In this document: positions 1 through 64,000 of the stretch, piece after piece
Layout of the letters: each line of letters opens with the position of its first letter
Numbering within the stretch: the first letter of the stretch is position 1
Source: Elusimicrobiota bacterium
GTDB lineage: Bacteria; Elusimicrobiota; Elusimicrobia; F11
Direction: 5' to 3'
NCBI GenBank assembly: GCA_044221725.1
Contig: JBGAON010000001.1
Location: 288,001-352,000, forward strand
DNA length: 64,000 nt
Program-made: the position numbers and the translations under genes
The notes under the pieces: generated by a model
Told to the model about the DNA's origin: nothing
The model's input: the letters and a program-made list of their open reading frames with translations, nothing else
Database searches by the model: none

Positions 1-212
1 CGCAGGGTATTTCGGCATCGGTCGTTTTGGAATTTACAGTCGAGCCGGACGGTTCCGTGAAAAATCTCGTGGTGGTGCGCCGCACGTCGGGGTATCCGAA
101 GTTGGACGAGACCGCCATTGAAGCGCTGCGGCAATGGAAGTTTGCGCCGTTGGCCGATGGAGAAAATCGATCAGAGGTCGGACTTATAACGTTTAATTAT
201 TCACTGAGTTAA
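1..212 (+). CDS. TonB C-terminal domain protein (5' partial)
   Basis: FTVEPDGSV..VV.RTSGYPKLDETAIEALRQWKFAP matches TonB_C; the frame is open from the window edge. Confidence 0.85.
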   Translation, partial: QGISASVVLEFTVEPDGSVKNLVVVRRTSGYPKLDETAIEALRQWKFAPLADGENRSEVGLITFNYSLS

Positions 213-214
213 TT

Positions 215-1222
215 ATGAAAAAAGAGAATACCTGCAATTTACAGAAAATCCGTCGCCCCCGCGGAGGCGGGGGCCGAGACACTTTGAAAGTGCGGAAGAT
301 TTTCAACTGTGTCCGGGTTCCCGCCTGCGCGGGAACGACGATCGCATTATTATCAGTAAGTTTGCTCGCCGCTCCGCTCGATATGACGGTCAAAGGCGAG
401 ATCAAAGATAAGCTTACGATTGAACGCGTTCCGGTTCCGACCGATGTGGCGCTAAAGGATGTGATCCCATTTTCTCGATTGGGACAGATTGATTGGATCC
501 TCGGCGAAGAACTGGGTTACATGGACGAAGAAAAGCAGGTGGCGCTCATGGACGTGCACTCGCCAAAAGTTTTTCGGCCGTCGATGATCGAATTCCCCAA
601 GCCACCGTTCTTCGTGCAGGCCTATCCGCCACCGCCAACACCGGTGATTATCGATCGCAGTCCGAACGCTCCGCCCCCGCGCGGCGAGAACGAAACGTGG
701 ACGTTCATTGTCGTCGATCAGAACAACAACCTTTTGAAAAAAGTCGACGGTAACACGGTGCCGCCCGAACCCATTCAGTGGGATGGAATGACGAAAGGCG
801 AATTTATGTTGCGCACGGACGAAATCTATTCGTCGATGCTTGTAATTCAGGAGACGCCAGAAGTGTCACGAACCATTGTCGGAGACCCGATCTGGCTGCC
901 GGCGCTTCGGTACATCAAAGGCAACAGCATCATTTTCGAATTCAGTAACAAGCGCGTGTACAACGAAAGCCAAGCGACGTTTGCCGCCGGCTTGCAGGTG
1001 CTTGTTGATCAATTAATGAACGAGCTGCGGAAATACGAGGGGGCCCCCTTTACGGTTTCGATTGCTGATAAAGACTTGGATCTCGCGCAGAAGCGCGCGC
1101 AATTGTGGCGGAAGACGTTGCAAGAAAATCTTCTTAAGCCTGCGGACAAATTTAACGTGAAAGTCACAATGCCGACCGATCGGGGCGCCATTACCCAGAT
1201 CGTTCTGGAGATCACGAAATGA
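215..1222 (+). CDS. Exported protein with FlgD-Ig-like and degenerate OmpA-like C-terminal regions; in-frame palindromic insert near N-terminus
   Basis: 335-aa ORF; hydrophobic stretch IALLSVSLLAA; W.FIVVD..N.LLKK..G...PP..IQWDG motif. Confidence 0.6.
   Translation: MKKENTCNLQKIRRPRGGGGRDTLKVRKIFNCVRVPACAGTTIALLSVSLLAAPLDMTVKGEIKDKLTIERVPVPTDVALKDVIPFSRLGQIDWILGEELGYMDEEKQVALMDVHSPKVFRPSMIEFPKPPFFVQAYPPPPTPVIIDRSPNAPPPRGENETWTFIVVDQNNNLLKKVDGNTVPPEPIQWDGMTKGEFMLRTDEIYSSMLVIQETPEVSRTIVGDPIWLPALRYIKGNSIIFEFSNKRVYNESQATFAAGLQVLVDQLMNELRKYEGAPFTVSIADKDLDLAQKRAQLWRKTLQENLLKPADKFNVKVTMPTDRGAITQIVLEITK
251..340. repeat. 90-bp REP/RPE-like palindromic element
   Basis: CGTCGCCCCCGCGGAGGCGGGGGCC ... 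GGGTTCCCGCCTGCGCGGGAACGACG: two inverted GC-rich hairpin units around an imperfect inner palindrome. Confidence 0.8.
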
Positions 1223-2001
1223 GCCGGCTAGCGCGGCTGCGCGCGGTGGCGTTGCTTCTGGCGTTCGTTGTCGGTGCTCCGTTGCGCGGTGTTTGGGCCG
1301 AAGGCGCGAGCGATCCCCGCGTGAAAGTGTTGTTGGAAGAAGGATTGCGGTTGTACAGCGAGCGTCAATATGTCCGCGCTCTCGATCTTTTTAAACAAGT
1401 TCAGCGCATCGATCCCGACAATGCCACGGCTTCCGAATATATTAAGAGTTCCGAGCAACGTATCAACGAATGGGAAGCCGAGCCGGGCGACAAAAAACGA
1501 GATGCCAACTGGGACACGCTTCTTGGCGATAAGAAAAAAACGGGGCCGGCCGAAAGCGCGGCCAACGCGAACGACATCATCGCGGCACGCAAGTCGCTTG
1601 TGGAACGCATGCGCAACCGCTCGACGAACACCGACAACATCGTCCAGATTCAAGACACGAAACGCGGCCTTGATATCCTCTTGTTCCACGATCAGCTGTT
1701 TCTGCCCGGACTTCAAACGTTGCGCGACGAAGCGCTTCCAATATTGGAAAATGTCGCCATGCTTATCCGAACGAAAGGCGATCGACAGGTGACGGTTCAA
1801 AGCGTGGCGCACACGAATTCAACCGATCCATTTTTGTTGTTTCCCGAGGTATCAAAAGAAGGCGCAGACCCGACGTTGCCGAACATGAAGTCCGGTGGTA
1901 GTTCGCTCCTTTATCAGGATATCGAAGCGACGCGCTCGATGATTCTGTTTACATACCTCGCACAGCGCAGCATGGGAAAAACAACAAAGTCATTCGAATA
2001 A
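1219..2001 (+). CDS. Exported TPR protein with degenerate MotB/OmpA-like C-terminal domain
   Basis: Signal peptide; TPR (GLRLYSERQY..AL..F..V..IDPDN); RGLDILLFHDQLFLPG..TL...A.PILE resembles MotB-C. Confidence 0.6.
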   Translation: MSRLARLRAVALLLAFVVGAPLRGVWAEGASDPRVKVLLEEGLRLYSERQYVRALDLFKQVQRIDPDNATASEYIKSSEQRINEWEAEPGDKKRDANWDTLLGDKKKTGPAESAANANDIIAARKSLVERMRNRSTNTDNIVQIQDTKRGLDILLFHDQLFLPGLQTLRDEALPILENVAMLIRTKGDRQVTVQSVAHTNSTDPFLLFPEVSKEGADPTLPNMKSGGSSLLYQDIEATRSMILFTYLAQRSMGKTTKSFE

Positions 2002-2006
2002 AACCG

Positions 2007-3026
2007 TTGCAACCCCTGTTGGCGTTCCTTCAAAAGTACCCCTTCCTGTTCCGGAAAGACTCCCGAATTCTTGTCGCTTGCTCCGGAGGGCCTGATTCCG
2101 TGGCGCTTGTGCACGCGCTGAATGAACTTGTGGCTCCGTGGAAGTTTCGGTTTGAGATCGCGCACATTAACCACGGTTTGCGCGCGGCGGCGTCGGAAGC
2201 CGACCAGAAATTCGTTAAGCGACTCGCAAGAGAAGCCAAGGTCCCATTTCATGTGAAACACTGCACCGTGCCTACGAATCGAGGAAACCTTGAGGAAATG
2301 GCGCGCGAGCGTCGCTATGCGGCGCTGCTTGAAATCGCGAAGCGCCGTAAAGTCGCCGCCATTTTTACGGCGCACACATTGGACGACCAAGTGGAAACCG
2401 TTATCATGAACATGTTGCGTGGCACCGGTCCCGACGGCCTGGCCGGTATGTCAGAGATGCGATGTTTTGAGAGATCGCGCATTTGGCTCGCCCGCCCGTT
2501 CCTAACGGTCACGAAAAAGGAACTTCTTGAAGGACTTCGCCGTTCCAACCGTCAGTTCCGAATAGATGAGTCGAATCGCGATGAAAAATTTCTGCGGAAC
2601 TGGTTGCGGCAAGAAATGCTTCCCATGTTGGAAAAACGGTCGCCCGGATTTAAGAAACGGATTGCCAATTTGGCGCGTGTTGCAGCCGACGAGAAGAAAT
2701 ATTGGCAACAAGAAACGAAACGAATTGAACAGCAGTTGTTACGCCCGTACAAGGAAGGCCGTTTGCTTGATTTGGGGGGGCTATTAAGTTATTCTCCCGC
2801 GGTTCAACGTCGCTTTCTCCGTCGAGCGCTGGGTCGGGACATCTTGACGTACGATGCCGTTGAACGGTTACGAGAATGGATGCAAGCCCCACCCTCCTCC
2901 GGACGGTTGTGGCAACTGAAACAAGGGTGGACGGTAGAAAGACTTTCCAAGACGAAAGGTTCCCCATCCGCGCAGCTGTTCTGGTTCAAAAAATCAAACC
3001 CCGAAAAGGAAAAACAGTTTTTATGA
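2007..3026 (+). CDS. tilS: tRNA(Ile)-lysidine synthetase
   Basis: PP-loop VACSGGPDS, HINHGLR, E..AR.RRY, TAHTLDDQVET; directly upstream of ftsH. Confidence 0.95.
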   Translation: MQPLLAFLQKYPFLFRKDSRILVACSGGPDSVALVHALNELVAPWKFRFEIAHINHGLRAAASEADQKFVKRLAREAKVPFHVKHCTVPTNRGNLEEMARERRYAALLEIAKRRKVAAIFTAHTLDDQVETVIMNMLRGTGPDGLAGMSEMRCFERSRIWLARPFLTVTKKELLEGLRRSNRQFRIDESNRDEKFLRNWLRQEMLPMLEKRSPGFKKRIANLARVAADEKKYWQQETKRIEQQLLRPYKEGRLLDLGGLLSYSPAVQRRFLRRALGRDILTYDAVERLREWMQAPPSSGRLWQLKQGWTVERLSKTKGSPSAQLFWFKKSNPEKEKQFL

Positions 3027-4828
3027 AAAAATTCGATGCTCGGACTTTAGTGTTGTGGGTCATCATTTTCTTGATGATTCTTTTCTTCCTTCAAACCTCG
3101 AAATTTCCAACGCGCGCGAAACTTCCTTATTCCGAATTTAAGCAGCTTCTGAAAGAAGGAAAAATTACCGACGTTCAAATGTCGGATCGGCTTATTGAGG
3201 GCGCGTACAAAGCCGAAACCGGTGGTGAACAGAAATTTCAAACCGTTCCGCTGAACGATCCACGCCTTGTGGACGAGTTGGAGCAATACGGTGTTAAAAA
3301 TTATTCCGGTGCTCAAGATCGCGGTTGGGTAACGTCGATTCTTGCGAATGCGCTCTGGATCGGGCTTTTCTTCTTTTTGTGGTGGATGTTTGTTATTCGC
3401 CAAATGCAAAACGGCGGTCGTCAGGCGATGGCGTTCGGCAAGACGCGGGCCAAGAATCAAACGACGAAGAAAGGGAAAGTTCTTTTTAAAGATGTCGCTG
3501 GTGTTGAAGAAGCAAAAGAAGAACTGAAAGAGATCATTGAGTTCTTAAAAGATCCGCAAAAATTCCAGCGTCTCGGTGGAAAGGTGCCGAAAGGTGTGCT
3601 GCTTTATGGTGCGCCAGGCACCGGTAAAACCATGTTGGCGAAGGCCGTTGCCGGCGAAGCGGGTGTTCCGTTCTTTTCGGCCAGCGGTTCCGAATTTGTC
3701 GAAATGTTCGTGGGCGTGGGCGCCGCGCGTGTGCGCGATCTTTTCGAACAAGGAAAGAAAAACGCGCCTTGCTTGCTGTTTGTGGATGAACTTGATGCTG
3801 TTGGGCGTCATCGTTTCGCAGGAATCGGTGGTGGTCATGATGAGCGCGAACAAACGTTGAACCAAATTCTCGTCGAGATGGACGGATTTGAAAGTCGCGA
3901 AGGCGTAATCCTTATCGCGGCGACGAACCGTCCGGATGTGCTTGATCCAGCACTTCTGCGCCCGGGCCGTTTCGACCGTCACATCATGGTGCCGGCTCCG
4001 GATCTCAAAGGACGCGAAGAAATTTTGCGCGTGCACTCAGCGAACGTAAAAATGGCGCCGGGCGTGGACTTGTCCGTCATTGCTCGCCGCACGCCAGGTT
4101 TTGTGGGCGCGGATCTCGCGAACGTTATTAATGAAGCGGCTTTGTTGGCTGCGCGTTACGATAAGCCCGCTGTCGACATGCATCACTTGGAATCCGCTAT
4201 CGATCGCGTCATGGCTGGCCCCGAACGCAAGTCGCGTTTGTTGTCGGATCACGAAAAGAAAGTGGTGGCGTTCCACGAAAGCGGTCACACGCTTGTCGCG
4301 AAATTAACGCCCGGCACCGATCCGGTTCATAAAGTTTCGATCGTGTCGCGCGGAATGGCGCTGGGCTATACGCTGCAATTGCCGACCGAAGACAAGTATC
4401 TCACGTCGCGCACCGAACTTTATAACCGAATCTTGGTATTGATGGGGGGCCGCGTGGCGGAGCAGTTGGTATTTAAAGAAATTACCACGGGCGCTCAGGA
4501 CGATTTAATGAAAGCAACGAATCTTGCCTCAAAAATGGTGTGTGAGTTTGGAATGTCGGACACGTTGGGTCCGGTGACGTACAAGAAACCGGAATCCGAA
4601 GTTTTTCTCGGCCGCGATATAGCGCACGAACGTGGTTTTTCCGAAGCAACCGCGCAGCAAATCGACGGCGAAGTGAAACGCATTCTCAGCTCCGCACTTG
4701 AGAAAGTAAAAGACTTGCTCGAGAAGAATAGAGAAAAACTTGAGAAGTTGGCTTTGGCGCTAAATGAGAAGGAGAATCTCAACAGCGACGAAATCAACAA
4801 CTTGCTCGGGCTCCCTGCCACCGCTTAA
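3023..4828 (+). CDS. ftsH: ATP-dependent zinc metalloprotease FtsH
   Basis: Two TM segments, GAPGTGKT Walker A, DELDAVGR, second region of homology, HESGH; ATG at 3023 overlaps the tilS stop. Confidence 0.97.
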
Positions 4829-6194
4829 GTTAGAGGATATTCCCATTCATAAACGCTTGTTTGGTACAGACGGCATTCGTGGCGTCGCTGGTGAATCTCC
4901 ATTAACAAAACGAGAGATCTATCGGCTCGGATTGGCGGCCGGCCACGTTCTCAAATCAAAAAATGCCGACGGAAAAAAGCGCATTCTCATTGTGCGGGAC
5001 ACGCGTGGCTCCGGCGAGTGGATACTTGCCGAGTTGGCGAAAGGTTTGCGCGATAACGGTATCGATGTTTTTGATGCCGGTGTTCTGTGCACGCCCTCCG
5101 TCGCGTATCTCGTAAAGGCGCACGGCTATGATGCCGGCGTGGTCATTTCTGCTTCGCACAATCCGCCGGAATTTAATGGCATCAAGTTTTTTACGCCGCA
5201 GGGTTTTAAATGGCCCGATGCCTGGGAAAATATCGTTGAAGAGAAGTTTTTCTCCAATGCGTTCCAGCCCGCCGCCAAACGCAAAGGAACGATTACGAAG
5301 GTTCATGAGTTTCATCAGGATTACGAAGCGTTCCTGTTGTCCTCGTTGCCCGATCGGCCGGATTTGTCTTGGATGCGCGTGGCGATTGATTGTTCGAATG
5401 GAGCCAATCACAAAACGGCGCCCGATGTTATTCGCAGGCTGGGTGCCACAATCTTCGCGTTGGGAACAAGTCCCAATGGCCGTAACATTAACGTTGGTTG
5501 CGGTTCCCAGAAAACCGAGAAGCTTGCTCGGCTGGTTGTCGAAAAGAAGTGTCACATCGGTCTGGCGTTCGACGGCGACGGCGACCGTTTAATTCTCGTT
5601 GATGAACGTGGCCGAACGCTGGATGGCGACCACATTCTCGCGCTGCTCGCCAAATTTTTTAAAAAGAAAAAAATCCTTCGCAACAACCGCGTTGTGATCA
5701 CGGTTATGGCAAACCTCGGGTTAAAGAAAGCGCTCACCCAGCTCGGCGTGAAGGTGAGCGAGGTTTCTGTGGGAGACCGCTACGTCTCCGCTGAGATGAG
5801 AAAGAAAAATTCTATTTTGGGCGGCGAGCAATCGGGCCACATTATTTTGGGAGCGCACTTGCCGACCGGTGACGGACTTCTCACGGCCCTGCACGTGCTG
5901 AACGTGCTCGACGAAGAGAGGAGGCGGTTGTCCGAGCTCGTGGCCTGGATGAAAAAATATCCGCAGGTTCTTTTGAATGTTCCGGTGAAAGAGCGCACGC
6001 CGATCGCGGAGCTCGATCACGTGTCAGGAAAAATTTCTTCCGTCGAAAAAATCTTGGGATCCAACGGACGCGTGCTCGTGCGATATTCCGGTACCGAGCC
6101 GCTTTTGCGGATCATGCTCGAGGGTCCAAACAAGAACCAACTAACCACTTTTGCCAATGACATTGCCAAGGCCGTCATCCTGGCAGGTCGCTAG
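4764..6194 (+). CDS. glmM: Phosphoglucosamine mutase (start uncertain)
   Basis: LFGTDGIRG, VISASHNP, DGDGDR, GGEQSGH, RYSGTEP. Confidence 0.93.
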   Translation: MRRRISTATKSTTCSGSLPPLKLEDIPIHKRLFGTDGIRGVAGESPLTKREIYRLGLAAGHVLKSKNADGKKRILIVRDTRGSGEWILAELAKGLRDNGIDVFDAGVLCTPSVAYLVKAHGYDAGVVISASHNPPEFNGIKFFTPQGFKWPDAWENIVEEKFFSNAFQPAAKRKGTITKVHEFHQDYEAFLLSSLPDRPDLSWMRVAIDCSNGANHKTAPDVIRRLGATIFALGTSPNGRNINVGCGSQKTEKLARLVVEKKCHIGLAFDGDGDRLILVDERGRTLDGDHILALLAKFFKKKKILRNNRVVITVMANLGLKKALTQLGVKVSEVSVGDRYVSAEMRKKNSILGGEQSGHIILGAHLPTGDGLLTALHVLNVLDEERRRLSELVAWMKKYPQVLLNVPVKERTPIAELDHVSGKISSVEKILGSNGRVLVRYSGTEPLLRIMLEGPNKNQLTTFANDIAKAVILAGR

Positions 6195-6232
6195 CCAGGA
6201 TCCCTTAGAAACATTCCAGGGTGACAAATTGC

Positions 6233-6949
6233 ATGGTTTTGCTCGGCATTAACATCGACCACGTCGCGACGCTGCGACAAGCGCGACGCGAACGCTTTCC
6301 GGATCCCATCGACGCGGCTCGTGAAGCCATCGCCGCCGGCGCCACCGGAATCACCGCGCACCTGAGAGAGGACCGCCGACACATCCAGGACGATGATATT
6401 CGCTGCTTGAAATCGGAATTGAACGTCCCGCTGAATATGGAAATGTCGATCTCGCCCGATATTGTGCGTGTGGCGCTGCGCACACGGCCCGAATGGGTTT
6501 GTCTCGTTCCCGAGAACCGAAGAGAGCTTACGACGGAGGGCGGCTTGGACGTCGAAAAGAATGCAAAGAAGATCGGCCGCGTGATTTACAAGTTAAAATC
6601 CCGTGGTATCAAAGTTTCGTTGTTTGTTGACGCCGACATTGCCACGGTTCGACTTGCAAAGAAGTTGAGCGCCGACGCAGTGGAGCTCCACACCGGAACG
6701 TATGCGCGACTTTTTCGGATGAAGAAGTCTTTCACGAAGGAATTGGCGCGACTCCGCTCGGCGGCCGAGACCGCCGTGGAATTGGATCTTTTAGCGAACG
6801 CCGGTCACGGAATCGATTACGATAACGTGAAGCCGCTGTTGGCGGCGCACCGTTTTAATGAGTTGAATATCGGATTCTCCATCATGGCGCGAGCCATGTT
6901 CGTGGGTGTTCGCAAAGCTGTTAGTGAAATGAAAGCGAAGATGAGGTAA
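6233..6949 (+). CDS. pdxJ: Pyridoxine 5'-phosphate synthase
   Basis: LGINIDHVATLRQAR, HLREDRRHI, TTEGGLD, VELHTG, NAGHG; alternative GTG start at 6221. Confidence 0.96.
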   Translation: MVLLGINIDHVATLRQARRERFPDPIDAAREAIAAGATGITAHLREDRRHIQDDDIRCLKSELNVPLNMEMSISPDIVRVALRTRPEWVCLVPENRRELTTEGGLDVEKNAKKIGRVIYKLKSRGIKVSLFVDADIATVRLAKKLSADAVELHTGTYARLFRMKKSFTKELARLRSAAETAVELDLLANAGHGIDYDNVKPLLAAHRFNELNIGFSIMARAMFVGVRKAVSEMKAKMR

Positions 6950-6958
6950 ATTTTTCTT

Positions 6959-8818
6959 ATGTGCGGAATTCTTGGATACGTTGGTGATTTGAACGCCACA
7001 AATGTTTTGGTTGAGGGTTTGAGAAAGCTCGAATACCGCGGATACGATTCGGCTGGCGTCGCGGTACTCACGACGGGTGGATTTGAGATTCGCCGTTCCG
7101 TCGGAAAATTGAGCGAATTGGAGCACTTGCTTCACAAGCGACCGCTCACCGGTCATTTGGGCGTCGGTCACACGCGTTGGGCCACCCACGGTGCACCAAC
7201 CGAAAAAAACGCGCATCCGCACGCGGACTCGAGCGGAAAAATCATTGTCGTGCACAATGGCATCATTGAGAATTATCTGTCTCTCAAGGAAACGTTGGGC
7301 AAATCCGGTGCAAAATTTGAGTCCCAGACGGACACCGAAGTTGTCAGCCACTTGATCGCGAGTCATTTAAAGAATGTCTCGAAAAACGGGACGCTATCGC
7401 GCGACGAGTTTATCTCCGCGGTTCGGCTCGCGCTCAAGGACATTAAAGGGACGTTTGCGCTCGGTATCGTGTGCGCGGATTTGCCGGACATTGTTATCGG
7501 TGCACGTCGCGATTGTCCACTTATCGTGGGTGTCGGTGAAAAGCAAAACTTTTTGGCGTCGGATGTTCCGGCGATCTTGTCCTATACGCGTGACGTTATT
7601 TTCCTTGAAGACGGCGACATAGCAATTCTCGACAAGGACAAAATCGAATTTATGAACGTGGACGGCGCCAAAGTGGCGCGCAAGATTCACAAAATTTCGT
7701 GGGACCCCGTCCAAGCTGAAAAAGCCGGCTACAAGCATTTCATGATTAAAGAAATCCACGAGCAGCCGCGCGTCGTTGAAAACACGCTGATGGGCCGCTT
7801 TGACGCCAACACCGGTACCGTCGATATTCCAGAGATTGGGCTCAGTGAAGCCGACGTGAAGAAAATTACGCGTGTGCGGTTTCTCGCGTGCGGAACATCG
7901 TGGCACGCCTCGCTCGTGGGAAGCTACCTCATTGAGAAATACGCAAAGATTCCGTGTCATGTCGATATTGCGTCCGAGTTTCGGTACCGCAATCCCATTG
8001 TGGAGCCTGGTACGCTCGTGATCGGCGTGTCGCAGTCCGGTGAAACGGCGGACACGCTTGCGGCGCTTCGACTCGCGAAGAAAGAGGGCGCAAAGGTTCT
8101 CGGTGTTGCAAACGTTGTCGGTTCCTCCTTAACACGCGACGCGCATGGTTGTCTCTTAACTCATTGTGGTCCGGAGATCGGTGTGGCATCGACGAAAGCG
8201 TTCATGGGGCAGCTCGTCGCCATGCATTTGCTCACGCACTACCTCGCGCGGTTGCGCAATTCAATCCCGCTTACGCAATTGACGTCGATGGGACGCGACC
8301 TGGCGCATTTGTCGCAATGGATCACAAAAACCCTCGAATGCGAAAAACGCGTCACCGAAGTTGCGAAAAAATATTTCCGAAAGAAAAACTTTTTGTATTT
8401 GGGTCGTAACTTAAATTATCCGGTGGCGCTCGAAGGCGCTTTAAAGCTCAAAGAAATTTCTTACATTCACGCCGAAGGTTACCCGGCTGGCGAAATGAAA
8501 CACGGTCCCATCGCGCTCATTGACGAAAATGTTCCGGTCGTGTCCATCGTCACGAAGTCGACTGTCTACGACAAAATGGTTTCAAATATTGAGGAAGCGA
8601 AAAGCCGTGGCGCCGAAGTGATCGCTATCGTGAACGAAGGCGATGAACTCGTGAGCGACAAAGCGGCCGATATTATCCGCGTACCGGTTGTTCCGGAAGA
8701 TCTATCGCCGCTTATCAACGTCATCCCGTTGCAGCTTTTGGCCTACCAAATCGCGGTGTTTTTGGGATGCGACGTTGACCAACCGCGGAATCTCGCCAAG
8801 AGCGTTACCGTCGAATAA
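6959..8818 (+). CDS. glmS: Glutamine-fructose-6-phosphate aminotransferase
   Basis: MCGI N-terminus, GHTRWATHG, SQSGETADT, C-terminal PRNLAKSVTVE. Confidence 0.98.
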   Translation: MCGILGYVGDLNATNVLVEGLRKLEYRGYDSAGVAVLTTGGFEIRRSVGKLSELEHLLHKRPLTGHLGVGHTRWATHGAPTEKNAHPHADSSGKIIVVHNGIIENYLSLKETLGKSGAKFESQTDTEVVSHLIASHLKNVSKNGTLSRDEFISAVRLALKDIKGTFALGIVCADLPDIVIGARRDCPLIVGVGEKQNFLASDVPAILSYTRDVIFLEDGDIAILDKDKIEFMNVDGAKVARKIHKISWDPVQAEKAGYKHFMIKEIHEQPRVVENTLMGRFDANTGTVDIPEIGLSEADVKKITRVRFLACGTSWHASLVGSYLIEKYAKIPCHVDIASEFRYRNPIVEPGTLVIGVSQSGETADTLAALRLAKKEGAKVLGVANVVGSSLTRDAHGCLLTHCGPEIGVASTKAFMGQLVAMHLLTHYLARLRNSIPLTQLTSMGRDLAHLSQWITKTLECEKRVTEVAKKYFRKKNFLYLGRNLNYPVALEGALKLKEISYIHAEGYPAGEMKHGPIALIDENVPVVSIVTKSTVYDKMVSNIEEAKSRGAEVIAIVNEGDELVSDKAADIIRVPVVPEDLSPLINVIPLQLLAYQIAVFLGCDVDQPRNLAKSVTVE

Positions 8819-8850
8819 ATTTTTGCTACCATCCGTCGCACAGTAGCACC

Positions 8851-8961
8851 CTTATCAAGAGTGGTGGAGGGATTGGCCCAACGAAACCACGGCAACGGTT
8901 CGACTAAACTCGAATACGTGCCAAAGCCAGTTCGCCAGACGTTTGGCGAATAACCGATAAG
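8851..8961 (+). promoter_or_regulatory. SAM-I (S-box) riboswitch aptamer
   Basis: CTTATCAAGAG-TGGTGGAGGGA-TTGGCCC-AACGAAACC-ACGGCAAC...GTGCCAA...GATAAG; P1 CTTATC/GATAAG. Confidence 0.93.
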
Positions 8962-8971
8962 AGGAACAGTT

Positions 8972-9005
8972 AGCCCCAGAAGGGAAACTTCCTCTGGGGT
9001 TTTTT
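8972..9005 (+). terminator. Intrinsic terminator of the SAM riboswitch expression platform
   Basis: CCCCAGAAGG-GAAA-CTTCCTCTGGGG followed by a T run, 5 nt before the ATG. Confidence 0.85.
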
Positions 9006-9010
9006 AATTT

Positions 9011-10273
9011 ATGACGACAACGAAAATCAAAGGTCTCAAATGCAAGGAGTGTGGACGGCTTTTCGAAGCCAAGGCGCTGCACGTCTGCGAATTTTGTTTT
9101 GGTCCGCTCGAAGTTGATTACAACTACGACCTAATCAAAAAAACGGTCACGCGCGAATCCATCGAATCGGGGCCGCTGTCCTTGTGGCGCTATTGGGGGC
9201 TGCTTCCGGTTGAATCGAAAGACGTCATTACGCTGCAGGAAGGTTTCACTCCACTGGTTCACGCAAAAAATCTCGGCAAAGCTCTTGGGTTAAAAAATCT
9301 TTACGTTAAAAACGATACAGTAAATCCCACATTCTCGTTCAAAGATCGCGTCGTTAGCGTCGCGCTCACGCGCGCGCGCGAACTTGGTTTTAAGACGGTT
9401 GCCTGCGCGTCAACGGGGAATTTGGCGGGGGCCGTCTCCGCTTATGGAGCTGTGGCTGATCTCAAACGATTTGTGTTTATCCCAGCCGACCTGGAAGAGG
9501 GAAAAGTTATTGGTGCCGGTGTTTACAATCCGATCATCGTCGCTATCGAAGGGACCTATGACGAAGTGAATCGTCTCTGTTCGGAAGTGGCGGACGCTTT
9601 CAAGTGGGCGTTCGTGAACGTGAACATTCGCCCCTATTACGCCGAGGGTTCGAAGACGCTCGGATTTGAAGTTGCCGAACAACTGGGATGGAAAGCACCG
9701 GATCAGGTGGTGGTTCCGGCTGCATCGGGTTCCCTGCTCACAAAAATTTACAAAGGTCTGAAAGAATTTGAACAACTCGGCCTCATTCCTGCGCACAATA
9801 CGAAGTTGAATTGTGCTCAGGCAGCGGGTTGCGGGCCCATCGCGGCCGCGATTCAAGAAGGTACCGATTTGATCCGGCCGGTCCGTCCGAAAACGATCGC
9901 GAAATCGTTGGCGATTGGAAATCCTGCCGACGGCGTTTATGCGTCTCAGCTCGTTTTAAAAACCGGCGGCCAAGGTGTTTCCGTCACGGACGACGAAATT
10001 GTGGAAGGTATTAAACTGCTTGCTTCCACCGAAGGAATTTTCACAGAGACCGCGGGTGGTGTGACGGTCGCTTCCTTGAAACGCTTGGTCCAAACTGGTA
10101 GAGTCGCCGCCGACGACGTGACCGTGGTTTATGTGACCGGGAACGGTTTGAAAACATTGGATGCGGTCCAGGGCAAAGTCAGCAAACCCCACGTCATTCC
10201 TGCTCGTCTGCAAGATTTCAAAAGTCTGTTTGAGAAATTACAGAGTAAGGTCCCTGAGCAGGTAACTGCATAA
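9011..10273 (+). CDS. Threonine-synthase-like PLP enzyme, probably O-phosphohomoserine sulfhydrylase (MetM-like)
   Basis: N-terminal CxxC..CxxC, NPTFSFKDR PLP lysine, ASTGNLA, YYAEGSKT, TGNGLKT; context of SAM box and sulfur carrier. Confidence 0.85.
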   Translation: MTTTKIKGLKCKECGRLFEAKALHVCEFCFGPLEVDYNYDLIKKTVTRESIESGPLSLWRYWGLLPVESKDVITLQEGFTPLVHAKNLGKALGLKNLYVKNDTVNPTFSFKDRVVSVALTRARELGFKTVACASTGNLAGAVSAYGAVADLKRFVFIPADLEEGKVIGAGVYNPIIVAIEGTYDEVNRLCSEVADAFKWAFVNVNIRPYYAEGSKTLGFEVAEQLGWKAPDQVVVPAASGSLLTKIYKGLKEFEQLGLIPAHNTKLNCAQAAGCGPIAAAIQEGTDLIRPVRPKTIAKSLAIGNPADGVYASQLVLKTGGQGVSVTDDEIVEGIKLLASTEGIFTETAGGVTVASLKRLVQTGRVAADDVTVVYVTGNGLKTLDAVQGKVSKPHVIPARLQDFKSLFEKLQSKVPEQVTA

Positions 10274-10286
10274 ATTTGGAGGATTC

Positions 10287-10568
10287 ATGCCCGCGAAAGT
10301 ACGGATTCCAGCACCACTTCGAAAGCTTACGAACGACCAAGCGGTCGTCGAAGTGCAAGGCAAAAATATTCAGGAATTGCTCGCCAGCCTCGACAAGAAT
10401 TATCCGGGGCTAAAAGACCGAATTTGCGACGAATCGGGTCAGATTCGTCGGTTCGTCAACATCTTCGTTAATGGAGAAGATATCCGCTTCAAAGATGGCC
10501 CGAACACCAGCGTTGCCGAAGGTGCTGAAGTGTCGATCATTCCAGCCATTGCTGGCGGCTCGTTTTAA
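10287..10568 (+). CDS. MoaD/ThiS/CysO-family ubiquitin-like sulfur carrier
   Basis: VRIPAPLRKLT, RRFVNIFVNGEDIRF, C-terminal IIPAIAGG-SF. Confidence 0.92.
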   Translation: MPAKVRIPAPLRKLTNDQAVVEVQGKNIQELLASLDKNYPGLKDRICDESGQIRRFVNIFVNGEDIRFKDGPNTSVAEGAEVSIIPAIAGGSF

Positions 10569-10625
10569 ACAATCCCGTAGCATTCGCCTCTTGAAATCAA
10601 GCTGTTTTCGAGGCAAACTAGTGTC

Positions 10626-10865
10626 ATGAAGCAAGCGTTGAGTCTCACGTTTCCGTCGAATTTGATCAGAGAACCGATCATTCATCAGATGTCGAAAAAA
10701 TTTGATGTCGTGTTTAATCTCCGTCGTGCAAAGATCACGGAGAAGATTGGCGAAATCGTTTTGGAGTTGGAAGGACAAGAAGAAGCCCTGCGAAAAGCTG
10801 AAAAGTGGCTGAACGATCAAGGGCTCAAAGTCGAACCGATAACAAAGGATACGCTGGAAAGCTGA
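10626..10865 (+). CDS. Stand-alone NIL-domain protein
   Basis: LTFP..LIREPII.....F.V.FNLRRA.I....GE.VLELEG matches NIL domain. Confidence 0.85.
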   Translation: MKQALSLTFPSNLIREPIIHQMSKKFDVVFNLRRAKITEKIGEIVLELEGQEEALRKAEKWLNDQGLKVEPITKDTLES

Positions 10866-10870
10866 CGAAT

Positions 10871-11473
10871 ATGACCAGTGATGTGCTCGTCCTAAATAGA
10901 AGTTTCTTTGCTGTTCAGGTCATTGACTGGCGGCGCGCTCTTAGTTTGGTTTACCTCGATCATGCGCGTGTGGTGGACGAAGATTACCGAACCTACTCGT
11001 TCGAAGATTGGCGCGAGCTGTCGTCCGAAATAACAACCAACCCTTCCGGATTTGTTCACACGCCTTCTTTCAAAATTGCCATTCCCGATGTAATAACGCT
11101 GCGCTACTTCGACGGACTTCCAAAATCCGAAGTAAAGTTTACGCGCCGCAACATTTACGAGCATTACAACTACAAGTGCGCGTACTGCGGAATCAAATTT
11201 ACGTCGAACGAGCTTAATTTGGAACACGTCATTCCGCGCAGTCGTGGCGGAAAGACCGATTGGTCCAACGTCGTCACCTCGTGCATTCCATGCAACCTCA
11301 GAAAAGGCAGTCGTTTGCCCAGCGAAGCGAACATGAAGCTGTTGGTCAAGCCCACGAAACCGAAATGGAGCGGTACGGCCGCGATCGCGTTTCGCCCGGG
11401 TTTCAAAGTTCGTGCCTCGTGGCAACGGTTTGTTGATAATATCTACTGGAATACCGAACTCGATCCTCAATAA
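10871..11473 (+). CDS. HNH endonuclease (McrA-like family)
   Basis: VLVLN, FTRRNIY, CAYCG, NLEHVIPRSRGG..W.NVVTSC..CN..KG. Confidence 0.9.
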   Translation: MTSDVLVLNRSFFAVQVIDWRRALSLVYLDHARVVDEDYRTYSFEDWRELSSEITTNPSGFVHTPSFKIAIPDVITLRYFDGLPKSEVKFTRRNIYEHYNYKCAYCGIKFTSNELNLEHVIPRSRGGKTDWSNVVTSCIPCNLRKGSRLPSEANMKLLVKPTKPKWSGTAAIAFRPGFKVRASWQRFVDNIYWNTELDPQ

Positions 11474-11487
11474 CGAGGTGTTTTTCG

Positions 11488-12831
11488 ATGCGTAGATGTT
11501 TTATCTCCATACTTGTTTTGTCCATTTGTTGGTCCTCTGTTTTCGCTGCAGGTCGAAGACCGCCACCATCCAACCTTGATTCCATTCCGGTGCAATTTAG
11601 TTACCTTCCGCAGGTTCAGAAGATGGCGGATCGCTACCGGCTCACCATTCAAACGCCCGAATCGCTGCCGCATTACTTGATTGAGAAAACTCCTAGAAAA
11701 ATTTGGTTGCGGCTTGTTCGTCCATCAACCGATGAATCGCAAATTCTCGAGGGTGACTCTGTGATTCGCGAAGTAAGGCTTGTGCAAAAGCAATATTCGG
11801 CTGACATGATCATGAAACTGGGGGAAGATGCTGTTGCGAATGACGTGTACTTCGATGAAGGCAAAAAGAAAATTGTCGTCGATGTTTTCACCTCTAACCG
11901 TATAAAAAACGATGTTGCGCAGAAGCCTGCCGTTGCGCAAACGGAAACGCCAGTTTTAAAGACGAAGAAAGTTGCGCATGCGAAACATAAAACTGAAAAG
12001 AAAATTGTAGCTGCTCCGGCCCCGGTTATTGTCCCGGCACCGGCCGCCGCTTCGGCTCCCGCCATCGTTGCCGCTCCGGTCGTTTCGGCCAGCGCGACGC
12101 GTACGGAGCCGAAAATTACACGACGCCCCAGCGAAACGGTTGTGGTGATTGACGCGGGGCATGGCGGAATGGATTGCGGTGCCATCGGAACGCGCGGTAC
12201 GCTTGAGAAAGATATTAATCTCGATTTTGCTCGTCAGCTCGCGAAAATGATGACGAAGGAAAAGAATGTGCGGGTCGTCATGACGCGCGACAACGATGAA
12301 TTTGTTGCGTTGCAGGACCGCACGCGTATTGCGAACGACGCCGAGGCCGATTTGTTTGTGTCAATTCATTGCAACGCGTCGCTGTCTCCGAAAAACACCG
12401 GTTTCGAAACTTATTTTCTCTCGCCGGACGCGACCGACAAGGCGGCGGCCTCCGTCGCGCGGCTGGAAAACTCGGTTGTGTCGCTTGAGGCGCACAAAGG
12501 CGCTCCATCGTCGCGGCTGAGCGAATTGTTGGCATCGATGGCGATTGGCAACTTTATCAACGAGTCGTCGAAATTCGCATCGATCGTGTGCCGCACTATT
12601 CACAGTCACACATCTGTCGATAAAGCGGAAGTAAAGGAAGCTGATTTTTTTGTGTTGCGTGGCGCCCAAATGCCCGCTGTTTTGATCGAACTCGAGTATT
12701 TATCGAATCCTATTTCGGAACTGAAGTTACGCTCTTCACGCTACCGTTCGCAGCTCGTGAAAGGTGTTGTTGAAGGAATTAAAGCTTACAACCACCAGGC
12801 CCGGCAAGAACGGGAAGCCTCTCTCCACTAA
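11488..12831 (+). CDS. N-acetylmuramoyl-L-alanine amidase (Amidase_3)
   Basis: Signal peptide, Ala/Pro linker, VVIDAGHGG, EKDINL, FVSIHCNAS, PAVLIE. Confidence 0.92.
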   Translation: MRRCFISILVLSICWSSVFAAGRRPPPSNLDSIPVQFSYLPQVQKMADRYRLTIQTPESLPHYLIEKTPRKIWLRLVRPSTDESQILEGDSVIREVRLVQKQYSADMIMKLGEDAVANDVYFDEGKKKIVVDVFTSNRIKNDVAQKPAVAQTETPVLKTKKVAHAKHKTEKKIVAAPAPVIVPAPAAASAPAIVAAPVVSASATRTEPKITRRPSETVVVIDAGHGGMDCGAIGTRGTLEKDINLDFARQLAKMMTKEKNVRVVMTRDNDEFVALQDRTRIANDAEADLFVSIHCNASLSPKNTGFETYFLSPDATDKAAASVARLENSVVSLEAHKGAPSSRLSELLASMAIGNFINESSKFASIVCRTIHSHTSVDKAEVKEADFFVLRGAQMPAVLIELEYLSNPISELKLRSSRYRSQLVKGVVEGIKAYNHQARQEREASLH

Positions 12832-12842
12832 ATCTTTTTGTT

Positions 12843-13655
12843 GTGAAAACCGATCCGAAACTTCCAATAGGAGTCTTTGATTCCGGCCTTGGCGGACTCA
12901 CCGTTGTCCGCGAATTGTCCAAGCGTCTCCCGCACGAGGATTTAATTTATGTGGGCGACACGGCACGCGTTCCGTACGGAACCAAGTCGGCGGAGACGAT
13001 TCGTCGTTATTCGCTCCAAATTTCATTTTTCCTTCTGCAGCGTCACGTGAAGATGATTGTGGTGGCCTGCAACACGTCGAGCGCTTTGGCGCTGCGTTCG
13101 CTCCAGAATTTGCCGATTCCGGTTGTCGGCGTGATCGACCCGGGCGCGCGAGCGGCCGTGAGCACAACCAACTCGTTTCGGGTTGGCGTCATTGGAACGC
13201 CGGCGACGGTTTCGAGTCACGCGTATCGGAGCGCGATTCAAAAGTATGCACCGAGAACGAAAGTATGGGAGGCCGCTTGTCCTCTGTTTGTTCCGCTCGT
13301 CGAAGAGGGATGGTTGCGCGACGATGTCACCACACAAGTTGCGAAAACGTATTTAAAACCGGTGCTCAAAAACAATATCGACACGCTTGTGCTCGGCTGC
13401 ACGCATTACCCGCTTCTCAAAGATACGTTGCAGTCCGTCGCGGGGCACCACGTGAGATTAATTGACTCGGCCGAAGAAACAGCGAAAGAAGTGGACGAAC
13501 GGCTCACGAAGCTGGGCCAGAAAAATACGTCCGCAAAAAAGGGACGCGGCACTTTTTATGTAACCGATAACACCGCTTCGTTTTCTCGGCTCAGCAGTCA
13601 ATTTCTCGGGAGCGGCACCGCCCCCGCCAAACGATTACGCCTGGAAAGTGTTTAG
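12843..13655 (+). CDS. murI: Glutamate racemase
   Basis: IGVFDSGLGGLTV, PYGTKS, VACNT, LGCTHYP. Confidence 0.97.
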   Translation: MKTDPKLPIGVFDSGLGGLTVVRELSKRLPHEDLIYVGDTARVPYGTKSAETIRRYSLQISFFLLQRHVKMIVVACNTSSALALRSLQNLPIPVVGVIDPGARAAVSTTNSFRVGVIGTPATVSSHAYRSAIQKYAPRTKVWEAACPLFVPLVEEGWLRDDVTTQVAKTYLKPVLKNNIDTLVLGCTHYPLLKDTLQSVAGHHVRLIDSAEETAKEVDERLTKLGQKNTSAKKGRGTFYVTDNTASFSRLSSQFLGSGTAPAKRLRLESV

Positions 13656-13657
13656 CG

Positions 13658-14323
13658 ATGAAAGCTGTTGTGTTGCTGTCGGGCGGGCTCGATTCCACGG
13701 TCGGTTTGTGGTGGGCGCTTAAAAAAGGATTCCGCTGCCGCGCCATTTCGTTCGATTATGGGCAACGGCACCGTCGCGAATTAAATAACGCTCGGCTGGT
13801 TGCAAAGCGCGCGCGGGTACGATTGGATGTTATCCGGTTTCGGCTGCCATGGAGCGGGTCGAGTCTCACGGACGCGAGCGCGGTTCTGCCGCATCGTCGC
13901 GCTGAGAAAATTCCGAAAGAAATTCCTTCCACGTATGTTCCGGGTCGCAATACGCTCTTTTTAAGTTTTGCGATGTCGCTCGCCGATCAGATCGATGCCG
14001 AAGCGATTGTGATTGGTGCAAACGCCATCGATTATTCCGGTTATCCCGATTGCCGCGAGCCGTACTTGAAAGCGTTTGAAAAGGTAGCGACATTGGGAAG
14101 CCGTCTTGGTGCAGAGAAACGCCGTCGCATTGCCATCCATGCGCCGCTTATTCATCTCACGAAGGCGGAAATTGTTCGGCTCGGAAAAAAATTGAACGCG
14201 CCGCTCGAACTGACGTGGTCGTGTTACGCGGGCGGTCGCCGCCCCTGCGGAAAATGTGATTCGTGCGTGCTCCGCGCCAAAGGTTTTCTTGAAGCGGGTT
14301 TCGTCGATGCGGCGCTCAAATGA
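13658..14323 (+). CDS. queC: 7-cyano-7-deazaguanine synthase
   Basis: SGGLDST, FDYGQRH, TYVPGRN, YPDCR, TWSCY...CGKCDSC. Confidence 0.96.
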   Translation: MKAVVLLSGGLDSTVGLWWALKKGFRCRAISFDYGQRHRRELNNARLVAKRARVRLDVIRFRLPWSGSSLTDASAVLPHRRAEKIPKEIPSTYVPGRNTLFLSFAMSLADQIDAEAIVIGANAIDYSGYPDCREPYLKAFEKVATLGSRLGAEKRRRIAIHAPLIHLTKAEIVRLGKKLNAPLELTWSCYAGGRRPCGKCDSCVLRAKGFLEAGFVDAALK

Positions 14324-15024
14324 CAACGCGGCCCGCGGCTTTTATCAGTGAGATTTACGCAAGCGTTCAAGGCGAAGGTCCGTTCACTGGGGAGCGTCAA
14401 ATTTTTGTGCGATTTGCCGGTTGTCCGTTGCGATGCCGCTATTGCGATACGCTCGACAGTTTAACGATCAAGGGCCACGGTCGTATGCCTCTCGAACACG
14501 TTTTCGCAAAGATTGTGAGTTTGCGCCGGATTTCGAAAGCGGCCACTGTTAGCGTAACCGGCGGCGAACCATTGGTGCAGCCATTTTTTGTGAGGGATCT
14601 CTTCCGGAAATTAAAAAAGGCGGGCTTCAAAACGTATTTGGAGACGGCCGGTGTGCATCCGGATGCTTTGCGCCGTGTCGTTCGGGACGTGGACGTGATT
14701 GCGATGGATATTAAATTGCCGAGTTCGACTGGAAAATCATTTTGGGACGAACATCGGGAGTTCTTAAAGCTCGGCGGCAGAAAAATTTTCGTGAAGGTCG
14801 TGATTGAGAGCCGGTCGCGTTTGTCGGAACTCGAGAAAGCAATCGATCTCCTTGCCAAAAATTCAAAGAAGTCGTTGCTCGTTCTGCAACCGGTGACGCC
14901 GATCAAAGGGCAAGTTGAAGGCGCGAATCCGGACATCATCGCCGAAGCGTACGCGCTCGCGTCGCGAAAGTTACCTCGCGTGCTCGTATTGCCGCAGCAG
15001 CATAAGCTGTGGGGCGTGCGTTGA
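14320..15024 (+). CDS. queE: 7-carboxy-7-deazaguanine synthase (radical SAM)
   Basis: EIYASVQGEG, FVRFAGCPLRCRYCDT, TGGEPL, PQQHK. Confidence 0.9.
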   Translation: MTTRPAAFISEIYASVQGEGPFTGERQIFVRFAGCPLRCRYCDTLDSLTIKGHGRMPLEHVFAKIVSLRRISKAATVSVTGGEPLVQPFFVRDLFRKLKKAGFKTYLETAGVHPDALRRVVRDVDVIAMDIKLPSSTGKSFWDEHREFLKLGGRKIFVKVVIESRSRLSELEKAIDLLAKNSKKSLLVLQPVTPIKGQVEGANPDIIAEAYALASRKLPRVLVLPQQHKLWGVR

Positions 15025-15818
15025 GCAAGCCCACGTTCTGTTTGCTCACGGATTTCGGACTCACCGATCATTATGTCGGTGTCATGAAAGGCGCGATTTT
15101 GTCTTTGCTGCCCGACGCACAGATCGTGGATCTCACTCATAACGTTCTCGCTCAAAATATCCGGGTGGGAGCGTTTGAACTTTTGGCCGGATACAAATTT
15201 CAGCCGAAGGGAACCTGTTTTGTGTGCGTGGTGGACCCTGGCGTTGGTACCGATCGTTCGATTCTGTACGCGGAAGCCGGAGATTGGAAGTTTATCGCTC
15301 CCGACAACGGGCTTCTTTCGTGGGTTTTTAATGAGACCAAACCGGCAGAGCTTTTGAAGATTGACGTATCGAAATTCGGCGACAGTATTAGTGCCACCTT
15401 TCATGGCCGCGATGTAATGGCGCCGCTCGCAGCGCGAATTTTAAAAGGGGAAAGCCCTCGTAATTTTGGAAAGCCGGCATCTTCTTTTAAAAAGATTCCG
15501 TTTCCATCGGTCAGGAAAAGTGGCGCGCAGTGGCTCGGGGAAGTATTGGTCGTCGATGCGTTTGGAAATGTGGTGACGAATTTTCGAGCATCCGAAGTTC
15601 GCCCGCTCGCGAAAGCGTCGACGATGTGGATAAAATTCGAAGTGGCAAAGGCCACGGTTCGAGGATTGTCGCGGACGTACAGCGATGGTGAGGGCGGAAA
15701 ACTTATGGCGCTCGAAGGTTCAAGTGGATTTATTGAGATTGCCATCAATCAAGGCAATGCCTCGGAAAAAACAAAGCTCGTGGCGGGTGATAAAGTGACC
15801 ATCCACTTTCGTCCCTAA
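15021..15818 (+). CDS. SAM hydroxide adenosyltransferase (DUF62)
   Basis: LLTDFG..DHYVG.MKG, VVDPGVGTDR, PDNGLL, TFHGRD, D.FGN. Confidence 0.92.
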   Translation: MSKPTFCLLTDFGLTDHYVGVMKGAILSLLPDAQIVDLTHNVLAQNIRVGAFELLAGYKFQPKGTCFVCVVDPGVGTDRSILYAEAGDWKFIAPDNGLLSWVFNETKPAELLKIDVSKFGDSISATFHGRDVMAPLAARILKGESPRNFGKPASSFKKIPFPSVRKSGAQWLGEVLVVDAFGNVVTNFRASEVRPLAKASTMWIKFEVAKATVRGLSRTYSDGEGGKLMALEGSSGFIEIAINQGNASEKTKLVAGDKVTIHFRP

Positions 15819-17461
15819 TGGGTCACTCGCAACGCGTTTGGGCGACGCGCCTTTTAATTTTTCTCGTCCCTCTGCTTTTAGCGGCGCCTTTTCTTGATCG
15901 CGCTTATTTTGTGGATGATAGTTACTTTGTCGAAATTGCGACGTGGCTTGAGACTCATCCGCAGCTTCCTTATCACTTCCGCGCCGACGACGCGGGCCTT
16001 CAGAACCGCGGGTGGGAAGAAAATGGTTTTGTGCGCATGGTGAATCCGCTCGTTCATCATTATTATCTGGCGTTCATCATGAAGCTGGGCGGCGCAAACG
16101 AACGGGCCCTGCGTTTCGGATGCGTGTTGCTCGGCTGTTTCTCGGCGCTTTTTATTTTTGGGCTCGCCCGACGTCTGACGGAAAACCCCCTTCTCGCCAC
16201 GTTGCTGACGCTCGTCACGCCCGCCATGTGGCTCACGTCCTACAGTTTGCTGATTGACTCCACCATGGTCTTCTTTGCGTTTGGTGCACTGTATTTCTTT
16301 GTTCGCGCCACCGAATCCCTAGTCCCAAAAGCAATTTTTCATTTGCTGGCCAGCGGCGTGTTTTGTGGCCTCGCGATCCTTTCCAAATACCCGGCAATTT
16401 TTGTGGTGCCTCTCATGCTGGTGTGGCTTCTGTTGCGCCGAAAAAAATTGCCTCAACCTTGGTTGCACGTGCTGCCAATCGTTCTCGGAATTCTATTTTT
16501 GCTTCTTTATAGCGTGTGGACAGCGCGCTTGTACGGACGGCCGCATATCTTAGCGGCCTCGGCTCGCATGGTGCATGTGTTTGGATGGGCTAAGTTTTTT
16601 ATTTTCTTTGTTTTTCTTTCGGGTGCGCTCTTGGTTCCGCTTTTTTCATGGATTGTTGCACCGTTTCGTACGCGTGTGCTCATGATCACGATGATCGTGC
16701 TGGCAACATTTCTTCTTGCGAGTCGGTGGGGCGGTTTTTCGGTGCTCCAGGGGTTTCTGCTCGGACTTTGGCTGGTCACGAGTTTTCTTTTTGTCGGAAT
16801 GTTTGCCGACCTTTATAAACGCTGGGTTTACCCACGCGATCATTTTTTGGCGGTGTGGCTTGTCGGTTTTATCGCGATGATGTTGCTGATTATGGATTGG
16901 GTGGCCGCGCGATACTATTGTCTGGTTGCTCCGGCGGTCGTGTTCGTGGTTGTTCGTACGCTTGAAATTCATTTCCGGGAGCGAGCCATCGCGTTGTTGC
17001 GCCTGCTCATCGGCTTCGTCTGTGTTGCATCGGCGGCCTTGGCGTACGCCGATTACAAGCAGGCGGCGCCATCACGCGCGCTCGTGAGCGAACTCCAGCA
17101 GAAAGGTTTCTCCGGTGGGCCGCGGCATTTCTTTTTGGGCGATTCGTTTACGATGAGTTATTTGAAACAACAAGGGTGGGTTCCGTGTTTTCCCGAAACG
17201 GAATTCCAGATAGGCGACTGGATTCTTTCAAAGGATGTTACGATGCCGCTCGTCTGGTTTGCGCGCAAACCGGTTGGCCTGCGAGAAATTGCTCGCTTTG
17301 AATATCCCTCTCGATTTCCGGTGAGGGTCATGGATTACACTGGTTCGGCGGGTTTTTACGCTTCGGTCTGGGGCGCATTGCCATTCACGTTCACGTCAGG
17401 CCCGTTGGAACGGTTTCATATTTATGAAGTGGTAGAGTTGAGATCCAATGTCCCTTCATAA
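15818..17461 (+). CDS. GT-C fold (PMT_2/ArnT-like) membrane glycosyltransferase, paralog 1
   Basis: Many TM helices; DD motif in first loop (YFVDD); GLAILSKY. Confidence 0.75.
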   Translation: MGHSQRVWATRLLIFLVPLLLAAPFLDRAYFVDDSYFVEIATWLETHPQLPYHFRADDAGLQNRGWEENGFVRMVNPLVHHYYLAFIMKLGGANERALRFGCVLLGCFSALFIFGLARRLTENPLLATLLTLVTPAMWLTSYSLLIDSTMVFFAFGALYFFVRATESLVPKAIFHLLASGVFCGLAILSKYPAIFVVPLMLVWLLLRRKKLPQPWLHVLPIVLGILFLLLYSVWTARLYGRPHILAASARMVHVFGWAKFFIFFVFLSGALLVPLFSWIVAPFRTRVLMITMIVLATFLLASRWGGFSVLQGFLLGLWLVTSFLFVGMFADLYKRWVYPRDHFLAVWLVGFIAMMLLIMDWVAARYYCLVAPAVVFVVVRTLEIHFRERAIALLRLLIGFVCVASAALAYADYKQAAPSRALVSELQQKGFSGGPRHFFLGDSFTMSYLKQQGWVPCFPETEFQIGDWILSKDVTMPLVWFARKPVGLREIARFEYPSRFPVRVMDYTGSAGFYASVWGALPFTFTSGPLERFHIYEVVELRSNVPS

Positions 17462-19055
17462 ACAACGATTGCTCCTTTTTTTCGTCCCAATCATTCTCGC
17501 TCTCCCATTTTTGAATCGCGCTTATTTTGTGGACGATCACTTCTTTGTTCAGATTGCGCGGTGGATCAAAGACAACCCAACGCGGCCATACGATTTTCCG
17601 GACGAAAACTCGGCCACGGATTTTTCACTATCGAAACCAGACCTTTCGATGCGCATCGTTAATCCGCTGTTGCACCATTATTATATGGCCGCCATCATGA
17701 AGGTCGGCGGAGAGCGCGAATGGCTTTTGCGGCTTGGTTGCCTGTTGCTCAGTTGTTGTTCGGCGCTTGTTTTATTTGCGTTGGCTCGCCGGTGGGTTCA
17801 GCATGCGTTCTTGGCGACGCTGCTGATCCTGGTCACGCCGGTGCATTGGCTAACCTCGTACAGTTTGCTCATTGACCCAACGATGGCACTATTTTTCTTG
17901 ATGGCGCTTTACACGTTTGTACGAGCCAGCGAAAGCAATGCGCTTCTATGGCTTGTGGCAAGTGGTCTGTTTACGGGATTGGCGGCAGTCTCGAAGTATA
18001 CGGCGGTTCTTGTGCTGCCGGTGACGTGGGTTTGGCTTGGACTTCACTGGCGCGGTATTCAGCGGAAATTTCTGTTCGCTATTCCCACGCTTATTGGTGT
18101 GGGTATATTGGCGCTGTATGTCCATGCGACAAAAAATCTTTACGGCGTCGGCCATTTGTTTGGAGCGTCGCACGAAACGCTTCATGGCGTGACGGTTGGA
18201 AAGCTGCTCGTGTTAGCAGTGTTCTTGTCGGGTTCGACAATTGTGCCGCTGTTGGTATGGGCCAGTGTGGAGAAGCCTGTCGCGTCGTTTGCGGCGTTGC
18301 TTGTGCTCGCGGTGGTCGGATTTTTCGCGAGTTCGTTGGGCGGCTTTCATCACATTCAGGCCGTTCTTATGGGTATATGGACCGTTACCAGCGGTCTGCT
18401 CATAGTTTCCTTCGTGCGAAATGTTTTGCCTCAAAAGAAACCGACGGACCTTTTCTTGTTTCTTTGGCTGTTGGGGTTTCTTGTGATGATGAGCGTCGTC
18501 ATGCAATGGGTGGCCGCGCGCTATCTCATGATTGGTTTGCCGCCATTGGTTTTTTGTGTTGTGCGGTTGATTGAGACGACCCGCGCCTCCCGCGTGCGCG
18601 AATTTTTGATGGGCGGCATCGCGTTCACCGCTATCGTCGCGTTGAGCTTGGCGATCGCTGATGATCGTCAGGCGGAAACCGCGCGATCGATTGTGAAAGA
18701 GCTCCGCGCGCAAAACCTGTTAGAGAACCCGCGGAATCACTACTTCGCCGAAGCGTACACGATGACGTATCTCGCAAAAGAAGGTTGGAAACCCGTGAGC
18801 AACGTCCATCAATTGCGCCCGGGGGACCGGATCCTTACCACCGAAGTTAGTTTGCCGCTCTTCTGGTTTTTTCGGGAGCGTGTTCCCATGCGGCTCATCG
18901 GGACCGTCCAGATGCCGTCGCGTTTCCCGGTTCGCGTAATGGATTCTCAATCGGCGGCCGGTTTCTATGCATCGGCCTGGGGACCCTTACCGTTCAGCTT
19001 TTCAAAAGGTCCTTGGGAGCAATTTGATTTGTTTGAGATAATCCCGGCACCATGA
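17448..19055 (+). CDS. GT-C fold (PMT_2/ArnT-like) membrane glycosyltransferase, paralog 2
   Basis: Colinear with the previous gene: RAYFVDD, WLTSYSLLID, WVAARY, AGFYAS.WG.LPF. Confidence 0.75.
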   Translation: MSLHKQRLLLFFVPIILALPFLNRAYFVDDHFFVQIARWIKDNPTRPYDFPDENSATDFSLSKPDLSMRIVNPLLHHYYMAAIMKVGGEREWLLRLGCLLLSCCSALVLFALARRWVQHAFLATLLILVTPVHWLTSYSLLIDPTMALFFLMALYTFVRASESNALLWLVASGLFTGLAAVSKYTAVLVLPVTWVWLGLHWRGIQRKFLFAIPTLIGVGILALYVHATKNLYGVGHLFGASHETLHGVTVGKLLVLAVFLSGSTIVPLLVWASVEKPVASFAALLVLAVVGFFASSLGGFHHIQAVLMGIWTVTSGLLIVSFVRNVLPQKKPTDLFLFLWLLGFLVMMSVVMQWVAARYLMIGLPPLVFCVVRLIETTRASRVREFLMGGIAFTAIVALSLAIADDRQAETARSIVKELRAQNLLENPRNHYFAEAYTMTYLAKEGWKPVSNVHQLRPGDRILTTEVSLPLFWFFRERVPMRLIGTVQMPSRFPVRVMDSQSAAGFYASAWGPLPFSFSKGPWEQFDLFEIIPAP

Positions 19056-19411
19056 TAGCGCTCACCTTTCTCTTCTATTGGGTCCCCGTCGTCCTTTGGG
19101 CGGGTTTGATTTTTTACCTCTCGAGTATTCCCAGTTTGAATTCCGGATTGGGCGTTTGGGATTTCGTTCTTCGCAAATGCGCGCACGTCTTTGAATACGC
19201 GGTGCTTTCCTTTCTTTTGGCCCGCGCCCTGGGACGCAGCTTCGGGATAACACGAAAAGTCCTCGCGTGGACGGCGATGCTCGCGCTTTTGTACGCAGCG
19301 TCTGACGAATATCATCAGACGTTTGTTCCGGGTCGCGGTCCTTCGGTTCATGATGTGGTGATCGATTCAATCGGAATCGCGCTCGCCGTGTGGATAAAAT
19401 CGCGCGCATGA
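19052..19411 (+). CDS. VanZ-family membrane protein
   Basis: RKCAHVFEYAVL, YAASDEYHQTFVPGR..S..DV..D. Confidence 0.9.
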   Translation: MIALTFLFYWVPVVLWAGLIFYLSSIPSLNSGLGVWDFVLRKCAHVFEYAVLSFLLARALGRSFGITRKVLAWTAMLALLYAASDEYHQTFVPGRGPSVHDVVIDSIGIALAVWIKSRA

Positions 19412-20274
19412 GAAATCGATTCGCTTTGACGTTGCTCGTTCTTTGCGCGTGCACGCCGAACCAACAATTTCATCGCGCTCAGAAACTTCAGAAAAAAGGA
19501 AACTATTATTCCGCGTGGCAAAAGTACCAGGAGTTTGCCGCGCGATATCCAAAAAACCCGCACGCGCCCGAAGCACTTTTCTATGCGGGTTGGATCGCGC
19601 AGCAACAGCGAAACGATTGTGGAATGGCCGGCGTGTTCTACGATCAAGTGGCCGAGCGTTATCCGCAGTCGGATCCGTGGGCACGGCTGGCCGCCCATGA
19701 AAAAAACAATTGTCCGGACTACTTTCCTTTGATGCCGGGGTTTAAGTGGGTCGAAGGCGATTCGGAAACGCAGGGCAAAAACGCACGCGTGGAAACGGTT
19801 TGCAAGTCCGCAGCGGGCGACGGTTCGTTGCCGTCCGAAGCTGGGATTTTGGAGCGCACTTATTTTGCTGGTACCGCAAAATTCAAATCAACGCAGTTGA
19901 TTTACAAGAAAAGCGGAGATGAGCTGCAAGAGTTCACCTCCGAAGACGATCCGCGGTACAAAGTTATTCTCAAAATTCCATCGCAGATGGGCGCGCATTG
20001 GAAAACGAAATGGGCCGAACGGATTTTTAATTACGAGATTGTTGCCGACGATAAGACGGTGAAAGTGGCGGCTGGAGAATTTCGTTCGTGTATTTTGGTT
20101 AAATCCACCGTCGACGGAGTACCGGGTGCCACGCTTGAATATTACGCGCCTTCGGTGGGCCGCATTTTAACGGCTTTTGCAACGCCCAGCGGAGAGAAAC
20201 GGAACACCGAGCTCTTGTCGTACAAACCCGCGGCAGCGGATATTGATTTTAAGGTGAAGACAAACAACCCATGA
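19408..20274 (+). CDS. Lipoprotein with BamD/YbgF-like TPR N-terminus
   Basis: Lipobox LVLCAC; YP...APEALF; C-terminal V.V.AG.F..C..V...YYAP.VG beta domain. Confidence 0.65.
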   Translation: MRNRFALTLLVLCACTPNQQFHRAQKLQKKGNYYSAWQKYQEFAARYPKNPHAPEALFYAGWIAQQQRNDCGMAGVFYDQVAERYPQSDPWARLAAHEKNNCPDYFPLMPGFKWVEGDSETQGKNARVETVCKSAAGDGSLPSEAGILERTYFAGTAKFKSTQLIYKKSGDELQEFTSEDDPRYKVILKIPSQMGAHWKTKWAERIFNYEIVADDKTVKVAAGEFRSCILVKSTVDGVPGATLEYYAPSVGRILTAFATPSGEKRNTELLSYKPAAADIDFKVKTNNP

Positions 20275-21344
20275 GCCAACTCACATTTGATGGTTTTATC
20301 GGCGGCGCGCCCAGCAAAACGGCGGCGGCGGTGCCCGGCGGCCGATCCGTTGATGAAATAACGAACGGTTCCTGGTACAAGGGGCGCGTGTTGTCTCACT
20401 CATCGATCGGAATGTATCGAGCGTGCCCGCAGCGTTGGAAGCTGCGTTACATCGATAAAGTACCTGAAAAGCCGAAATCTTTTTTCTCGTTTGGGAAAAG
20501 TGTGCATGCCGGATTGGAATTCTTGTTTGAAAAAATTGGGGAAGCTCTGCCAACGCTCGATGACGTGCTCTCCCATTATAAAACCAACTGGTTGCGCGAA
20601 GGCTACGAGACCGGCGCGCAAGAAAAGTGGTTTTATCAAGAAGGGGAACGTATCTTGCGCGGCTTCTACGCCAAGCACCAGGCTGATTTCAAAAAAGTAT
20701 TCCAGGTTGAATTTAAATTCACAATCGGGATCGATGGCGTGCCGGTGACCGGATTTATCGACCGTATCGATAACGCCGTTAATGGTGGCCTAGCGATCGT
20801 GGACTACAAGACCGGAAAGGCTTTTGACAAGTCCCGTGTGCGGAACGATTCCCAAATGACGCTCTATCAGATTGCCTGTCGGGAAGTGTTTCAAAAACCC
20901 GTCGAAAGCGTGACGCTTTATCATTTGAATTCGCTCACGCCGTTGACGGTTCCTGCGCACTCGAAGAAAATGGAAGACGATTTGAAGACGATCGTTATCG
21001 AAACGGCGCGTGGGATTTCCGAACAGAAATTTGATCCAAAGCCCGATGAAAAAGGTCACTGTCAGTGGTGTGACTACGCGCAAATTTGCCCGGCGTTCTC
21101 GGGGAAGAAGTTCTCGGTTGGTTCCGCCGCGTTGCCGGTCGACGTGACCGATAACGTTGATCGGCTCGGTAAATTGGACGTCAAGATCACCGAACTTATG
21201 GCCGAGCGAGCGGAGGTGCAGCAAGACATTTCGACGGCGATGCGCGTCGCCGGAAAAGAAGAACTTTCTGGCCGTCACTTTGTCGCGCGCCAGGAAAAAA
21301 CGGACGACGGTCCGGCCCGGCTTTCCACTTTTCCGAAAGAATGA
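20271..21344 (+). CDS. PD-(D/E)XK RecB/Cas4-like nuclease
   Basis: LSHSSI..Y..CP, G..VH, GFIDRID, IVDYKTG, Q..LY, C-terminal CxxCxxxxxC. Confidence 0.9.
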   Translation: MSQLTFDGFIGGAPSKTAAAVPGGRSVDEITNGSWYKGRVLSHSSIGMYRACPQRWKLRYIDKVPEKPKSFFSFGKSVHAGLEFLFEKIGEALPTLDDVLSHYKTNWLREGYETGAQEKWFYQEGERILRGFYAKHQADFKKVFQVEFKFTIGIDGVPVTGFIDRIDNAVNGGLAIVDYKTGKAFDKSRVRNDSQMTLYQIACREVFQKPVESVTLYHLNSLTPLTVPAHSKKMEDDLKTIVIETARGISEQKFDPKPDEKGHCQWCDYAQICPAFSGKKFSVGSAALPVDVTDNVDRLGKLDVKITELMAERAEVQQDISTAMRVAGKEELSGRHFVARQEKTDDGPARLSTFPKE

Positions 21345-21412
21345 AAATGTACACGGACGACTTGTGGCTTGAGGCAACGTCGCGCCCCATCCTCATCGGA
21401 GAACGAATTTGA
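21341..21412 (+). pseudogene. 23-codon mini-ORF, possible internally deleted YjbQ remnant
   Basis: MKMYTDDLWLEATSRPILIGERI; ATGA and TTGA overlaps with both neighbours. Confidence 0.4.
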
Positions 21413-22887
21413 ACCGCAAGTTGGTCATCGGTGTCGTCGCAACCGCGGTTATCGGTGCGTTGATGCTGCGCCAATGCGGAAAGCGCCAACCGGCACAACC
21501 GCGCTCGGTTGAAGTGGCTGAGACGCCTCCCGCGACAGCGACAACAACGACCGCCGGCCTAAAGGCTCCCTCGGCCACGGCGCTGCCCTCGTTACCTCCA
21601 ATTGTCTCGAAATCCAAGCCAACGCCCATCTCAAAACCGGCCCCGGTTGCGAAGGAAGGACCGGGCGCTGTTTCGACCCCGCCGCCCGTCAAGATTTTTC
21701 CAGAGTTGATTCCCAAAGACATTCGGATCGTGCGCGTGTATTACGCTTCGATGATCACCGGCCCAGCGAGCACGATTGAGTTTGATATCAACGGCTCGGG
21801 TTTCAACAAAGAGTTTGAAAAAATGATCACCGTCGAGTCCGGTCAACCGAACGCGTCGGTCAAAAATCTCGCTCTAATCACACCGAACCAAATTCACGGC
21901 ACGCTCGACATCAATGATAAATCCGCAACGATGCTCGCGTTTCCGAAAGTTCTTATTCAAGGCAAAGTTGTGTTCCAGGCCCCGGAACCTTTCGCGGTCA
22001 TTCGTCCGGGTGAAGTTCTCAATCTTGTCTTCACCGAAATGGGCGAGTCGGGTCGGTCCGGCCGATTCCGAGTGTTCACGAATCTCAATCAAGAAATGTT
22101 TAAGGATTTCAAAGTGACCGTGAGCACGCCATCAATTCGGGTGACCGATGTTTCACCGGCGTTCCCGTTTCTCGTCGACGGAACCATTATCATTGGACCC
22201 GCGGTGGGGGGCGATTACGACATCGCCATAACGTTGAAGGACAAAACATTATGGGAGCGCAAAGGCGTCATTCGTGTTGTTAAACCAAACGTTGGTCAAT
22301 CGGGGCTTATTCAAAAAGTAATGACGCTGGATGGCTATCAACGTCCGGGTGACAAGGTGCGGTTCGCGATTCAGGGCAGTGGTTTTCAACCCGACGATGT
22401 GCATATTCTTCAGGCAAAAGTGCCCGATGTGCCGAATGTTGTTAGCAGCTTCACTTATGTCAGTCCGGGACGATTGGAATTGGTGCTCGACATACCGAAA
22501 GATATTCCGGTCAAGTCCTACGCCCTCACCATTAGCGCCGGCCCAGAGATTCTGCAGAGTTTGCCGGACGCGTTTCGCGTGGTGGGGGCCAATTGGCCCC
22601 GCGATTTGCGGCTCAATCCGGCGCTCGAGCCGGGAGAGAAGAGCGTGTTATCTTTGACCGGCCGCGACTTCGACAAAGATTTCGTTTCGAAATTAAAAGT
22701 AGAGTTTGACGAGCCTGGGCTGACATTGGGGCAGTTCTCTGTTGTTAGTCCGCTCGAGGCATCCGCGGCAATATCGGCCAGTGCGGATGTGAAGCCCGGC
22801 GATTATCTTCTTCGGATAACCTCGGACGGGAAAGCGGTATCTCCCGAGTTTGGCAGCCTGATTCGCGTATCTCCCCCCAAAAAATAA
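21409..22887 (+). CDS. Membrane-anchored protein with Pro/Thr-rich linker and repeated Ig/IPT-like beta domains
   Basis: N-terminal TM; TPPATATTTT linker; repeated I.GSGF / L.GRDF strands. Confidence 0.6.
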   Translation: MNRKLVIGVVATAVIGALMLRQCGKRQPAQPRSVEVAETPPATATTTTAGLKAPSATALPSLPPIVSKSKPTPISKPAPVAKEGPGAVSTPPPVKIFPELIPKDIRIVRVYYASMITGPASTIEFDINGSGFNKEFEKMITVESGQPNASVKNLALITPNQIHGTLDINDKSATMLAFPKVLIQGKVVFQAPEPFAVIRPGEVLNLVFTEMGESGRSGRFRVFTNLNQEMFKDFKVTVSTPSIRVTDVSPAFPFLVDGTIIIGPAVGGDYDIAITLKDKTLWERKGVIRVVKPNVGQSGLIQKVMTLDGYQRPGDKVRFAIQGSGFQPDDVHILQAKVPDVPNVVSSFTYVSPGRLELVLDIPKDIPVKSYALTISAGPEILQSLPDAFRVVGANWPRDLRLNPALEPGEKSVLSLTGRDFDKDFVSKLKVEFDEPGLTLGQFSVVSPLEASAAISASADVKPGDYLLRITSDGKAVSPEFGSLIRVSPPKK

Positions 22888-23036
22888 TTCCCATTTCCTA
22901 GCAGGCGAATCGGAAAAGTGCTCGACCGCTCCGTCGTGTTGCACCAGCAACGTGAATTCAGCTCACAATTGTTACCTGTTGTTTACAGGAAATTCACGTA
23001 AATTTAATCCGCTTTCGATAGATTGGTTTTAGTTAT

Positions 23037-26000
23037 TTGTTAGGAGATATTTTGCACTTGCCTCGTCTCATCCCTAAATCGCTGTCGGTACTTTTGACCG
23101 TAGTTTTGTTGCTAAATACGGTTCCTTCGCAATCAATTGAGCGGATCCCTCAAGCGCCAAAGTCTGTGTTTTATATTCGAGATATTCACAGAAATCTCGA
23201 TGCGCAGAAGAACATCGCGCAAACAATTTCGCGGATGAGCGGTCAGACCGATCTCGTTGCTCTCGAGGGAGCGTTTGGTCCGCTCGATTTTGAACTATTT
23301 GATACGTATCCTTATTCCGAATCGGTTCGCTCAGCAGCGTCCTCTATGTTGCTGAAGCTGTCTTTGAGCGGCCCCGTGTTTGCGGCGCTAACGCAGCCGA
23401 AGAAAGTTCCGTTCATCGGCGTTGATGACAAAGCGCTTTACCGAAAGAATCGCCTCGCTTACACGTCAGCGTTCCCTTACAAGCGCGCAAATCAAGCAGC
23501 TCTGCGGCGAATGCAAGATGCATTGAACTCTTCAAAGCAGATCGAATATTCGCGCAGGTTGTACGACTTCGATCAAGTCGTGCGGCAATTTCACTCCCAT
23601 CGGTTGTCGCTTTTGGATTTTGTGTCCAAGCTGAATCGTTCGTCCGGATCGTTGGATGATCGGCGATTCCCGCAATTAACAAAGCTTTTACGCGCATCGC
23701 GGTTGGAACACTTTGTAGACGCAAAGAGATCCAAATTGTCGCAAGCATATTTGGCTCTTCTAAAAAATCTCGATGGAGAGATTCTGTACACGGAGATCGA
23801 GAACGCGGAAGCATCGATTTATGGAGAATTAATACGAACGGCCAGTGAAAAGACGTTGTTTGAAAAAGATCAGGCGCTTCAGTTGTGTGAAAAGCTTTTT
23901 TCATTTTCGCTTGGACCAAAGGACTGGGACCGTTACGTTGCGTCGAACGCCGGCGAACCAATTTCTCGATTTCCTGGAAAAATTTATTTTGAAGAGTTCT
24001 ATCGCGCTGCGAAGGCGCGTGACATCGCAATGAGTCGGAATGTTGTTCGCGCCATTCGCCAAACGGGCGCACAACGCGTCGTGCTAGTAACCGGAGGGTT
24101 TCACTCGTCCGGTGTGGAAACCCAGCTCACGCAAGCAGATATTTCAGTGATCCCCTACGTCCCGCGAGTTTCCCATCTAAATGAGAATGATCTGAGCGGT
24201 TACCTTCGTGTGTTTGATCAAGAACAGGCTCCGTTGGAGAAGATTTTTGGTGATGTCGATTTATCGTTGGCCGAATTGGCGTGGTCGCATCGGCAACAGG
24301 CCAACCTGGCCACGGATATTGCCCACAACGAAGCTTTGCGACGACGATTGCCGTTCGCCTTGAAATGGTTTTTACCCCTCTTTTTCGTTCACGTTCCCTT
24401 CTTGTGGAAGATCGTTGAAAGTAACGTTGCCACGGTAAGGCTGGGCGAGCAATCGATCATGGTTCCGGGGCTTTTGGGATGGTTTTTTCTTATCGGTATG
24501 ATAGGGCCATCAACCTTTTTCTCGATATTTCGTTCGTCGCGAAGTTTTGCTTCAACGCGACCGTACGGTCCCTTGGGTCGTTACGTTGAAGGTTGGTACT
24601 GGCTGCCCACATTAAAAATCCGAGAAAGAGACTTTCAGAATTCAAATGTTCCCGCTCAAATCAGGGAGAGACGTGTTGAGAAAGACGGTGCGGTGATTCG
24701 ACAGCGGGCGCTGGAAATCCTGGACCGCGCGAAAAAGGAAAATATTTCTTTGGAAATTGAGTCGCCAACCCGCGGACTTGATGGGCCGGGTTCGGCGTTG
24801 GATTTGCGTGATTATCAACGTCGACTTCGCAAGCCGGGCCACCACAGAATTTCGGAAGTCCCGTCCACGATCACGATTTCTGCGCAGTTAACCTCGGTGA
24901 TACGATTTGAGCGAATTCCTGAATCCGAACGAAAAACGGATGATGGAGCATTGGAAATCGAATATCTCTCGTTGCGCTACGGAAAAAAGAGCGCGCCGAC
25001 CGACAAGTACGGGAAGATCCGATTTTATGGACCGGTGGACATCAACGGCAACGGCCAAACAAAGAAGGGTTACGAAGATATGGCGGGTTATATCTTTCAA
25101 AACCTTTTTGGCTTGGGCGGAGGCATTCGCATCATTGACGAGGCGAATTTGCCATCGGGTCTTGAGTCATCCAATATCACCGTGAAAGCGCTCATCGAAG
25201 CAGCGGCGATGTTAAGTGGCACCCAGCTATCAAAAGCCGACATCTGGGTGCTCGGAGAAGCGCTCGAAAATGACGTGTTCAAAGGTGTGACCGGCGGGCA
25301 AGGGGTGCTTTCGGCCTATACCGGCGGTGCGCATGAGCATCTGTGGTTTCTTGATGGTGACAGGCAAGATCAACGATCGGCGTTTTCAATCGAACTCGTT
25401 CCTCCGAACCAGTGGGAAGCGTTTGCCAGTCATTTCGTTCTGACACACCTTGGGGGGACGACCGAAGCCGGGAGTCCGATTTTGAAGCGTGCGGGTCCTC
25501 TTATCAACAAGATGTGGCTCGATATGTTGAAGCGCGACGAAAAATCCCAGCATCTTTTTGAAGAAATGGTTCCGTTGGCAAACACGTACGCACTGGCCAT
25601 GCTGCACATGGATTTTAAGACGATCGCGCAATCGGTAAATCGGCTTTCGAATATTCGCGACCACCTTTTAAGGCGTTGGTTTGGGCTTATGCTCGATGCC
25701 AAATTAAACCACACCTATGTTCATGATGGCCCGTGGTGGTGGTTGAGGTTGGAGCCTGTGCCGGATTATGCACGAGCGTTTGCCGAGCGGATTGAAGACG
25801 AAGACAAATATCCGGAGTATAAGCCGTTGCAGAAACTGTTGGCGCGCTACGCCGGGCGTGGTCCGGCCTATCTTCGAACGCGCAGTTTGTACACATTGGA
25901 TCCTATCGAAGGGTTCCTAAACCGAGTAAGACGTCGTGGCTTTGGCGCAATGCCAACCGGTGCGGGCGGTCCAGGTGCTATTATCGCAGTGGTTTCTCCG

Positions 26001-26495
26001 AATGGTAAAGCTGCGATTGAGGATCTCATTGCGATTGAGCATCTCGATAAAGACGAGTACGTTCGTCATTGGGTCGATGCGGGCTTGGAGATGAGACGGT
26101 ATTTGGATGTGCGTATCGGATCGCGGGCTGAGATTCGAGGATTCGATAAATTCGTTGATGCGGGTGTCGTGCTTCCCCAAGAACCACTTCGAAAATTTTA
26201 TGATCAAGAAACAGGAAGGATTTTGGACTCAAAACCGGAAGAATTGCCATCCGAGCAGCCGAAGCCGATCAATCGATTGATGACGTTTTTGTCTGTCGCG
26301 ATGGCCGTTTTGTTGTATCCGATCAGCCTGTTGCCAGCGAAGGAAATGGGCGCTTTGGCGCAATCGCTTGAGGACTCCGATTCATCGCCAGAGCAACCGA
26401 CCAAGATGGTGGTCGAGCACCAACAACAGATGCTGACTGGTTCTGTTACCGGAAAATTTCTTTTAAATCCCAAAAAACGGTTGAGTTTCGCGTAA
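23037..26495 (+). CDS. Large fusion protein: ChaN/EreA/Tiki-like N-terminal module, hydrophobic segments, GHMP sugar-kinase-like domain
   Basis: IRDIH.NLDAQKNI, LVALEG, GVDD..LY..N, FY..A..RD..M, VLVTGGFH; then PSGLESS, TGGQG, PTGAGGPG. Confidence 0.7.
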   Translation: MLGDILHLPRLIPKSLSVLLTVVLLLNTVPSQSIERIPQAPKSVFYIRDIHRNLDAQKNIAQTISRMSGQTDLVALEGAFGPLDFELFDTYPYSESVRSAASSMLLKLSLSGPVFAALTQPKKVPFIGVDDKALYRKNRLAYTSAFPYKRANQAALRRMQDALNSSKQIEYSRRLYDFDQVVRQFHSHRLSLLDFVSKLNRSSGSLDDRRFPQLTKLLRASRLEHFVDAKRSKLSQAYLALLKNLDGEILYTEIENAEASIYGELIRTASEKTLFEKDQALQLCEKLFSFSLGPKDWDRYVASNAGEPISRFPGKIYFEEFYRAAKARDIAMSRNVVRAIRQTGAQRVVLVTGGFHSSGVETQLTQADISVIPYVPRVSHLNENDLSGYLRVFDQEQAPLEKIFGDVDLSLAELAWSHRQQANLATDIAHNEALRRRLPFALKWFLPLFFVHVPFLWKIVESNVATVRLGEQSIMVPGLLGWFFLIGMIGPSTFFSIFRSSRSFASTRPYGPLGRYVEGWYWLPTLKIRERDFQNSNVPAQIRERRVEKDGAVIRQRALEILDRAKKENISLEIESPTRGLDGPGSALDLRDYQRRLRKPGHHRISEVPSTITISAQLTSVIRFERIPESERKTDDGALEIEYLSLRYGKKSAPTDKYGKIRFYGPVDINGNGQTKKGYEDMAGYIFQNLFGLGGGIRIIDEANLPSGLESSNITVKALIEAAAMLSGTQLSKADIWVLGEALENDVFKGVTGGQGVLSAYTGGAHEHLWFLDGDRQDQRSAFSIELVPPNQWEAFASHFVLTHLGGTTEAGSPILKRAGPLINKMWLDMLKRDEKSQHLFEEMVPLANTYALAMLHMDFKTIAQSVNRLSNIRDHLLRRWFGLMLDAKLNHTYVHDGPWWWLRLEPVPDYARAFAERIEDEDKYPEYKPLQKLLARYAGRGPAYLRTRSLYTLDPIEGFLNRVRRRGFGAMPTGAGGPGAIIAVVSPNGKAAIEDLIAIEHLDKDEYVRHWVDAGLEMRRYLDVRIGSRAEIRGFDKFVDAGVVLPQEPLRKFYDQETGRILDSKPEELPSEQPKPINRLMTFLSVAMAVLLYPISLLPAKEMGALAQSLEDSDSSPEQPTKMVVEHQQQMLTGSVTGKFLLNPKKRLSFA

Positions 26496-28390
26496 TGAGT
26501 GACAGCGGTTTTGTTAGCTTGAATTATGAAAAGATTCCCATGCGGGTGGGCGGCCTGTTTCAGGACGATGTCCAGAAACTAAGCAGCCAAAACGCGAATG
26601 CTCTTCTTCTGGATTTAAGAAAGAAGATTCGTCACGCGGAGAAAGAAAAGAACAAGCAGCTCGCCGCCAAAAGTTATCTGCAAATCGCCATGGTTTTTCG
26701 CGGTCAGCGCAGTTACGGCGCTGCGTTGTCGATGCTTCACAAGGCGCAGTCTCACATTGATCACGCTGTTGATCGCGAGCTGCTTGCAGCACTTTACGAA
26801 GAACTGGCGTGCGTAAACCGTGAGCTCAACCGCAACACGCTCGCGCTCGACTATTCTCAGAAGGCTGTGCATCTTTATCAAGAATTGAAAAAAAATCTCG
26901 AGCTTGGTTGGGCGTACGATAATATGTCCGTCATTTATCACAACATGGCGCGCCGCCACGAAAGTCTAATTTTCGCGAAGAAAGCGCGTGAGATCTTCCT
27001 CGAACACAACAACCCCAGTTGCCTAGCGTGGAATTCGTGCAACCTCGGTAATATAAATTTTGATTTGGGGTCTTATGCCGAAGCGAAGGCGTACTATTTG
27101 GGTGCGTTAAATATTTTCCAGGAATTGGGAATCAAACAAGGCATTTCTTGGACGTTGCTTTGGCTGGGAATGTCGGCGCGCGCGCAAACACAATTTAAAG
27201 AGGCCGAGGAGTTCCTTGAAAAAGCGATTGTTGAATTTCTTGCGCTGGGTATTCACGACCGCGCTGGATGGGCGGTTCTTAATCTCGCCGGAATTCGGTG
27301 GGCGCAGGGCCGCATGAACGATGCGCTGTCACTCAATCAAAAGGCGATTAAGATGTTTCGCTCGCTCAGCAACAACGATGGCCTCGCCTGGGGCACATTC
27401 CAAATTGCGCAAATTTTCCGCGAGCAGGGCCGGCTGACCAACGCGTGGCGTTTGTTGCGCCAGTCGCAGGATCTCTTCAATCACATCGCCAGTCAAAAAG
27501 GCTCGGGCTGGGTGGAATGTGAGTTGGCCGAAATCTATTTGGCGTTATCGGATCAAACGCATGCGTTTGAGTCATTAAAGAAATCAAAGATTATCGCCGA
27601 CAAGCTTGCGTTCCTGCCGTTGAAAATGGAGATCGATAAAAACACCGCGTTGTGGCACATCAATCAAGGACAGCTGGACGAAGCGCTGGCGCTTTTGCGG
27701 TCGGCCGAAGAAACGACTTCGAAAAATCAAATTGTCGAAATTTACGCGGATATCTTGCTCGCGAAAACGAAGGCATTGCTGGCAAAAGGTGATTTGGACG
27801 GCGTGGCCGCCGCAACGAAATCGTTGGCGGAAATTATCGATACGCATCAGTTGGGGCGGCTTAAGCCGCATCTGGATTTGTATCAAGGCGAACACGCAAT
27901 GCTCGTGGGAGACATCGCCAAAGCAGAGAATTTTTTCCAAAGCGCGCTGGACCGTTCGCAAAAACTCGAGCAGCTTCTGTGCTGGGCCGAGGCAAGCTTG
28001 GGTTTGCTGCAAACAGAGAGGATAACCAAGTCGCCGAAACAGCGGCTTCAGACGTTGGCGGGTATCGAAAAGAGAATTCGCACCGCGGGATGCCGATGTC
28101 TAAAGGCAAAAGTATTGGCTTTGGAAGCCATCCTGGATGCTGAAGCAAAGAACACGGTGGATCCCCATTTGGTTGGCCAATGTCTTCGAATCCTTGAAGA
28201 GACGAACCTGCATCTGCTACGGAAGGAATTGCTGGAATTTTTTGTTTGGCTAACCAAGCGAACGGGCCAGGCCGAAGAATCAGAAATTTACGCGTCGGAA
28301 CTGAGAAGCCTCATCGACACTCACAATCTGGGCGAGATAGGCCCCCGGGAGAGATATTTCGAGATTTTTCCGGTATCGGTTATTTCGTAA
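26495..28390 (+). CDS. All-TPR (MalT-like TPR) protein
   Basis: About 40-aa repeats GWxxxNL/MxxxY...AxxxFxxL; start coupled to the upstream stop (TAATG). Confidence 0.8.
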   Translation: MSDSGFVSLNYEKIPMRVGGLFQDDVQKLSSQNANALLLDLRKKIRHAEKEKNKQLAAKSYLQIAMVFRGQRSYGAALSMLHKAQSHIDHAVDRELLAALYEELACVNRELNRNTLALDYSQKAVHLYQELKKNLELGWAYDNMSVIYHNMARRHESLIFAKKAREIFLEHNNPSCLAWNSCNLGNINFDLGSYAEAKAYYLGALNIFQELGIKQGISWTLLWLGMSARAQTQFKEAEEFLEKAIVEFLALGIHDRAGWAVLNLAGIRWAQGRMNDALSLNQKAIKMFRSLSNNDGLAWGTFQIAQIFREQGRLTNAWRLLRQSQDLFNHIASQKGSGWVECELAEIYLALSDQTHAFESLKKSKIIADKLAFLPLKMEIDKNTALWHINQGQLDEALALLRSAEETTSKNQIVEIYADILLAKTKALLAKGDLDGVAAATKSLAEIIDTHQLGRLKPHLDLYQGEHAMLVGDIAKAENFFQSALDRSQKLEQLLCWAEASLGLLQTERITKSPKQRLQTLAGIEKRIRTAGCRCLKAKVLALEAILDAEAKNTVDPHLVGQCLRILEETNLHLLRKELLEFFVWLTKRTGQAEESEIYASELRSLIDTHNLGEIGPRERYFEIFPVSVIS

Positions 28391-28395
28391 GTTTA

Positions 28396-28983
28396 CTAAC
28401 GCTGCAAAATCGCTTCGAGGCCTTTGCGAATCATCATAACCCCAATCGCTGCCAGGAAGATGGCCACTACCTTGGCCAACATTTTCGCGAACGCCTGCCC
28501 TGTTTTTCGCACGATTACATCGGAATAGGTAAACAACAGCAAAGTCAGGACGAGGTTCGCGGTCATCGCGGCCAAGATTGTGATAAGGCTGTAGAGATCG
28601 TGCAAGATAAGAAGTGTTGTAATGAACGCCGGACCGGCGATCAGAGGAATCCCGATTGGAACGACCGCGATCATGTTGTCGTGATGCGTTGCGCCGGTTA
28701 ATTTGGGACTCTCTCCAAACATTTCGCGGATCGAGAAAATCATTAGTAACAAGCCTCCGGCGATTTTGAAATCGGCCGGCGTGATTCCGAGAAACGTGAA
28801 TATGTAGTGACCGATGAGCCCAAAAGATGTGCCCACAAAAAACGCCGTGAGCGTGGCGTGTAGCGCAAGACGCCGGCGTTCGCCGATCGAGTAGCCCTCT
28901 GTGAGACCCACGAACATTGGAAGTACGCCGACGGGATCGATGGCGACAAACAGTGGGATGAATGCGAGAAGAAAGGATTGCAT
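28396..28983 (-). CDS. MarC-family membrane protein
   Basis: FIPLFVAIDPVG, FKIAGGLLL, VVPIGIPLIAGPA. Confidence 0.93.
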   Translation of the reverse strand: MQSFLLAFIPLFVAIDPVGVLPMFVGLTEGYSIGERRRLALHATLTAFFVGTSFGLIGHYIFTFLGITPADFKIAGGLLLMIFSIREMFGESPKLTGATHHDNMIAVVPIGIPLIAGPAFITTLLILHDLYSLITILAAMTANLVLTLLLFTYSDVIVRKTGQAFAKMLAKVVAIFLAAIGVMMIRKGLEAILQR

Positions 28984-29013
28984 GGGTTAGAGTTCCTGTC
29001 CCTGTCAGAAAAA

Positions 29014-29086
29014 TAGCGCGGGGCGGGATCGAACCGCCGACCCTGGGCTTATGAGTCCCATGCTCTACCAACTGAGCTACCGCGCC
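29014..29086 (-). tRNA. tRNA-CAT, most likely elongator Met
   Basis: GGCGCGGTAGCTCAGTTGGTAGAGCATGGGACTCATAAGCCCAGGGTCGGCGGTTCGATCCCGCCCCGCGCTA; Ile2 not fully excluded. Confidence 0.9.
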
Positions 29087-29140
29087 GAAATTCGTGCGAC
29101 AACCCGAATTTAGCATGTAGAATCACGTTCGCAAAACATT

Positions 29141-30154
29141 ATGTTCCGTCTGAAAAACCTCGAAATAGCATCCCCGATTATCCAATCGCCAATGGCTGGC
29201 TGCACCGACCTTGCTTACCGGTTGGTGTCCCGGCGCCGCGGTTTGGCGTTTTGTTTCCTCGAAATGATTTCGGCAAACGGCTTTATGCACGAAAGTCGCA
29301 AGACCCGCGAACTTATGAAAACCGTGGGAGAGGACAGCCCGGTCGGTATCCAATTTATGGGTTGTGACCCCGATGTAATGGCAACGGCCGCTGCGCGTGC
29401 CGAAGAGATGGGATTCCATCTCGTTGATATGAATTTGGGCTGCCCCGTTCGCAAGGTCACCTCCACCGGTGCCGGCGCGGCAATGCTGAAAGATCCGAAA
29501 AATACCGAACAAGTCTTCAAAAAAGTCGTGAGCGCCGTGAAATCGATTCCGGTGACAATCAAAATGCGACTGGGTTATGAAGATGCCAGCGGCAACGAGG
29601 CTGTGGAAATCGCGAAGATTGCCGAAGCGAATGGGATTTCTGCCATCACCGTGCACGGTCGAACGCGCGCACAAGGATACACCGGCAAGGCGAATTGGGC
29701 TGCGATCGGTAAAGTAAAAGCGGCGGTGAAGATCCCGGTGCTGGGCAACGGCGACGTTGTCACGGCGGCGGATGCAAAGAAGCTCCAACAGGAAAGCGGT
29801 TGCGATGGCATCATGATCGGGCGCGGCGGCCTGGGGAACCCGTGGCTTTTTAAACAGATCCATGAGCAATTGTTCGAAAACAAAGAGCCTGCACCGCCCT
29901 CAACCGACGACCGCATGAACGCGGTGCTCGAACACATGGAGCTAGAGGTGAAGTACGAAGGAGAACAAAAAGCGGTTTTTCATATGCGCCGCATTGGTTC
30001 GTGGTACATTTCGGGTGTGACAAACGCAGCTCATTGGCGCTCCGAGCTCGTGCGGTGCCGCACAATCCCCGAGATTCGCAATGTGCTCATGAAGGCGTTA
30101 ACCGAGTCCAAAGAGTTTAAGGTCGTGGCATCCACGATGACGGAAGGCCAGTGA
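29141..30154 (+). CDS. dusB: tRNA-dihydrouridine synthase B
   Basis: SPMAG.TD, DMNLGCP..KV, K.RLG, TVHGRTR, NGDV, MIGRGGLGNPW. Confidence 0.93.
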   Translation: MFRLKNLEIASPIIQSPMAGCTDLAYRLVSRRRGLAFCFLEMISANGFMHESRKTRELMKTVGEDSPVGIQFMGCDPDVMATAAARAEEMGFHLVDMNLGCPVRKVTSTGAGAAMLKDPKNTEQVFKKVVSAVKSIPVTIKMRLGYEDASGNEAVEIAKIAEANGISAITVHGRTRAQGYTGKANWAAIGKVKAAVKIPVLGNGDVVTAADAKKLQQESGCDGIMIGRGGLGNPWLFKQIHEQLFENKEPAPPSTDDRMNAVLEHMELEVKYEGEQKAVFHMRRIGSWYISGVTNAAHWRSELVRCRTIPEIRNVLMKALTESKEFKVVASTMTEGQ

Positions 30155-31089
30155 CGCGAACAGTTGTTCTGTGCGCGACAGCTCTGTTCGTGATGGCGTC
30201 CTTGCACGCCTCCGATCCAATGGACAACCTGATCGAGCAAGAGAAAAGAGCGCAAGAAGAGCTAAAGGCGAATGATGAAGATTTGCCGCCCGCGTATTTT
30301 TGGGGAGACAAGAGCGCTGTCGAAATAGTTTCTGGTTCGGCGCTCGCCGAAAAATCCAATGTTATTTGCGATCATCTCGAACTCGATGAATTAATTGAAT
30401 TATCGCGCGGTAATCCGGCGGATCTTGAAACGGAACTCAACACCGATCTGCCACGTGTTGGTGCGATGCTCGGCCAGAGTTGTTTGATTCATTCGAACGA
30501 CACATTGGTCGCCATCGGCAAAGGATGGCAGAAAAACGTTACGGTTGGCTCCTTTCTGGTTCGGAAATCCGGCGCGCTTTGTCAGTCTGATTCAGCCAAT
30601 ACGCTGTGGATGAAGTTAAAGGAATCGCTTGCCGATGAGCCGCTGTTTTTTTCGAGCGCCGAAGTGCCGACCGATATCGATAACCATTATTTCGAACTGA
30701 AGGAGCTCCCGTTATTCGACCGTGAAGCCGCCATTCGGAAGCGACTTGTAAAAAACGTCCCGGATCTAACAGAGTTTGGAGTGAAAAGCGTCGCGTTGCA
30801 CGGCGCCAGCGCCACCGAGCTTTTCGTTTTGCGCCGGAAAACCGCAACGCTTGAGGACGACCAGCTACCAAACGAAATGCTCATCTGGGATGATGGTGTC
30901 GACCCGAAAACTTTGTGGATGGAGCGCGTGGACATCAACAAGGGGTCGGGTCACTTGAGGGTGGACGCGTCGTTGGATTTCAACCAAGACGGCATTTCCG
31001 ATGTTATCGTGTCCGGAGACCATAATGGCTGCGTGTATCGCAAGGTCTTTCAAGGCACAAAAGATGGTTTTTCCATCACCTTGTTTTGA
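30151..31089 (+). CDS. Exported hypothetical protein with FG-GAP-like Ca-binding motif
   Basis: Signal peptide; DFNQDGISDVIV. Confidence 0.55.
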   Translation: MTRTVVLCATALFVMASLHASDPMDNLIEQEKRAQEELKANDEDLPPAYFWGDKSAVEIVSGSALAEKSNVICDHLELDELIELSRGNPADLETELNTDLPRVGAMLGQSCLIHSNDTLVAIGKGWQKNVTVGSFLVRKSGALCQSDSANTLWMKLKESLADEPLFFSSAEVPTDIDNHYFELKELPLFDREAAIRKRLVKNVPDLTEFGVKSVALHGASATELFVLRRKTATLEDDQLPNEMLIWDDGVDPKTLWMERVDINKGSGHLRVDASLDFNQDGISDVIVSGDHNGCVYRKVFQGTKDGFSITLF

Positions 31090-31120
31090 AATAGGGCATC
31101 TTGTAAGCTTTTAAAAATCC

Positions 31121-31819
31121 ATGGAGATTTTTGTCCGCTTGTTATTCGGCCATCTGTTGGCCGATTTTACTTTCCAAACCAATTTCATTGCCGACTGGAA
31201 GCGTCGTGAGTTCTTGGGACTCATGGTCCATGTTCTTATTCATCCTCTCTGCTACATCGCTGCTACCTGGCCATTTATGAATGAGGTTTGGCGAATTTAC
31301 GGTTCGGTATCCCTCACTGGCTGGACATGCGTGCTGCTCGCCTCGTTGGTCCACTTTTTTGAGGATTGGTTCCGCGTCACGGTTATCGCCCGTGGTTGGA
31401 ATGATAATACGCTGTTTTATTTGTGGGACCAGGCCGTACACATTATCAGCCTATGGTTTCTCTCACCGGTCACCGGTTATCCCATTGTAAACGATTGGCC
31501 TTTGCTGGGCGTTTTGTTCGTGCTGGTCACTCATTGCGCTACGGTCACTATTTGGTTCATCGAAAAAGACATCTATGGAAGAGAATTTCCGGAAACCGAA
31601 GAGAAATATATTTCGATTCTGCAGCGGCTCGTGGTTTGGCTTGCGTTCTTTTTGCCACATCCGTGGTGGATTTTGGTTCTCGCGTTTGTGCTTTTTAGCT
31701 TTGGTCGCCACGTTTGGACCCGCCGCGTGGATTTCAGTTGGACCAGTGTGATCATGGGGAATTTCATTGCGGTTCTCTGTGGTGTTGTTTCACGTTTTGT
31801 TTTAAAGTTTCATTTCTAA
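31121..31819 (+). CDS. DUF3307-family membrane protein
   Basis: GHLLADFTFQT, H..IH, HFFED, WDQAVH. Confidence 0.8.
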   Translation: MEIFVRLLFGHLLADFTFQTNFIADWKRREFLGLMVHVLIHPLCYIAATWPFMNEVWRIYGSVSLTGWTCVLLASLVHFFEDWFRVTVIARGWNDNTLFYLWDQAVHIISLWFLSPVTGYPIVNDWPLLGVLFVLVTHCATVTIWFIEKDIYGREFPETEEKYISILQRLVVWLAFFLPHPWWILVLAFVLFSFGRHVWTRRVDFSWTSVIMGNFIAVLCGVVSRFVLKFHF

Positions 31820-31843
31820 AATTCCTCGTTTCACCTGTCAGCG

Positions 31844-31981
31844 ATGAGCAAAAAGAAAAAAGTGGCCGTTCGCCGTACTTGGAAAATCAATCCCGCCACG
31901 CGAGTGGAAAAACCTGCGAAGGCTTACGACCGTAAGAAAGAAAAGGCTCGTCTTCGTTCGTTATTAAAGGAACTGCAATGA
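31844..31981 (+). CDS. 45-aa basic small protein, candidate ArfA-like ribosome rescue factor (not in ORF track)
   Basis: MSKKKKVAVRRTWKINPATRVEKPAKAYDRKKEKARLRSLLKELQ; fills the intergenic gap; ATGA overlap with cls. Confidence 0.7.
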   Translation: MSKKKKVAVRRTWKINPATRVEKPAKAYDRKKEKARLRSLLKELQ

Positions 31982-33417
31982 ACCACCCCTCTTCATTTGC
32001 GCCGGAAATTTTAATGGTGGCGATAAGTCTTGGTGCCACGCTCCACATATTGCTTCGCAGGCGCAATCCCTACGCGGCGTTGTGGTGGATTTGTCTTGTG
32101 TGGTTGCTGCCATGTATAGGGGCGCTGCTCTATTATTTTTTCGGAATCAATCGCATCGAACGGCGTGCCACGTGGTTACGCCGGCATGTCATTTCAAGGT
32201 CGGAGGAATCTCCGCATTTAATCCTTACCGATTCCATCGACGAAAACGCGATTTCATTTGAAATGCGGCATCTCGTTTCGGTGTGCCGCGTGGTTGAGAA
32301 CGTTGTCAAACTTCCTTTGACAAGGGGCAATCGCATTACGCCGCTGGTCGGCGGCGACGACGCGTTCACGGCGATGCTTGAAGCAATCGATGCGGCCGAA
32401 AAATCCATCGGCTTATCCACCTATATCTTCGAATATGACGCGATCGGCCAGAAATTTATCGCGGCATTATCGAAGGCGGTGGCGCGCGGTGTGCGTGTAC
32501 GCGTTTTGATTGATGACGTCGGTTCGGGATGGCATTGGAAATCTGTGCATCACGAACTCGAGCGACAGAAAGTGCCGGTTTCGTATTTTATGCCCACGCT
32601 GGTTCCTTGGCGATTGGCCTATTTCAATCTGCGCAGCCACCGAAAGATTTTAACGATTGACGGCAAGGTCGCGTTCACCGGCGGCATGAATATCACCGCT
32701 TCCCACAGCGCGAAAAGTTTACCGAGCAACCCGGCCGAAGATGTGCATTTTCGACTCGAAGGACCGGTGGTCGCGCATGTGCAAGAAGCTTTTCGAGCGG
32801 ATTGGCATTTTTCGACCGAGGAGATTTTGGGCGGCGAAGCGTGGTTCCCGAATCTCTATGAAGTGGGTCTTACCTACGCCCGCGGAATTGCGGACGGCCC
32901 CGATGAAGATTTTGAAAAGTGCAAGCTGACGATGTTGGGCGCGCTCGCGCACGCGAAGCGGTCTGTTCGTATCATGACGCCGTATCTCATTCCCGATGCG
33001 GCGATGATCTCGTCGATCAATTTGGCTGCGCTCAGCGGTGTGCAGGTTGATTTGGTGCTTCCCGATGAGAACGATATGGCGTTGGTTGGCTGGGCCACCC
33101 AGGCGTATCTGTGGGAATTTTTGCAGCGCGGTGTGCGTGTGTGGCGGACGCCGCCACCTTTTAATCATGCGAAATTGATGGTGGTGGACGGTGGTTGGAC
33201 ACTTTTTGGTTCAACCAATTGGGATCCGCGCAGTTTGCGGCTCAACTTTGAGTTCAATGTGGAATGTTACGGGCGCGAGCTCGCGCTTTCAATCGAGGAA
33301 TTCATCGACAGCAAAATTCGCACCGCGCACAAGATTACGTTGGCCGAAATGGATTTCCGCCCGTTCCCTATAAAACTGCGGGACGGCGTAGCGCGACTGT
33401 TCTCGCCGATGCTGTAG
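31978..33417 (+). CDS. cls: Cardiolipin synthase
   Basis: PLDc_N TM region; two HKD motifs (HRKILTIDG, HAKLMVVDG). Confidence 0.92.
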   Translation: MNHPSSFAPEILMVAISLGATLHILLRRRNPYAALWWICLVWLLPCIGALLYYFFGINRIERRATWLRRHVISRSEESPHLILTDSIDENAISFEMRHLVSVCRVVENVVKLPLTRGNRITPLVGGDDAFTAMLEAIDAAEKSIGLSTYIFEYDAIGQKFIAALSKAVARGVRVRVLIDDVGSGWHWKSVHHELERQKVPVSYFMPTLVPWRLAYFNLRSHRKILTIDGKVAFTGGMNITASHSAKSLPSNPAEDVHFRLEGPVVAHVQEAFRADWHFSTEEILGGEAWFPNLYEVGLTYARGIADGPDEDFEKCKLTMLGALAHAKRSVRIMTPYLIPDAAMISSINLAALSGVQVDLVLPDENDMALVGWATQAYLWEFLQRGVRVWRTPPPFNHAKLMVVDGGWTLFGSTNWDPRSLRLNFEFNVECYGRELALSIEEFIDSKIRTAHKITLAEMDFRPFPIKLRDGVARLFSPML

Positions 33418-33459
33418 ATGTTTTGGTACACTCCGGCCCCGCCAAATTACTCACCCAAT

Positions 33460-33531
33460 GTGGCCATAGCTCAGCGGAAGAGCACTTGCCTACGAAGCAA
33501 GGGGTCGCAGGTTCAAATCCTGCTGGCCACG
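33460..33531 (+). tRNA. tRNA-Arg(ACG)
   Basis: GTGGCCA acceptor stem; CTTGC-CT-ACG-AA-GCAAG; GGTTCAAATCC. Confidence 0.95.
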
Positions 33532-34952
33532 GATTTCATGATTAAGTCCCGGTTCATCTTTGTTTGAATGTGTTCCGGGTGTTGAACCAGAACCTCGTCT
33601 AAAATCTTCAGTCCCTCCTCTTCTTTGCCGGTCTTCCAGAGCGCAAGCGCGAGAATATTTTGGGCTCCCGGATTATCCGGCCTCATTGCGAGAGATTGCC
33701 GTTCGAGCGATATGGCTTCGACATAGTTATGTTCCTGGTAATAAATGAGACCAAGATTCGCTCGAACAATGGACGACGTGGGGAATCTTAATGCCCATTG
33801 GTAAAGTTCCTTATCTGTTTTCCGGTGATAGATATTGAGCCATCCGAGAGAAACCCAAGCGACAACCACCGCGAAAATAGCGTAGGTGGAAATTAGCGGC
33901 TGGTTTTTTTCTTCGGCCAATTTAGCGACAATCCATGCCAGCCACACGCAGGCTCCAATGCCACTGACGTAAGCCCAGTGATCCAGCATCAACGAATTGG
34001 TGGCGAGGAGCGGAAGTTTTGGTAGGAAACCGATAAGAAACCATCCAAGCCCGAACAACAATTCCTTCGATTTTTTTTGGATTGCGAAGAGCACGAATAG
34101 TCCCCAAAGGATTGGGCTTACAAACATCCAAGGCGGATAAAAAACCATTCGTCTGTGAGAATGCAGATCGGTCGGAAAAAGAAACGTGCCCACGTAACTG
34201 GTAAAGATCGTTGGAAGATCCTGCCCCAAAAACAACAAGAGCGATTTTGGTTCAAATTTTGGTGCGGAGCTTGCGAGGGCATGACTGCGCAAAACCAGAT
34301 ACGTAACGCAGATAACGGCGTACCCGATGTAGCGTTTCCAATCTCTGCGAAAGGAGGGGAATAGCAATCCAATGAGTCCAATCCCGAGCGGCGCGACGAC
34401 GCCGCTTTCTTTGCTAAAACACGCAAGCGCGTAGCATGCCAGTGAACCAAGATATGCATAATGGTGGCGCAACAAACTGAGCCAAATCGTCAAAAGCACG
34501 AACGCCAAAGACATTAATTCTGCGCGACCCGCTGTGACAAGGAACTGTTCAACCACGATGGGATTGACCGCGAATAACACAGCAGCGCTAAAAGCAGTGC
34601 GGGTATCTTCGAACAACAAATTGAGAAGGGAAAAAAGCGCGAGCGTGCTTAGTATATGGAACAGCAGATTTGTTAAGTGATAACCGAACGGATTAAGCTT
34701 CCATATCCGATAGTCGATCATATTGGCTAAGGTCTGAATGGGTCGATAATAATCATCCCCTTTCCCATCGAACACATCGCTGGAAAACGCCTGCTTTATG
34801 GCAAGGAGTGAAATTGTTCTAATTTTTTCGTTTTTCTCGACAGTCTCGTGGTCGTCCCAGAAGAATCCGAGTCGCAACGTCGGGCAAAATGCCAAGAATG
34901 CAAAAAAGATTAGAGACCAATAGTATCGCCGGGTTTGCGAAGCGTCGTTCAT
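33513..34952 (-). CDS. TMTC-like GT-C glycosyltransferase with C-terminal TPRs
   Basis: FFWDD, YYRPI, GYHLTNLLFH, FAVNP, GRAEL, SKESG, TPR tail; alternative start 34985. Confidence 0.8.
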   Translation of the reverse strand: MNDASQTRRYYWSLIFFAFLAFCPTLRLGFFWDDHETVEKNEKIRTISLLAIKQAFSSDVFDGKGDDYYRPIQTLANMIDYRIWKLNPFGYHLTNLLFHILSTLALFSLLNLLFEDTRTAFSAAVLFAVNPIVVEQFLVTAGRAELMSLAFVLLTIWLSLLRHHYAYLGSLACYALACFSKESGVVAPLGIGLIGLLFPSFRRDWKRYIGYAVICVTYLVLRSHALASSAPKFEPKSLLLFLGQDLPTIFTSYVGTFLFPTDLHSHRRMVFYPPWMFVSPILWGLFVLFAIQKKSKELLFGLGWFLIGFLPKLPLLATNSLMLDHWAYVSGIGACVWLAWIVAKLAEEKNQPLISTYAIFAVVVAWVSLGWLNIYHRKTDKELYQWALRFPTSSIVRANLGLIYYQEHNYVEAISLERQSLAMRPDNPGAQNILALALWKTGKEEEGLKILDEVLVQHPEHIQTKMNRDLIMKSVASRI

Positions 34953-34971
34953 GTGCCGGCCGCAATCATAA

Positions 34972-35451
34972 ATGAAACAATCCAAATTAAATAGTGAAAA
35001 TCATATAGAAAGAATGTCGCGCGTTATGGCGTTGGCGGGTACCGCCGCCAAAAAAGGTGAAGTGCCGATCGCGGCTATGCTCGTTAAAGATCGGGAAGTC
35101 ATCGCACGCGCCCACAACTTAACGCGGACTTGGCGCGATCCCACGGCGCACGCAGAGATCGTTGTCATTCAAAAGGCGATTGCGCGATTGAAAAACGAAC
35201 GGTTTTTGAATACCACACTTTATGTTACGCTCGAACCATGTCCGATGTGTGCCGGAGCGATCGTTCAGGCGCGCATTCCGACGGTGGTTTATGGTGCCAA
35301 CGATTTAAAAGCAGGGGCGTGCGGAACGGTTTTCAAGATTCTGCCGTCAAAGAAACTAAATCATCGGCCGCTCGTTGTAAGAGGAGTTCTGGCGGAAGAA
35401 TCTGTTAAACTGCTGCAGAAGTTTTTTAAGGATAGAAGAAAGTCGAAATGA
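34972..35451 (+). CDS. tadA: tRNA adenosine(34) deaminase
   Basis: GEVPIAA, DPTAHAEI, TLEPCPMCAGA, LNHR. Confidence 0.93.
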   Translation: MKQSKLNSENHIERMSRVMALAGTAAKKGEVPIAAMLVKDREVIARAHNLTRTWRDPTAHAEIVVIQKAIARLKNERFLNTTLYVTLEPCPMCAGAIVQARIPTVVYGANDLKAGACGTVFKILPSKKLNHRPLVVRGVLAEESVKLLQKFFKDRRKSK

Positions 35452-35573
35452 GCCTCCCTTCGCTGAAGCTAGCTACGGGGGGCGGCCTTCGCCTCTTATT
35501 AAAGTTGCGTTGGTTCGGAGCGAACACCCGGCTTGCCGGCCGTAGCTCCGAACGTCTGTGAGGAGCGAAGGCC
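35452..35573. repeat. Composite REP-like palindromic element (left of tmRNA)
   Basis: CTTCGCT..AGCTACGG..GCCTTCGCC unit plus inverted GGCTTGCCGGCCGTAGCTCC..GGAGCGAAGGCC unit. Confidence 0.7.
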
Positions 35574-35925
35574 GGGGGTGACCTGGTTTCGACGGTGGTT
35601 GTGTGAGTGATTGTTGCAGGTCGGGGTTGGTCGACGGCCCCGTTATCAAGTCGGCCAAACTAGTAACTGCCAACTCGCAAGAGATGGCTCTCGCAGCCTA
35701 ATACGCTGTGACGTTCTGCCCGAAACGCCCGGTATCGGGACAGAACGCCATTACCGGGATCGGTTGGTTGGGCGCGTCTCGTCCCAATTGGCTTAAATCA
35801 AACGAGGCTGGCCGTGCCGCGGTTCTGTCTCGTGACAACGACGCGGCGAGATAAAAGACGAGGCTAAACCTGTAGCGACAACACAAATGCCCCATCGGAC
35901 GCGGGTTCGATTCCCGCCACCTCCA
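35574..35925 (+). ncRNA. ssrA: tmRNA; tag peptide (A)ANSQEMALAA at 35669-35701
   Basis: 5' GGGGGTGA..GGTTTCGAC; 3' GGACGCGGGTTCGATTCCCGCCACCTCCA; G3:U70 pair; TAACT-GCC resume context. Confidence 0.96.
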
Positions 35926-36059
35926 GTCTTCGCACTACAACCTAATTAATTTAATAAGGATGTAGTGCTACGCCTGGCAGGCCAGTCGAGCATCGTTCGG
36001 AGCGAAGCGAAATTAATAAAGGCGAAGACTGTCCCGCGTAGCCAACGGCGAAGTGGGAC
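35926..36059. repeat. Composite REP-like palindromic element (right of tmRNA, inverted relative to the left one)
   Basis: CTTCGCACTACA..TGTAGTGCTACGCCTGGCAGGCC plus GGCGAAGACTGTCCCGCGTAGCC..GGCGAAGTGGGAC. Confidence 0.7.
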
Positions 36060-36075
36060 AAATCATAAGGACTCC

Positions 36076-36576
36076 ATGACAAGCGTTCTCAATAAACTCA
36101 AAAAACTCTTCCATTCCGAAATCCAAACCGGTGACATCGCGCCGGATTTTGAACTCTCGTCTCAGTCCGGATCAAAAGTCCGTTTGAGCGATTTCCGCGG
36201 AAAAAAGTCTGTCGTCCTTTATTTTTATCCGAAGGATGATACGTACGGCTGTATTGCGGAATCGTGCGAATTCAGAGATCAGTACGAGATTTTCAAAGAA
36301 AAGGGTGCCGAGGTGATCGGTGTCAGTTCGGATAATCCAGATTCACATGTTCGATTCGCTGCCAAATACCGTTTGCCGTTCACGCTTCTCAGCGATGAAC
36401 AGAACAAAGTGCGAAAGTTATACGGTGTGCCAGCCACCATGGGTTTCATCCCGGGCCGCGTGACCTACATCATCGATCGGCAGGGAAAGGTGCGGCACGT
36501 TTTCAATTCGCAGTTCAGCCCCAAATCCCACGTGGATCAAGCTCTCGCGATCCTTCGTGAGTGCGACCGTTGTTAA
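36076..36576 (+). CDS. bcp: Peroxiredoxin Q / BCP
   Basis: APDFEL, VLYFYPKDDTYGC..ESC.FRD, GRVTYIID; SD AAGGA upstream. Confidence 0.9.
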   Translation: MTSVLNKLKKLFHSEIQTGDIAPDFELSSQSGSKVRLSDFRGKKSVVLYFYPKDDTYGCIAESCEFRDQYEIFKEKGAEVIGVSSDNPDSHVRFAAKYRLPFTLLSDEQNKVRKLYGVPATMGFIPGRVTYIIDRQGKVRHVFNSQFSPKSHVDQALAILRECDRC

Positions 36577-37166
36577 ACTCGCTCATCCACTTTGTGCAGT
36601 TGGCGCAAGCCAATTTCTGGTTATCCGTGGGCTACTACGTAATTTTTGTATTTGGCACGATGTTTCTGCCTATTACACCGTTTCCAATCGCCGGTGGTGT
36701 CCTGTTCCCGTTTTGGATTGCGCTTCCGCTAAATATACTGGCCGCAACGGCCGGAGCGTGGCTTTCGTTCATGGTAACACGCACCTTTGGCCACAAGGCG
36801 GTGCACCAATTTCTTGTGCGCAGATTTCCATCGTTTGACAAGGTGGCCGACATGGAAGGTTTTCGAACCGTTTTAATTCTTAGGTTGGTCGGCATACCAC
36901 CGTTCATCGTGTCGAATTACGCTCTTGGCTTTTCTGAAGTGAGACACCGGGACTTTTTGTTCGGAACGATGGTTGGATTGTTGCCGTGGATGACGATCGT
37001 GAGTTTTCTGTCTCATTCTTTGTGGGATGCTATCCTCGTTGGCGGAGAAAAAGGCCTTACAAAAGCACTGGCTCACGCTTTGGGCCCATTGACGATTGTG
37101 TCGGTTCTTGTGGCAGCGATTTTCTTGGTTAAGTTTTTGATTAAGAAAAGAAAGTCGGCTATCTGA
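36561..37166 (+). CDS. TVP38/TMEM64 (DedA, SNARE-associated) membrane protein
   Basis: P.TPF.IAGG.LF, ILRLVGIPPFIVSNYALG, F..GT..GLLP. Confidence 0.88.
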   Translation: MRPLLNSLIHFVQLAQANFWLSVGYYVIFVFGTMFLPITPFPIAGGVLFPFWIALPLNILAATAGAWLSFMVTRTFGHKAVHQFLVRRFPSFDKVADMEGFRTVLILRLVGIPPFIVSNYALGFSEVRHRDFLFGTMVGLLPWMTIVSFLSHSLWDAILVGGEKGLTKALAHALGPLTIVSVLVAAIFLVKFLIKKRKSAI

Positions 37167-37167
37167 G

Positions 37168-37860
37168 TTACTCGAACTTGTAGCCAAAGCCTTCGATTGT
37201 GACCACGTGTTTCGCGCCTTCGGGTCCCAGTTTCTGCCGAAGACGTTTGATTGTGGCGTCTACCGTGCGGTCCGTCACCGGATAGTCGGTGCCCCAAACG
37301 GTTTCAACCAAATAACTGCGGCTTAGCACCTGTGGACTTTTCTTCATCAGCACATACAACAAATCGAACTCTTTTCTGGTAAGCCGTCCTTTGGCTACGC
37401 CGTCCACTTCCACCATGATCTGATCGACGAGAATACGCACGTTCGCACGTTCGAGAATTTTTTCGGCCGGATTTTCGTGTAACGTGCGACGTAGAATTGC
37501 GCGAATCCGGGCCACTAATTCCTTTGGTTCGAACGGCTTGGGCAGGTAATCGTCCGCGCCGAGTTCCAATCCTTTGACTTTGTCTTGGACGTTCGCTTGA
37601 GCGGTAAGCATGAGAATCGGGATGTGCCGAATCGCTGGGTCCTGCCGCATGACGCGGCATACTTCCATTCCCGGAATGTCTGGCAATCCAAGGTCTAGAA
37701 TAATAAGGTCGGGTTTTTCATCGTGTGCCATAGTGATGCCGGTTCCGCCGCGCGGCGTGGAAACCACCGAAAATCCTTCTTTTGGCAGGATGCTGTCGAA
37801 CAACATCAGAATTGCTTCGTCGTCATCGATGGCGAGTACTTTTGATTTAAGCGCGTCCAT
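37168..37860 (-). CDS. OmpR/PhoB-family response regulator
   Basis: IDDD, ILDLGLP, GADDYLPKPF, LTRKEFDLL, RTVD.TI.RLRQKL; SD GGAGG. Confidence 0.93.
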   Translation of the reverse strand: MDALKSKVLAIDDDEAILMLFDSILPKEGFSVVSTPRGGTGITMAHDEKPDLIILDLGLPDIPGMEVCRVMRQDPAIRHIPILMLTAQANVQDKVKGLELGADDYLPKPFEPKELVARIRAILRRTLHENPAEKILERANVRILVDQIMVEVDGVAKGRLTRKEFDLLYVLMKKSPQVLSRSYLVETVWGTDYPVTDRTVDATIKRLRQKLGPEGAKHVVTIEGFGYKFE

Positions 37861-38047
37861 GTCCAACCTCCGAGCGGAACTGTTCCATAGGGCTACAGGA
37901 AATATATGCCTGGTCTACGTCGGAAAATCAACCGGATTATTTTGTCATCGATTTGCCTTCATTTTGCCACCCGTTTGTCACAGTCTTCCCGAATCTTGAG
38001 GTGTCCGCTGGAAGGCTGCTTTTCAGAGCTGTTAGAATGGCCGCACT

Positions 38048-39136
38048 GTGATTCGGTCAAAAGCTTTGGACATCCTGTTTAAATATGGCACGGCCTTTCT
38101 CTCGTGCGGTGTGGCGTATTTTTTTACGCAGGGCCTGCGGCCGTTGTTTGACACGCATTTCTTTGAATTCTTTCAGGCGGCTGTTGTCATCAGCGCATGG
38201 TACGGTGGGCGTGGGCCCGGTGTTGTGGCTGCAACTCTGTCATTTCTGCTGATTGATTATTTCTTCTTGCATCCGATCCTGGCTTTCACAATGAGTGGTA
38301 CCGACTTTTGGCGTCTCGTGATATTCGAACTGGTCGCCCTGCTGACGAGCTCGCTTAGCGGGAAGTTGAAGCGGTCCAACGCTCAGCTTGAAGCGGCGCG
38401 TCACGATCTCGAATTGCGGGTTGAGCAACGCACCAAAGAGCTATACCTCGCGAACGAGGTCCTTACAAATGAAGTGGCGCATCGGTTGGAGGCCGAAAAA
38501 GCGCTCTTGGACATCAGCAACCGGGAGCAGCGGCGGCTTGGTCAAGATTTGCATGACGGTCTGGGGCAAATTCTCGCCGGAGTAAAATTTATGACACGCG
38601 CGTTGCGGGAATCGCTAACGCAGCAATCAATTCCCGACGCCGAGAGAGTTGCCACCATCGAATCTCAGCTGCGCGAGGCGTTGTCCTATGTGGACACTGT
38701 TTCGCGTGGGCTTTATCCGGTGGAGCTTGAGGCGCATGGTCTTACGGCCGCGCTCCATGAGTTGGCGGAGAGAACTTCGGCCGTGTATTCGGTCGTTTGT
38801 AGGTTCCTTCTTCTGAAACAAATTTCTTTCGACGACGGGGCGCTCACGAATCATTTGTATCGTATTGCCCAAGAAGCGGTTATGAACGCGCTCAAGAGTG
38901 GCCACGCTCGTCGAATTCATATTCGACTTTTCGAACGCGACAACAAGATCATGCTGAGTATCGCCGATAACGGAATTGGCATTGGAAACGTGGCGATGCG
39001 CAAAGGAATGGGTATAAAAATGATGGAATACCGCGCTCGCGTAATTCAAGGAAAAATAAAGTTTCGTTCACGGCCGAACGGTGGCACGCTCGTTGTGTGT
39101 GAAATCCCGAAAGGAGCCTTAAATGAAAGCAGGTGA
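38048..39136 (+). CDS. Sensor histidine kinase (DUF4118 TM domain, HisKA_3, HATPase)
   Basis: EQRRLGQDLHDGLGQ, RIAQEAVMNA, IADNGIG, GMG. Confidence 0.92.
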   Translation: MIRSKALDILFKYGTAFLSCGVAYFFTQGLRPLFDTHFFEFFQAAVVISAWYGGRGPGVVAATLSFLLIDYFFLHPILAFTMSGTDFWRLVIFELVALLTSSLSGKLKRSNAQLEAARHDLELRVEQRTKELYLANEVLTNEVAHRLEAEKALLDISNREQRRLGQDLHDGLGQILAGVKFMTRALRESLTQQSIPDAERVATIESQLREALSYVDTVSRGLYPVELEAHGLTAALHELAERTSAVYSVVCRFLLLKQISFDDGALTNHLYRIAQEAVMNALKSGHARRIHIRLFERDNKIMLSIADNGIGIGNVAMRKGMGIKMMEYRARVIQGKIKFRSRPNGGTLVVCEIPKGALNESR

Positions 39137-39794
39137 GAAACCAAAACGCAGAATCTTTATCGTTGATGATCATGCGGTGGTTCGTGATGGTTTGCGATGG
39201 ATCATTGAACGGGACAAAGAACTTGAGGTTTGCGGCGAGTCGGCCGATGCCGAATCGGCTATCGCAAAGGTAAAAGAGTTTAAGCCCGATCTCGTTATTG
39301 TGGATGTTGCGTTACCGGGAATGAGCGGTATTGATCTCACCAAGGAGTTGCGCGCTCAATTTCCAGAGATACGAATAATTGTGCTCTCCATGTTTAAAGA
39401 AAATCTTTACGCGGAGCGTGCGCTACGCGCCGGCGCGAACGGATACATCATGAAAAAGGATGGCGGCGATAATTTAATCGCCGCATTGCGGCGCGTCTTA
39501 AGTGGTCAAACATACGTGAGCGAAGAATTCAACGAATATTTGCTTCAGAAAATTGGCGCCGGCGGATCCTCGCCGGTGTCGTCTGTAGACGCACTGACGA
39601 ACCGTGAGCTTGATGTGCTGCGGTTGATCGGCCAGGGACACAGTTCGAAGGAGATAGCCTCCCGTTTGGATATCAGTATGAAAACCGTCGAAGCGCATCG
39701 CGAGCATATTCGAGCGAAGTTAAAGATGAACACAAACTCGGAACTCGTGCAGCACGCGATTCACTGGGTCCACAGCGAGGGTGTGCCTCACTAG
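39123..39794 (+). CDS. NarL/LuxR-family response regulator
   Basis: IVDDHAVVR.G, LTNRELDVL, KTVEAHR..I..KL. Confidence 0.93.
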   Translation: MKAGEKPKRRIFIVDDHAVVRDGLRWIIERDKELEVCGESADAESAIAKVKEFKPDLVIVDVALPGMSGIDLTKELRAQFPEIRIIVLSMFKENLYAERALRAGANGYIMKKDGGDNLIAALRRVLSGQTYVSEEFNEYLLQKIGAGGSSPVSSVDALTNRELDVLRLIGQGHSSKEIASRLDISMKTVEAHREHIRAKLKMNTNSELVQHAIHWVHSEGVPH

Positions 39795-39876
39795 GCGATT
39801 TGCTTATTAAAAATAAGGGATTAATCATAATTACGTAACGCGTCTCCATTTCGCTATCTTGCCTCCCGTTTCAGAC

Positions 39877-39952
39877 TGCATACAACGACGTATGCATCAA
39901 AAAATCGAACGAAGGCGTTCTCATAATCAAAACTTATGAGAGCGCCTTTTTT
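39877..39952 (+). promoter_or_regulatory. ANTAR-type dual hairpin overlapping a leader terminator (amtB1 leader)
   Basis: TGCATAC-AACGAC-GTATGCA; GAAC-GAAGGC-GTTC; terminator AAGGCGTTCTCATAA..TTATGAGAGCGCCTT-TTTT. Confidence 0.8.
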
Positions 39953-39972
39953 ATTTCAGGGAGGACAAACAG

Positions 39973-41493
39973 ATGTTTACGTCGAAGAAGTTGTTGTTAA
40001 GCACGTTGTTTGTCGGCGGTCTTTGGTTGCTCGGGACGCCGACGTTGCACGCCGAGGAAGCGGCGGCTGCGGCTGTCGTTGATACGGCCAGTCAGATCGC
40101 CGACTTACAGGCAAAAGTGGCCGACAACAAAGTTGTGATGGACACGCTTTGGGTGCTCATCACCGGTATGTTGGTGTTTTTCATGAATCTTGGTTTTGCG
40201 CTTGTTGAGTCCGGTTTCGCACGCGCGAAAAATTGCGTCAATATTCTTTCCAAGAACTTCATTGTGTTCGCTGCCTCGGCGCTCGCGTTTTGGGTGATCG
40301 GGTGGGGCTTTATGTTTGGTGATGGCACCGGTTTCATCGGACTGAAGGGACTTTGGTTGGCTTCCGGTGCGGATAACAGCCCGGCAGCCGGAGACCTTTA
40401 TAAGGGTGTTTACAGTGCTATTTCCTGGACCACAGTTCCATTCTGGGCCAAGTTCTTCTTCCAGCTTGTGTTCGCAGGAACCGCCGCGACGATTGTTTCG
40501 GGTGCTGTTGCCGAACGAATCAAATACGGCGCTTTTATTCTATTCACACTGGTGCTTGTCGGCGTAATTTATCCGATTACGGGTCATTGGATATGGGGGG
40601 GGGGCTGGCTCGCGAAAATGGGATTTTGGGATTTCGCCGGCGATACTGCGGTTCACTCGGTCGGTGGATGGGCCGCCTTGGCGGGCGTCATTGTTCTCGG
40701 TCCCCGTTTTGGAAAATTTGGAAGCGACGGAAAGGTCAATGCCATTCCGGGCCACAACTTAACCTCCGGGGTCATTGGTGTTTTTGTGCTGTGGTTGGGC
40801 TGGTTCGGGTTTAATCCGGGTTCGACAATGGCGGCTGTCGCTGGTGACATTGCCCGAATTTGCGTCACCACAAACACGGCTGCTATTGCGGCGTTGCTCA
40901 CGTCCACCATCACATCGTGGTTGTACCTTGGTAAGCCAGATCTCGGAATGTCAATCAATGGTTGTTTGGCCGGTCTCGTCGGAATTACGGCTTCCTGCGC
41001 TTATGTGAGCGTTGGAAGTTCGTTTGTGATCGGCGCAATCGCAGGAATCTTTGTGGTGTTCGCCGTCGTGTTTTTCGACAAGATTAAATGCGACGACCCG
41101 GTTGGCGCGCTTGCCGTGCATCTGGGTTGCGGTGTGTTGGGAACGATCTGCGTGGGACTCTTTGCGCAGGACCAGTTTATGCCCAACACAACCGGAAACG
41201 GACTTTTATTTGGTGGGGGAACGAAGCTTCTTATGGCGCAGTTGACCGGTGTCGTGGCTGTCGGTGCGTTCGTTTTCGTTACCTCATTAATTACGTTTCT
41301 TGCGATCAAATACACCTACGGCCTGCGCGTATCGCTCGAAGAAGAAATTGAAGGTTTGGATATCGGCGAGCACGGACAGGTGGCTTATCCGGAGTTTGTT
41401 TCAAAAAAGGCGTCTCATAGCGCCATTCCAGTTATGATGAGTGCTCAGACGAACGTTGCGCCATCACGTGTACGAGAAGGGAGTTTGTCATGA
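39973..41493 (+). CDS. amtB: Ammonium transporter 1
   Basis: FFQLVFA, SGAVAER, HWIWGGGWL, DFAG..VH, WFGFN, DDPVGA..VH. Confidence 0.96.
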   Translation: MFTSKKLLLSTLFVGGLWLLGTPTLHAEEAAAAAVVDTASQIADLQAKVADNKVVMDTLWVLITGMLVFFMNLGFALVESGFARAKNCVNILSKNFIVFAASALAFWVIGWGFMFGDGTGFIGLKGLWLASGADNSPAAGDLYKGVYSAISWTTVPFWAKFFFQLVFAGTAATIVSGAVAERIKYGAFILFTLVLVGVIYPITGHWIWGGGWLAKMGFWDFAGDTAVHSVGGWAALAGVIVLGPRFGKFGSDGKVNAIPGHNLTSGVIGVFVLWLGWFGFNPGSTMAAVAGDIARICVTTNTAAIAALLTSTITSWLYLGKPDLGMSINGCLAGLVGITASCAYVSVGSSFVIGAIAGIFVVFAVVFFDKIKCDDPVGALAVHLGCGVLGTICVGLFAQDQFMPNTTGNGLLFGGGTKLLMAQLTGVVAVGAFVFVTSLITFLAIKYTYGLRVSLEEEIEGLDIGEHGQVAYPEFVSKKASHSAIPVMMSAQTNVAPSRVREGSLS

Positions 41494-41831
41494 AAAAAAT
41501 AGAAGCGGTAATTCGACCTGACAGTTTGGATGGTGTTATGTCGGCGCTCGAACAGAAAGGATATCCAGGAATCATGGTCACCGAAATCGAAGGTCACGGG
41601 AAACAAAAAGGTGTGAGCCAGCAGTGGCGCGGCCAAGAATACAAGGTGGACCTGCTACCAAAAGTGAAAATCGAGTTGGTGGTTGCGGACAAAGAAGCCG
41701 AAGACATCATCAGCACGATTATCAAGGTGACGAAAACCGGCAAGATTGGAGATGGAAAAATCTTTGTCACCAACTTAGCGGAAGCCGTTCGAATTCGAAC
41801 GGGAGAGCGCGGAGACAGCGCTCTGAACTAA
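41490..41831 (+). CDS. glnK: PII nitrogen regulatory protein 1
   Basis: MKKIEAVIRP, GKQKG..RG.EY, TGKIGDGKIF, RIRTGE. Confidence 0.95.
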   Translation: MKKIEAVIRPDSLDGVMSALEQKGYPGIMVTEIEGHGKQKGVSQQWRGQEYKVDLLPKVKIELVVADKEAEDIISTIIKVTKTGKIGDGKIFVTNLAEAVRIRTGERGDSALN

Positions 41832-41854
41832 GTCGTTCTTCATCAGCCGTAAAA

Positions 41855-41894
41855 TACCGGTCCTCTTGCGTATGCGGGAGGGCCGGTTTTTTTT
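41855..41894 (+). terminator. Intrinsic terminator after glnK1
   Basis: ACCGGTCCTCTTGC-GTAT-GCGGGAGGGCCGGT followed by a T run. Confidence 0.85.
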
Positions 41895-41909
41895 AGGAAA
41901 ATCTTCTGG

Positions 41910-41939
41910 TTGACATCAGCGTTTTGCTTATACTAGAGT
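41910..41939 (+). promoter_or_regulatory. Putative sigma70 promoter of amtB2
   Basis: TTGACA-N18-TAGAGT; the predicted start falls at the first leader hairpin. Confidence 0.55.
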
Positions 41940-41945
41940 CAGCGC

Positions 41946-42051
41946 GTACCCAACGGCGGGTACAAAAGATTTGCGCATACCGTGACGTGTGCATCGCAGT
42001 GTCGGAACGAAGGCGTTCTCAGCCATTAATTGGCGAGAACGCTTTTTTTTT
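41946..42051 (+). promoter_or_regulatory. ANTAR-type triple hairpin plus leader terminator (amtB2 leader)
   Basis: GTACCC-AACGGC-GGGTAC; GCATAC-CGTGAC-GTGTGC; GAAC-GAAGGC-GTTC; terminator GGCGTTCTC..GAGAACGCT followed by a T run. Confidence 0.8.
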
Positions 42052-42078
42052 GTCCAAACAAGGCAAAGGAGTTTAAAA

Positions 42079-43599
42079 ATGAATGTAATTAAGAGATTCA
42101 TCAAAGAAATGAAGAAGCCGGAGAAACGTAAGCTGTTTTATGCGTTTCTCGGCGCGAAACTAATTGCGGTCGCTTTGTTGTTCGGTATGTACAACTTGGT
42201 GAGACCGTATCAGGCCTCGAAAGTATGGGCAGAAGATAAGCCCGCCGTTACGGCTCCGGTCGCAGAGGCGCCGGCGATTCCGGCTCCCGCCGCAGCCACT
42301 CCGGAGACGCCAGCGTATATCAACCCGCTTAACACAATGTGGACGCTCATTACCGCCTTCCTTGTGTTTTTCATGCAAGCGGGCTTCATGATGTTGGAGG
42401 CCGGATTCGCGCGAAGCCGCGAGACGATCAATATATTATTGGAAGGTGTTATCGACACCTGCTTGTGCGGTATCCTTTTCTGGGCTTGGGGTTTTGCTTG
42501 GATGTTCGGTTCTGGAAACGGGTTTATTGGAAATCAATATTATTTCCTGCACGGTATTCCCGAAACGTATGGGACGACCGGCGTCGCTACATTGGCATTC
42601 TTCTTATTCCAATTTGCGTTTGCCGACTGTACGTCCACCATTACCTCGGGAGCGATGGTTGGAAGAACCGGATTTATTGGCGATTTGCTTTACAGCTTTA
42701 TCGTCAGCGGATTCATTTATCCAATTCTCGGCCATTGGGCGTGGGGACCGGACGGATTTTTGGCCAGCATTCATCCTGTGGCGTTCCGCGATTTCGCAGG
42801 ATCGACTGTGATTCACACGATCGGTGGAATGATCGCGTTGGCTGGAGCCATTGCCCTTGGTCCACGTCTTGGCCGCAAATTCAAGCGTGACGGTGGCGGC
42901 CCTATGCCGGGTCATGACATGACGATCGCAGCCGTGGGAACGGTCATCCTGTGGTTTGGATGGTACGGGTTCAATCCGGGAAGCACGCTTTCCGCAATGG
43001 ATTACATTGGTATCGGTCGCGTTGCTTGCAACACCACGCTTGCCGCGGTCACCGGTGGAATTGTGGCGCTCTTCTATGTTTATCCACGCACGAAGATCTG
43101 GGATTGCGGCATGACCTGCAACGGTATTCTCGCGGGTCTCGTGGCGATCACTTGTCCTTGTTATTGGGTTTCTCCGGCCGGTTCAATTGTGATCGGCGCG
43201 GTGGCCGGTGTCCTCGTGGTAATTGGAACCGACGTTCTCGAGTATCTTCGCATTGACGATCCGGTCGGTGCGTTCCCTGTGCACGGTATCAATGGAATCT
43301 GGGGCACGCTCTCTCTTGGTCTCTTCGCGACGGGTCAATACGGTGTGCCGAGCGCGACGGGCCCGGATACGTCCGTTGTTATTAAAGGTCTGTTCTACGG
43401 CGGCGGTACCGATCAATTGGTGGCGCAGGTCATTGGTAATGGACTGATTGGCGGATCCGCTTTAATTCTGGGTCTGATTCTCATGTACGCCGTCAAATTG
43501 ACGGGCACGCTCCGTGTGTCTAAAGAAGGAGAATTGCAAGGAATCGACATTCATGAGCATGGTGGGTCAGCGTACCCCGAGCTCACGATCGGCGCATAA
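42079..43599 (+). CDS. amtB: Ammonium transporter 2
   Basis: FFMQAGF, FLFQFAFA, HWAWG, DFAGSTVIH, WYGFN, DDPVGAFPVH; SD AAGGAG before ATG 42079. Confidence 0.95.
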   Translation: MNVIKRFIKEMKKPEKRKLFYAFLGAKLIAVALLFGMYNLVRPYQASKVWAEDKPAVTAPVAEAPAIPAPAAATPETPAYINPLNTMWTLITAFLVFFMQAGFMMLEAGFARSRETINILLEGVIDTCLCGILFWAWGFAWMFGSGNGFIGNQYYFLHGIPETYGTTGVATLAFFLFQFAFADCTSTITSGAMVGRTGFIGDLLYSFIVSGFIYPILGHWAWGPDGFLASIHPVAFRDFAGSTVIHTIGGMIALAGAIALGPRLGRKFKRDGGGPMPGHDMTIAAVGTVILWFGWYGFNPGSTLSAMDYIGIGRVACNTTLAAVTGGIVALFYVYPRTKIWDCGMTCNGILAGLVAITCPCYWVSPAGSIVIGAVAGVLVVIGTDVLEYLRIDDPVGAFPVHGINGIWGTLSLGLFATGQYGVPSATGPDTSVVIKGLFYGGGTDQLVAQVIGNGLIGGSALILGLILMYAVKLTGTLRVSKEGELQGIDIHEHGGSAYPELTIGA

Positions 43600-43608
43600 G
43601 GAGATCCT

Positions 43609-43950
43609 ATGAAAAGAATAGAAGCAGTCATTCGGCCGGAAGTGTTGGATCTTGTTCGCCAACAGTTAGAAAAAGTGGGATATCCAGGAATCATGGTGAG
43701 CGAAATTAAAGGCCATGGTAAGCAGCGTGGGGTCAGTCATCAGTTTCGAGGAACAGAATACAAAGAGTATTTCTTATCCAAGATTCGGATTGAACTCATC
43801 GTCCCGGACGCTCAAGTCAAGAAATTGACCGACACGATCTCGGAAGTGTGCCGAACCGGCGAAGTCGGAGACGGTAAAATCTTCGTGACCTCTGTCGATA
43901 ATGCAATGCGTATCCGTACCGGCGAAGCCGGAGATTCAGCTCTCAACTAA
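43609..43950 (+). CDS. glnK: PII nitrogen regulatory protein 2
   Basis: MKRIEAVIRP, GKQRG..FRGTEY, TGEVGDGKIF. Confidence 0.95.
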   Translation: MKRIEAVIRPEVLDLVRQQLEKVGYPGIMVSEIKGHGKQRGVSHQFRGTEYKEYFLSKIRIELIVPDAQVKKLTDTISEVCRTGEVGDGKIFVTSVDNAMRIRTGEAGDSALN

Positions 43951-43960
43951 AAGTTAACAA

Positions 43961-44008
43961 TGGGAAAAGGACCCAAGGCAGAACGGTGCCTTGGGTCCTT
44001 CCATCCCA
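43961..44008 (+). terminator. Strong hairpin after glnK2 (no clear U tract)
   Basis: AAGGACCCAAGGCA-GAACGG-TGCCTTGGGTCCTT. Confidence 0.55.
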
Positions 44009-44146
44009 GCGCCTCCGCAGGGCCAATGACCGGCCATTCCAACCTGTAAAATTCCCATCAACTGATTTGTAGCGAACGGCGACCGATTCGCATTGAGCCA
44101 TGTCCGTGAAATAAGCTATACGAATGTCTTCACATTAAGCCAACCT

Positions 44147-44199
44147 GGAACAATGTCGTTCCCTCAGTATTACACGGAGAAACCAAGGGCGGGTTCTCC
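44147..44199 (+). promoter_or_regulatory. Candidate ANTAR-type dual hairpin upstream of the ion transporter
   Basis: GGAAC-AATGTC-GTTCC and GGAGAAACC-AAGGGC-GGGTTCTCC. Confidence 0.5.
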
Positions 44200-44233
44200 G
44201 GTGGCAAAACTAAAAAGGAAGTGTCATTCGCTC

Positions 44234-45811
44234 ATGGTCCAGTTATCTTCGAAAAAATTTTTGATTGGATGTGCGGTGCTCGCCGCTGTCATTTTGGCTT
44301 CACGAATCCCCGTTTCGCCCGCCTTCATTGGTGGAGAAGTTCTATTAACGATTGTTTGTCTATTCGTTTTTGGTTCGACGAAATACCAGCTCGACAAGAA
44401 CGCGCTCACCTACGGCGCTATTATGGTTATCGCCGCGAGTTTTGCGACCGGCTGGTGGCCTTCTTCTGTTTTGCGGTCGGAGCTTCACGCGGAGGGTGCC
44501 ACTGCCATATTTAAATTCATGCGTCACCATCTGTTCACTCTTCATGGTCTCGATGAACTGATTCACGCCGATACCATGCTTTTCATCCTCGGATTGACCT
44601 TTTTTGTTTGCGTCATCGCGCAAACTCGAATCTTGGAGTCCGTAAGCTTCGCGGTGCTCAGAAAAAATAAGGGAGCGGTGTTGCCGACCGTAGCGTTCCT
44701 CACGGCGCTCGTCTCGGTAGCGTCGGGGGTGTTGGACGGCGTTTCGATGATCGGGCTTATGATTCGGACTCTTGTGATCATTTTGTTTTTAGCGAAGGCT
44801 GAGGACGAAGGCGTTATTTTTGCGGTAATTATTTCGACCGTGATCACGACGGTCTGCGGCATGTGGCTTGCTTACGGCGAGCCGCCGAACTTGATCATGA
44901 AAGCGAATCTGGATCCGTTTCTTACCAATGGGTTTTTCATTCGCTACTGCCTGCCCGTGGCTGTTGGCACGTATGGAATTGTTTTCTGGAATCTGAGGAA
45001 GCGCTTGGCGAAGAAAAAAATCAACATGTCGATGGTTGATGAAGATATTGCCGATCGCCGGTTTTATCACGTGGCGCATTACGGTCAACTCGCGGACACG
45101 GCGCACGAAGAAAAAACGCAGGCGTCATCCGAATCTCCTGCATTTCTTGAAACCAAGCCGAAACGGATTCGAGCGCAGGCGATTGGTTACATTTCGTTCA
45201 TTCCATTCGTGAGCCTTTTGATTGCGCATGGGATCAATCACGAAATTCCGCTTTTTTTGGCTTCGGTTTGCGGGTTTGCTGTCGCTTTCATCGGTATCGC
45301 CGGCGTTCCAAAAATGAGGAAATTGGCGATCCGCGAAGCGATCCACGAATACAAAGAATATTTGTTTCTTTTTCCTCTTTTCCTTTCAATTGCGTTGCTG
45401 CAAAAGTCTGGTTTTTTCAAAGAAATGTCAGTGTGGTTGCATAACGGAATAGAGTCTCTTGGGACGTGCGTGATGGCGTTTGTCCAATTCACTGCCGCGT
45501 GTTTGTTGTCCGCGCTTCTCGATAACAACGTTGTCGCCGATTTTGCGAGCCGTGCGTTACACGGATTGGACGTAACTGTGCTTCACCTGTTTTCGATGGC
45601 GCAGATCGCTGGTTATGCGGCGGGCGGATGTTGGACGCATATTGGGTCGGCTCAATCGGTTGTTGCTTACGCGTTTATTCTAAAGGAAGTAAATCCAGCG
45701 TACACTCCTTTCCAATGGATTCGCGCAATGACGCCGGTTATTCTTCAGATTTTTGCGTTAATGGTTGGTATTATCTATCTCGAAAGTTGCTTCCTAAATG
45801 TCCTGCAATAA
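44234..45811 (+). CDS. IT-superfamily (ArsB/NhaD/NhaB/CitMHS-like) transporter
   Basis: Many TM helices; SGVLDG, GEPPNLI, SALLDNN, GG..T.IGSA; start uncertain (ORF open from 44093). Confidence 0.75.
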   Translation: MVQLSSKKFLIGCAVLAAVILASRIPVSPAFIGGEVLLTIVCLFVFGSTKYQLDKNALTYGAIMVIAASFATGWWPSSVLRSELHAEGATAIFKFMRHHLFTLHGLDELIHADTMLFILGLTFFVCVIAQTRILESVSFAVLRKNKGAVLPTVAFLTALVSVASGVLDGVSMIGLMIRTLVIILFLAKAEDEGVIFAVIISTVITTVCGMWLAYGEPPNLIMKANLDPFLTNGFFIRYCLPVAVGTYGIVFWNLRKRLAKKKINMSMVDEDIADRRFYHVAHYGQLADTAHEEKTQASSESPAFLETKPKRIRAQAIGYISFIPFVSLLIAHGINHEIPLFLASVCGFAVAFIGIAGVPKMRKLAIREAIHEYKEYLFLFPLFLSIALLQKSGFFKEMSVWLHNGIESLGTCVMAFVQFTAACLLSALLDNNVVADFASRALHGLDVTVLHLFSMAQIAGYAAGGCWTHIGSAQSVVAYAFILKEVNPAYTPFQWIRAMTPVILQIFALMVGIIYLESCFLNVLQ

Positions 45812-45841
45812 TTTTATGTTCGGCAGCGATTTTTCTACGAA

Positions 45842-46561
45842 TTGAAAAAGGCGAATACAAAATTGCGTCCGTTCCGATATCAAAAGGCCCCTTTGTCGCA
45901 TGCTGAAGGTTCGTGCATTGTCACCATGGGCGTCACGCAGGTTGTGTGCGTGGCGACCGTCGAAGACGGCGCGCCGAAGCACGCGGAAGAAAAGGGGACC
46001 GGTTGGATTACCGCCGAATACGCCATGCTCCCACGCGCCGGAGAGCGACGTAGCCCGCGCAGCAAAGTCACGAGCGGCGGGCGCGTGCAGGAAATTTCTC
46101 GTTTGATCGGTCGCTCGTTGCGCGCCGTCGTGGATCTCTCGAAACTCGGGCCCCGCACGATCACAATTGATTGCGATGTTTTACGAGCGGATGGGGGCAC
46201 GCGAACCGCTTCAATTAACGGTGGTTTTATCGCGCTCGTTCAGGCGCTTCGGCATCTGGAAAGGAAAGGAGCTTTGCCCGCTTGGCCGTTGCGCGACTTT
46301 GTCGGAGCGGTTTCGGTCGGGATTTACAAAGGACGCCCCGTTTTGGATTTGTGCTACGAAGAGGATAAGGATGCCGAAGCCGATGTGAACGTGGTGATGA
46401 CCGGCTCCGGCAAACTTATCGAAATCCAGGGCACCGCCGAAGGGCGTCCGTTTTCGCAAAATGATCTCCAAAATTTAATTCGGATCGCGCACCGCGGGAT
46501 TCGCCGTATTGTGCAGCACCAAAAGAAAACACTCGGTTCTTTGTCCGCAAAACGTAAATGA
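45842..46561 (+). CDS. rph: Ribonuclease PH
   Basis: AEGS, GWITAEYAMLP, EISRLIGRSLR, ADGGTRTASI, EIQGTAEG. Confidence 0.97.
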   Translation: MKKANTKLRPFRYQKAPLSHAEGSCIVTMGVTQVVCVATVEDGAPKHAEEKGTGWITAEYAMLPRAGERRSPRSKVTSGGRVQEISRLIGRSLRAVVDLSKLGPRTITIDCDVLRADGGTRTASINGGFIALVQALRHLERKGALPAWPLRDFVGAVSVGIYKGRPVLDLCYEEDKDAEADVNVVMTGSGKLIEIQGTAEGRPFSQNDLQNLIRIAHRGIRRIVQHQKKTLGSLSAKRK

Positions 46562-47175
46562 ATTCCTTCCCATTGGACGAACTTGTGTTGGCCACAAACA
46601 ACAAACACAAGGTGACCGAGATCAGAGCCATTCTGCGCAAGGCGCGGATCAAAATAAAAGTGATGACGCTCGACGCGTTTCCGAAACGCCGGCCAACCGT
46701 AGAAGACAAAAACACGCTGCGAGGAAATGCGGGGAAGAAAGCGCGCGAAGTTGCAAAGCACACAAACCGATTGGCGTTGGCCGACGACACAGGGCTCTTC
46801 GTAAAGGCGCTGAGGGGAAAACCTGGGGTTTATTCCGCGCGATTCGCCGGACCGGGTTGCACATTTGACGACAACAACCGAAAAATTTTGAGGCTTATGA
46901 AAAAAGTGGCACCCAGCAGGCGCCAGGCCTCGTTTCGTTGCGTGGCCGCGCTCGCAACACCGAAAGGGGCCGTGGTCAGTGTGGAAGGACGGATTGAAGG
47001 AGCTATTGCAGTCGAGCCGCGGGGTATGCACGGTTTTGGTTATGACCCAATTTTCATGGTTCCGAAATACAGAAAAACTTTCGCTGAACTTGGCGCCTCC
47101 GTCAAAAACAAAATCAGCCACCGCGCCAAAGCATTTTCCGCTGTTCCATCTCTTCTGCGAAAAATCAAGAAATAG
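46558..47175 (+). CDS. rdgB: dITP/XTP pyrophosphatase
   Basis: LATNN.HK..E, LADDTGL, PGVYSARFAG, GFGYDPIF, KNKISHR. Confidence 0.96.
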   Translation: MNSFPLDELVLATNNKHKVTEIRAILRKARIKIKVMTLDAFPKRRPTVEDKNTLRGNAGKKAREVAKHTNRLALADDTGLFVKALRGKPGVYSARFAGPGCTFDDNNRKILRLMKKVAPSRRQASFRCVAALATPKGAVVSVEGRIEGAIAVEPRGMHGFGYDPIFMVPKYRKTFAELGASVKNKISHRAKAFSAVPSLLRKIKK

Positions 47176-47177
47176 TG

Positions 47178-47250
47178 CGTCCCCGGCAGGAATCGAACCT
47201 GCGACCCACAGCTTAGAAGGCTGTTGCTCTTCCAACTGAGCTACGGGGAC
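47178..47250 (-). tRNA. tRNA-Arg(TCT)
   Basis: GTCCCCGTAGCTCAGTTGGAAGAGC-AACAGC-CTTCTAA-GCTGT..GGTTCGATTCC..CGGGGACG. Confidence 0.95.
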
Positions 47251-47348
47251 AAAACCGACGGCAAAATCTAGCATTAGCATTGGAAAATAGAAATTCGAGA
47301 GGGAATTTTTCCCCTTGAAAGGCCGAGACGTTGCTGTTAAGCAATGGC

Positions 47349-48458
47349 ATGGCCGACATCAAGCAGAACCTCAAACAAACCGTCTCGCCAAACGTGATTC
47401 AACGAACCGTATTGGTGGGACGCGTCAAAATGGCACAGGCCATCAAGATGCCCGAATCCGAATGGGCGAAACTGGTTTCCGATATTGAACACGATACGCT
47501 TTTTCAAGAGTTGGTAAACGCTCGCGCCGAGGGCAAACGTATCATTAAATTTAAACGCTTCGCCCGCACCGGTCTTGCCGGGCAGTTCTATGACAGCCAA
47601 GACGTCGACGTTGCCGGAGGCGGTGGCCTTTCTCCTGAGGCATTGCTCGAGCAGAAAAAGCATTTGCTCACAATCATCGAAAAAATCGGGCAAGAGAATT
47701 TTGAGAAGCACTTCTTGTACCGCGAAGGAAGTGAAACGGCAGAAGATATTGCTGGAATTTGCGGTCTGACGATGGACGAGGCCAAACAAGTTCAGGAGTT
47801 CGTAGTCGATATGTCCGTTCAAGCCGAGTTTTATCATCCCTCGCATCTTCAGCCGTCGGAGCTCGCTCGCCCCACATTAATAGGACGAATCGTTCAAAAC
47901 GAGGACCATACATTCTCGATCGCTTTTTTCTCTCCGCATCTGGCGCGTGGTATGTACGAGATCGATCGGGACGCTCTGCGGCGTTGGCAAAGATCAAAAA
48001 AATTGGACAGGGCCGCAGCGGCGCGTTTGCGAAAGTACGTGGGAATTTTGGAGCTTTCGAACATGAAGCAAGGGGCGTTTTGGCGCGTGATTGATTATCT
48101 GCTCAAGGCACAGAAAGAATATTTTGAGACCCAGGATCCCACGAAAATGAGCCCGGTATCGCTCCGAAAGGTCGCGGCCCATCTGCAGTTTGCGCCAAGC
48201 ACGATCAGTCGCGTGCTGGCTTCAAAGAGCGTGTTGCTGCCGTGGGACCGAGAAGTGGCTTTATTGAATCTGATGCCAGGGCAGCGCCGAATAATTCTCG
48301 AAGTGATGAGCCGCATCGCCGGCGAAGGCAGCCCCCATGTAACCGATATGGCGTTGGCTCGCAAGATTGAAGAACGATTTAAACTGAAGATTTCTCGCCG
48401 TACCGTGACAGCCTGCCGGCACGTCCTTGAAAAACAACGCCGCGCCGAAGCCGCCTAA
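47349..48458 (+). CDS. Divergent, shortened sigma-54 (RpoN)-like protein
   Basis: P.SLRKVA..L....STISR HTH; TD..LA..I.....KISRRTV..CR RpoN-box variant; Q/L-rich N-terminus. Confidence 0.75.
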   Translation: MADIKQNLKQTVSPNVIQRTVLVGRVKMAQAIKMPESEWAKLVSDIEHDTLFQELVNARAEGKRIIKFKRFARTGLAGQFYDSQDVDVAGGGGLSPEALLEQKKHLLTIIEKIGQENFEKHFLYREGSETAEDIAGICGLTMDEAKQVQEFVVDMSVQAEFYHPSHLQPSELARPTLIGRIVQNEDHTFSIAFFSPHLARGMYEIDRDALRRWQRSKKLDRAAAARLRKYVGILELSNMKQGAFWRVIDYLLKAQKEYFETQDPTKMSPVSLRKVAAHLQFAPSTISRVLASKSVLLPWDREVALLNLMPGQRRIILEVMSRIAGEGSPHVTDMALARKIEERFKLKISRRTVTACRHVLEKQRRAEAA

Positions 48459-48497
48459 TTACCAACCCACTTCATTGCCCGTGCTATAATCCCCGTC

Positions 48498-49022
48498 GTG
48501 TTTCGCACTGTCTTGTTGTCTTTCAATCGATGTTGTTTGATGCTCGTGCTCACCGGAGTTTTGCCGTTGTGTGCAGAAGAGGCTTTTAGCACCCCTGTCG
48601 ATTCCAATCCGATAACGGAGCCATCCCACGCAGCGGTCCCCGCTGATGGGAAGGTGGCGTTTAAGGATCATCCGAAGGTCTTGGAAATTGAGAGTCTCTG
48701 GGATGCCGGAAACAAATCACGAGCAAACCGGGTTCTTAACTCTTGGATGAAACAAGAGAAGCATTCACCGTATCCGTGGGTTGAGTCCGCGGCGCTGCGG
48801 TTTCGCGAAAAGAAATATAAGAATGCGTTAGCGCTTTCGAAAGAGGCGTTGGAAAAATCGCCGCAATGCGCCGAAGCCTATTACTGGCGAGGCCGCAGCT
48901 ACGAAGCGATGAACAAACCGCTCGATGCTGCCAACGAATACCGCGCGGCGTTGCTAGCGAAAGCGAAATACGAAGAAGCCCAAGAAGGTTTGGACCGCGT
49001 GTCCGCTGTTTTGGGATCGTAA
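48498..49022 (+). CDS. Exported TPR protein
   Basis: Signal peptide; AL...P..AEAYYWRG..Y. Confidence 0.75.
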   Translation: MFRTVLLSFNRCCLMLVLTGVLPLCAEEAFSTPVDSNPITEPSHAAVPADGKVAFKDHPKVLEIESLWDAGNKSRANRVLNSWMKQEKHSPYPWVESAALRFREKKYKNALALSKEALEKSPQCAEAYYWRGRSYEAMNKPLDAANEYRAALLAKAKYEEAQEGLDRVSAVLGS

Positions 49023-49036
49023 CAACAAAATTTTAT

Positions 49037-49119
49037 GCGCAGGTGGTGGAACGGCAGACACGCCAGCCTCAGGAGCTGGTGGGCGAAAGCCCTTGCAGGT
49101 TCAAATCCTGTCCTGCGCA
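49037..49119 (+). tRNA. tRNA-Leu(CAG)
   Basis: GCGCAGG acceptor; CCAGC-CTCAGGA-GCTGG; long variable arm GGGCGAAAGCCC. Confidence 0.95.
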
Positions 49120-49135
49120 AAATTTCGATTGCTAG

Positions 49136-49627
49136 ATGAAGAGAGACGAAGACAAAAAAGATTCCCGCAAAGTTGTTGCTTCCAACCGCCGGGCTTCCGC
49201 CAAATACGAGATCATTGAGACATTGGAAGCAGGAATGGTGTTGACGGGGCCCGAAGTGAAATCGCTGAGGGACGGAGGCGCGAGCCTTCAGGATGGATTC
49301 GCCCGCGTTGATGGGGAACAGGCCTTTCTGTGGAATGTTCACATTGCGCCCTACAACATGGGGTCGTTGCATGTAACTCAAGATCCGGTGCGGACGCGCA
49401 AGTTGTTGTTGCACCACAAAGAAATCCTGCGGTGGATGGGACGAACGATGGTCAAAGGTCTCACGATCGTGCCGCTAGAAATTTATTTCAACAAGCGTGG
49501 GAAAGCGAAAATTGTTCTCGCGCTCGCAAAAGGAAAGCGTGGGCCAGACCGTCGCGATGAAATCAAGCGCCGAACCGTTGACCGTGAGCTCCGCAAAGAA
49601 TTCGCTGGTAAGCAGCGCATAAAATAA
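49136..49627 (+). CDS. smpB: SsrA-binding protein
   Basis: NRRA...Y.I.ETLEAG.VL.G.EVKSLR, RTRKLLLH, LA.GK..DRR. Confidence 0.97.
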   Translation: MKRDEDKKDSRKVVASNRRASAKYEIIETLEAGMVLTGPEVKSLRDGGASLQDGFARVDGEQAFLWNVHIAPYNMGSLHVTQDPVRTRKLLLHHKEILRWMGRTMVKGLTIVPLEIYFNKRGKAKIVLALAKGKRGPDRRDEIKRRTVDRELRKEFAGKQRIK

Positions 49628-49687
49628 TTTTGTACATCGTCCATGGTCCATATCTATAGGCCATAGACTGTGCGCCGTAAGCGTATT

Positions 49688-49774
49688 GGAGAGGTGCCTG
49701 AGTGGTTGAAAGGGCTCGCCTCGAAAGCGTGTAGGGTCGTAAGACTCTCGTGGGTTCGAATCCCACCCTCTCCG
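49688..49774 (+). tRNA. tRNA-Ser(CGA)
   Basis: GGAGAGG acceptor; anticodon loop CTCGAAA; long variable arm; GGTTCGAATCC. Confidence 0.95.
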
Positions 49775-49841
49775 GGTCAGTCAAATGGTCTATGGTCCAG
49801 GACCTATCGTTTATGGACTCAACGACCCCGCGACTCTTACA

Positions 49842-50972
49842 ATGAAAAAAAATATCGCAGCGATCATATTGGTATTCGCGACATTTGCCGTTGCCCGCAT
49901 TTCATCCGCTGAGACAGAGATCAACACGCTTCAGCTGCGGGTGGACCCCGCCTATTTCTCCCCCGACGGTGACGGACTCCAAGACCAAACGTTTTTTTAT
50001 CCGGTATTGAAATCGCAAGCCGAAGGTTCGCGTTGGACACTTGATATATCGGAAGCAAAACGTCATCGGCGCATAGTGAGGCTGAGCGGCGCTCGATGCC
50101 CGGCGCTGATTAAGTGGAGTGGCAACGATAAAAAAGATCAGATCGTCCCCGATGGTGCCTACGTTGCCAAGTTGACGGTGAGCGGAAAAAGATCCGAAGT
50201 TGTCGCCGAACAGACAGTGGTTGTGGACCGAAAACCACCCCAAGTAACGCTTTCCCTTTCAACCGCCGTTTTTGACAAGAGTTTTTTAGCCAACGGAGCG
50301 ATCGCAATGACGCCTCGCGTATTCGACGATTCGCCGGTGGAGCGGTGGATCGTTCAGGTGCTGGATCAAACCGGGCGAACCGTAACCGTAATGTCGTCGA
50401 GCGGGCCGGTGCATGACGTTGCGTGGGATGGCACGGATCGCAACACGAGCGTGCTGGTTCCACAGGGACGCTATCGCGTGGCGTTTCAGGCGTGGGACAA
50501 GGCCGGTAATCAAAGTGCTCCGTACTTCGCCAATTTAACTGTTAATGTCAGCGCCCGCGAAATGCTCGAACACTCGCTGCACGAGATCCAAGTAAACGAG
50601 ACGCCGATGGGACTGATTGTTCAGCTCGATTCAAAAAATTTGTTCGTTGCACGGAAAAATAAAATTGAGTTATCGGATCCTGGGAAGGATACGCTGCGCG
50701 AGGTGGCAATCTTGTTGAACGCTTATCCCGCGGCGACCGTGAAATTGGACGGATATTCGCATCAGAAGAAAACCGCTTCGCTTGACCAACAGCAAGCGAG
50801 CCTGTTTGCCTGGCGAATTTACAGTTACTTGAGCAAAGCCGGCAACGTAAAAGCGTCGCGTGTTACCGTTCGCGGCCGCGGTCGTTCGGCGATGTTCGAT
50901 CGCCGATCGGTTTCGGTGCCGCTCACAAAAAATGGTGTCGAAGTGATTTTGGAAGGAAGCGGGCCGTGGTGA
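49842..50972 (+). CDS. Exported FlgD-Ig-repeat protein with degenerate OmpA-like domain
   Basis: Signal peptide; FSPDGDG.QD, W.G.D.....VPDG.Y, WDKAGN; L.EVA.LL..YP...V.LDGY, V.GRG. Confidence 0.7.
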   Translation: MKKNIAAIILVFATFAVARISSAETEINTLQLRVDPAYFSPDGDGLQDQTFFYPVLKSQAEGSRWTLDISEAKRHRRIVRLSGARCPALIKWSGNDKKDQIVPDGAYVAKLTVSGKRSEVVAEQTVVVDRKPPQVTLSLSTAVFDKSFLANGAIAMTPRVFDDSPVERWIVQVLDQTGRTVTVMSSSGPVHDVAWDGTDRNTSVLVPQGRYRVAFQAWDKAGNQSAPYFANLTVNVSAREMLEHSLHEIQVNETPMGLIVQLDSKNLFVARKNKIELSDPGKDTLREVAILLNAYPAATVKLDGYSHQKKTASLDQQQASLFAWRIYSYLSKAGNVKASRVTVRGRGRSAMFDRRSVSVPLTKNGVEVILEGSGPW

Positions 50973-51018
50973 TTGTGCCGCTCTCCCGGCGTTCCGAAAA
51001 ATCTTCTACCATTCCTTT

Positions 51019-51738
51019 ATGAAAATTATTACAGGAATGCATCGCTCGGGCACCTCCATGGTGGCCCGTTTGTTCCATGCGGTGGGTGCAAACCTTGGAA
51101 ATGAGAAAACTTTTTACCGCCCTGATAAATGGAATCCGGATGGGTATTTTGAGCAGCCCGATATTCACGCTGTTAATTTTCCGCTAATCAACGGGCCATT
51201 CTGGAAATTCTCTTATCTTTTTCTGCCATCCGAAAAGACGATTTTAAGGCGAGCGCGGTCGATGTCGGACCGCATTCTCCAAACAGCAGAGAAGTATAAG
51301 AACGCGGTCATTAAAGAAACACGTTTTTGTTTAACGCTGCCGGCATGGAAAGAGGCGTCCGCTACCCCCGAAAAAATACTGGTATGTCTGCGCGAGCCGA
51401 TTCAAGTGGCTTCATCATTGAAAAAACGGAATTGGATTAGTCTTCGCATGGGACTCGATTTATGGAAAGTCCACAATGTTCGACTTTTAAAATATATCGA
51501 AAACATTCCACATCGATTTGTGAGTTATCACAACGTGCTCGATCCGGCGATGTTTTCTCGCGAAGTGAAGCCCGCATTGGCGTTTTTTGGAAATCCAATT
51601 TCCGATGACAAATTCGAAGCTTTAAGAAACGAACACGTTAAGCCCGGCATGAACAACAATTCTTTTGTTTCAGAACGATATCCAGCGGACATTCAGGCGT
51701 TATGGGACCATCTGCAGAAATTGCACAGCAAACAGTAA
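51019..51738 (+). CDS. Sulfotransferase-family protein
   Basis: ITGMHRSGTS PAPS-binding motif, NPDGYFE, KETR, R.P..VA.SL..R. Confidence 0.85.
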   Translation: MKIITGMHRSGTSMVARLFHAVGANLGNEKTFYRPDKWNPDGYFEQPDIHAVNFPLINGPFWKFSYLFLPSEKTILRRARSMSDRILQTAEKYKNAVIKETRFCLTLPAWKEASATPEKILVCLREPIQVASSLKKRNWISLRMGLDLWKVHNVRLLKYIENIPHRFVSYHNVLDPAMFSREVKPALAFFGNPISDDKFEALRNEHVKPGMNNNSFVSERYPADIQALWDHLQKLHSKQ

Positions 51739-52721
51739 AAAGTTCGGACGCGACGAGGAGAAGTCCTCCTCCCGCCGTTGCGTCGGTGTGCGTGTTGATA
51801 CCGGTGCTTAACGCGGAGGTATCGATCGGGCCTTTAATTGAGACGCTCGTTGCCCAATACGGCAAGGTGTATTCGCAATTTGAAATTCTTTTGGTGAACG
51901 ACGGCAGCACCGATGGCAGTCAGAAGATTATCGAGCAGAAAGTTCAGAAATTTCCTGGCCTGGTTAAAGGGGTCCGTCTCTCTAAAAACTTTGGCGAACA
52001 TAATGCCGTGATGTGCGGGTTGAGTTTTGTGCGTGCCGACGCGGTTGTCATCATTGATGACGACTGGCAGAACCCGCCATCCGAAATTAAATTGCTGGTG
52101 GATAAATTGTCCGAAGGTTACGATGTGGTTTACTGCACCTACGACCAGATTCGGCAGTCGTTATTCCGGCGCCTTGGAAGTGCGTTCGCCAATTTGGTCG
52201 CAACGCGGCTTCTGGGCAAGCCAAAGTCACTTTACTTGTCCAGTTTCAAGGCAATGAACTCTTTCCTGGTGCGTTCGGTTCTCACATACAAAGGTCCATT
52301 CCCTTATTTGGATGGAATCATTCTCAGTCAGACGCAATCCATTGGGCAACAGCGGGTGACACATCAACTGCGCTATGCCGGTCGATCGAATTATGATCTC
52401 TCACGATTGTTTCGCCTTTGGCTTAACATGTTTACTGGGTTTTCGATTCTTCCGTTGCGGGCGGCTTCGCTCCTCGGTTTCGCTGTGTCGGTGGGCGCGT
52501 TTTTCCTGTCCCTGTTTTTTATTTACACGCATTTTCATGGCCCGGTGCTTATCAATAATGCGATTCCACCGGGTTGGGCCTCTTTGATTGTGGCGGTCAC
52601 ATTTCTTGGTGGCATGCAGCTCTGTGTGTTGGGTTTGGTTGGTGAATATCTTGGACGTCTGTTCCTAACAATCAATCAATTGCCTCAATATATTGTGAAA
52701 GAGACATTGGGTTTGAACTAA
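51702..52721 (+). CDS. GT2 polyprenol-phosphate glycosyltransferase (ArnC/GtrB-like); start uncertain
   Basis: IPVLN, VNDGSTD, NFGEHNA, IDDD.QNPP, two C-terminal TM helices, GEYLGR. Confidence 0.9.
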   Translation: MGPSAEIAQQTVKSSDATRRSPPPAVASVCVLIPVLNAEVSIGPLIETLVAQYGKVYSQFEILLVNDGSTDGSQKIIEQKVQKFPGLVKGVRLSKNFGEHNAVMCGLSFVRADAVVIIDDDWQNPPSEIKLLVDKLSEGYDVVYCTYDQIRQSLFRRLGSAFANLVATRLLGKPKSLYLSSFKAMNSFLVRSVLTYKGPFPYLDGIILSQTQSIGQQRVTHQLRYAGRSNYDLSRLFRLWLNMFTGFSILPLRAASLLGFAVSVGAFFLSLFFIYTHFHGPVLINNAIPPGWASLIVAVTFLGGMQLCVLGLVGEYLGRLFLTINQLPQYIVKETLGLN

Positions 52722-52722
52722 T

Positions 52723-53661
52723 TTGCTCGACCAACTTTCAACGTCGGTTCCTCCGGATTATTACGACCACAATGATTCCGTGCAGAATTGTTTTTTGTGT
52801 GGCGCCCCATCGTATCAGGTCTATCAGAAGTCTCACGATTTCGGACTGCCGTTGGTTTTTCAACAGTGTCGGTGCGGCCTTATAAAACAAACGCCGCTTC
52901 CCAACGAACGTTTTTTTAACTGGTTTTTCAACGCCCCGGTATTTTACAGTGCGGCCCACGCACGCAATGCGAGGATTTGGGGCTATCAGGATTACTTTGG
53001 CGACGAGCGTAGTCGCATGGCAACGGCTCGCCTTCGCTACAAAAAGTTGAGCGTCTATTTCCCGCGCCAATCGGGCCTTCGTATTTTGAAGATCGGCCCT
53101 GCCACCGGAACCTTTCTTAAAGTGGCCAATGATCATGGTCATCACGCGATTGGTTGCGATATTTCTTCAGAATTTGTTGCCTTTGCGCGCTCGCGTTACG
53201 ATGTGCGAATTGATCACGGAAGATTTGAGAAGATGCGTTACGAGTCCGAGCAGTTCGATATTGTTGTGTTGTTCAATGTCATCGAGAATATTCCGAATCA
53301 GGACGAGATTTGGAGCGAAATACAGCGTGTTCTTAAACCCAATGGGATTTTTATGTTCAACTATGTTGATATGCAATCGAACATCATTGCGAAGCTGCAA
53401 GGCTCGCGTTATTTTCTATTCCGTCCGCCGGTTTGTTACGCGTTTTCAGCCTCTCTCATTGAGCGACTCCTCGGGCGGTTCGGTTTTGAGCCCATCGTGA
53501 CAAAACGCGACACGCGATACATGACACTTGAAAAAATTCTCACGTTGCTTCGACTGAATTATCTCGCTCGGCTGTTTCAAAGAATAGGAATCGCGAAACT
53601 TCCATTCCCAATTTTTGCGTACCCTTCTCGCATTGTCGTCGCGCGAAAACACACAGCGTAA
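52723..53661 (+). CDS. Class I SAM-dependent methyltransferase with N-terminal Cys cluster
   Basis: CFLCG..CRCGL; LKIGPATG, GCDIS, FDIV...VIE, LKPNG. Confidence 0.85.
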   Translation: MLDQLSTSVPPDYYDHNDSVQNCFLCGAPSYQVYQKSHDFGLPLVFQQCRCGLIKQTPLPNERFFNWFFNAPVFYSAAHARNARIWGYQDYFGDERSRMATARLRYKKLSVYFPRQSGLRILKIGPATGTFLKVANDHGHHAIGCDISSEFVAFARSRYDVRIDHGRFEKMRYESEQFDIVVLFNVIENIPNQDEIWSEIQRVLKPNGIFMFNYVDMQSNIIAKLQGSRYFLFRPPVCYAFSASLIERLLGRFGFEPIVTKRDTRYMTLEKILTLLRLNYLARLFQRIGIAKLPFPIFAYPSRIVVARKHTA

Positions 53662-55967
53662 TGGAAGAAAATCGTTTCTGGAACAATCGCAGCCTGTTTG
53701 CCATTTTGCTGATTGTTCACCCGTTTGTGACGTTGCTGATCCATCCGAACATTATTTACATCGGGTTGCAGCAGGATCCGGCCCAGGCTCTTGGCGCGAT
53801 TCTAAACTTCGACTTTCTGCACAACGTGCTCATGAACGACCGGCGATTGGACCGTCTTCCCATGATTTTCTTGAGTTATCCTTTCTACAAGGTCTTTCCG
53901 GCCATGGTGGCCCACCATCTTCTTTATTTCATTTCCTGCTTGGGTATTCTGACGTTGATGTTTTTCACCACGCGGCTCTTCGCCCCCGAGCCGAAGGCGA
54001 TGCTCGCAACCCTTCTCTTCGCAACAAATTTCTGGATTTTGCCAACGTTTGGGGATGTCTATTTGAACCGGTACATGATTCTTTTCTTCCTGGCGGGTTT
54101 TTATTTTGTCGTTAAAGCTGCTCGGGCGGAGAACCAAATAGCGCGGCCCATGATAAGCGGTTTCTTCGCCGCATGCGCCTTTTTTTCACACTTCGCGGCG
54201 TTGCCACTTCTTTTCGTCGGTCCGCTTTATTTTTTTGTTGAGAAGATCGCACAAAAGAAGTTTTCCATGCGGGAAACTCTTAATTTCGTTAATTATTTTG
54301 CGGACGGTTTCGTGGTTTGCTTCTTGTGTTTCGGGTTGTTCAACTATTTGTTTTTGAACGGGCGTTTCCTCTTCTTCATTAATCAGTTTGCCATAAGCCA
54401 GGCTGATTACAGCGACCGTGCTTCGGGTTTTGCGGATGTGTTTCAACCGATTTCGAATTCTTTGTTGTTGATCACGTTTGTGGCGGCAATCGTAACGCTT
54501 CGTCAGCAGCGGGAGTCTTCTCGGCAAAGAATCGTCGCGTGGTGGTTTCTTTTTGCGGCGACGCTTTATTTGATGTTGTGTATCGCAAACGTCTGGTTGC
54601 TTCCAAAAAGTCCGATTTTTCCACGAATGTTGATTCGCGAGTTTTTCCGTTTGTGGCCAGTGCCTTTCGCGTTGCTAACGCTTTATTGTTGTCTTATTCC
54701 TGAAGATTTCAGGTTAACGCCGGTCCGATTGCTGTCTCTTTATGCCGCGCTTATGATCTCGATTTCTCCCGCTTCTTCGGCGTTCGTTTCACTAACGAAA
54801 TTGGCGCCGTTGCTGGCGAGAAATACACTAACAATCGCGTTGATTGGGTTTGTCATTGTTGGGTTCGATCGTTATCCCGGAAACCGAAAATGGATGGCTG
54901 GATGCGCATTTGGACTCGCGCTGCTTATGCGGTCTGTGTTGTTTGCCGCGTATCCGGTAAATGCCGCAAACGGGTACGCCGACCGTTCTTATTATTCCCG
55001 CCTGTACCGCGCAAATGCCCTGCTTCAAACTCCATCCGCCTCTCGAAATTTTTATTGGTTAAACAAGAAGCCGGAGGACGTCACGCTGTGGGATGAATAC
55101 AAGACCATTGGTATCTTCTGGCTCTGTGACTACAATCCGATGGTGTTGGGGGGAAATCCCTTCTTCGGGCCCGGCCCGGCAGGCGTGACCAATTATGTTG
55201 AAGAATCCATGAAAGAGAACAGTCGCATTATCCTCGTCGACGAAGATTTGGATGGCAACGCAATTGAACAGAAAAACCCCGCCTTATTTCCGTACGGTAT
55301 GCGGCTCCGCGAAGAATCCCGCCAAAAGGTCAGCTCTGATGACAAGAAATACTATCTGATCCGATGCCGAGCGGATCCCTATTTGGATTTTGCTCATTGG
55401 GACAAATCGCTGTTAGCGGAGCACACCGGTCTTACGCACATTGCGAACGGAAATTTTAAAGAGGGCATGGCCGGCTGGGAGGGGGGCGATTCCAGCGCGT
55501 CGTGGCCCGGTAAGGCGCAGTACAAATTTGCGACCTCAAATTACACGTTGAGTCGCAATCCCGACGACCGGAGCTTGTTGATCGAAACATCGAATCATTT
55601 GATCAATATCAACACGCATGTAAAGAATCTGGAAGTGGGAAAGCTGTATTCTTTCTTGATCCGTTTCAAAATTGTTCGAACCGATTTGCTAGGAAACAAG
55701 CCGCAATCTCTCAAGGCGGAGGATTCCAAAATCAGCGACCTTATTTATTTTTATGACAGCAAAGGCGCCATTCCGATGATATCGCCGACGGGGAGTTCTG
55801 CCAAAGCCGAATGGCTCGAGGATGGTTTCGCATTTATCGCGCGGGAGGCCGAGTCCTCTTTGTGGATCTATTGTTCGTCGGATGGAACCTATAAGAATTC
55901 TTGTTTTATCGACGACGTCCAAGTAAAGCCGATTACCGCCAATTTGTCCGGTCCGTCCGAAAACTGA
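53661..55967 (+). CDS. Polytopic membrane protein (GT-C/GtrC-like) with C-terminal CBM-like beta domain
   Basis: About 12 TM helices; SGFF.A.A..SH; IANGNF..G..GW ... IDDV.V. Confidence 0.6.
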
Positions 55968-55994
55968 TAGAAACAATACGTGCATGCAGATTTT

Positions 55995-56081
55995 GGAGAG
56001 GTGCGTGAGTGGTTGAAACGGCACGCCTGGAAAGTGTGTAGGGTCGCGAGATCCTCGCGGGTTCGAATCCCGCCCTCTCCG
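55995..56081 (+). tRNA. tRNA-Ser(GGA)
   Basis: GGAGAGG acceptor; CACGC-CTGGAAA-GTGTG; long variable arm. Confidence 0.95.
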
Positions 56082-56083
56082 TC

Positions 56084-57091
56084 CTACACTGCTGTTGGTT
56101 CCCGGGACAGTTCCGTTTTGGCTTTTTTCAGGAATTCGTGTTGGATCAGTGATTGATCCGTGTCCGTTGCAGTTCGAAGTAACACGGTCGCTAGAATCGG
56201 CTCTCTCCCCGTCGTAAATCGCACGATCGCGCGTTTGTCTGGGTTGGGAACCGAAAAACGCCGGAATACCTCAGTGGCGGCATTCAATAGCCTTTGTTCG
56301 GCTTGCGCCAAATCTGTTTTTCCATCGAACTGAAATTCCACCGGAATTTGCAGCTCCCCTTTTTCGCGAAACGAGACAATGTACGATTGGGTGATAAACG
56401 AATTTGGAATTAGCACGATCTGCCCAGACAGAGTTTTCATTCGGCTCGAACGCCAACCCATATCCATGATGTATCCCTTGTGTGTGCCGTATCCGATGCC
56501 GCGTTCCAGTTCGAGATAGTCACCGATTTCCACCTGCCGTGAGGCGAGCAGATAAAATCCCGCAAACAAATTGCTGAGCGTGTCTTGCAGCGCGAGCCCG
56601 ACGGCCAAAGAACCGACGCCAAGCGCCGTAAGGAAGGGACCGATCGCAATCCCAAAATTGGACAACAGAAGAAGCGCACCGAAAACGTAGACCACCACTT
56701 GGACGAGGTTTTGAGAAAGACTTGCTGCCGGGAGCGGAAAATTGAGCCGGCTCGCGATGCGCGGAATAACTTCTTTCGCAATGTGCGCGGCCACCGCGGT
56801 CAGAAGCAAAATGACGAGTGCCGCACTCAGTCGATCGGCCAAAATCTCGGCGCGCAGCGAAAGCGGAAAAACGCGCAGGGAGAAAGCGACACCAGCGACA
56901 ACACTCCAAATCATCACATGGGTTTTTAAAATTTCGAGGATCGAAGTTAAAAGCGATCGTGCCCGCTGACGCTGCGCTAGCCGCGTCAGCATTGCCTGCA
57001 AAAGAAGCCCGATAACAATGCTTCCCACAATAATGCCGAGAGATACAAAGATCGGTTCCGGATGTTCGTGAAGCGCTCTGAGATAGTTCAT
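56084..57091 (-). CDS. MscS-family mechanosensitive channel
   Basis: LGVGSLAVGLALQDTLSNLFAG, IGDY, GWRSS, LIPNS. Confidence 0.92.
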   Translation of the reverse strand: MNYLRALHEHPEPIFVSLGIIVGSIVIGLLLQAMLTRLAQRQRARSLLTSILEILKTHVMIWSVVAGVAFSLRVFPLSLRAEILADRLSAALVILLLTAVAAHIAKEVIPRIASRLNFPLPAASLSQNLVQVVVYVFGALLLLSNFGIAIGPFLTALGVGSLAVGLALQDTLSNLFAGFYLLASRQVEIGDYLELERGIGYGTHKGYIMDMGWRSSRMKTLSGQIVLIPNSFITQSYIVSFREKGELQIPVEFQFDGKTDLAQAEQRLLNAATEVFRRFSVPNPDKRAIVRFTTGREPILATVLLRTATDTDQSLIQHEFLKKAKTELSREPTAV

Positions 57092-57231
57092 GCTGAAGAT
57101 ACGAATGGACGCTGAAGAAAGTTGTGCGCGTAAGAAGTTGCGTTAATAGATTATAATCACGGCCCTTCCCCAAGACTTTGGGGGCTGTCCCGCTTGATTT
57201 TTTATGTAAGGATGGGGCTGCCCGGAACAAC

Positions 57232-57304
57232 GGGGCTGTAGCTCAGCTGGGAGAGCGCATCGTTCGCAACGATGAGGTCGTCGGTTCGATCCCGATCAGC
57301 TCCA
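57232..57304 (+). tRNA. tRNA-Ala(CGC)
   Basis: GGGGCTGTAGCTCAGCTGGGAGAGCG-CATCG-TTCGCAA-CGATG..CAGCTCCA; G3:U70 pair. Confidence 0.95.
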
Positions 57305-57410
57305 CTTTTATTTCTAAATCATAGGCATCCACGCCCCGTGGTTAAAGACCGCTATTTAATCTCCACTATCTATCGAGTTTAACGCTTCTGCTGGTGTCTC
57401 AGAATAAATG

Positions 57411-57445
57411 AAAAGCCCCGCGGGTTGAACATCCGCGAGGCTTTT
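57411..57445. terminator. Bidirectional intrinsic terminator
   Basis: AAAAGCCCCGCGG..CCGCGAGGCTTTT between the convergent tRNA-Ala and small CDS. Confidence 0.75.
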
Positions 57446-57520
57446 CGGTGTGAATTTTTGCTGAGACCGAATCAATGTCGCAAGTCGCGACTTGACCCCT
57501 TTTATGCTTTTATGAATCTC

Positions 57521-57844
57521 TTAAAGTCCCAAACTTTCGCACGCTTGAACTGTAACAATCATCTTGATTTGGTGGTCGTAAATGTCGAAAGGAACACCAA
57601 GATTGTCACTATCATAATTCCTTGCGTCCGCGATCTCTTGCTGGAGGAACACATCGCCGGATTTGATCGCATCGTTGATTGTTTGAAGTTCTTGGCGGAA
57701 TCGATCACAGTCCGCCGCTACAACGCCGATAATTATTCCGCCTCCTGCTGCTCCGTGAGGGGGGAGCACTTCGGCGCCAGCAAATGCATGGCTCGACATG
57801 CCTAAGCTTGCGCCAATAAGCATCAGTGTTAGGAACTTTTTCAT
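57521..57844 (-). CDS. Small secreted hypothetical protein (107 aa)
   Basis: SD AAGGAGA; signal peptide MKKFLTLMLIGASLGMSSHAFA; two Cys. Confidence 0.75.
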   Translation of the reverse strand: MKKFLTLMLIGASLGMSSHAFAGAEVLPPHGAAGGGIIIGVVAADCDRFRQELQTINDAIKSGDVFLQQEIADARNYDSDNLGVPFDIYDHQIKMIVTVQACESLGL

Positions 57845-57913
57845 AAAACATCTCCTTGATTGTCCGTTAAAGACAAAACGGATTTGATTTTTTGTTGCCT
57901 GTCTTGACGCATC

Positions 57914-60052
57914 TTGCAACGCTCCGGCCTGCGGTTTCTCGTTTTCCGTCTTGAAAATGAAGCGGTTTTCGGGCACGCTTGTTTGGTGCGGAGAGGTCGG
58001 AAAATCCCCATAAAAATCGCGTTGTTTTTGGTTTTCTTTGGATCCATTTCTGTGTGGGCCGAAGTAAAACTGCGAATTTATTTGCAGGACGGTACTCTTC
58101 AGGCGGGAAATCTCGTTGCCGAAACAGAAAATTCGTTCGTGATCTTGAACAAAGAAGAACGGTTGGAAATTAAAAAAGACAAGATCATGTTCATTAACGG
58201 GAAGACGCTAAAACAGTGGCAAGAGCGGCCCGATAAACTTTTTCAAACCGAAATTATTCCTTCCGATATTCCGAACCCTGCTTATGTGAATGACAAGGCG
58301 CCGAACCCTCCGCCGCCGTCGCCTGCAACGCAGGCCGCCGCAAAATCAGCACCGGTTCCGGCGACGGAAAAATCTGTTGTGCCCGCCACAGGTAAAGCGG
58401 CTTCAGCATCTGCCGCAGCAGCATCCGCCACCGCAACAACCGCCGCTCCGCAATCCGCGCCCGTAATTGCTCCGGTAAAACCGTTATCCGAGGTCGCCGC
58501 CGCGAAGGCCACTCCAACACCAGCACCAACACCCGTGGCAGCGAACCCCACACCGGCACCAACGCCGGCCGCGGCAAAACGAACCCCGGCGCCAACCCCA
58601 GCGCCCGTCGTTAAGAGTGAAGAGCCCAAGGCTGCGCCCGTGGCAAAAAAAGAAGAACCAAAAGTTGAACCCGTGGTTGCTGCAGCGCCCGCTGCTCCTG
58701 TGGAAAAGCGTCGCAAGAAAAATCGGCACCATCGTTCGGATAAAACCGACGTGGCCGCAGTGCCGCCTGCAAAACCAGCGCCAGAAAAATCGCTCCCGGT
58801 TCCACCCGATCCAACGACGATCCCCACGGAAACAGCAAGTCTTTCTGCGGTTGCCGGGATCGCTCGTCCGTCAGGTTTTCAGCGGAAGGAGATGGGGGAT
58901 TATCACTTCGCGCGCGCAGTCGCCTACGAAAAAGCCGGCGCGCGCGGGCAAGCGATTCAAGAACTCCACATTTCCACGTTGCTCGATCGACAAAATCCTG
59001 ATTCCGTGTATATGCTCGGGAAACTTTATTTTGATGAAGGGCAGAAAGACCGCGCGGAGAAATATTTCAACCATCCGCTTGTGAAGAAGCGGCCGGAAAT
59101 CGAGACGTTTACGAAGCAACTGGAGCAAGCGGAGAAAAAGCAGGAACAAAACAAAAATATTCTCTATGGACTGACGGCCGTTGGCGCTCTCGCTTGGATT
59201 CCCCTGTTGCTGATTGTGCGTCGGTTCCGGAAAAAGACAAAGCGAGTGATCACAGCAGAGTCAATTGAAGTTACGAAGAACATCATTGAAGACGTTATAG
59301 AGGAAGTGGCTGAAAAAGGTCCGGCGTTTAAACCGCAAATGCCATCACCGGTTCCGCCGCGCACGGCGCCACCGGTCGCCCCAGTGCTTCCTGAAAATTC
59401 CTTCGCCGGAAAGCCGGAGCCGGTCGTTCAGCAAAAACCGGTAACGCCTGCTGTTCCGCCCGCCCCTGTCGTGTCGCCGGTGCCCCTGTTGCCACCCGCT
59501 CCCGTAACGCCACCGGCGCCGATCGTGACCGGAATTCCAGCGCCAATTTCGTTGCCGCCAGCGGTGCCTCCCATTGTTCCTCCTATTATTACGCCACCCG
59601 TGGGAGCGCCCGAGCCAGCCCCCGAACCGGTGGCTGTGCCCGCGTTTTTCAAGAAAGTGGAAGGCCTCGATACCGAATCGGTGCTTCGACTTGCGAGCAT
59701 GGTGGACCGCGCCGTCCGGAAAGGCAATGCCTACGCGATCGACAATCAGTACGATCTCGCACGTCGCGAGTATCGAACCGCGTTGGCACTGAACCCAGCA
59801 TGCCTCGAAGCGTATCTGGGATTGGGATACTTATGTTTCACTCAGGGCCAATGGGATTTGGCGCTTGAGCACTATTCGAAAGCGATTGCGATTGATTCGA
59901 ACTCGGCCGATGCGCATTACGGAATCGGTCGCGTTATGTTAGAAACGGAACACGTTGACGAGGCGGTTTATGAGTTTCAAAAAACGCTCGCCTTGGACAC
60001 CATGTTTGACGACGCTCGGGAGACCCTAACCTCCCTCGGCGTCGTCGTTTAG
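57914..60052 (+). CDS. Bitopic Pro/Ala-rich protein with TPRs on both sides of a TM helix (start uncertain)
   Basis: Signal-like segment; PTPAPTP repeats; TM at ILYGLTAVGALAWIPLLLIV; C-terminal TPRs. Confidence 0.75.
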   Translation: MQRSGLRFLVFRLENEAVFGHACLVRRGRKIPIKIALFLVFFGSISVWAEVKLRIYLQDGTLQAGNLVAETENSFVILNKEERLEIKKDKIMFINGKTLKQWQERPDKLFQTEIIPSDIPNPAYVNDKAPNPPPPSPATQAAAKSAPVPATEKSVVPATGKAASASAAAASATATTAAPQSAPVIAPVKPLSEVAAAKATPTPAPTPVAANPTPAPTPAAAKRTPAPTPAPVVKSEEPKAAPVAKKEEPKVEPVVAAAPAAPVEKRRKKNRHHRSDKTDVAAVPPAKPAPEKSLPVPPDPTTIPTETASLSAVAGIARPSGFQRKEMGDYHFARAVAYEKAGARGQAIQELHISTLLDRQNPDSVYMLGKLYFDEGQKDRAEKYFNHPLVKKRPEIETFTKQLEQAEKKQEQNKNILYGLTAVGALAWIPLLLIVRRFRKKTKRVITAESIEVTKNIIEDVIEEVAEKGPAFKPQMPSPVPPRTAPPVAPVLPENSFAGKPEPVVQQKPVTPAVPPAPVVSPVPLLPPAPVTPPAPIVTGIPAPISLPPAVPPIVPPIITPPVGAPEPAPEPVAVPAFFKKVEGLDTESVLRLASMVDRAVRKGNAYAIDNQYDLARREYRTALALNPACLEAYLGLGYLCFTQGQWDLALEHYSKAIAIDSNSADAHYGIGRVMLETEHVDEAVYEFQKTLALDTMFDDARETLTSLGVVV

Positions 60053-60081
60053 CGCACCAAAAATTCGGTTTTTCCGTCGAA

Positions 60082-60111
60082 TTGACACTTCCCACCGCTT
60101 TTTGTTAGCTT
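60082..60111 (+). promoter_or_regulatory. Putative sigma70 promoter of korAB
   Basis: TTGACA-N18-TAGCTT with an extended -10 TG. Confidence 0.6.
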
Positions 60112-60137
60112 CCGGCCCAACAATTTCCTCCCCTCGT

Positions 60138-60176
60138 GGTCCAACGACGGACCCATCATCAACACATCAAAGGTGA
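60138..60176 (+). promoter_or_regulatory. Candidate ANTAR-type hairpins in the korA leader
   Basis: GGTCC-AACGAC-GGACC, then a weak TC-AAAGGT-GA. Confidence 0.45.
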
Positions 60177-60218
60177 AAGTTTTGCATCAGGGGTAACAAT
60201 CAAGGAGACGTACTTCTT

Positions 60219-62060
60219 ATGGCTACAAAAGATCGCGCCGTTGTCTGGATAGGTGGAGCTGCAGGTGAAGGTATTGCTTCCACCGGAGATATTTTCTGTA
60301 AGACCGCTTCCCGCATGGGTTTGTGGGTATTCGCCTACAATAGTTATCAGTCGGTAATTCGTGGCGGCCACGTCTATTACCAGGTTCAAATTGGTGGTGG
60401 AGACAAAGTTCTCTCGCAAGGCGACGAACCCGATGTGCTCGTAGCGCTGAACCAAGACACGATTGATCGGCACGCAGGAAAGGTTCTTGAAGGCGGCGCC
60501 ATTATCTTTAATAAGGACAAGATCAAAGTTGAAGGCCTCAAAATCCGCAAGAACGTTCAAATTATCGCCATCCCCGTAGAAGAACTCACCAAAGAATTCG
60601 GTCGCAACCCTGTCATGCAAAACACCGTCGACTCCGGCGCGCTCGCGTATGTGTTGGGAATGGATTGGGCCACTTACGAAGGGGCGATCAAATCCATTTT
60701 CGGTTCGAAGAAAAGCGAAATTGCCGACCAGAACATCAAAGTGGCGCTCAAAGGCGCGGAATTCGCGAAAGCCAACTTCAAACCTCTCGATATTAAACTC
60801 AAAGGCGATAGCAAAAAGCGCGCCATTGCTACTGGCAACGCGATGATCGCGTTCGGCGCATTGACCGGCGGTTGCAAATTCTACAGCGCGTACCCAATGA
60901 CGCCAGCGTCGTCGATCATGCATTGGCTCGCGCCGCGCGGTGCCAAGTACGGACTTGTTATGAAACAAATGGAAGACGAAATTGCTGCAATGGCTTCCAC
61001 GGTTGGCGCTGGCCATGTCGGCTGCCGTTCAATGACCGGAACTTCGGGCGGCGGGTTCGCTTTGATGACCGAAGCCATTGGTCTTGCAGCAATGACCGAA
61101 ACACCGTGTGTTGTTGCGCATGTCATGCGTGGTGGCCCGTCCACCGGTCTTCCGACCAAAACCGAACAAGCCGACCTCTTCCAAGATATCGGCGCTGGTC
61201 AAGGCGATTATCCGAAAGCCATTATCGCTCCCATTACCGTTGATGATTGCTATCACGCGACCATTGAAGCGTTGAACCTCTCCGAAAAATATCAAACCCC
61301 TGTCATTATCGCCTCCGACCTTTTCCTTTCCGAACACGCCGAAACCATTGACGACGGACTTGTTAACCCGAACATCAAAATTGAACGCGGCGAAATTGTG
61401 ACCTCGTGGAAAGCGTCGGACCCGTCGAAAACAGACAAAGATGCCTGGTACGTTGAGAAAAACGCGGACGACTATTTGCGCTTCAAAGACACGCCGAGCG
61501 GTGTTTCGCCGCGCGCGTTGCCGGGCACGGAGAATACGCTCTTCGTTGCGGCGTCGGACGAACATGATGAAGAAGGGATCGTTATCTCGGACGTGTTCAC
61601 GGACGAAAAGATCCGCATCAAAATGATGAACAAGCGCATGCGCAAAATGATCGGTATTGAGAAAGACACGAAAGGCCCGATCGTGACCGGCGCAAAGAAC
61701 GCGGACGTGACGCTGGTGGGTTGGGGCTCCACGTTCCAGATCATCGAAGAAGTGCGCCTCGCGCTCGAGAAGAAAGGCAAATCCGTTAACCACATCCACT
61801 TCCGCACCGTGTGGCCAATTCATGCTGATGAAACCTCGAAGTTGCTCAATGCGGCCAAGAAAACCATCAACATCGAAGTGAATTTTACGAGCCAGATGGC
61901 AAAGATCATTCGCATGGAAACGGGTTATCAAATGCACCATTTCATCAATAAATATGACGGTGAGCCTTACACGTTGGAAGGGCTCTTGAAAGAAGTTGAG
62001 AATTGCATGAGCAGCAAAGCCACCAACAACAAAGTGGCCGAGCTTGCCGGCACAAGGTAA
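60219..62060 (+). CDS. korA: 2-oxoacid:ferredoxin oxidoreductase alpha subunit (fused gamma-alpha; OGOR type)
   Basis: GGAAGEGI, IRGGH, YPMTPAS, EDEI, TSGGGF, RGGPSTGLPTKTEQ. Confidence 0.92.
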   Translation: MATKDRAVVWIGGAAGEGIASTGDIFCKTASRMGLWVFAYNSYQSVIRGGHVYYQVQIGGGDKVLSQGDEPDVLVALNQDTIDRHAGKVLEGGAIIFNKDKIKVEGLKIRKNVQIIAIPVEELTKEFGRNPVMQNTVDSGALAYVLGMDWATYEGAIKSIFGSKKSEIADQNIKVALKGAEFAKANFKPLDIKLKGDSKKRAIATGNAMIAFGALTGGCKFYSAYPMTPASSIMHWLAPRGAKYGLVMKQMEDEIAAMASTVGAGHVGCRSMTGTSGGGFALMTEAIGLAAMTETPCVVAHVMRGGPSTGLPTKTEQADLFQDIGAGQGDYPKAIIAPITVDDCYHATIEALNLSEKYQTPVIIASDLFLSEHAETIDDGLVNPNIKIERGEIVTSWKASDPSKTDKDAWYVEKNADDYLRFKDTPSGVSPRALPGTENTLFVAASDEHDEEGIVISDVFTDEKIRIKMMNKRMRKMIGIEKDTKGPIVTGAKNADVTLVGWGSTFQIIEEVRLALEKKGKSVNHIHFRTVWPIHADETSKLLNAAKKTINIEVNFTSQMAKIIRMETGYQMHHFINKYDGEPYTLEGLLKEVENCMSSKATNNKVAELAGTR

Positions 62061-62071
62061 GGAGAATTTCT

Positions 62072-62959
62072 ATGACCGAAGCGACAGCAACAGCAACAAC
62101 GCCTCTCGCGGAATTCCGCTCGAAAGTGGCACCCGACTGGTGCCCAGGTTGCGGCGACTATGGCGTGCTCAGCGCACTGCAGAAAGCGGCATCCAATTGC
62201 AACATTCAGCCGAAAGATTTGATGGTTGTATCCGGGATCGGATGCTCGTCGAACTTGCCGGGATTCATTCGCTCCTACGGTTTCCATAGTCTTCATGGCC
62301 GCGGAGTCGCGGTGGCAACCGGAATGAAACTTGGAAATCCGGATCTCAACGTTGTCGCGACGGGCGGCGACGGTGACGGTTTCGGCATCGGCGTCGGACA
62401 CTTCATCCACGCGATGCGCCGCAACGTGAACATCACCTACATCGTGATGAACAACCAAATCTATGGTTTGACCACGGGGCAAGCATCGCCGACCACGTCG
62501 CGCATGCACAAAACGAAATCCACACCAAACGGGAACCTTGAGTTTCCGTTCAACCCAGAAGGCGTCGCGCTTATGGCCGGTGCCTCGTTCGTGTCGCGCG
62601 GTTTCTCGGGTGACGGTGCGGGTCTCGCAAAAATTATGGAACGCGCCATCAAACACAAAGGTTTTTCGCTCGTTGTCGTGATGAGCCCGTGCGTAACGTA
62701 CAACAAATTGAACACGTACTCCTGGTTCCGTGACAAGGTGTATAAACTCGAAGATGAAGGTCACGATGTGAACAACTTCGAATTGGCGCTGAAAAAATCG
62801 ATGGAATGGGAAAATCGTATTCCGCTCGGCGTGTTTTACGAAACCGACAAGCCGGTCTACGAAGAATCCGAACCGGCGTACGAATTCGGCGCACCATCCA
62901 AACAAAAACTCGGACTCAAATCCGAAGACTGGAACGTCCTCTACGACAGCTTCCGGTAA
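62072..62959 (+). CDS. korB: 2-oxoacid:ferredoxin oxidoreductase beta subunit
   Basis: WCPGCG, SGIGCS, LHGR, GDGD, NQIYGLTTGQASPT, SPCVT. Confidence 0.93.
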   Translation: MTEATATATTPLAEFRSKVAPDWCPGCGDYGVLSALQKAASNCNIQPKDLMVVSGIGCSSNLPGFIRSYGFHSLHGRGVAVATGMKLGNPDLNVVATGGDGDGFGIGVGHFIHAMRRNVNITYIVMNNQIYGLTTGQASPTTSRMHKTKSTPNGNLEFPFNPEGVALMAGASFVSRGFSGDGAGLAKIMERAIKHKGFSLVVVMSPCVTYNKLNTYSWFRDKVYKLEDEGHDVNNFELALKKSMEWENRIPLGVFYETDKPVYEESEPAYEFGAPSKQKLGLKSEDWNVLYDSFR

Positions 62960-62980
62960 ATCAAACACTTAAAAACAGAT

Positions 62981-63022
62981 GAAGACCCAGTTTCGCTAAC
63001 ACGGAGCTGGGTCTTTTCTTTT
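62981..63022 (+). terminator. Intrinsic terminator after korB
   Basis: GAAGACCCAGTTTC..GGAGCTGGGTCTTTTCTTTT. Confidence 0.8.
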
Positions 63023-63023
63023 T

Positions 63024-63587
63024 ATGGCGAAACATAAATATTTCCCTTCCGCTCTTAATGTGTGTGACAAAGAATGTCTCGTGATTGGTGACGACCGCGA
63101 AGCCAACGAAAAATCTCAGCGGTTGCGCGATGCGGGAGCGCGCGTGACCGTTGTGGCACCGAAGGATTTCAATCTGTCCCAAATCAAAGATCAATTTCTC
63201 GTGATCTTTTGCCCAAAGACCGATGCTGAGCTCACGAGAAAAGTGGCTGCGGCATGTCGCCAAAAGCGAGTGCTGCTGTGTGCGATTGACCAGCCCGCGT
63301 ACTGCGATGTGGTAAATGTCTCTGTATTTGATAAAGGAAGACTGCGCGTCACGATTGGAACGGGCGGAGCCGCGCCGGCGGTGGCGCGGAAAATTCGTGA
63401 AGGGTTGGAAGCATCCCTCAAAGATGTGCCGCTTGAAGATTTTCTCGATGATTTGGCGGCGCTTCGCGAACGGTTGGAAAAAGAGATACCCAATCCTCCC
63501 GACCGAATTCCAAAATTACTAGAAGCAGCCGAGGGATTTGAATTTCGGGCCAGCGTGACGCTGCCCGCAAAATGGAGCAACAAATGA
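63024..63587 (+). CDS. Precorrin-2 dehydrogenase/ferrochelatase (SirC / CysG N-terminal)
   Basis: YFP..L......LVIG, GA.VTVVAP, D.P..CD, IGTGG.AP..A..IR. Confidence 0.8.
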   Translation: MAKHKYFPSALNVCDKECLVIGDDREANEKSQRLRDAGARVTVVAPKDFNLSQIKDQFLVIFCPKTDAELTRKVAAACRQKRVLLCAIDQPAYCDVVNVSVFDKGRLRVTIGTGGAAPAVARKIREGLEASLKDVPLEDFLDDLAALRERLEKEIPNPPDRIPKLLEAAEGFEFRASVTLPAKWSNK

Positions 63588-64000
63588 CGAAGTCTCGCAT
63601 CGGTTTTTGGTTGTGTTTGATGGTCGCCACCGTGGCACACGCCTCGAACATAGCGCTCGTATATGAAAACGAAGCGGCTGTTAAACAAGGGAAAGCGACG
63701 ATCGGCACGGTCGTTTCGGACGGAGTGCTCACATCCGCCCAATTCGCGCTTTCGGCCAGCAAAACAATTTTGATCGCGCCAGCCGGGCAAGATTTGCGCC
63801 GCGGCGTTCTCGTGCGACTCGATAACGATCTTGATCTCGCGGTGCTCCGCCTCGGTGATCTTGTCACCGATCCTATTCTTCAAGAAGCGAATCGAAAAAA
63901 GTCGGAAGCGGTTCTTGCGTTCGCGCCGGCGGGTGTCGCGGCCGCCAACGCGGACGGGACCACATCGTCGCTCTTGCCCGTTGAGCCCTTGAAGGGCGAA
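63584..64000 (+). CDS. Exported protein with degenerate trypsin-like segment (3' partial)
   Basis: MTKSRIGFWLCLMVATVAHA signal; GVLTSAQ and DNDLDLAVLRL; ATGA overlap with the upstream gene. Confidence 0.55.
   Translation, partial: MTKSRIGFWLCLMVATVAHASNIALVYENEAAVKQGKATIGTVVSDGVLTSAQFALSASKTILIAPAGQDLRRGVLVRLDNDLDLAVLRLGDLVTDPILQEANRKKSEAVLAFAPAGVAAANADGTTSSLLPVEPLKGE

What the first reader, a model, noticed from the sequence alone, without database searches (positions are those of the whole stretch)
8851..10865. SAM-riboswitch operon: threonine-synthase-like enzyme, sulfur carrier and NIL protein as a probable alternative homocysteine/methionine pathway
Seen: a complete SAM-I aptamer and terminator directly precede a ThrC-like PLP enzyme, a MoaD/CysO-like protein and a lone NIL domain. 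Known: SAM-I switches repress Met/Cys supply genes; ThrC acts on O-phosphohomoserine; thiocarboxylated carriers donate sulfur (CysM/CysO). From memory, a ThrC-like MetM with carrier MetO makes homocysteine in Streptomyces. NIL domains bind Met/SAM in MetN and occur in methanogen homocysteine synthesis. Inference: the enzyme would be misannotated as thrC, and the separate NIL subunit may be an undescribed allosteric partner of this route.
Basis: partly seen in the sequence, partly recalled or inferred. Interest (0 to 1): 0.7.

Follow-up and report, generated by a model that had tools for sequence, protein, structure and literature searches.

The report
SAM-controlled MetM/MetO operon with NIL protein
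This is a methionine-regulated operon for a route to the methionine precursor homocysteine first published in 2024 (a mislabelled "threonine synthase" fed sulfur by a small carrier protein), plus a small, probably methionine-sensing NIL protein whose job is not yet known.

Summary
Observation confirmed. A SAM-I riboswitch (Rfam 81 bits) with a terminator precedes a 420-aa ThrC-like enzyme, a 93-aa carrier ending GG-Ser-Phe and a 79-aa stand-alone NIL domain. The genome (94% complete) has a separate hom-thrC, plus thrB, moeZ, a JAMM protease and metH. MetA, MetX, MetB/Y/Z, DUF39 and MoaE were not found. The enzyme falls in a clade apart from ThrC (99/99) with a changed active-site motif and has no internal Met. 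The NIL tracks MetM: 14 of 17 MetM genomes versus 0 of 104 others in the phylum sample. It keeps the MetN Met-binding Asn295 and Ala299, and gave weak predicted binding to MetM (0.57, control 0.01). It is not found in some actinomycete MetM genomes, so it looks accessory. It is often fused behind the carrier's GG, but MoeZ is too, so the fusion shows a cleavable polyprotein, not the partner. Feedback subunit of MetM: about 0.4. This scan noted the same operon in at least eight findings on other genomes.

The parts
8849..8963 (+). SAM-I riboswitch aptamer (RF00162)
   Evidence: 81.3 bits, E 1.3e-17, complete model; only copy found in the genome
8972..9005 (+). Expression platform: terminator hairpin with U6 tract; its 3' arm can alternatively pair with the P1 3' strand (antiterminator)
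   Evidence: folding; not called by the simple scan
9011..10273 (+). MetM-type PLP enzyme (ThrC paralog), predicted thiocarboxylate-dependent homocysteine synthase; N-terminal CxxC...CxxC, PLP Lys111, clade motif N-x-N-x-R-P-Y-Y
10287..10568 (+). MetO-type ubiquitin-like sulfur carrier; GG followed by a Ser-Phe tail that a JAMM protease would have to remove
   Evidence: PF02597 67.9 bits; 52% identical to the carrier of the Nonomuraea SAM-I operon; tail
10626..10865 (+). Stand-alone NIL (MetN C2-like, ACT-fold) protein; candidate methionine-sensing accessory subunit
   Evidence: PF09383; model pLDDT 87.8, top Foldseek hits MetN C2, rmsd 1.1 A; N31/A35/G42 align to MetN N295/A299/G310
10871..11473 (+). 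HNH-family gene 5 nt downstream; possibly co-transcribed, probably not part of the pathway
   Evidence: PF14279; directly follows NIL in only 3 of 80 homolog loci, all Elusimicrobiota

Best explanation
The operon makes homocysteine for methionine synthesis by the MetM/MetO thiocarboxylate route and is switched off when SAM is plentiful. SAM stabilises P1, the terminator forms and transcription stops (inferred from folding). Hom and ThrB supply O-phosphohomoserine. The JAMM protease (G000 C3:830354-830845) removes Ser-Phe to expose the carrier's GG, and MoeZ (C4:357214-358371, ThiF plus rhodanese) adenylates and thiocarboxylates it. The PLP enzyme replaces the phosphate with the carrier's sulfur, homocysteine is released, and MetH or the split MetE-like pair methylates it. 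Shown here: genes, motifs and genome inventory. Taken from the literature: the chemistry. The NIL protein is most likely an accessory, methionine-binding dimer that regulates the route after translation. My single best guess is feedback control of MetM at the O-phosphohomoserine branch shared with ThrC (about 0.4; inferred). The stated confidence is for the MetM/MetO core.
For: Regulation: SAM-I directly upstream, also at 12 of 14 hand-picked homolog loci and at 4 actinomycete MetM-carrier loci. Genome: separate hom-thrC, 35% identical; thrB; MoeZ; JAB with a JAMM motif beside cysM and sir; MetH. Not found: MetX (27), MetA (31), MetB/Y/Z beyond 20-32-bit fragments (25, 58), DUF39 (57), MoaA/C/E (122). 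All 17 of 17 MetM-type genomes in a 121-genome phylum sample have a second ThrC-like match, a carrier (108) and a JAB (107). The tree puts 25 MetM-type rows on one side of a 99/99 branch, apart from 16 ThrC rows. R207 and Y210 are invariant in 71 of 71, whereas all 16 ThrC rows keep an Arg just before the EG motif. No internal Met in 419 residues, as in only 4 of 1154 long ORFs. For NIL: carrier at 75 of 80 and NIL at 57 of 80 homolog loci; 14 of 17 versus 0 of 104 genomes; first gene behind the riboswitch in L054, L074, L082, L084; MetN N295/A299 kept. Predicted 2:2 MetM-NIL complex: weak support, score 0.57, best of 3 controls 0.01, runs agree in at least 64% of contacts, partner pLDDT at least 76. 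The mark was reached by 116 of 157 solved and 2 of 215 mismatched pairs, but at 0.60 or under by only 18 solved pairs and both mismatches.
Against: No direct comparison with S. albulus MetM/MetO was possible (paper not held). The Microcystis homolog (51.6% to S. albulus MetM) made threonine from O-phosphohomoserine and deaminated threonine in vitro, and its induction did not raise methionine in cells. The enzyme passes NCBIfam threonine-synthase cut-offs. The riboswitch is not universal: over cut-off in 2 of 17 phylum MetM genomes and in 4 of 15 further loci. 13 of 17 MetM genomes have another homocysteine route. The genome is 93.9% complete, so absences are 'not found'. NIL is missing from 3 of 17 phylum MetM genomes and from 38 of 64 actinobacterial ones at the 95-bit level, and of 20 unlinked actinobacterial NIL loci only 2 lie near moeZ/mec/cysM. 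NIL lacks MetN's Y303-G306 loop and has an Arg (47 of 48) where MetN has Ile, so its ligand may differ.
Confidence: 0.85

Rival explanations
1. The enzyme is a second, SAM-regulated threonine synthase or deaminase, and the carrier serves something else (for example CysM).
For: Passes ThrC family cut-offs. The Microcystis homolog made threonine and alpha-ketobutyrate in vitro. The genome has cysM-mec-sir without its own carrier and no cysE match, so the carrier may be shared with cysteine synthesis.
Against: A canonical hom-linked ThrC exists. SAM repression, Met depletion, carrier adjacency at 75 of 80 loci, the lack of any other homocysteine route in this genome and the altered motif all point to Met. 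Several loci hold both metM and thrC in one run, for example L030, L105, L107, L128.
Confidence: 0.08
2. Core as in the best explanation, but NIL acts on the sulfur-delivery side (carrier, MoeZ or JAMM protease), steering a shared carrier between cysteine and homocysteine synthesis.
For: NIL is fused to the carrier in a large family (top 120 of 900 hits all carry both domains) and also to JAB (P0015, cluster of 4) and ThiF (P0135, single). It often sits between carrier and moeZ.
Against: The fusion keeps the internal GG (119 of 120 by pattern, the last with a one-letter variant upstream), so it must be cut. MoeZ is fused at the same position in other genomes, so the fusion may only reflect gene adjacency. 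The MetM-NIL prediction passed weakly; NIL-carrier and NIL-MoeZ were not modelled.
Confidence: 0.25
3. NIL is a non-regulatory helper or acts on another aspartate-pathway enzyme (Hom, ThrB, ThrC), and travels with metM only as part of a methionine regulon.
For: Many actinobacterial NIL genes lie away from metM beside unrelated genes. 3 of 29 such genomes have no MetM match. The operon is embedded in hom...thrC runs in several loci.
Against: Near-exclusive co-occurrence with MetM in two phyla and a weak MetM-NIL pass.
Confidence: 0.25
4. The enzyme is a cysteate synthase or another beta/gamma-replacement enzyme of sulfur metabolism.
For: Cysteate synthase derives from ThrC (title of a reference seen).
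Against: TIGR03844 63 bits against a cut-off of 325; PDB cysteate synthase only 32 bits.
Confidence: 0.02

Closest known systems
MetM/MetO/Mec/MoeZ thiocarboxylate route of Streptomyces albulus (Hasebe et al. 2024, Appl Environ Microbiol 90:e01247-24; seen only through passages of 10.1101/2024.10.14.618325, the supplement of PMC13759103, and PMC12172450)
   Same: ThrC-like enzyme next to a sulfur carrier, upstream SAM riboswitch, Mec-like JAMM protease and MoeZ in the genome; 55% and 52% identity to the enzyme and carrier of an actinomycete (Nonomuraea) SAM-I operon.
   Different: Extra stand-alone NIL gene (not named among the route's steps in the GapMind text or supplement); carrier tail Ser-Phe; host probably Elusimicrobiota (nearest named homolog 84%).
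Threonine synthase ThrC (TIGR00260; PDB 2zsj, 1uim)
   Same: Fold-type II PLP enzyme, PLP lysine motif, likely the same substrate.
   Different: Separate clade; R207/Y210 in place of the N/R of the ThrC motif; a true ThrC is encoded elsewhere.
MetN C2 (NIL) regulatory domain of the MetNI importer
   Same: Same fold (rmsd 1.1 A to 3tuz); N295, A299 and G310 positions kept. Met binds across the C2 dimer through N295 (PMC6233128 passages).
   Different: Stand-alone, no transporter attached and no other NIL in the genome; four-residue loop missing; conserved Arg33 and Glu47.
NIL-ferredoxin (MA1822 type) of the DUF39/L-ASST homocysteine route
   Same: NIL domain tied to homocysteine synthesis and proposed to mediate Met feedback (PMC12068725, 10.1101/192971 passages).
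   Different: No ferredoxin here and no DUF39 found in the genome. That type scores in a separate class (55-72 bits, 135-151-aa frames).
JAMM-processed carriers QbsE/QbsD and CxnE/CxnF
   Same: Residues after GG removed by a JAMM protease; QbsE has a two-residue tail (PMC5925218 passages).
   Different: Secondary metabolism; here tails range from none to a whole NIL or MoeZ domain.

Membership tests
SAM-I riboswitch (RF00162) | Covariance-model score above the gathering cut-off over the full model | tested here: met
   81.3 vs 44.4 bits, positions 1-108
SAM-I riboswitch (RF00162) | SAM binding and SAM-dependent termination | not testable with these tools
   Only a computed terminator/antiterminator pair
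MetM/MetO route | ThrC-homologous enzyme distinct from the genome's threonine synthase | tested here: met
   Second ThrC in hom-thrC; separate clade 99/99
MetM/MetO route | Adjacent GG-type sulfur carrier | tested here: met
   PF02597, AGG-SF; carrier at 75 of 80 homolog loci
MetM/MetO route | Mec-like JAMM protease and MoeZ in the genome | tested here: met
MetM/MetO route | Orthology to the characterised S. albulus MetM | tested here: inconclusive
   Sequence not available. Indirect: same clade as actinomycete SAM-I/carrier loci; the Microcystis 'thrC (metM)', 51.6% to S. albulus MetM, shows the same R-P-Y-Y motif in a supplement table, read by eye
MetM/MetO route | Thiocarboxylate-dependent homocysteine formation from O-phosphohomoserine | not testable with these tools
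   Needs an assay
Threonine synthase ThrC | HMM cut-off (TIGR00260, PRK08197) | tested here: met
   296 vs 167 and 303.9 vs 303 bits; GapMind notes that MetM is often misannotated this way
Threonine synthase ThrC | N-P-x-(x)-R motif before EG (T. thermophilus Arg160; its phosphate-binding role is recalled, not from a call) | tested here: not met
   R-P-Y-Y in the window, R207 and Y210 in 71 of 71 homologs; Arg kept in 16 of 16 ThrC rows
Cysteate synthase (TIGR03844) | HMM cut-off | tested here: not met
   63.2 vs 324.9 bits
MoaD of molybdopterin synthesis | MoaA/MoaC/MoaE partners in the genome | tested here: not met
   No tblastn match with E. coli MoaA, C, D, E at 1e-3; only faint phmmer hits; single-query search in a 94% complete genome
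NIL domain (PF09383) | Pfam cut-off and MetN C2 fold | tested here: met
   60.8 vs 24 bits
NIL domain (PF09383) | Methionine binding at the dimer interface | tested here: inconclusive
   N295-equivalent in 40 of 48, A299-equivalent in 48 of 48, but the Y303-G306 loop is absent; binding itself is untestable here

The most novel reading that the evidence does not exclude
The stand-alone NIL is a trans-acting, methionine-sensing regulatory subunit of MetM-type homocysteine synthase: a NIL dimer docks on the MetM dimer and throttles it when Met is high, dividing O-phosphohomoserine between Met and Thr. In many lineages it is made as a ubiquitin-style polyprotein behind the carrier's GG and released by the JAMM protease, which would couple carrier activation to 1:1 production of the regulator.
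Probability: 0.4. Interest if true: 0.62.

Novelty: new variant of a known kind. Interest (0 to 1): 0.4.

Why it matters
The route fills methionine gaps in many uncultured lineages whose enzyme is labelled thrC. Here it is the only homocysteine route found in the genome. Price et al. 2017 noted that some bacteria, including Acidimicrobium, had no known homocysteine pathway, and MetM-carrier pairs are common among Acidimicrobiales loci. The R-P-Y-Y motif gives a simple way to re-annotate these genes. If NIL is a detachable Met sensor, it would be a feedback layer not found described for this route and is easy to test with three small proteins. It would also show bacterial carrier-GG polyproteins used to deliver a partner protein.

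Tried and rejected
The primary paper (Hasebe 2024) could not be read by PMC id or DOI, so it may already mention NIL; its supplements are also unseen. A word-indexed search for longer NIL relatives found none; the profile search did find fusions. Reading the carrier-NIL fusion as proof of carrier-NIL binding was rejected because MoeZ is fused at the same place. Mutual exclusion with other Met routes was rejected (13 of 17 have another). A universal riboswitch was rejected (2 of 17). HomK (TIGR02535) was not found in the genome; ThrB supplies the substrate instead. PALP-NIL 'fusions' P0039 and P0117 look like frameshift or chimera artefacts and were not used. The HNH gene was rejected as a pathway member (3 of 80 loci). 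No paper confirming the role of ThrC Arg160 was found. In one search the term 'ThiS' matched the word 'this', so that search only shows zero occurrences of 'NIL domain-containing' in the 15 papers listed. Only MetM-NIL was modelled as a complex; NIL-carrier and NIL-MoeZ were not.

Full report
OBSERVATION. Rfam finds a complete SAM-I aptamer at 8849-8963, 81.3 bits against a cut-off of 44.4, the only one found in the genome. The leader folds far better than shuffles (z -4.5). A bulged hairpin at 8972-9001 (-18.1 kcal/mol) ends in six U. When the transcript is cut at 8995 the best fold instead pairs the P1 3' strand with the hairpin's 3' arm, which gives a workable on/off switch. The simple terminator scan missed this hairpin. 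Three ORFs follow: a 420-aa PALP enzyme, a 93-aa ThiS/MoaD-family protein ending AGG-SF, and a 79-aa NIL domain. An HNH gene follows 5 nt later but is linked in only 3 of 80 homolog loci. The nearest named homologs are Elusimicrobiota (84%).

GENOME INVENTORY (2.82 Mb, 93.9% complete). A second, short ThrC lies directly behind hom and is 35% identical to the window enzyme. ThrB is present, as are MoeZ with ThiF and rhodanese domains, a JAB protein with a JAMM motif between cysM and a sulfite-reductase-like gene, PAPS-reductase-family genes, MetH and a split MetE-like pair. Not found: MetX, MetA, MetB/Y/Z (only 20-32-bit partial matches), DUF39, and MoaA/C/E and CysE by single E. coli queries. 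The only other ThiS-family gene sits with thiG. So the cell can make O-phosphohomoserine and methylate homocysteine, and this operon is the only candidate found for the step between.

THE ENZYME IS NOT THE THREONINE SYNTHASE. In a 121-genome phylum sample, 17 genomes have a match of at least 520 bits, with a gap down to 281; all 17 also have a second ThrC-like match. A tree of 42 hand-picked rows puts 25 such enzymes from many phyla on one side of a 99/99 branch, apart from 9 long and 7 short ThrC rows; the outgroup branch is long, so the root is uncertain. The group includes actinomycete loci with SAM-I, enzyme and carrier (Nonomuraea 55% and 52% identical). Its motif is N-x-N-x-R-P-Y-Y, with R207 and Y210 invariant in 71 of 71, whereas 16 of 16 ThrC rows keep an Arg just before EG. 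By the alignment, Y210 sits at T. thermophilus Arg160; that this Arg binds phosphate is recalled, and a search found no paper for it. The window enzyme has no internal Met, as in 4 of 1154 long ORFs (mean 2.07%); homologs average 0.74% against 0.5-2.9% in the ThrC rows (kin are not independent). This fits the cognate-bias idea (PMC4209129, search listing only). Cysteate synthase is excluded (63 vs 325 bits).

WHAT IS KNOWN. GapMind 2026 (10.1101/2024.10.14.618325, passages; supplement of PMC13759103, passages) lists the S. albulus thiocarboxylate route of Hasebe et al. 2024 as MetO, Mec, MoeZ and MetM, and says MetM is often misannotated as threonine synthase; 'NIL' occurs 0 times in its text and in its 6 supplement files. 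PMC12172450 (passages, section 9 and supplement rows) states that S. albulus metM has an upstream SAM riboswitch and that the Microcystis homolog is 51.6% identical to it. That homolog shows the same R-P-Y-Y motif by eye, but in vitro it made threonine and alpha-ketobutyrate, which is the main result against an exclusive Met role. The primary paper was not held, so orthology is indirect and it may mention NIL. JAMM removal of residues after GG, including a two-residue tail, has precedent (PMC5925218 passages). Searches that did not show NIL described for this route.

LIMITS OF THE PATTERN. The route is not exclusive: of the 17 genomes, 8 have MetX and a MetY/B-type gene, 5 have DUF39, and 4 (including this one) have neither. 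All 17 have a JAB and a carrier (non-MetM genomes were not searched as a control). The riboswitch was found at 12 of 14 loci that I chose as close relatives or NIL-first loci, but at only 4 of 15 others and over cut-off in 2 of 17 phylum genomes.

THE NIL PROTEIN. Among the best 80 of 519 homolog loci, 75 have a carrier and 57 a NIL within 4 kb (45 of 63 with fuller flanks; the profiles were built from these loci). In the phylum sample the profile splits into a class of at least 98 bits (14 genomes) and one of at most 72.5 bits, mostly in 135-151-aa frames, probably NIL-ferredoxin; I set the threshold at this gap after seeing the scores. All 14 are among the 17 MetM genomes, and 0 of the other 104 have it. 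In 151 genomes of an actinobacterial phylum sample, 64 have a MetM-level match and 29 a NIL of at least 95 bits, 26 of them with MetM (61, 28 and 26 of 147 when the four unpublished genomes G126, G173, G245, G213 are left out). Three large-genome actinomycetes with SAM-I, metM and carrier (G149, G164, G179) had no NIL match, so MetM seems to work without it. Of 20 unlinked actinobacterial NIL loci fetched, 2 lie near moeZ/mec/cysM and most beside unrelated genes. In four loci NIL is the first gene behind the riboswitch. Its model (pLDDT 87.8) matches the MetN C2 domain best. N31, A35 and G42 align to MetN N295, A299 and G310 and are kept in 40, 48 and 48 of 48; N295 contacts Met bound across the C2 dimer (PMC6233128 passages). 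A four-residue loop is missing and a conserved Arg is added, so the ligand could differ. A NIL domain is also proposed to give Met feedback in the DUF39 route (PMC12068725 passages).

FUSIONS. The profile search returned carrier-NIL, JAB-NIL, ThiF-NIL and NIL-NIL proteins. Carrier-NIL is a real family: of 900 hits the top 120 all carry both domains, the internal GG is kept (119 of 120 by pattern) and is followed by Ala or Ser in 117 of 119. Five of 80 metagenome loci are fused, all directly behind metM, and two genomes of this phylum have the fusion. Because the GG must be freed, these are cleavable polyproteins. MoeZ is fused at the same point in three genomes printed, so the fusion does not identify NIL's binding partner.

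COMPLEX. Two MetM (1-412) plus two NIL gave weak support: 0.57, best of 3 controls 0.01, runs agreeing in at least 64% of contacts, partner pLDDT at least 76. The mark was reached by 116 of 157 solved complexes and 2 of 215 mismatches, but at 0.60 or under by only 18 solved ones and both mismatches; the counts hold only roughly for this job.

VERDICT. The core is very probably a MetM/MetO homocysteine operon (0.85), a published route. The variant feature is the NIL protein, for which feedback control of MetM is my best guess (0.4), ahead of a role on the carrier side (0.25) or another or non-regulatory role (0.25). Earlier notes of this scan reached the same reading on other genomes (8 findings, consulted after my reading was formed; none near this place); they are not independent support. 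Novelty: new variant of a known kind. Interest 0.4.

Noticed in passing
G000:C3:625944-627930 (-) (L287): Two adjacent ~340-390-aa MetE half-like genes (best match PRK04326, below cut-off): a split or archaeal-type cobalamin-independent methionine synthase, alongside a full MetH.
   Followed up: partly
G000:C3:829359-832631 (L012:6359-9631): cysM-like, JAMM protease and sulfite-reductase-like genes in a run with no carrier of their own; no cysE match in the genome. Cysteine may be made by a CysM/thiocarboxylate route sharing the operon's carrier.
   Followed up: partly
L271, L272, L276, L049: Carrier fused to MoeZ/ThiF behind an intact GG: a second kind of cleavable polyprotein.
   Followed up: partly
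L054, L074, L082, L094: Two NIL paralogs upstream of metM; in L054, L074 and L082 the SAM-I riboswitch lies between them, so only the second is under it. Tandem NIL-NIL proteins also occur (L088, P0001, P0003).
   Followed up: no
L237-L241: Actinobacterial sister subclade of MetM (motif R-P-W-Y in the two rows aligned) with no carrier in the fetched flanks; function unexplained.
   Followed up: no
L030, L105, L107, L109, L120, L128: hom, moeZ, (mec), metM, carrier, NIL and a ThrC-like gene in one run: both branches from O-phosphohomoserine in one cluster.
   Followed up: partly
window 10871-11473 (+): HNH-family gene 5 nt after NIL, kept at this position in three other Elusimicrobiota loci.
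   Followed up: partly
window 8990-9010: metM has no clear Shine-Dalgarno; its ATG lies 5 nt after the terminator U tract, and a G run inside the terminator's 3' arm could act as a sequestered ribosome site (inference).
   Followed up: no
P0015 / P0157 / P0159; P0133: JAB-NIL fusion (cluster of 4) and a NIL-GNAT fusion among profile hits.
   Followed up: no
window 35574-35928 (+): tmRNA, plus seven tRNA matches elsewhere in the window.
   Followed up: no
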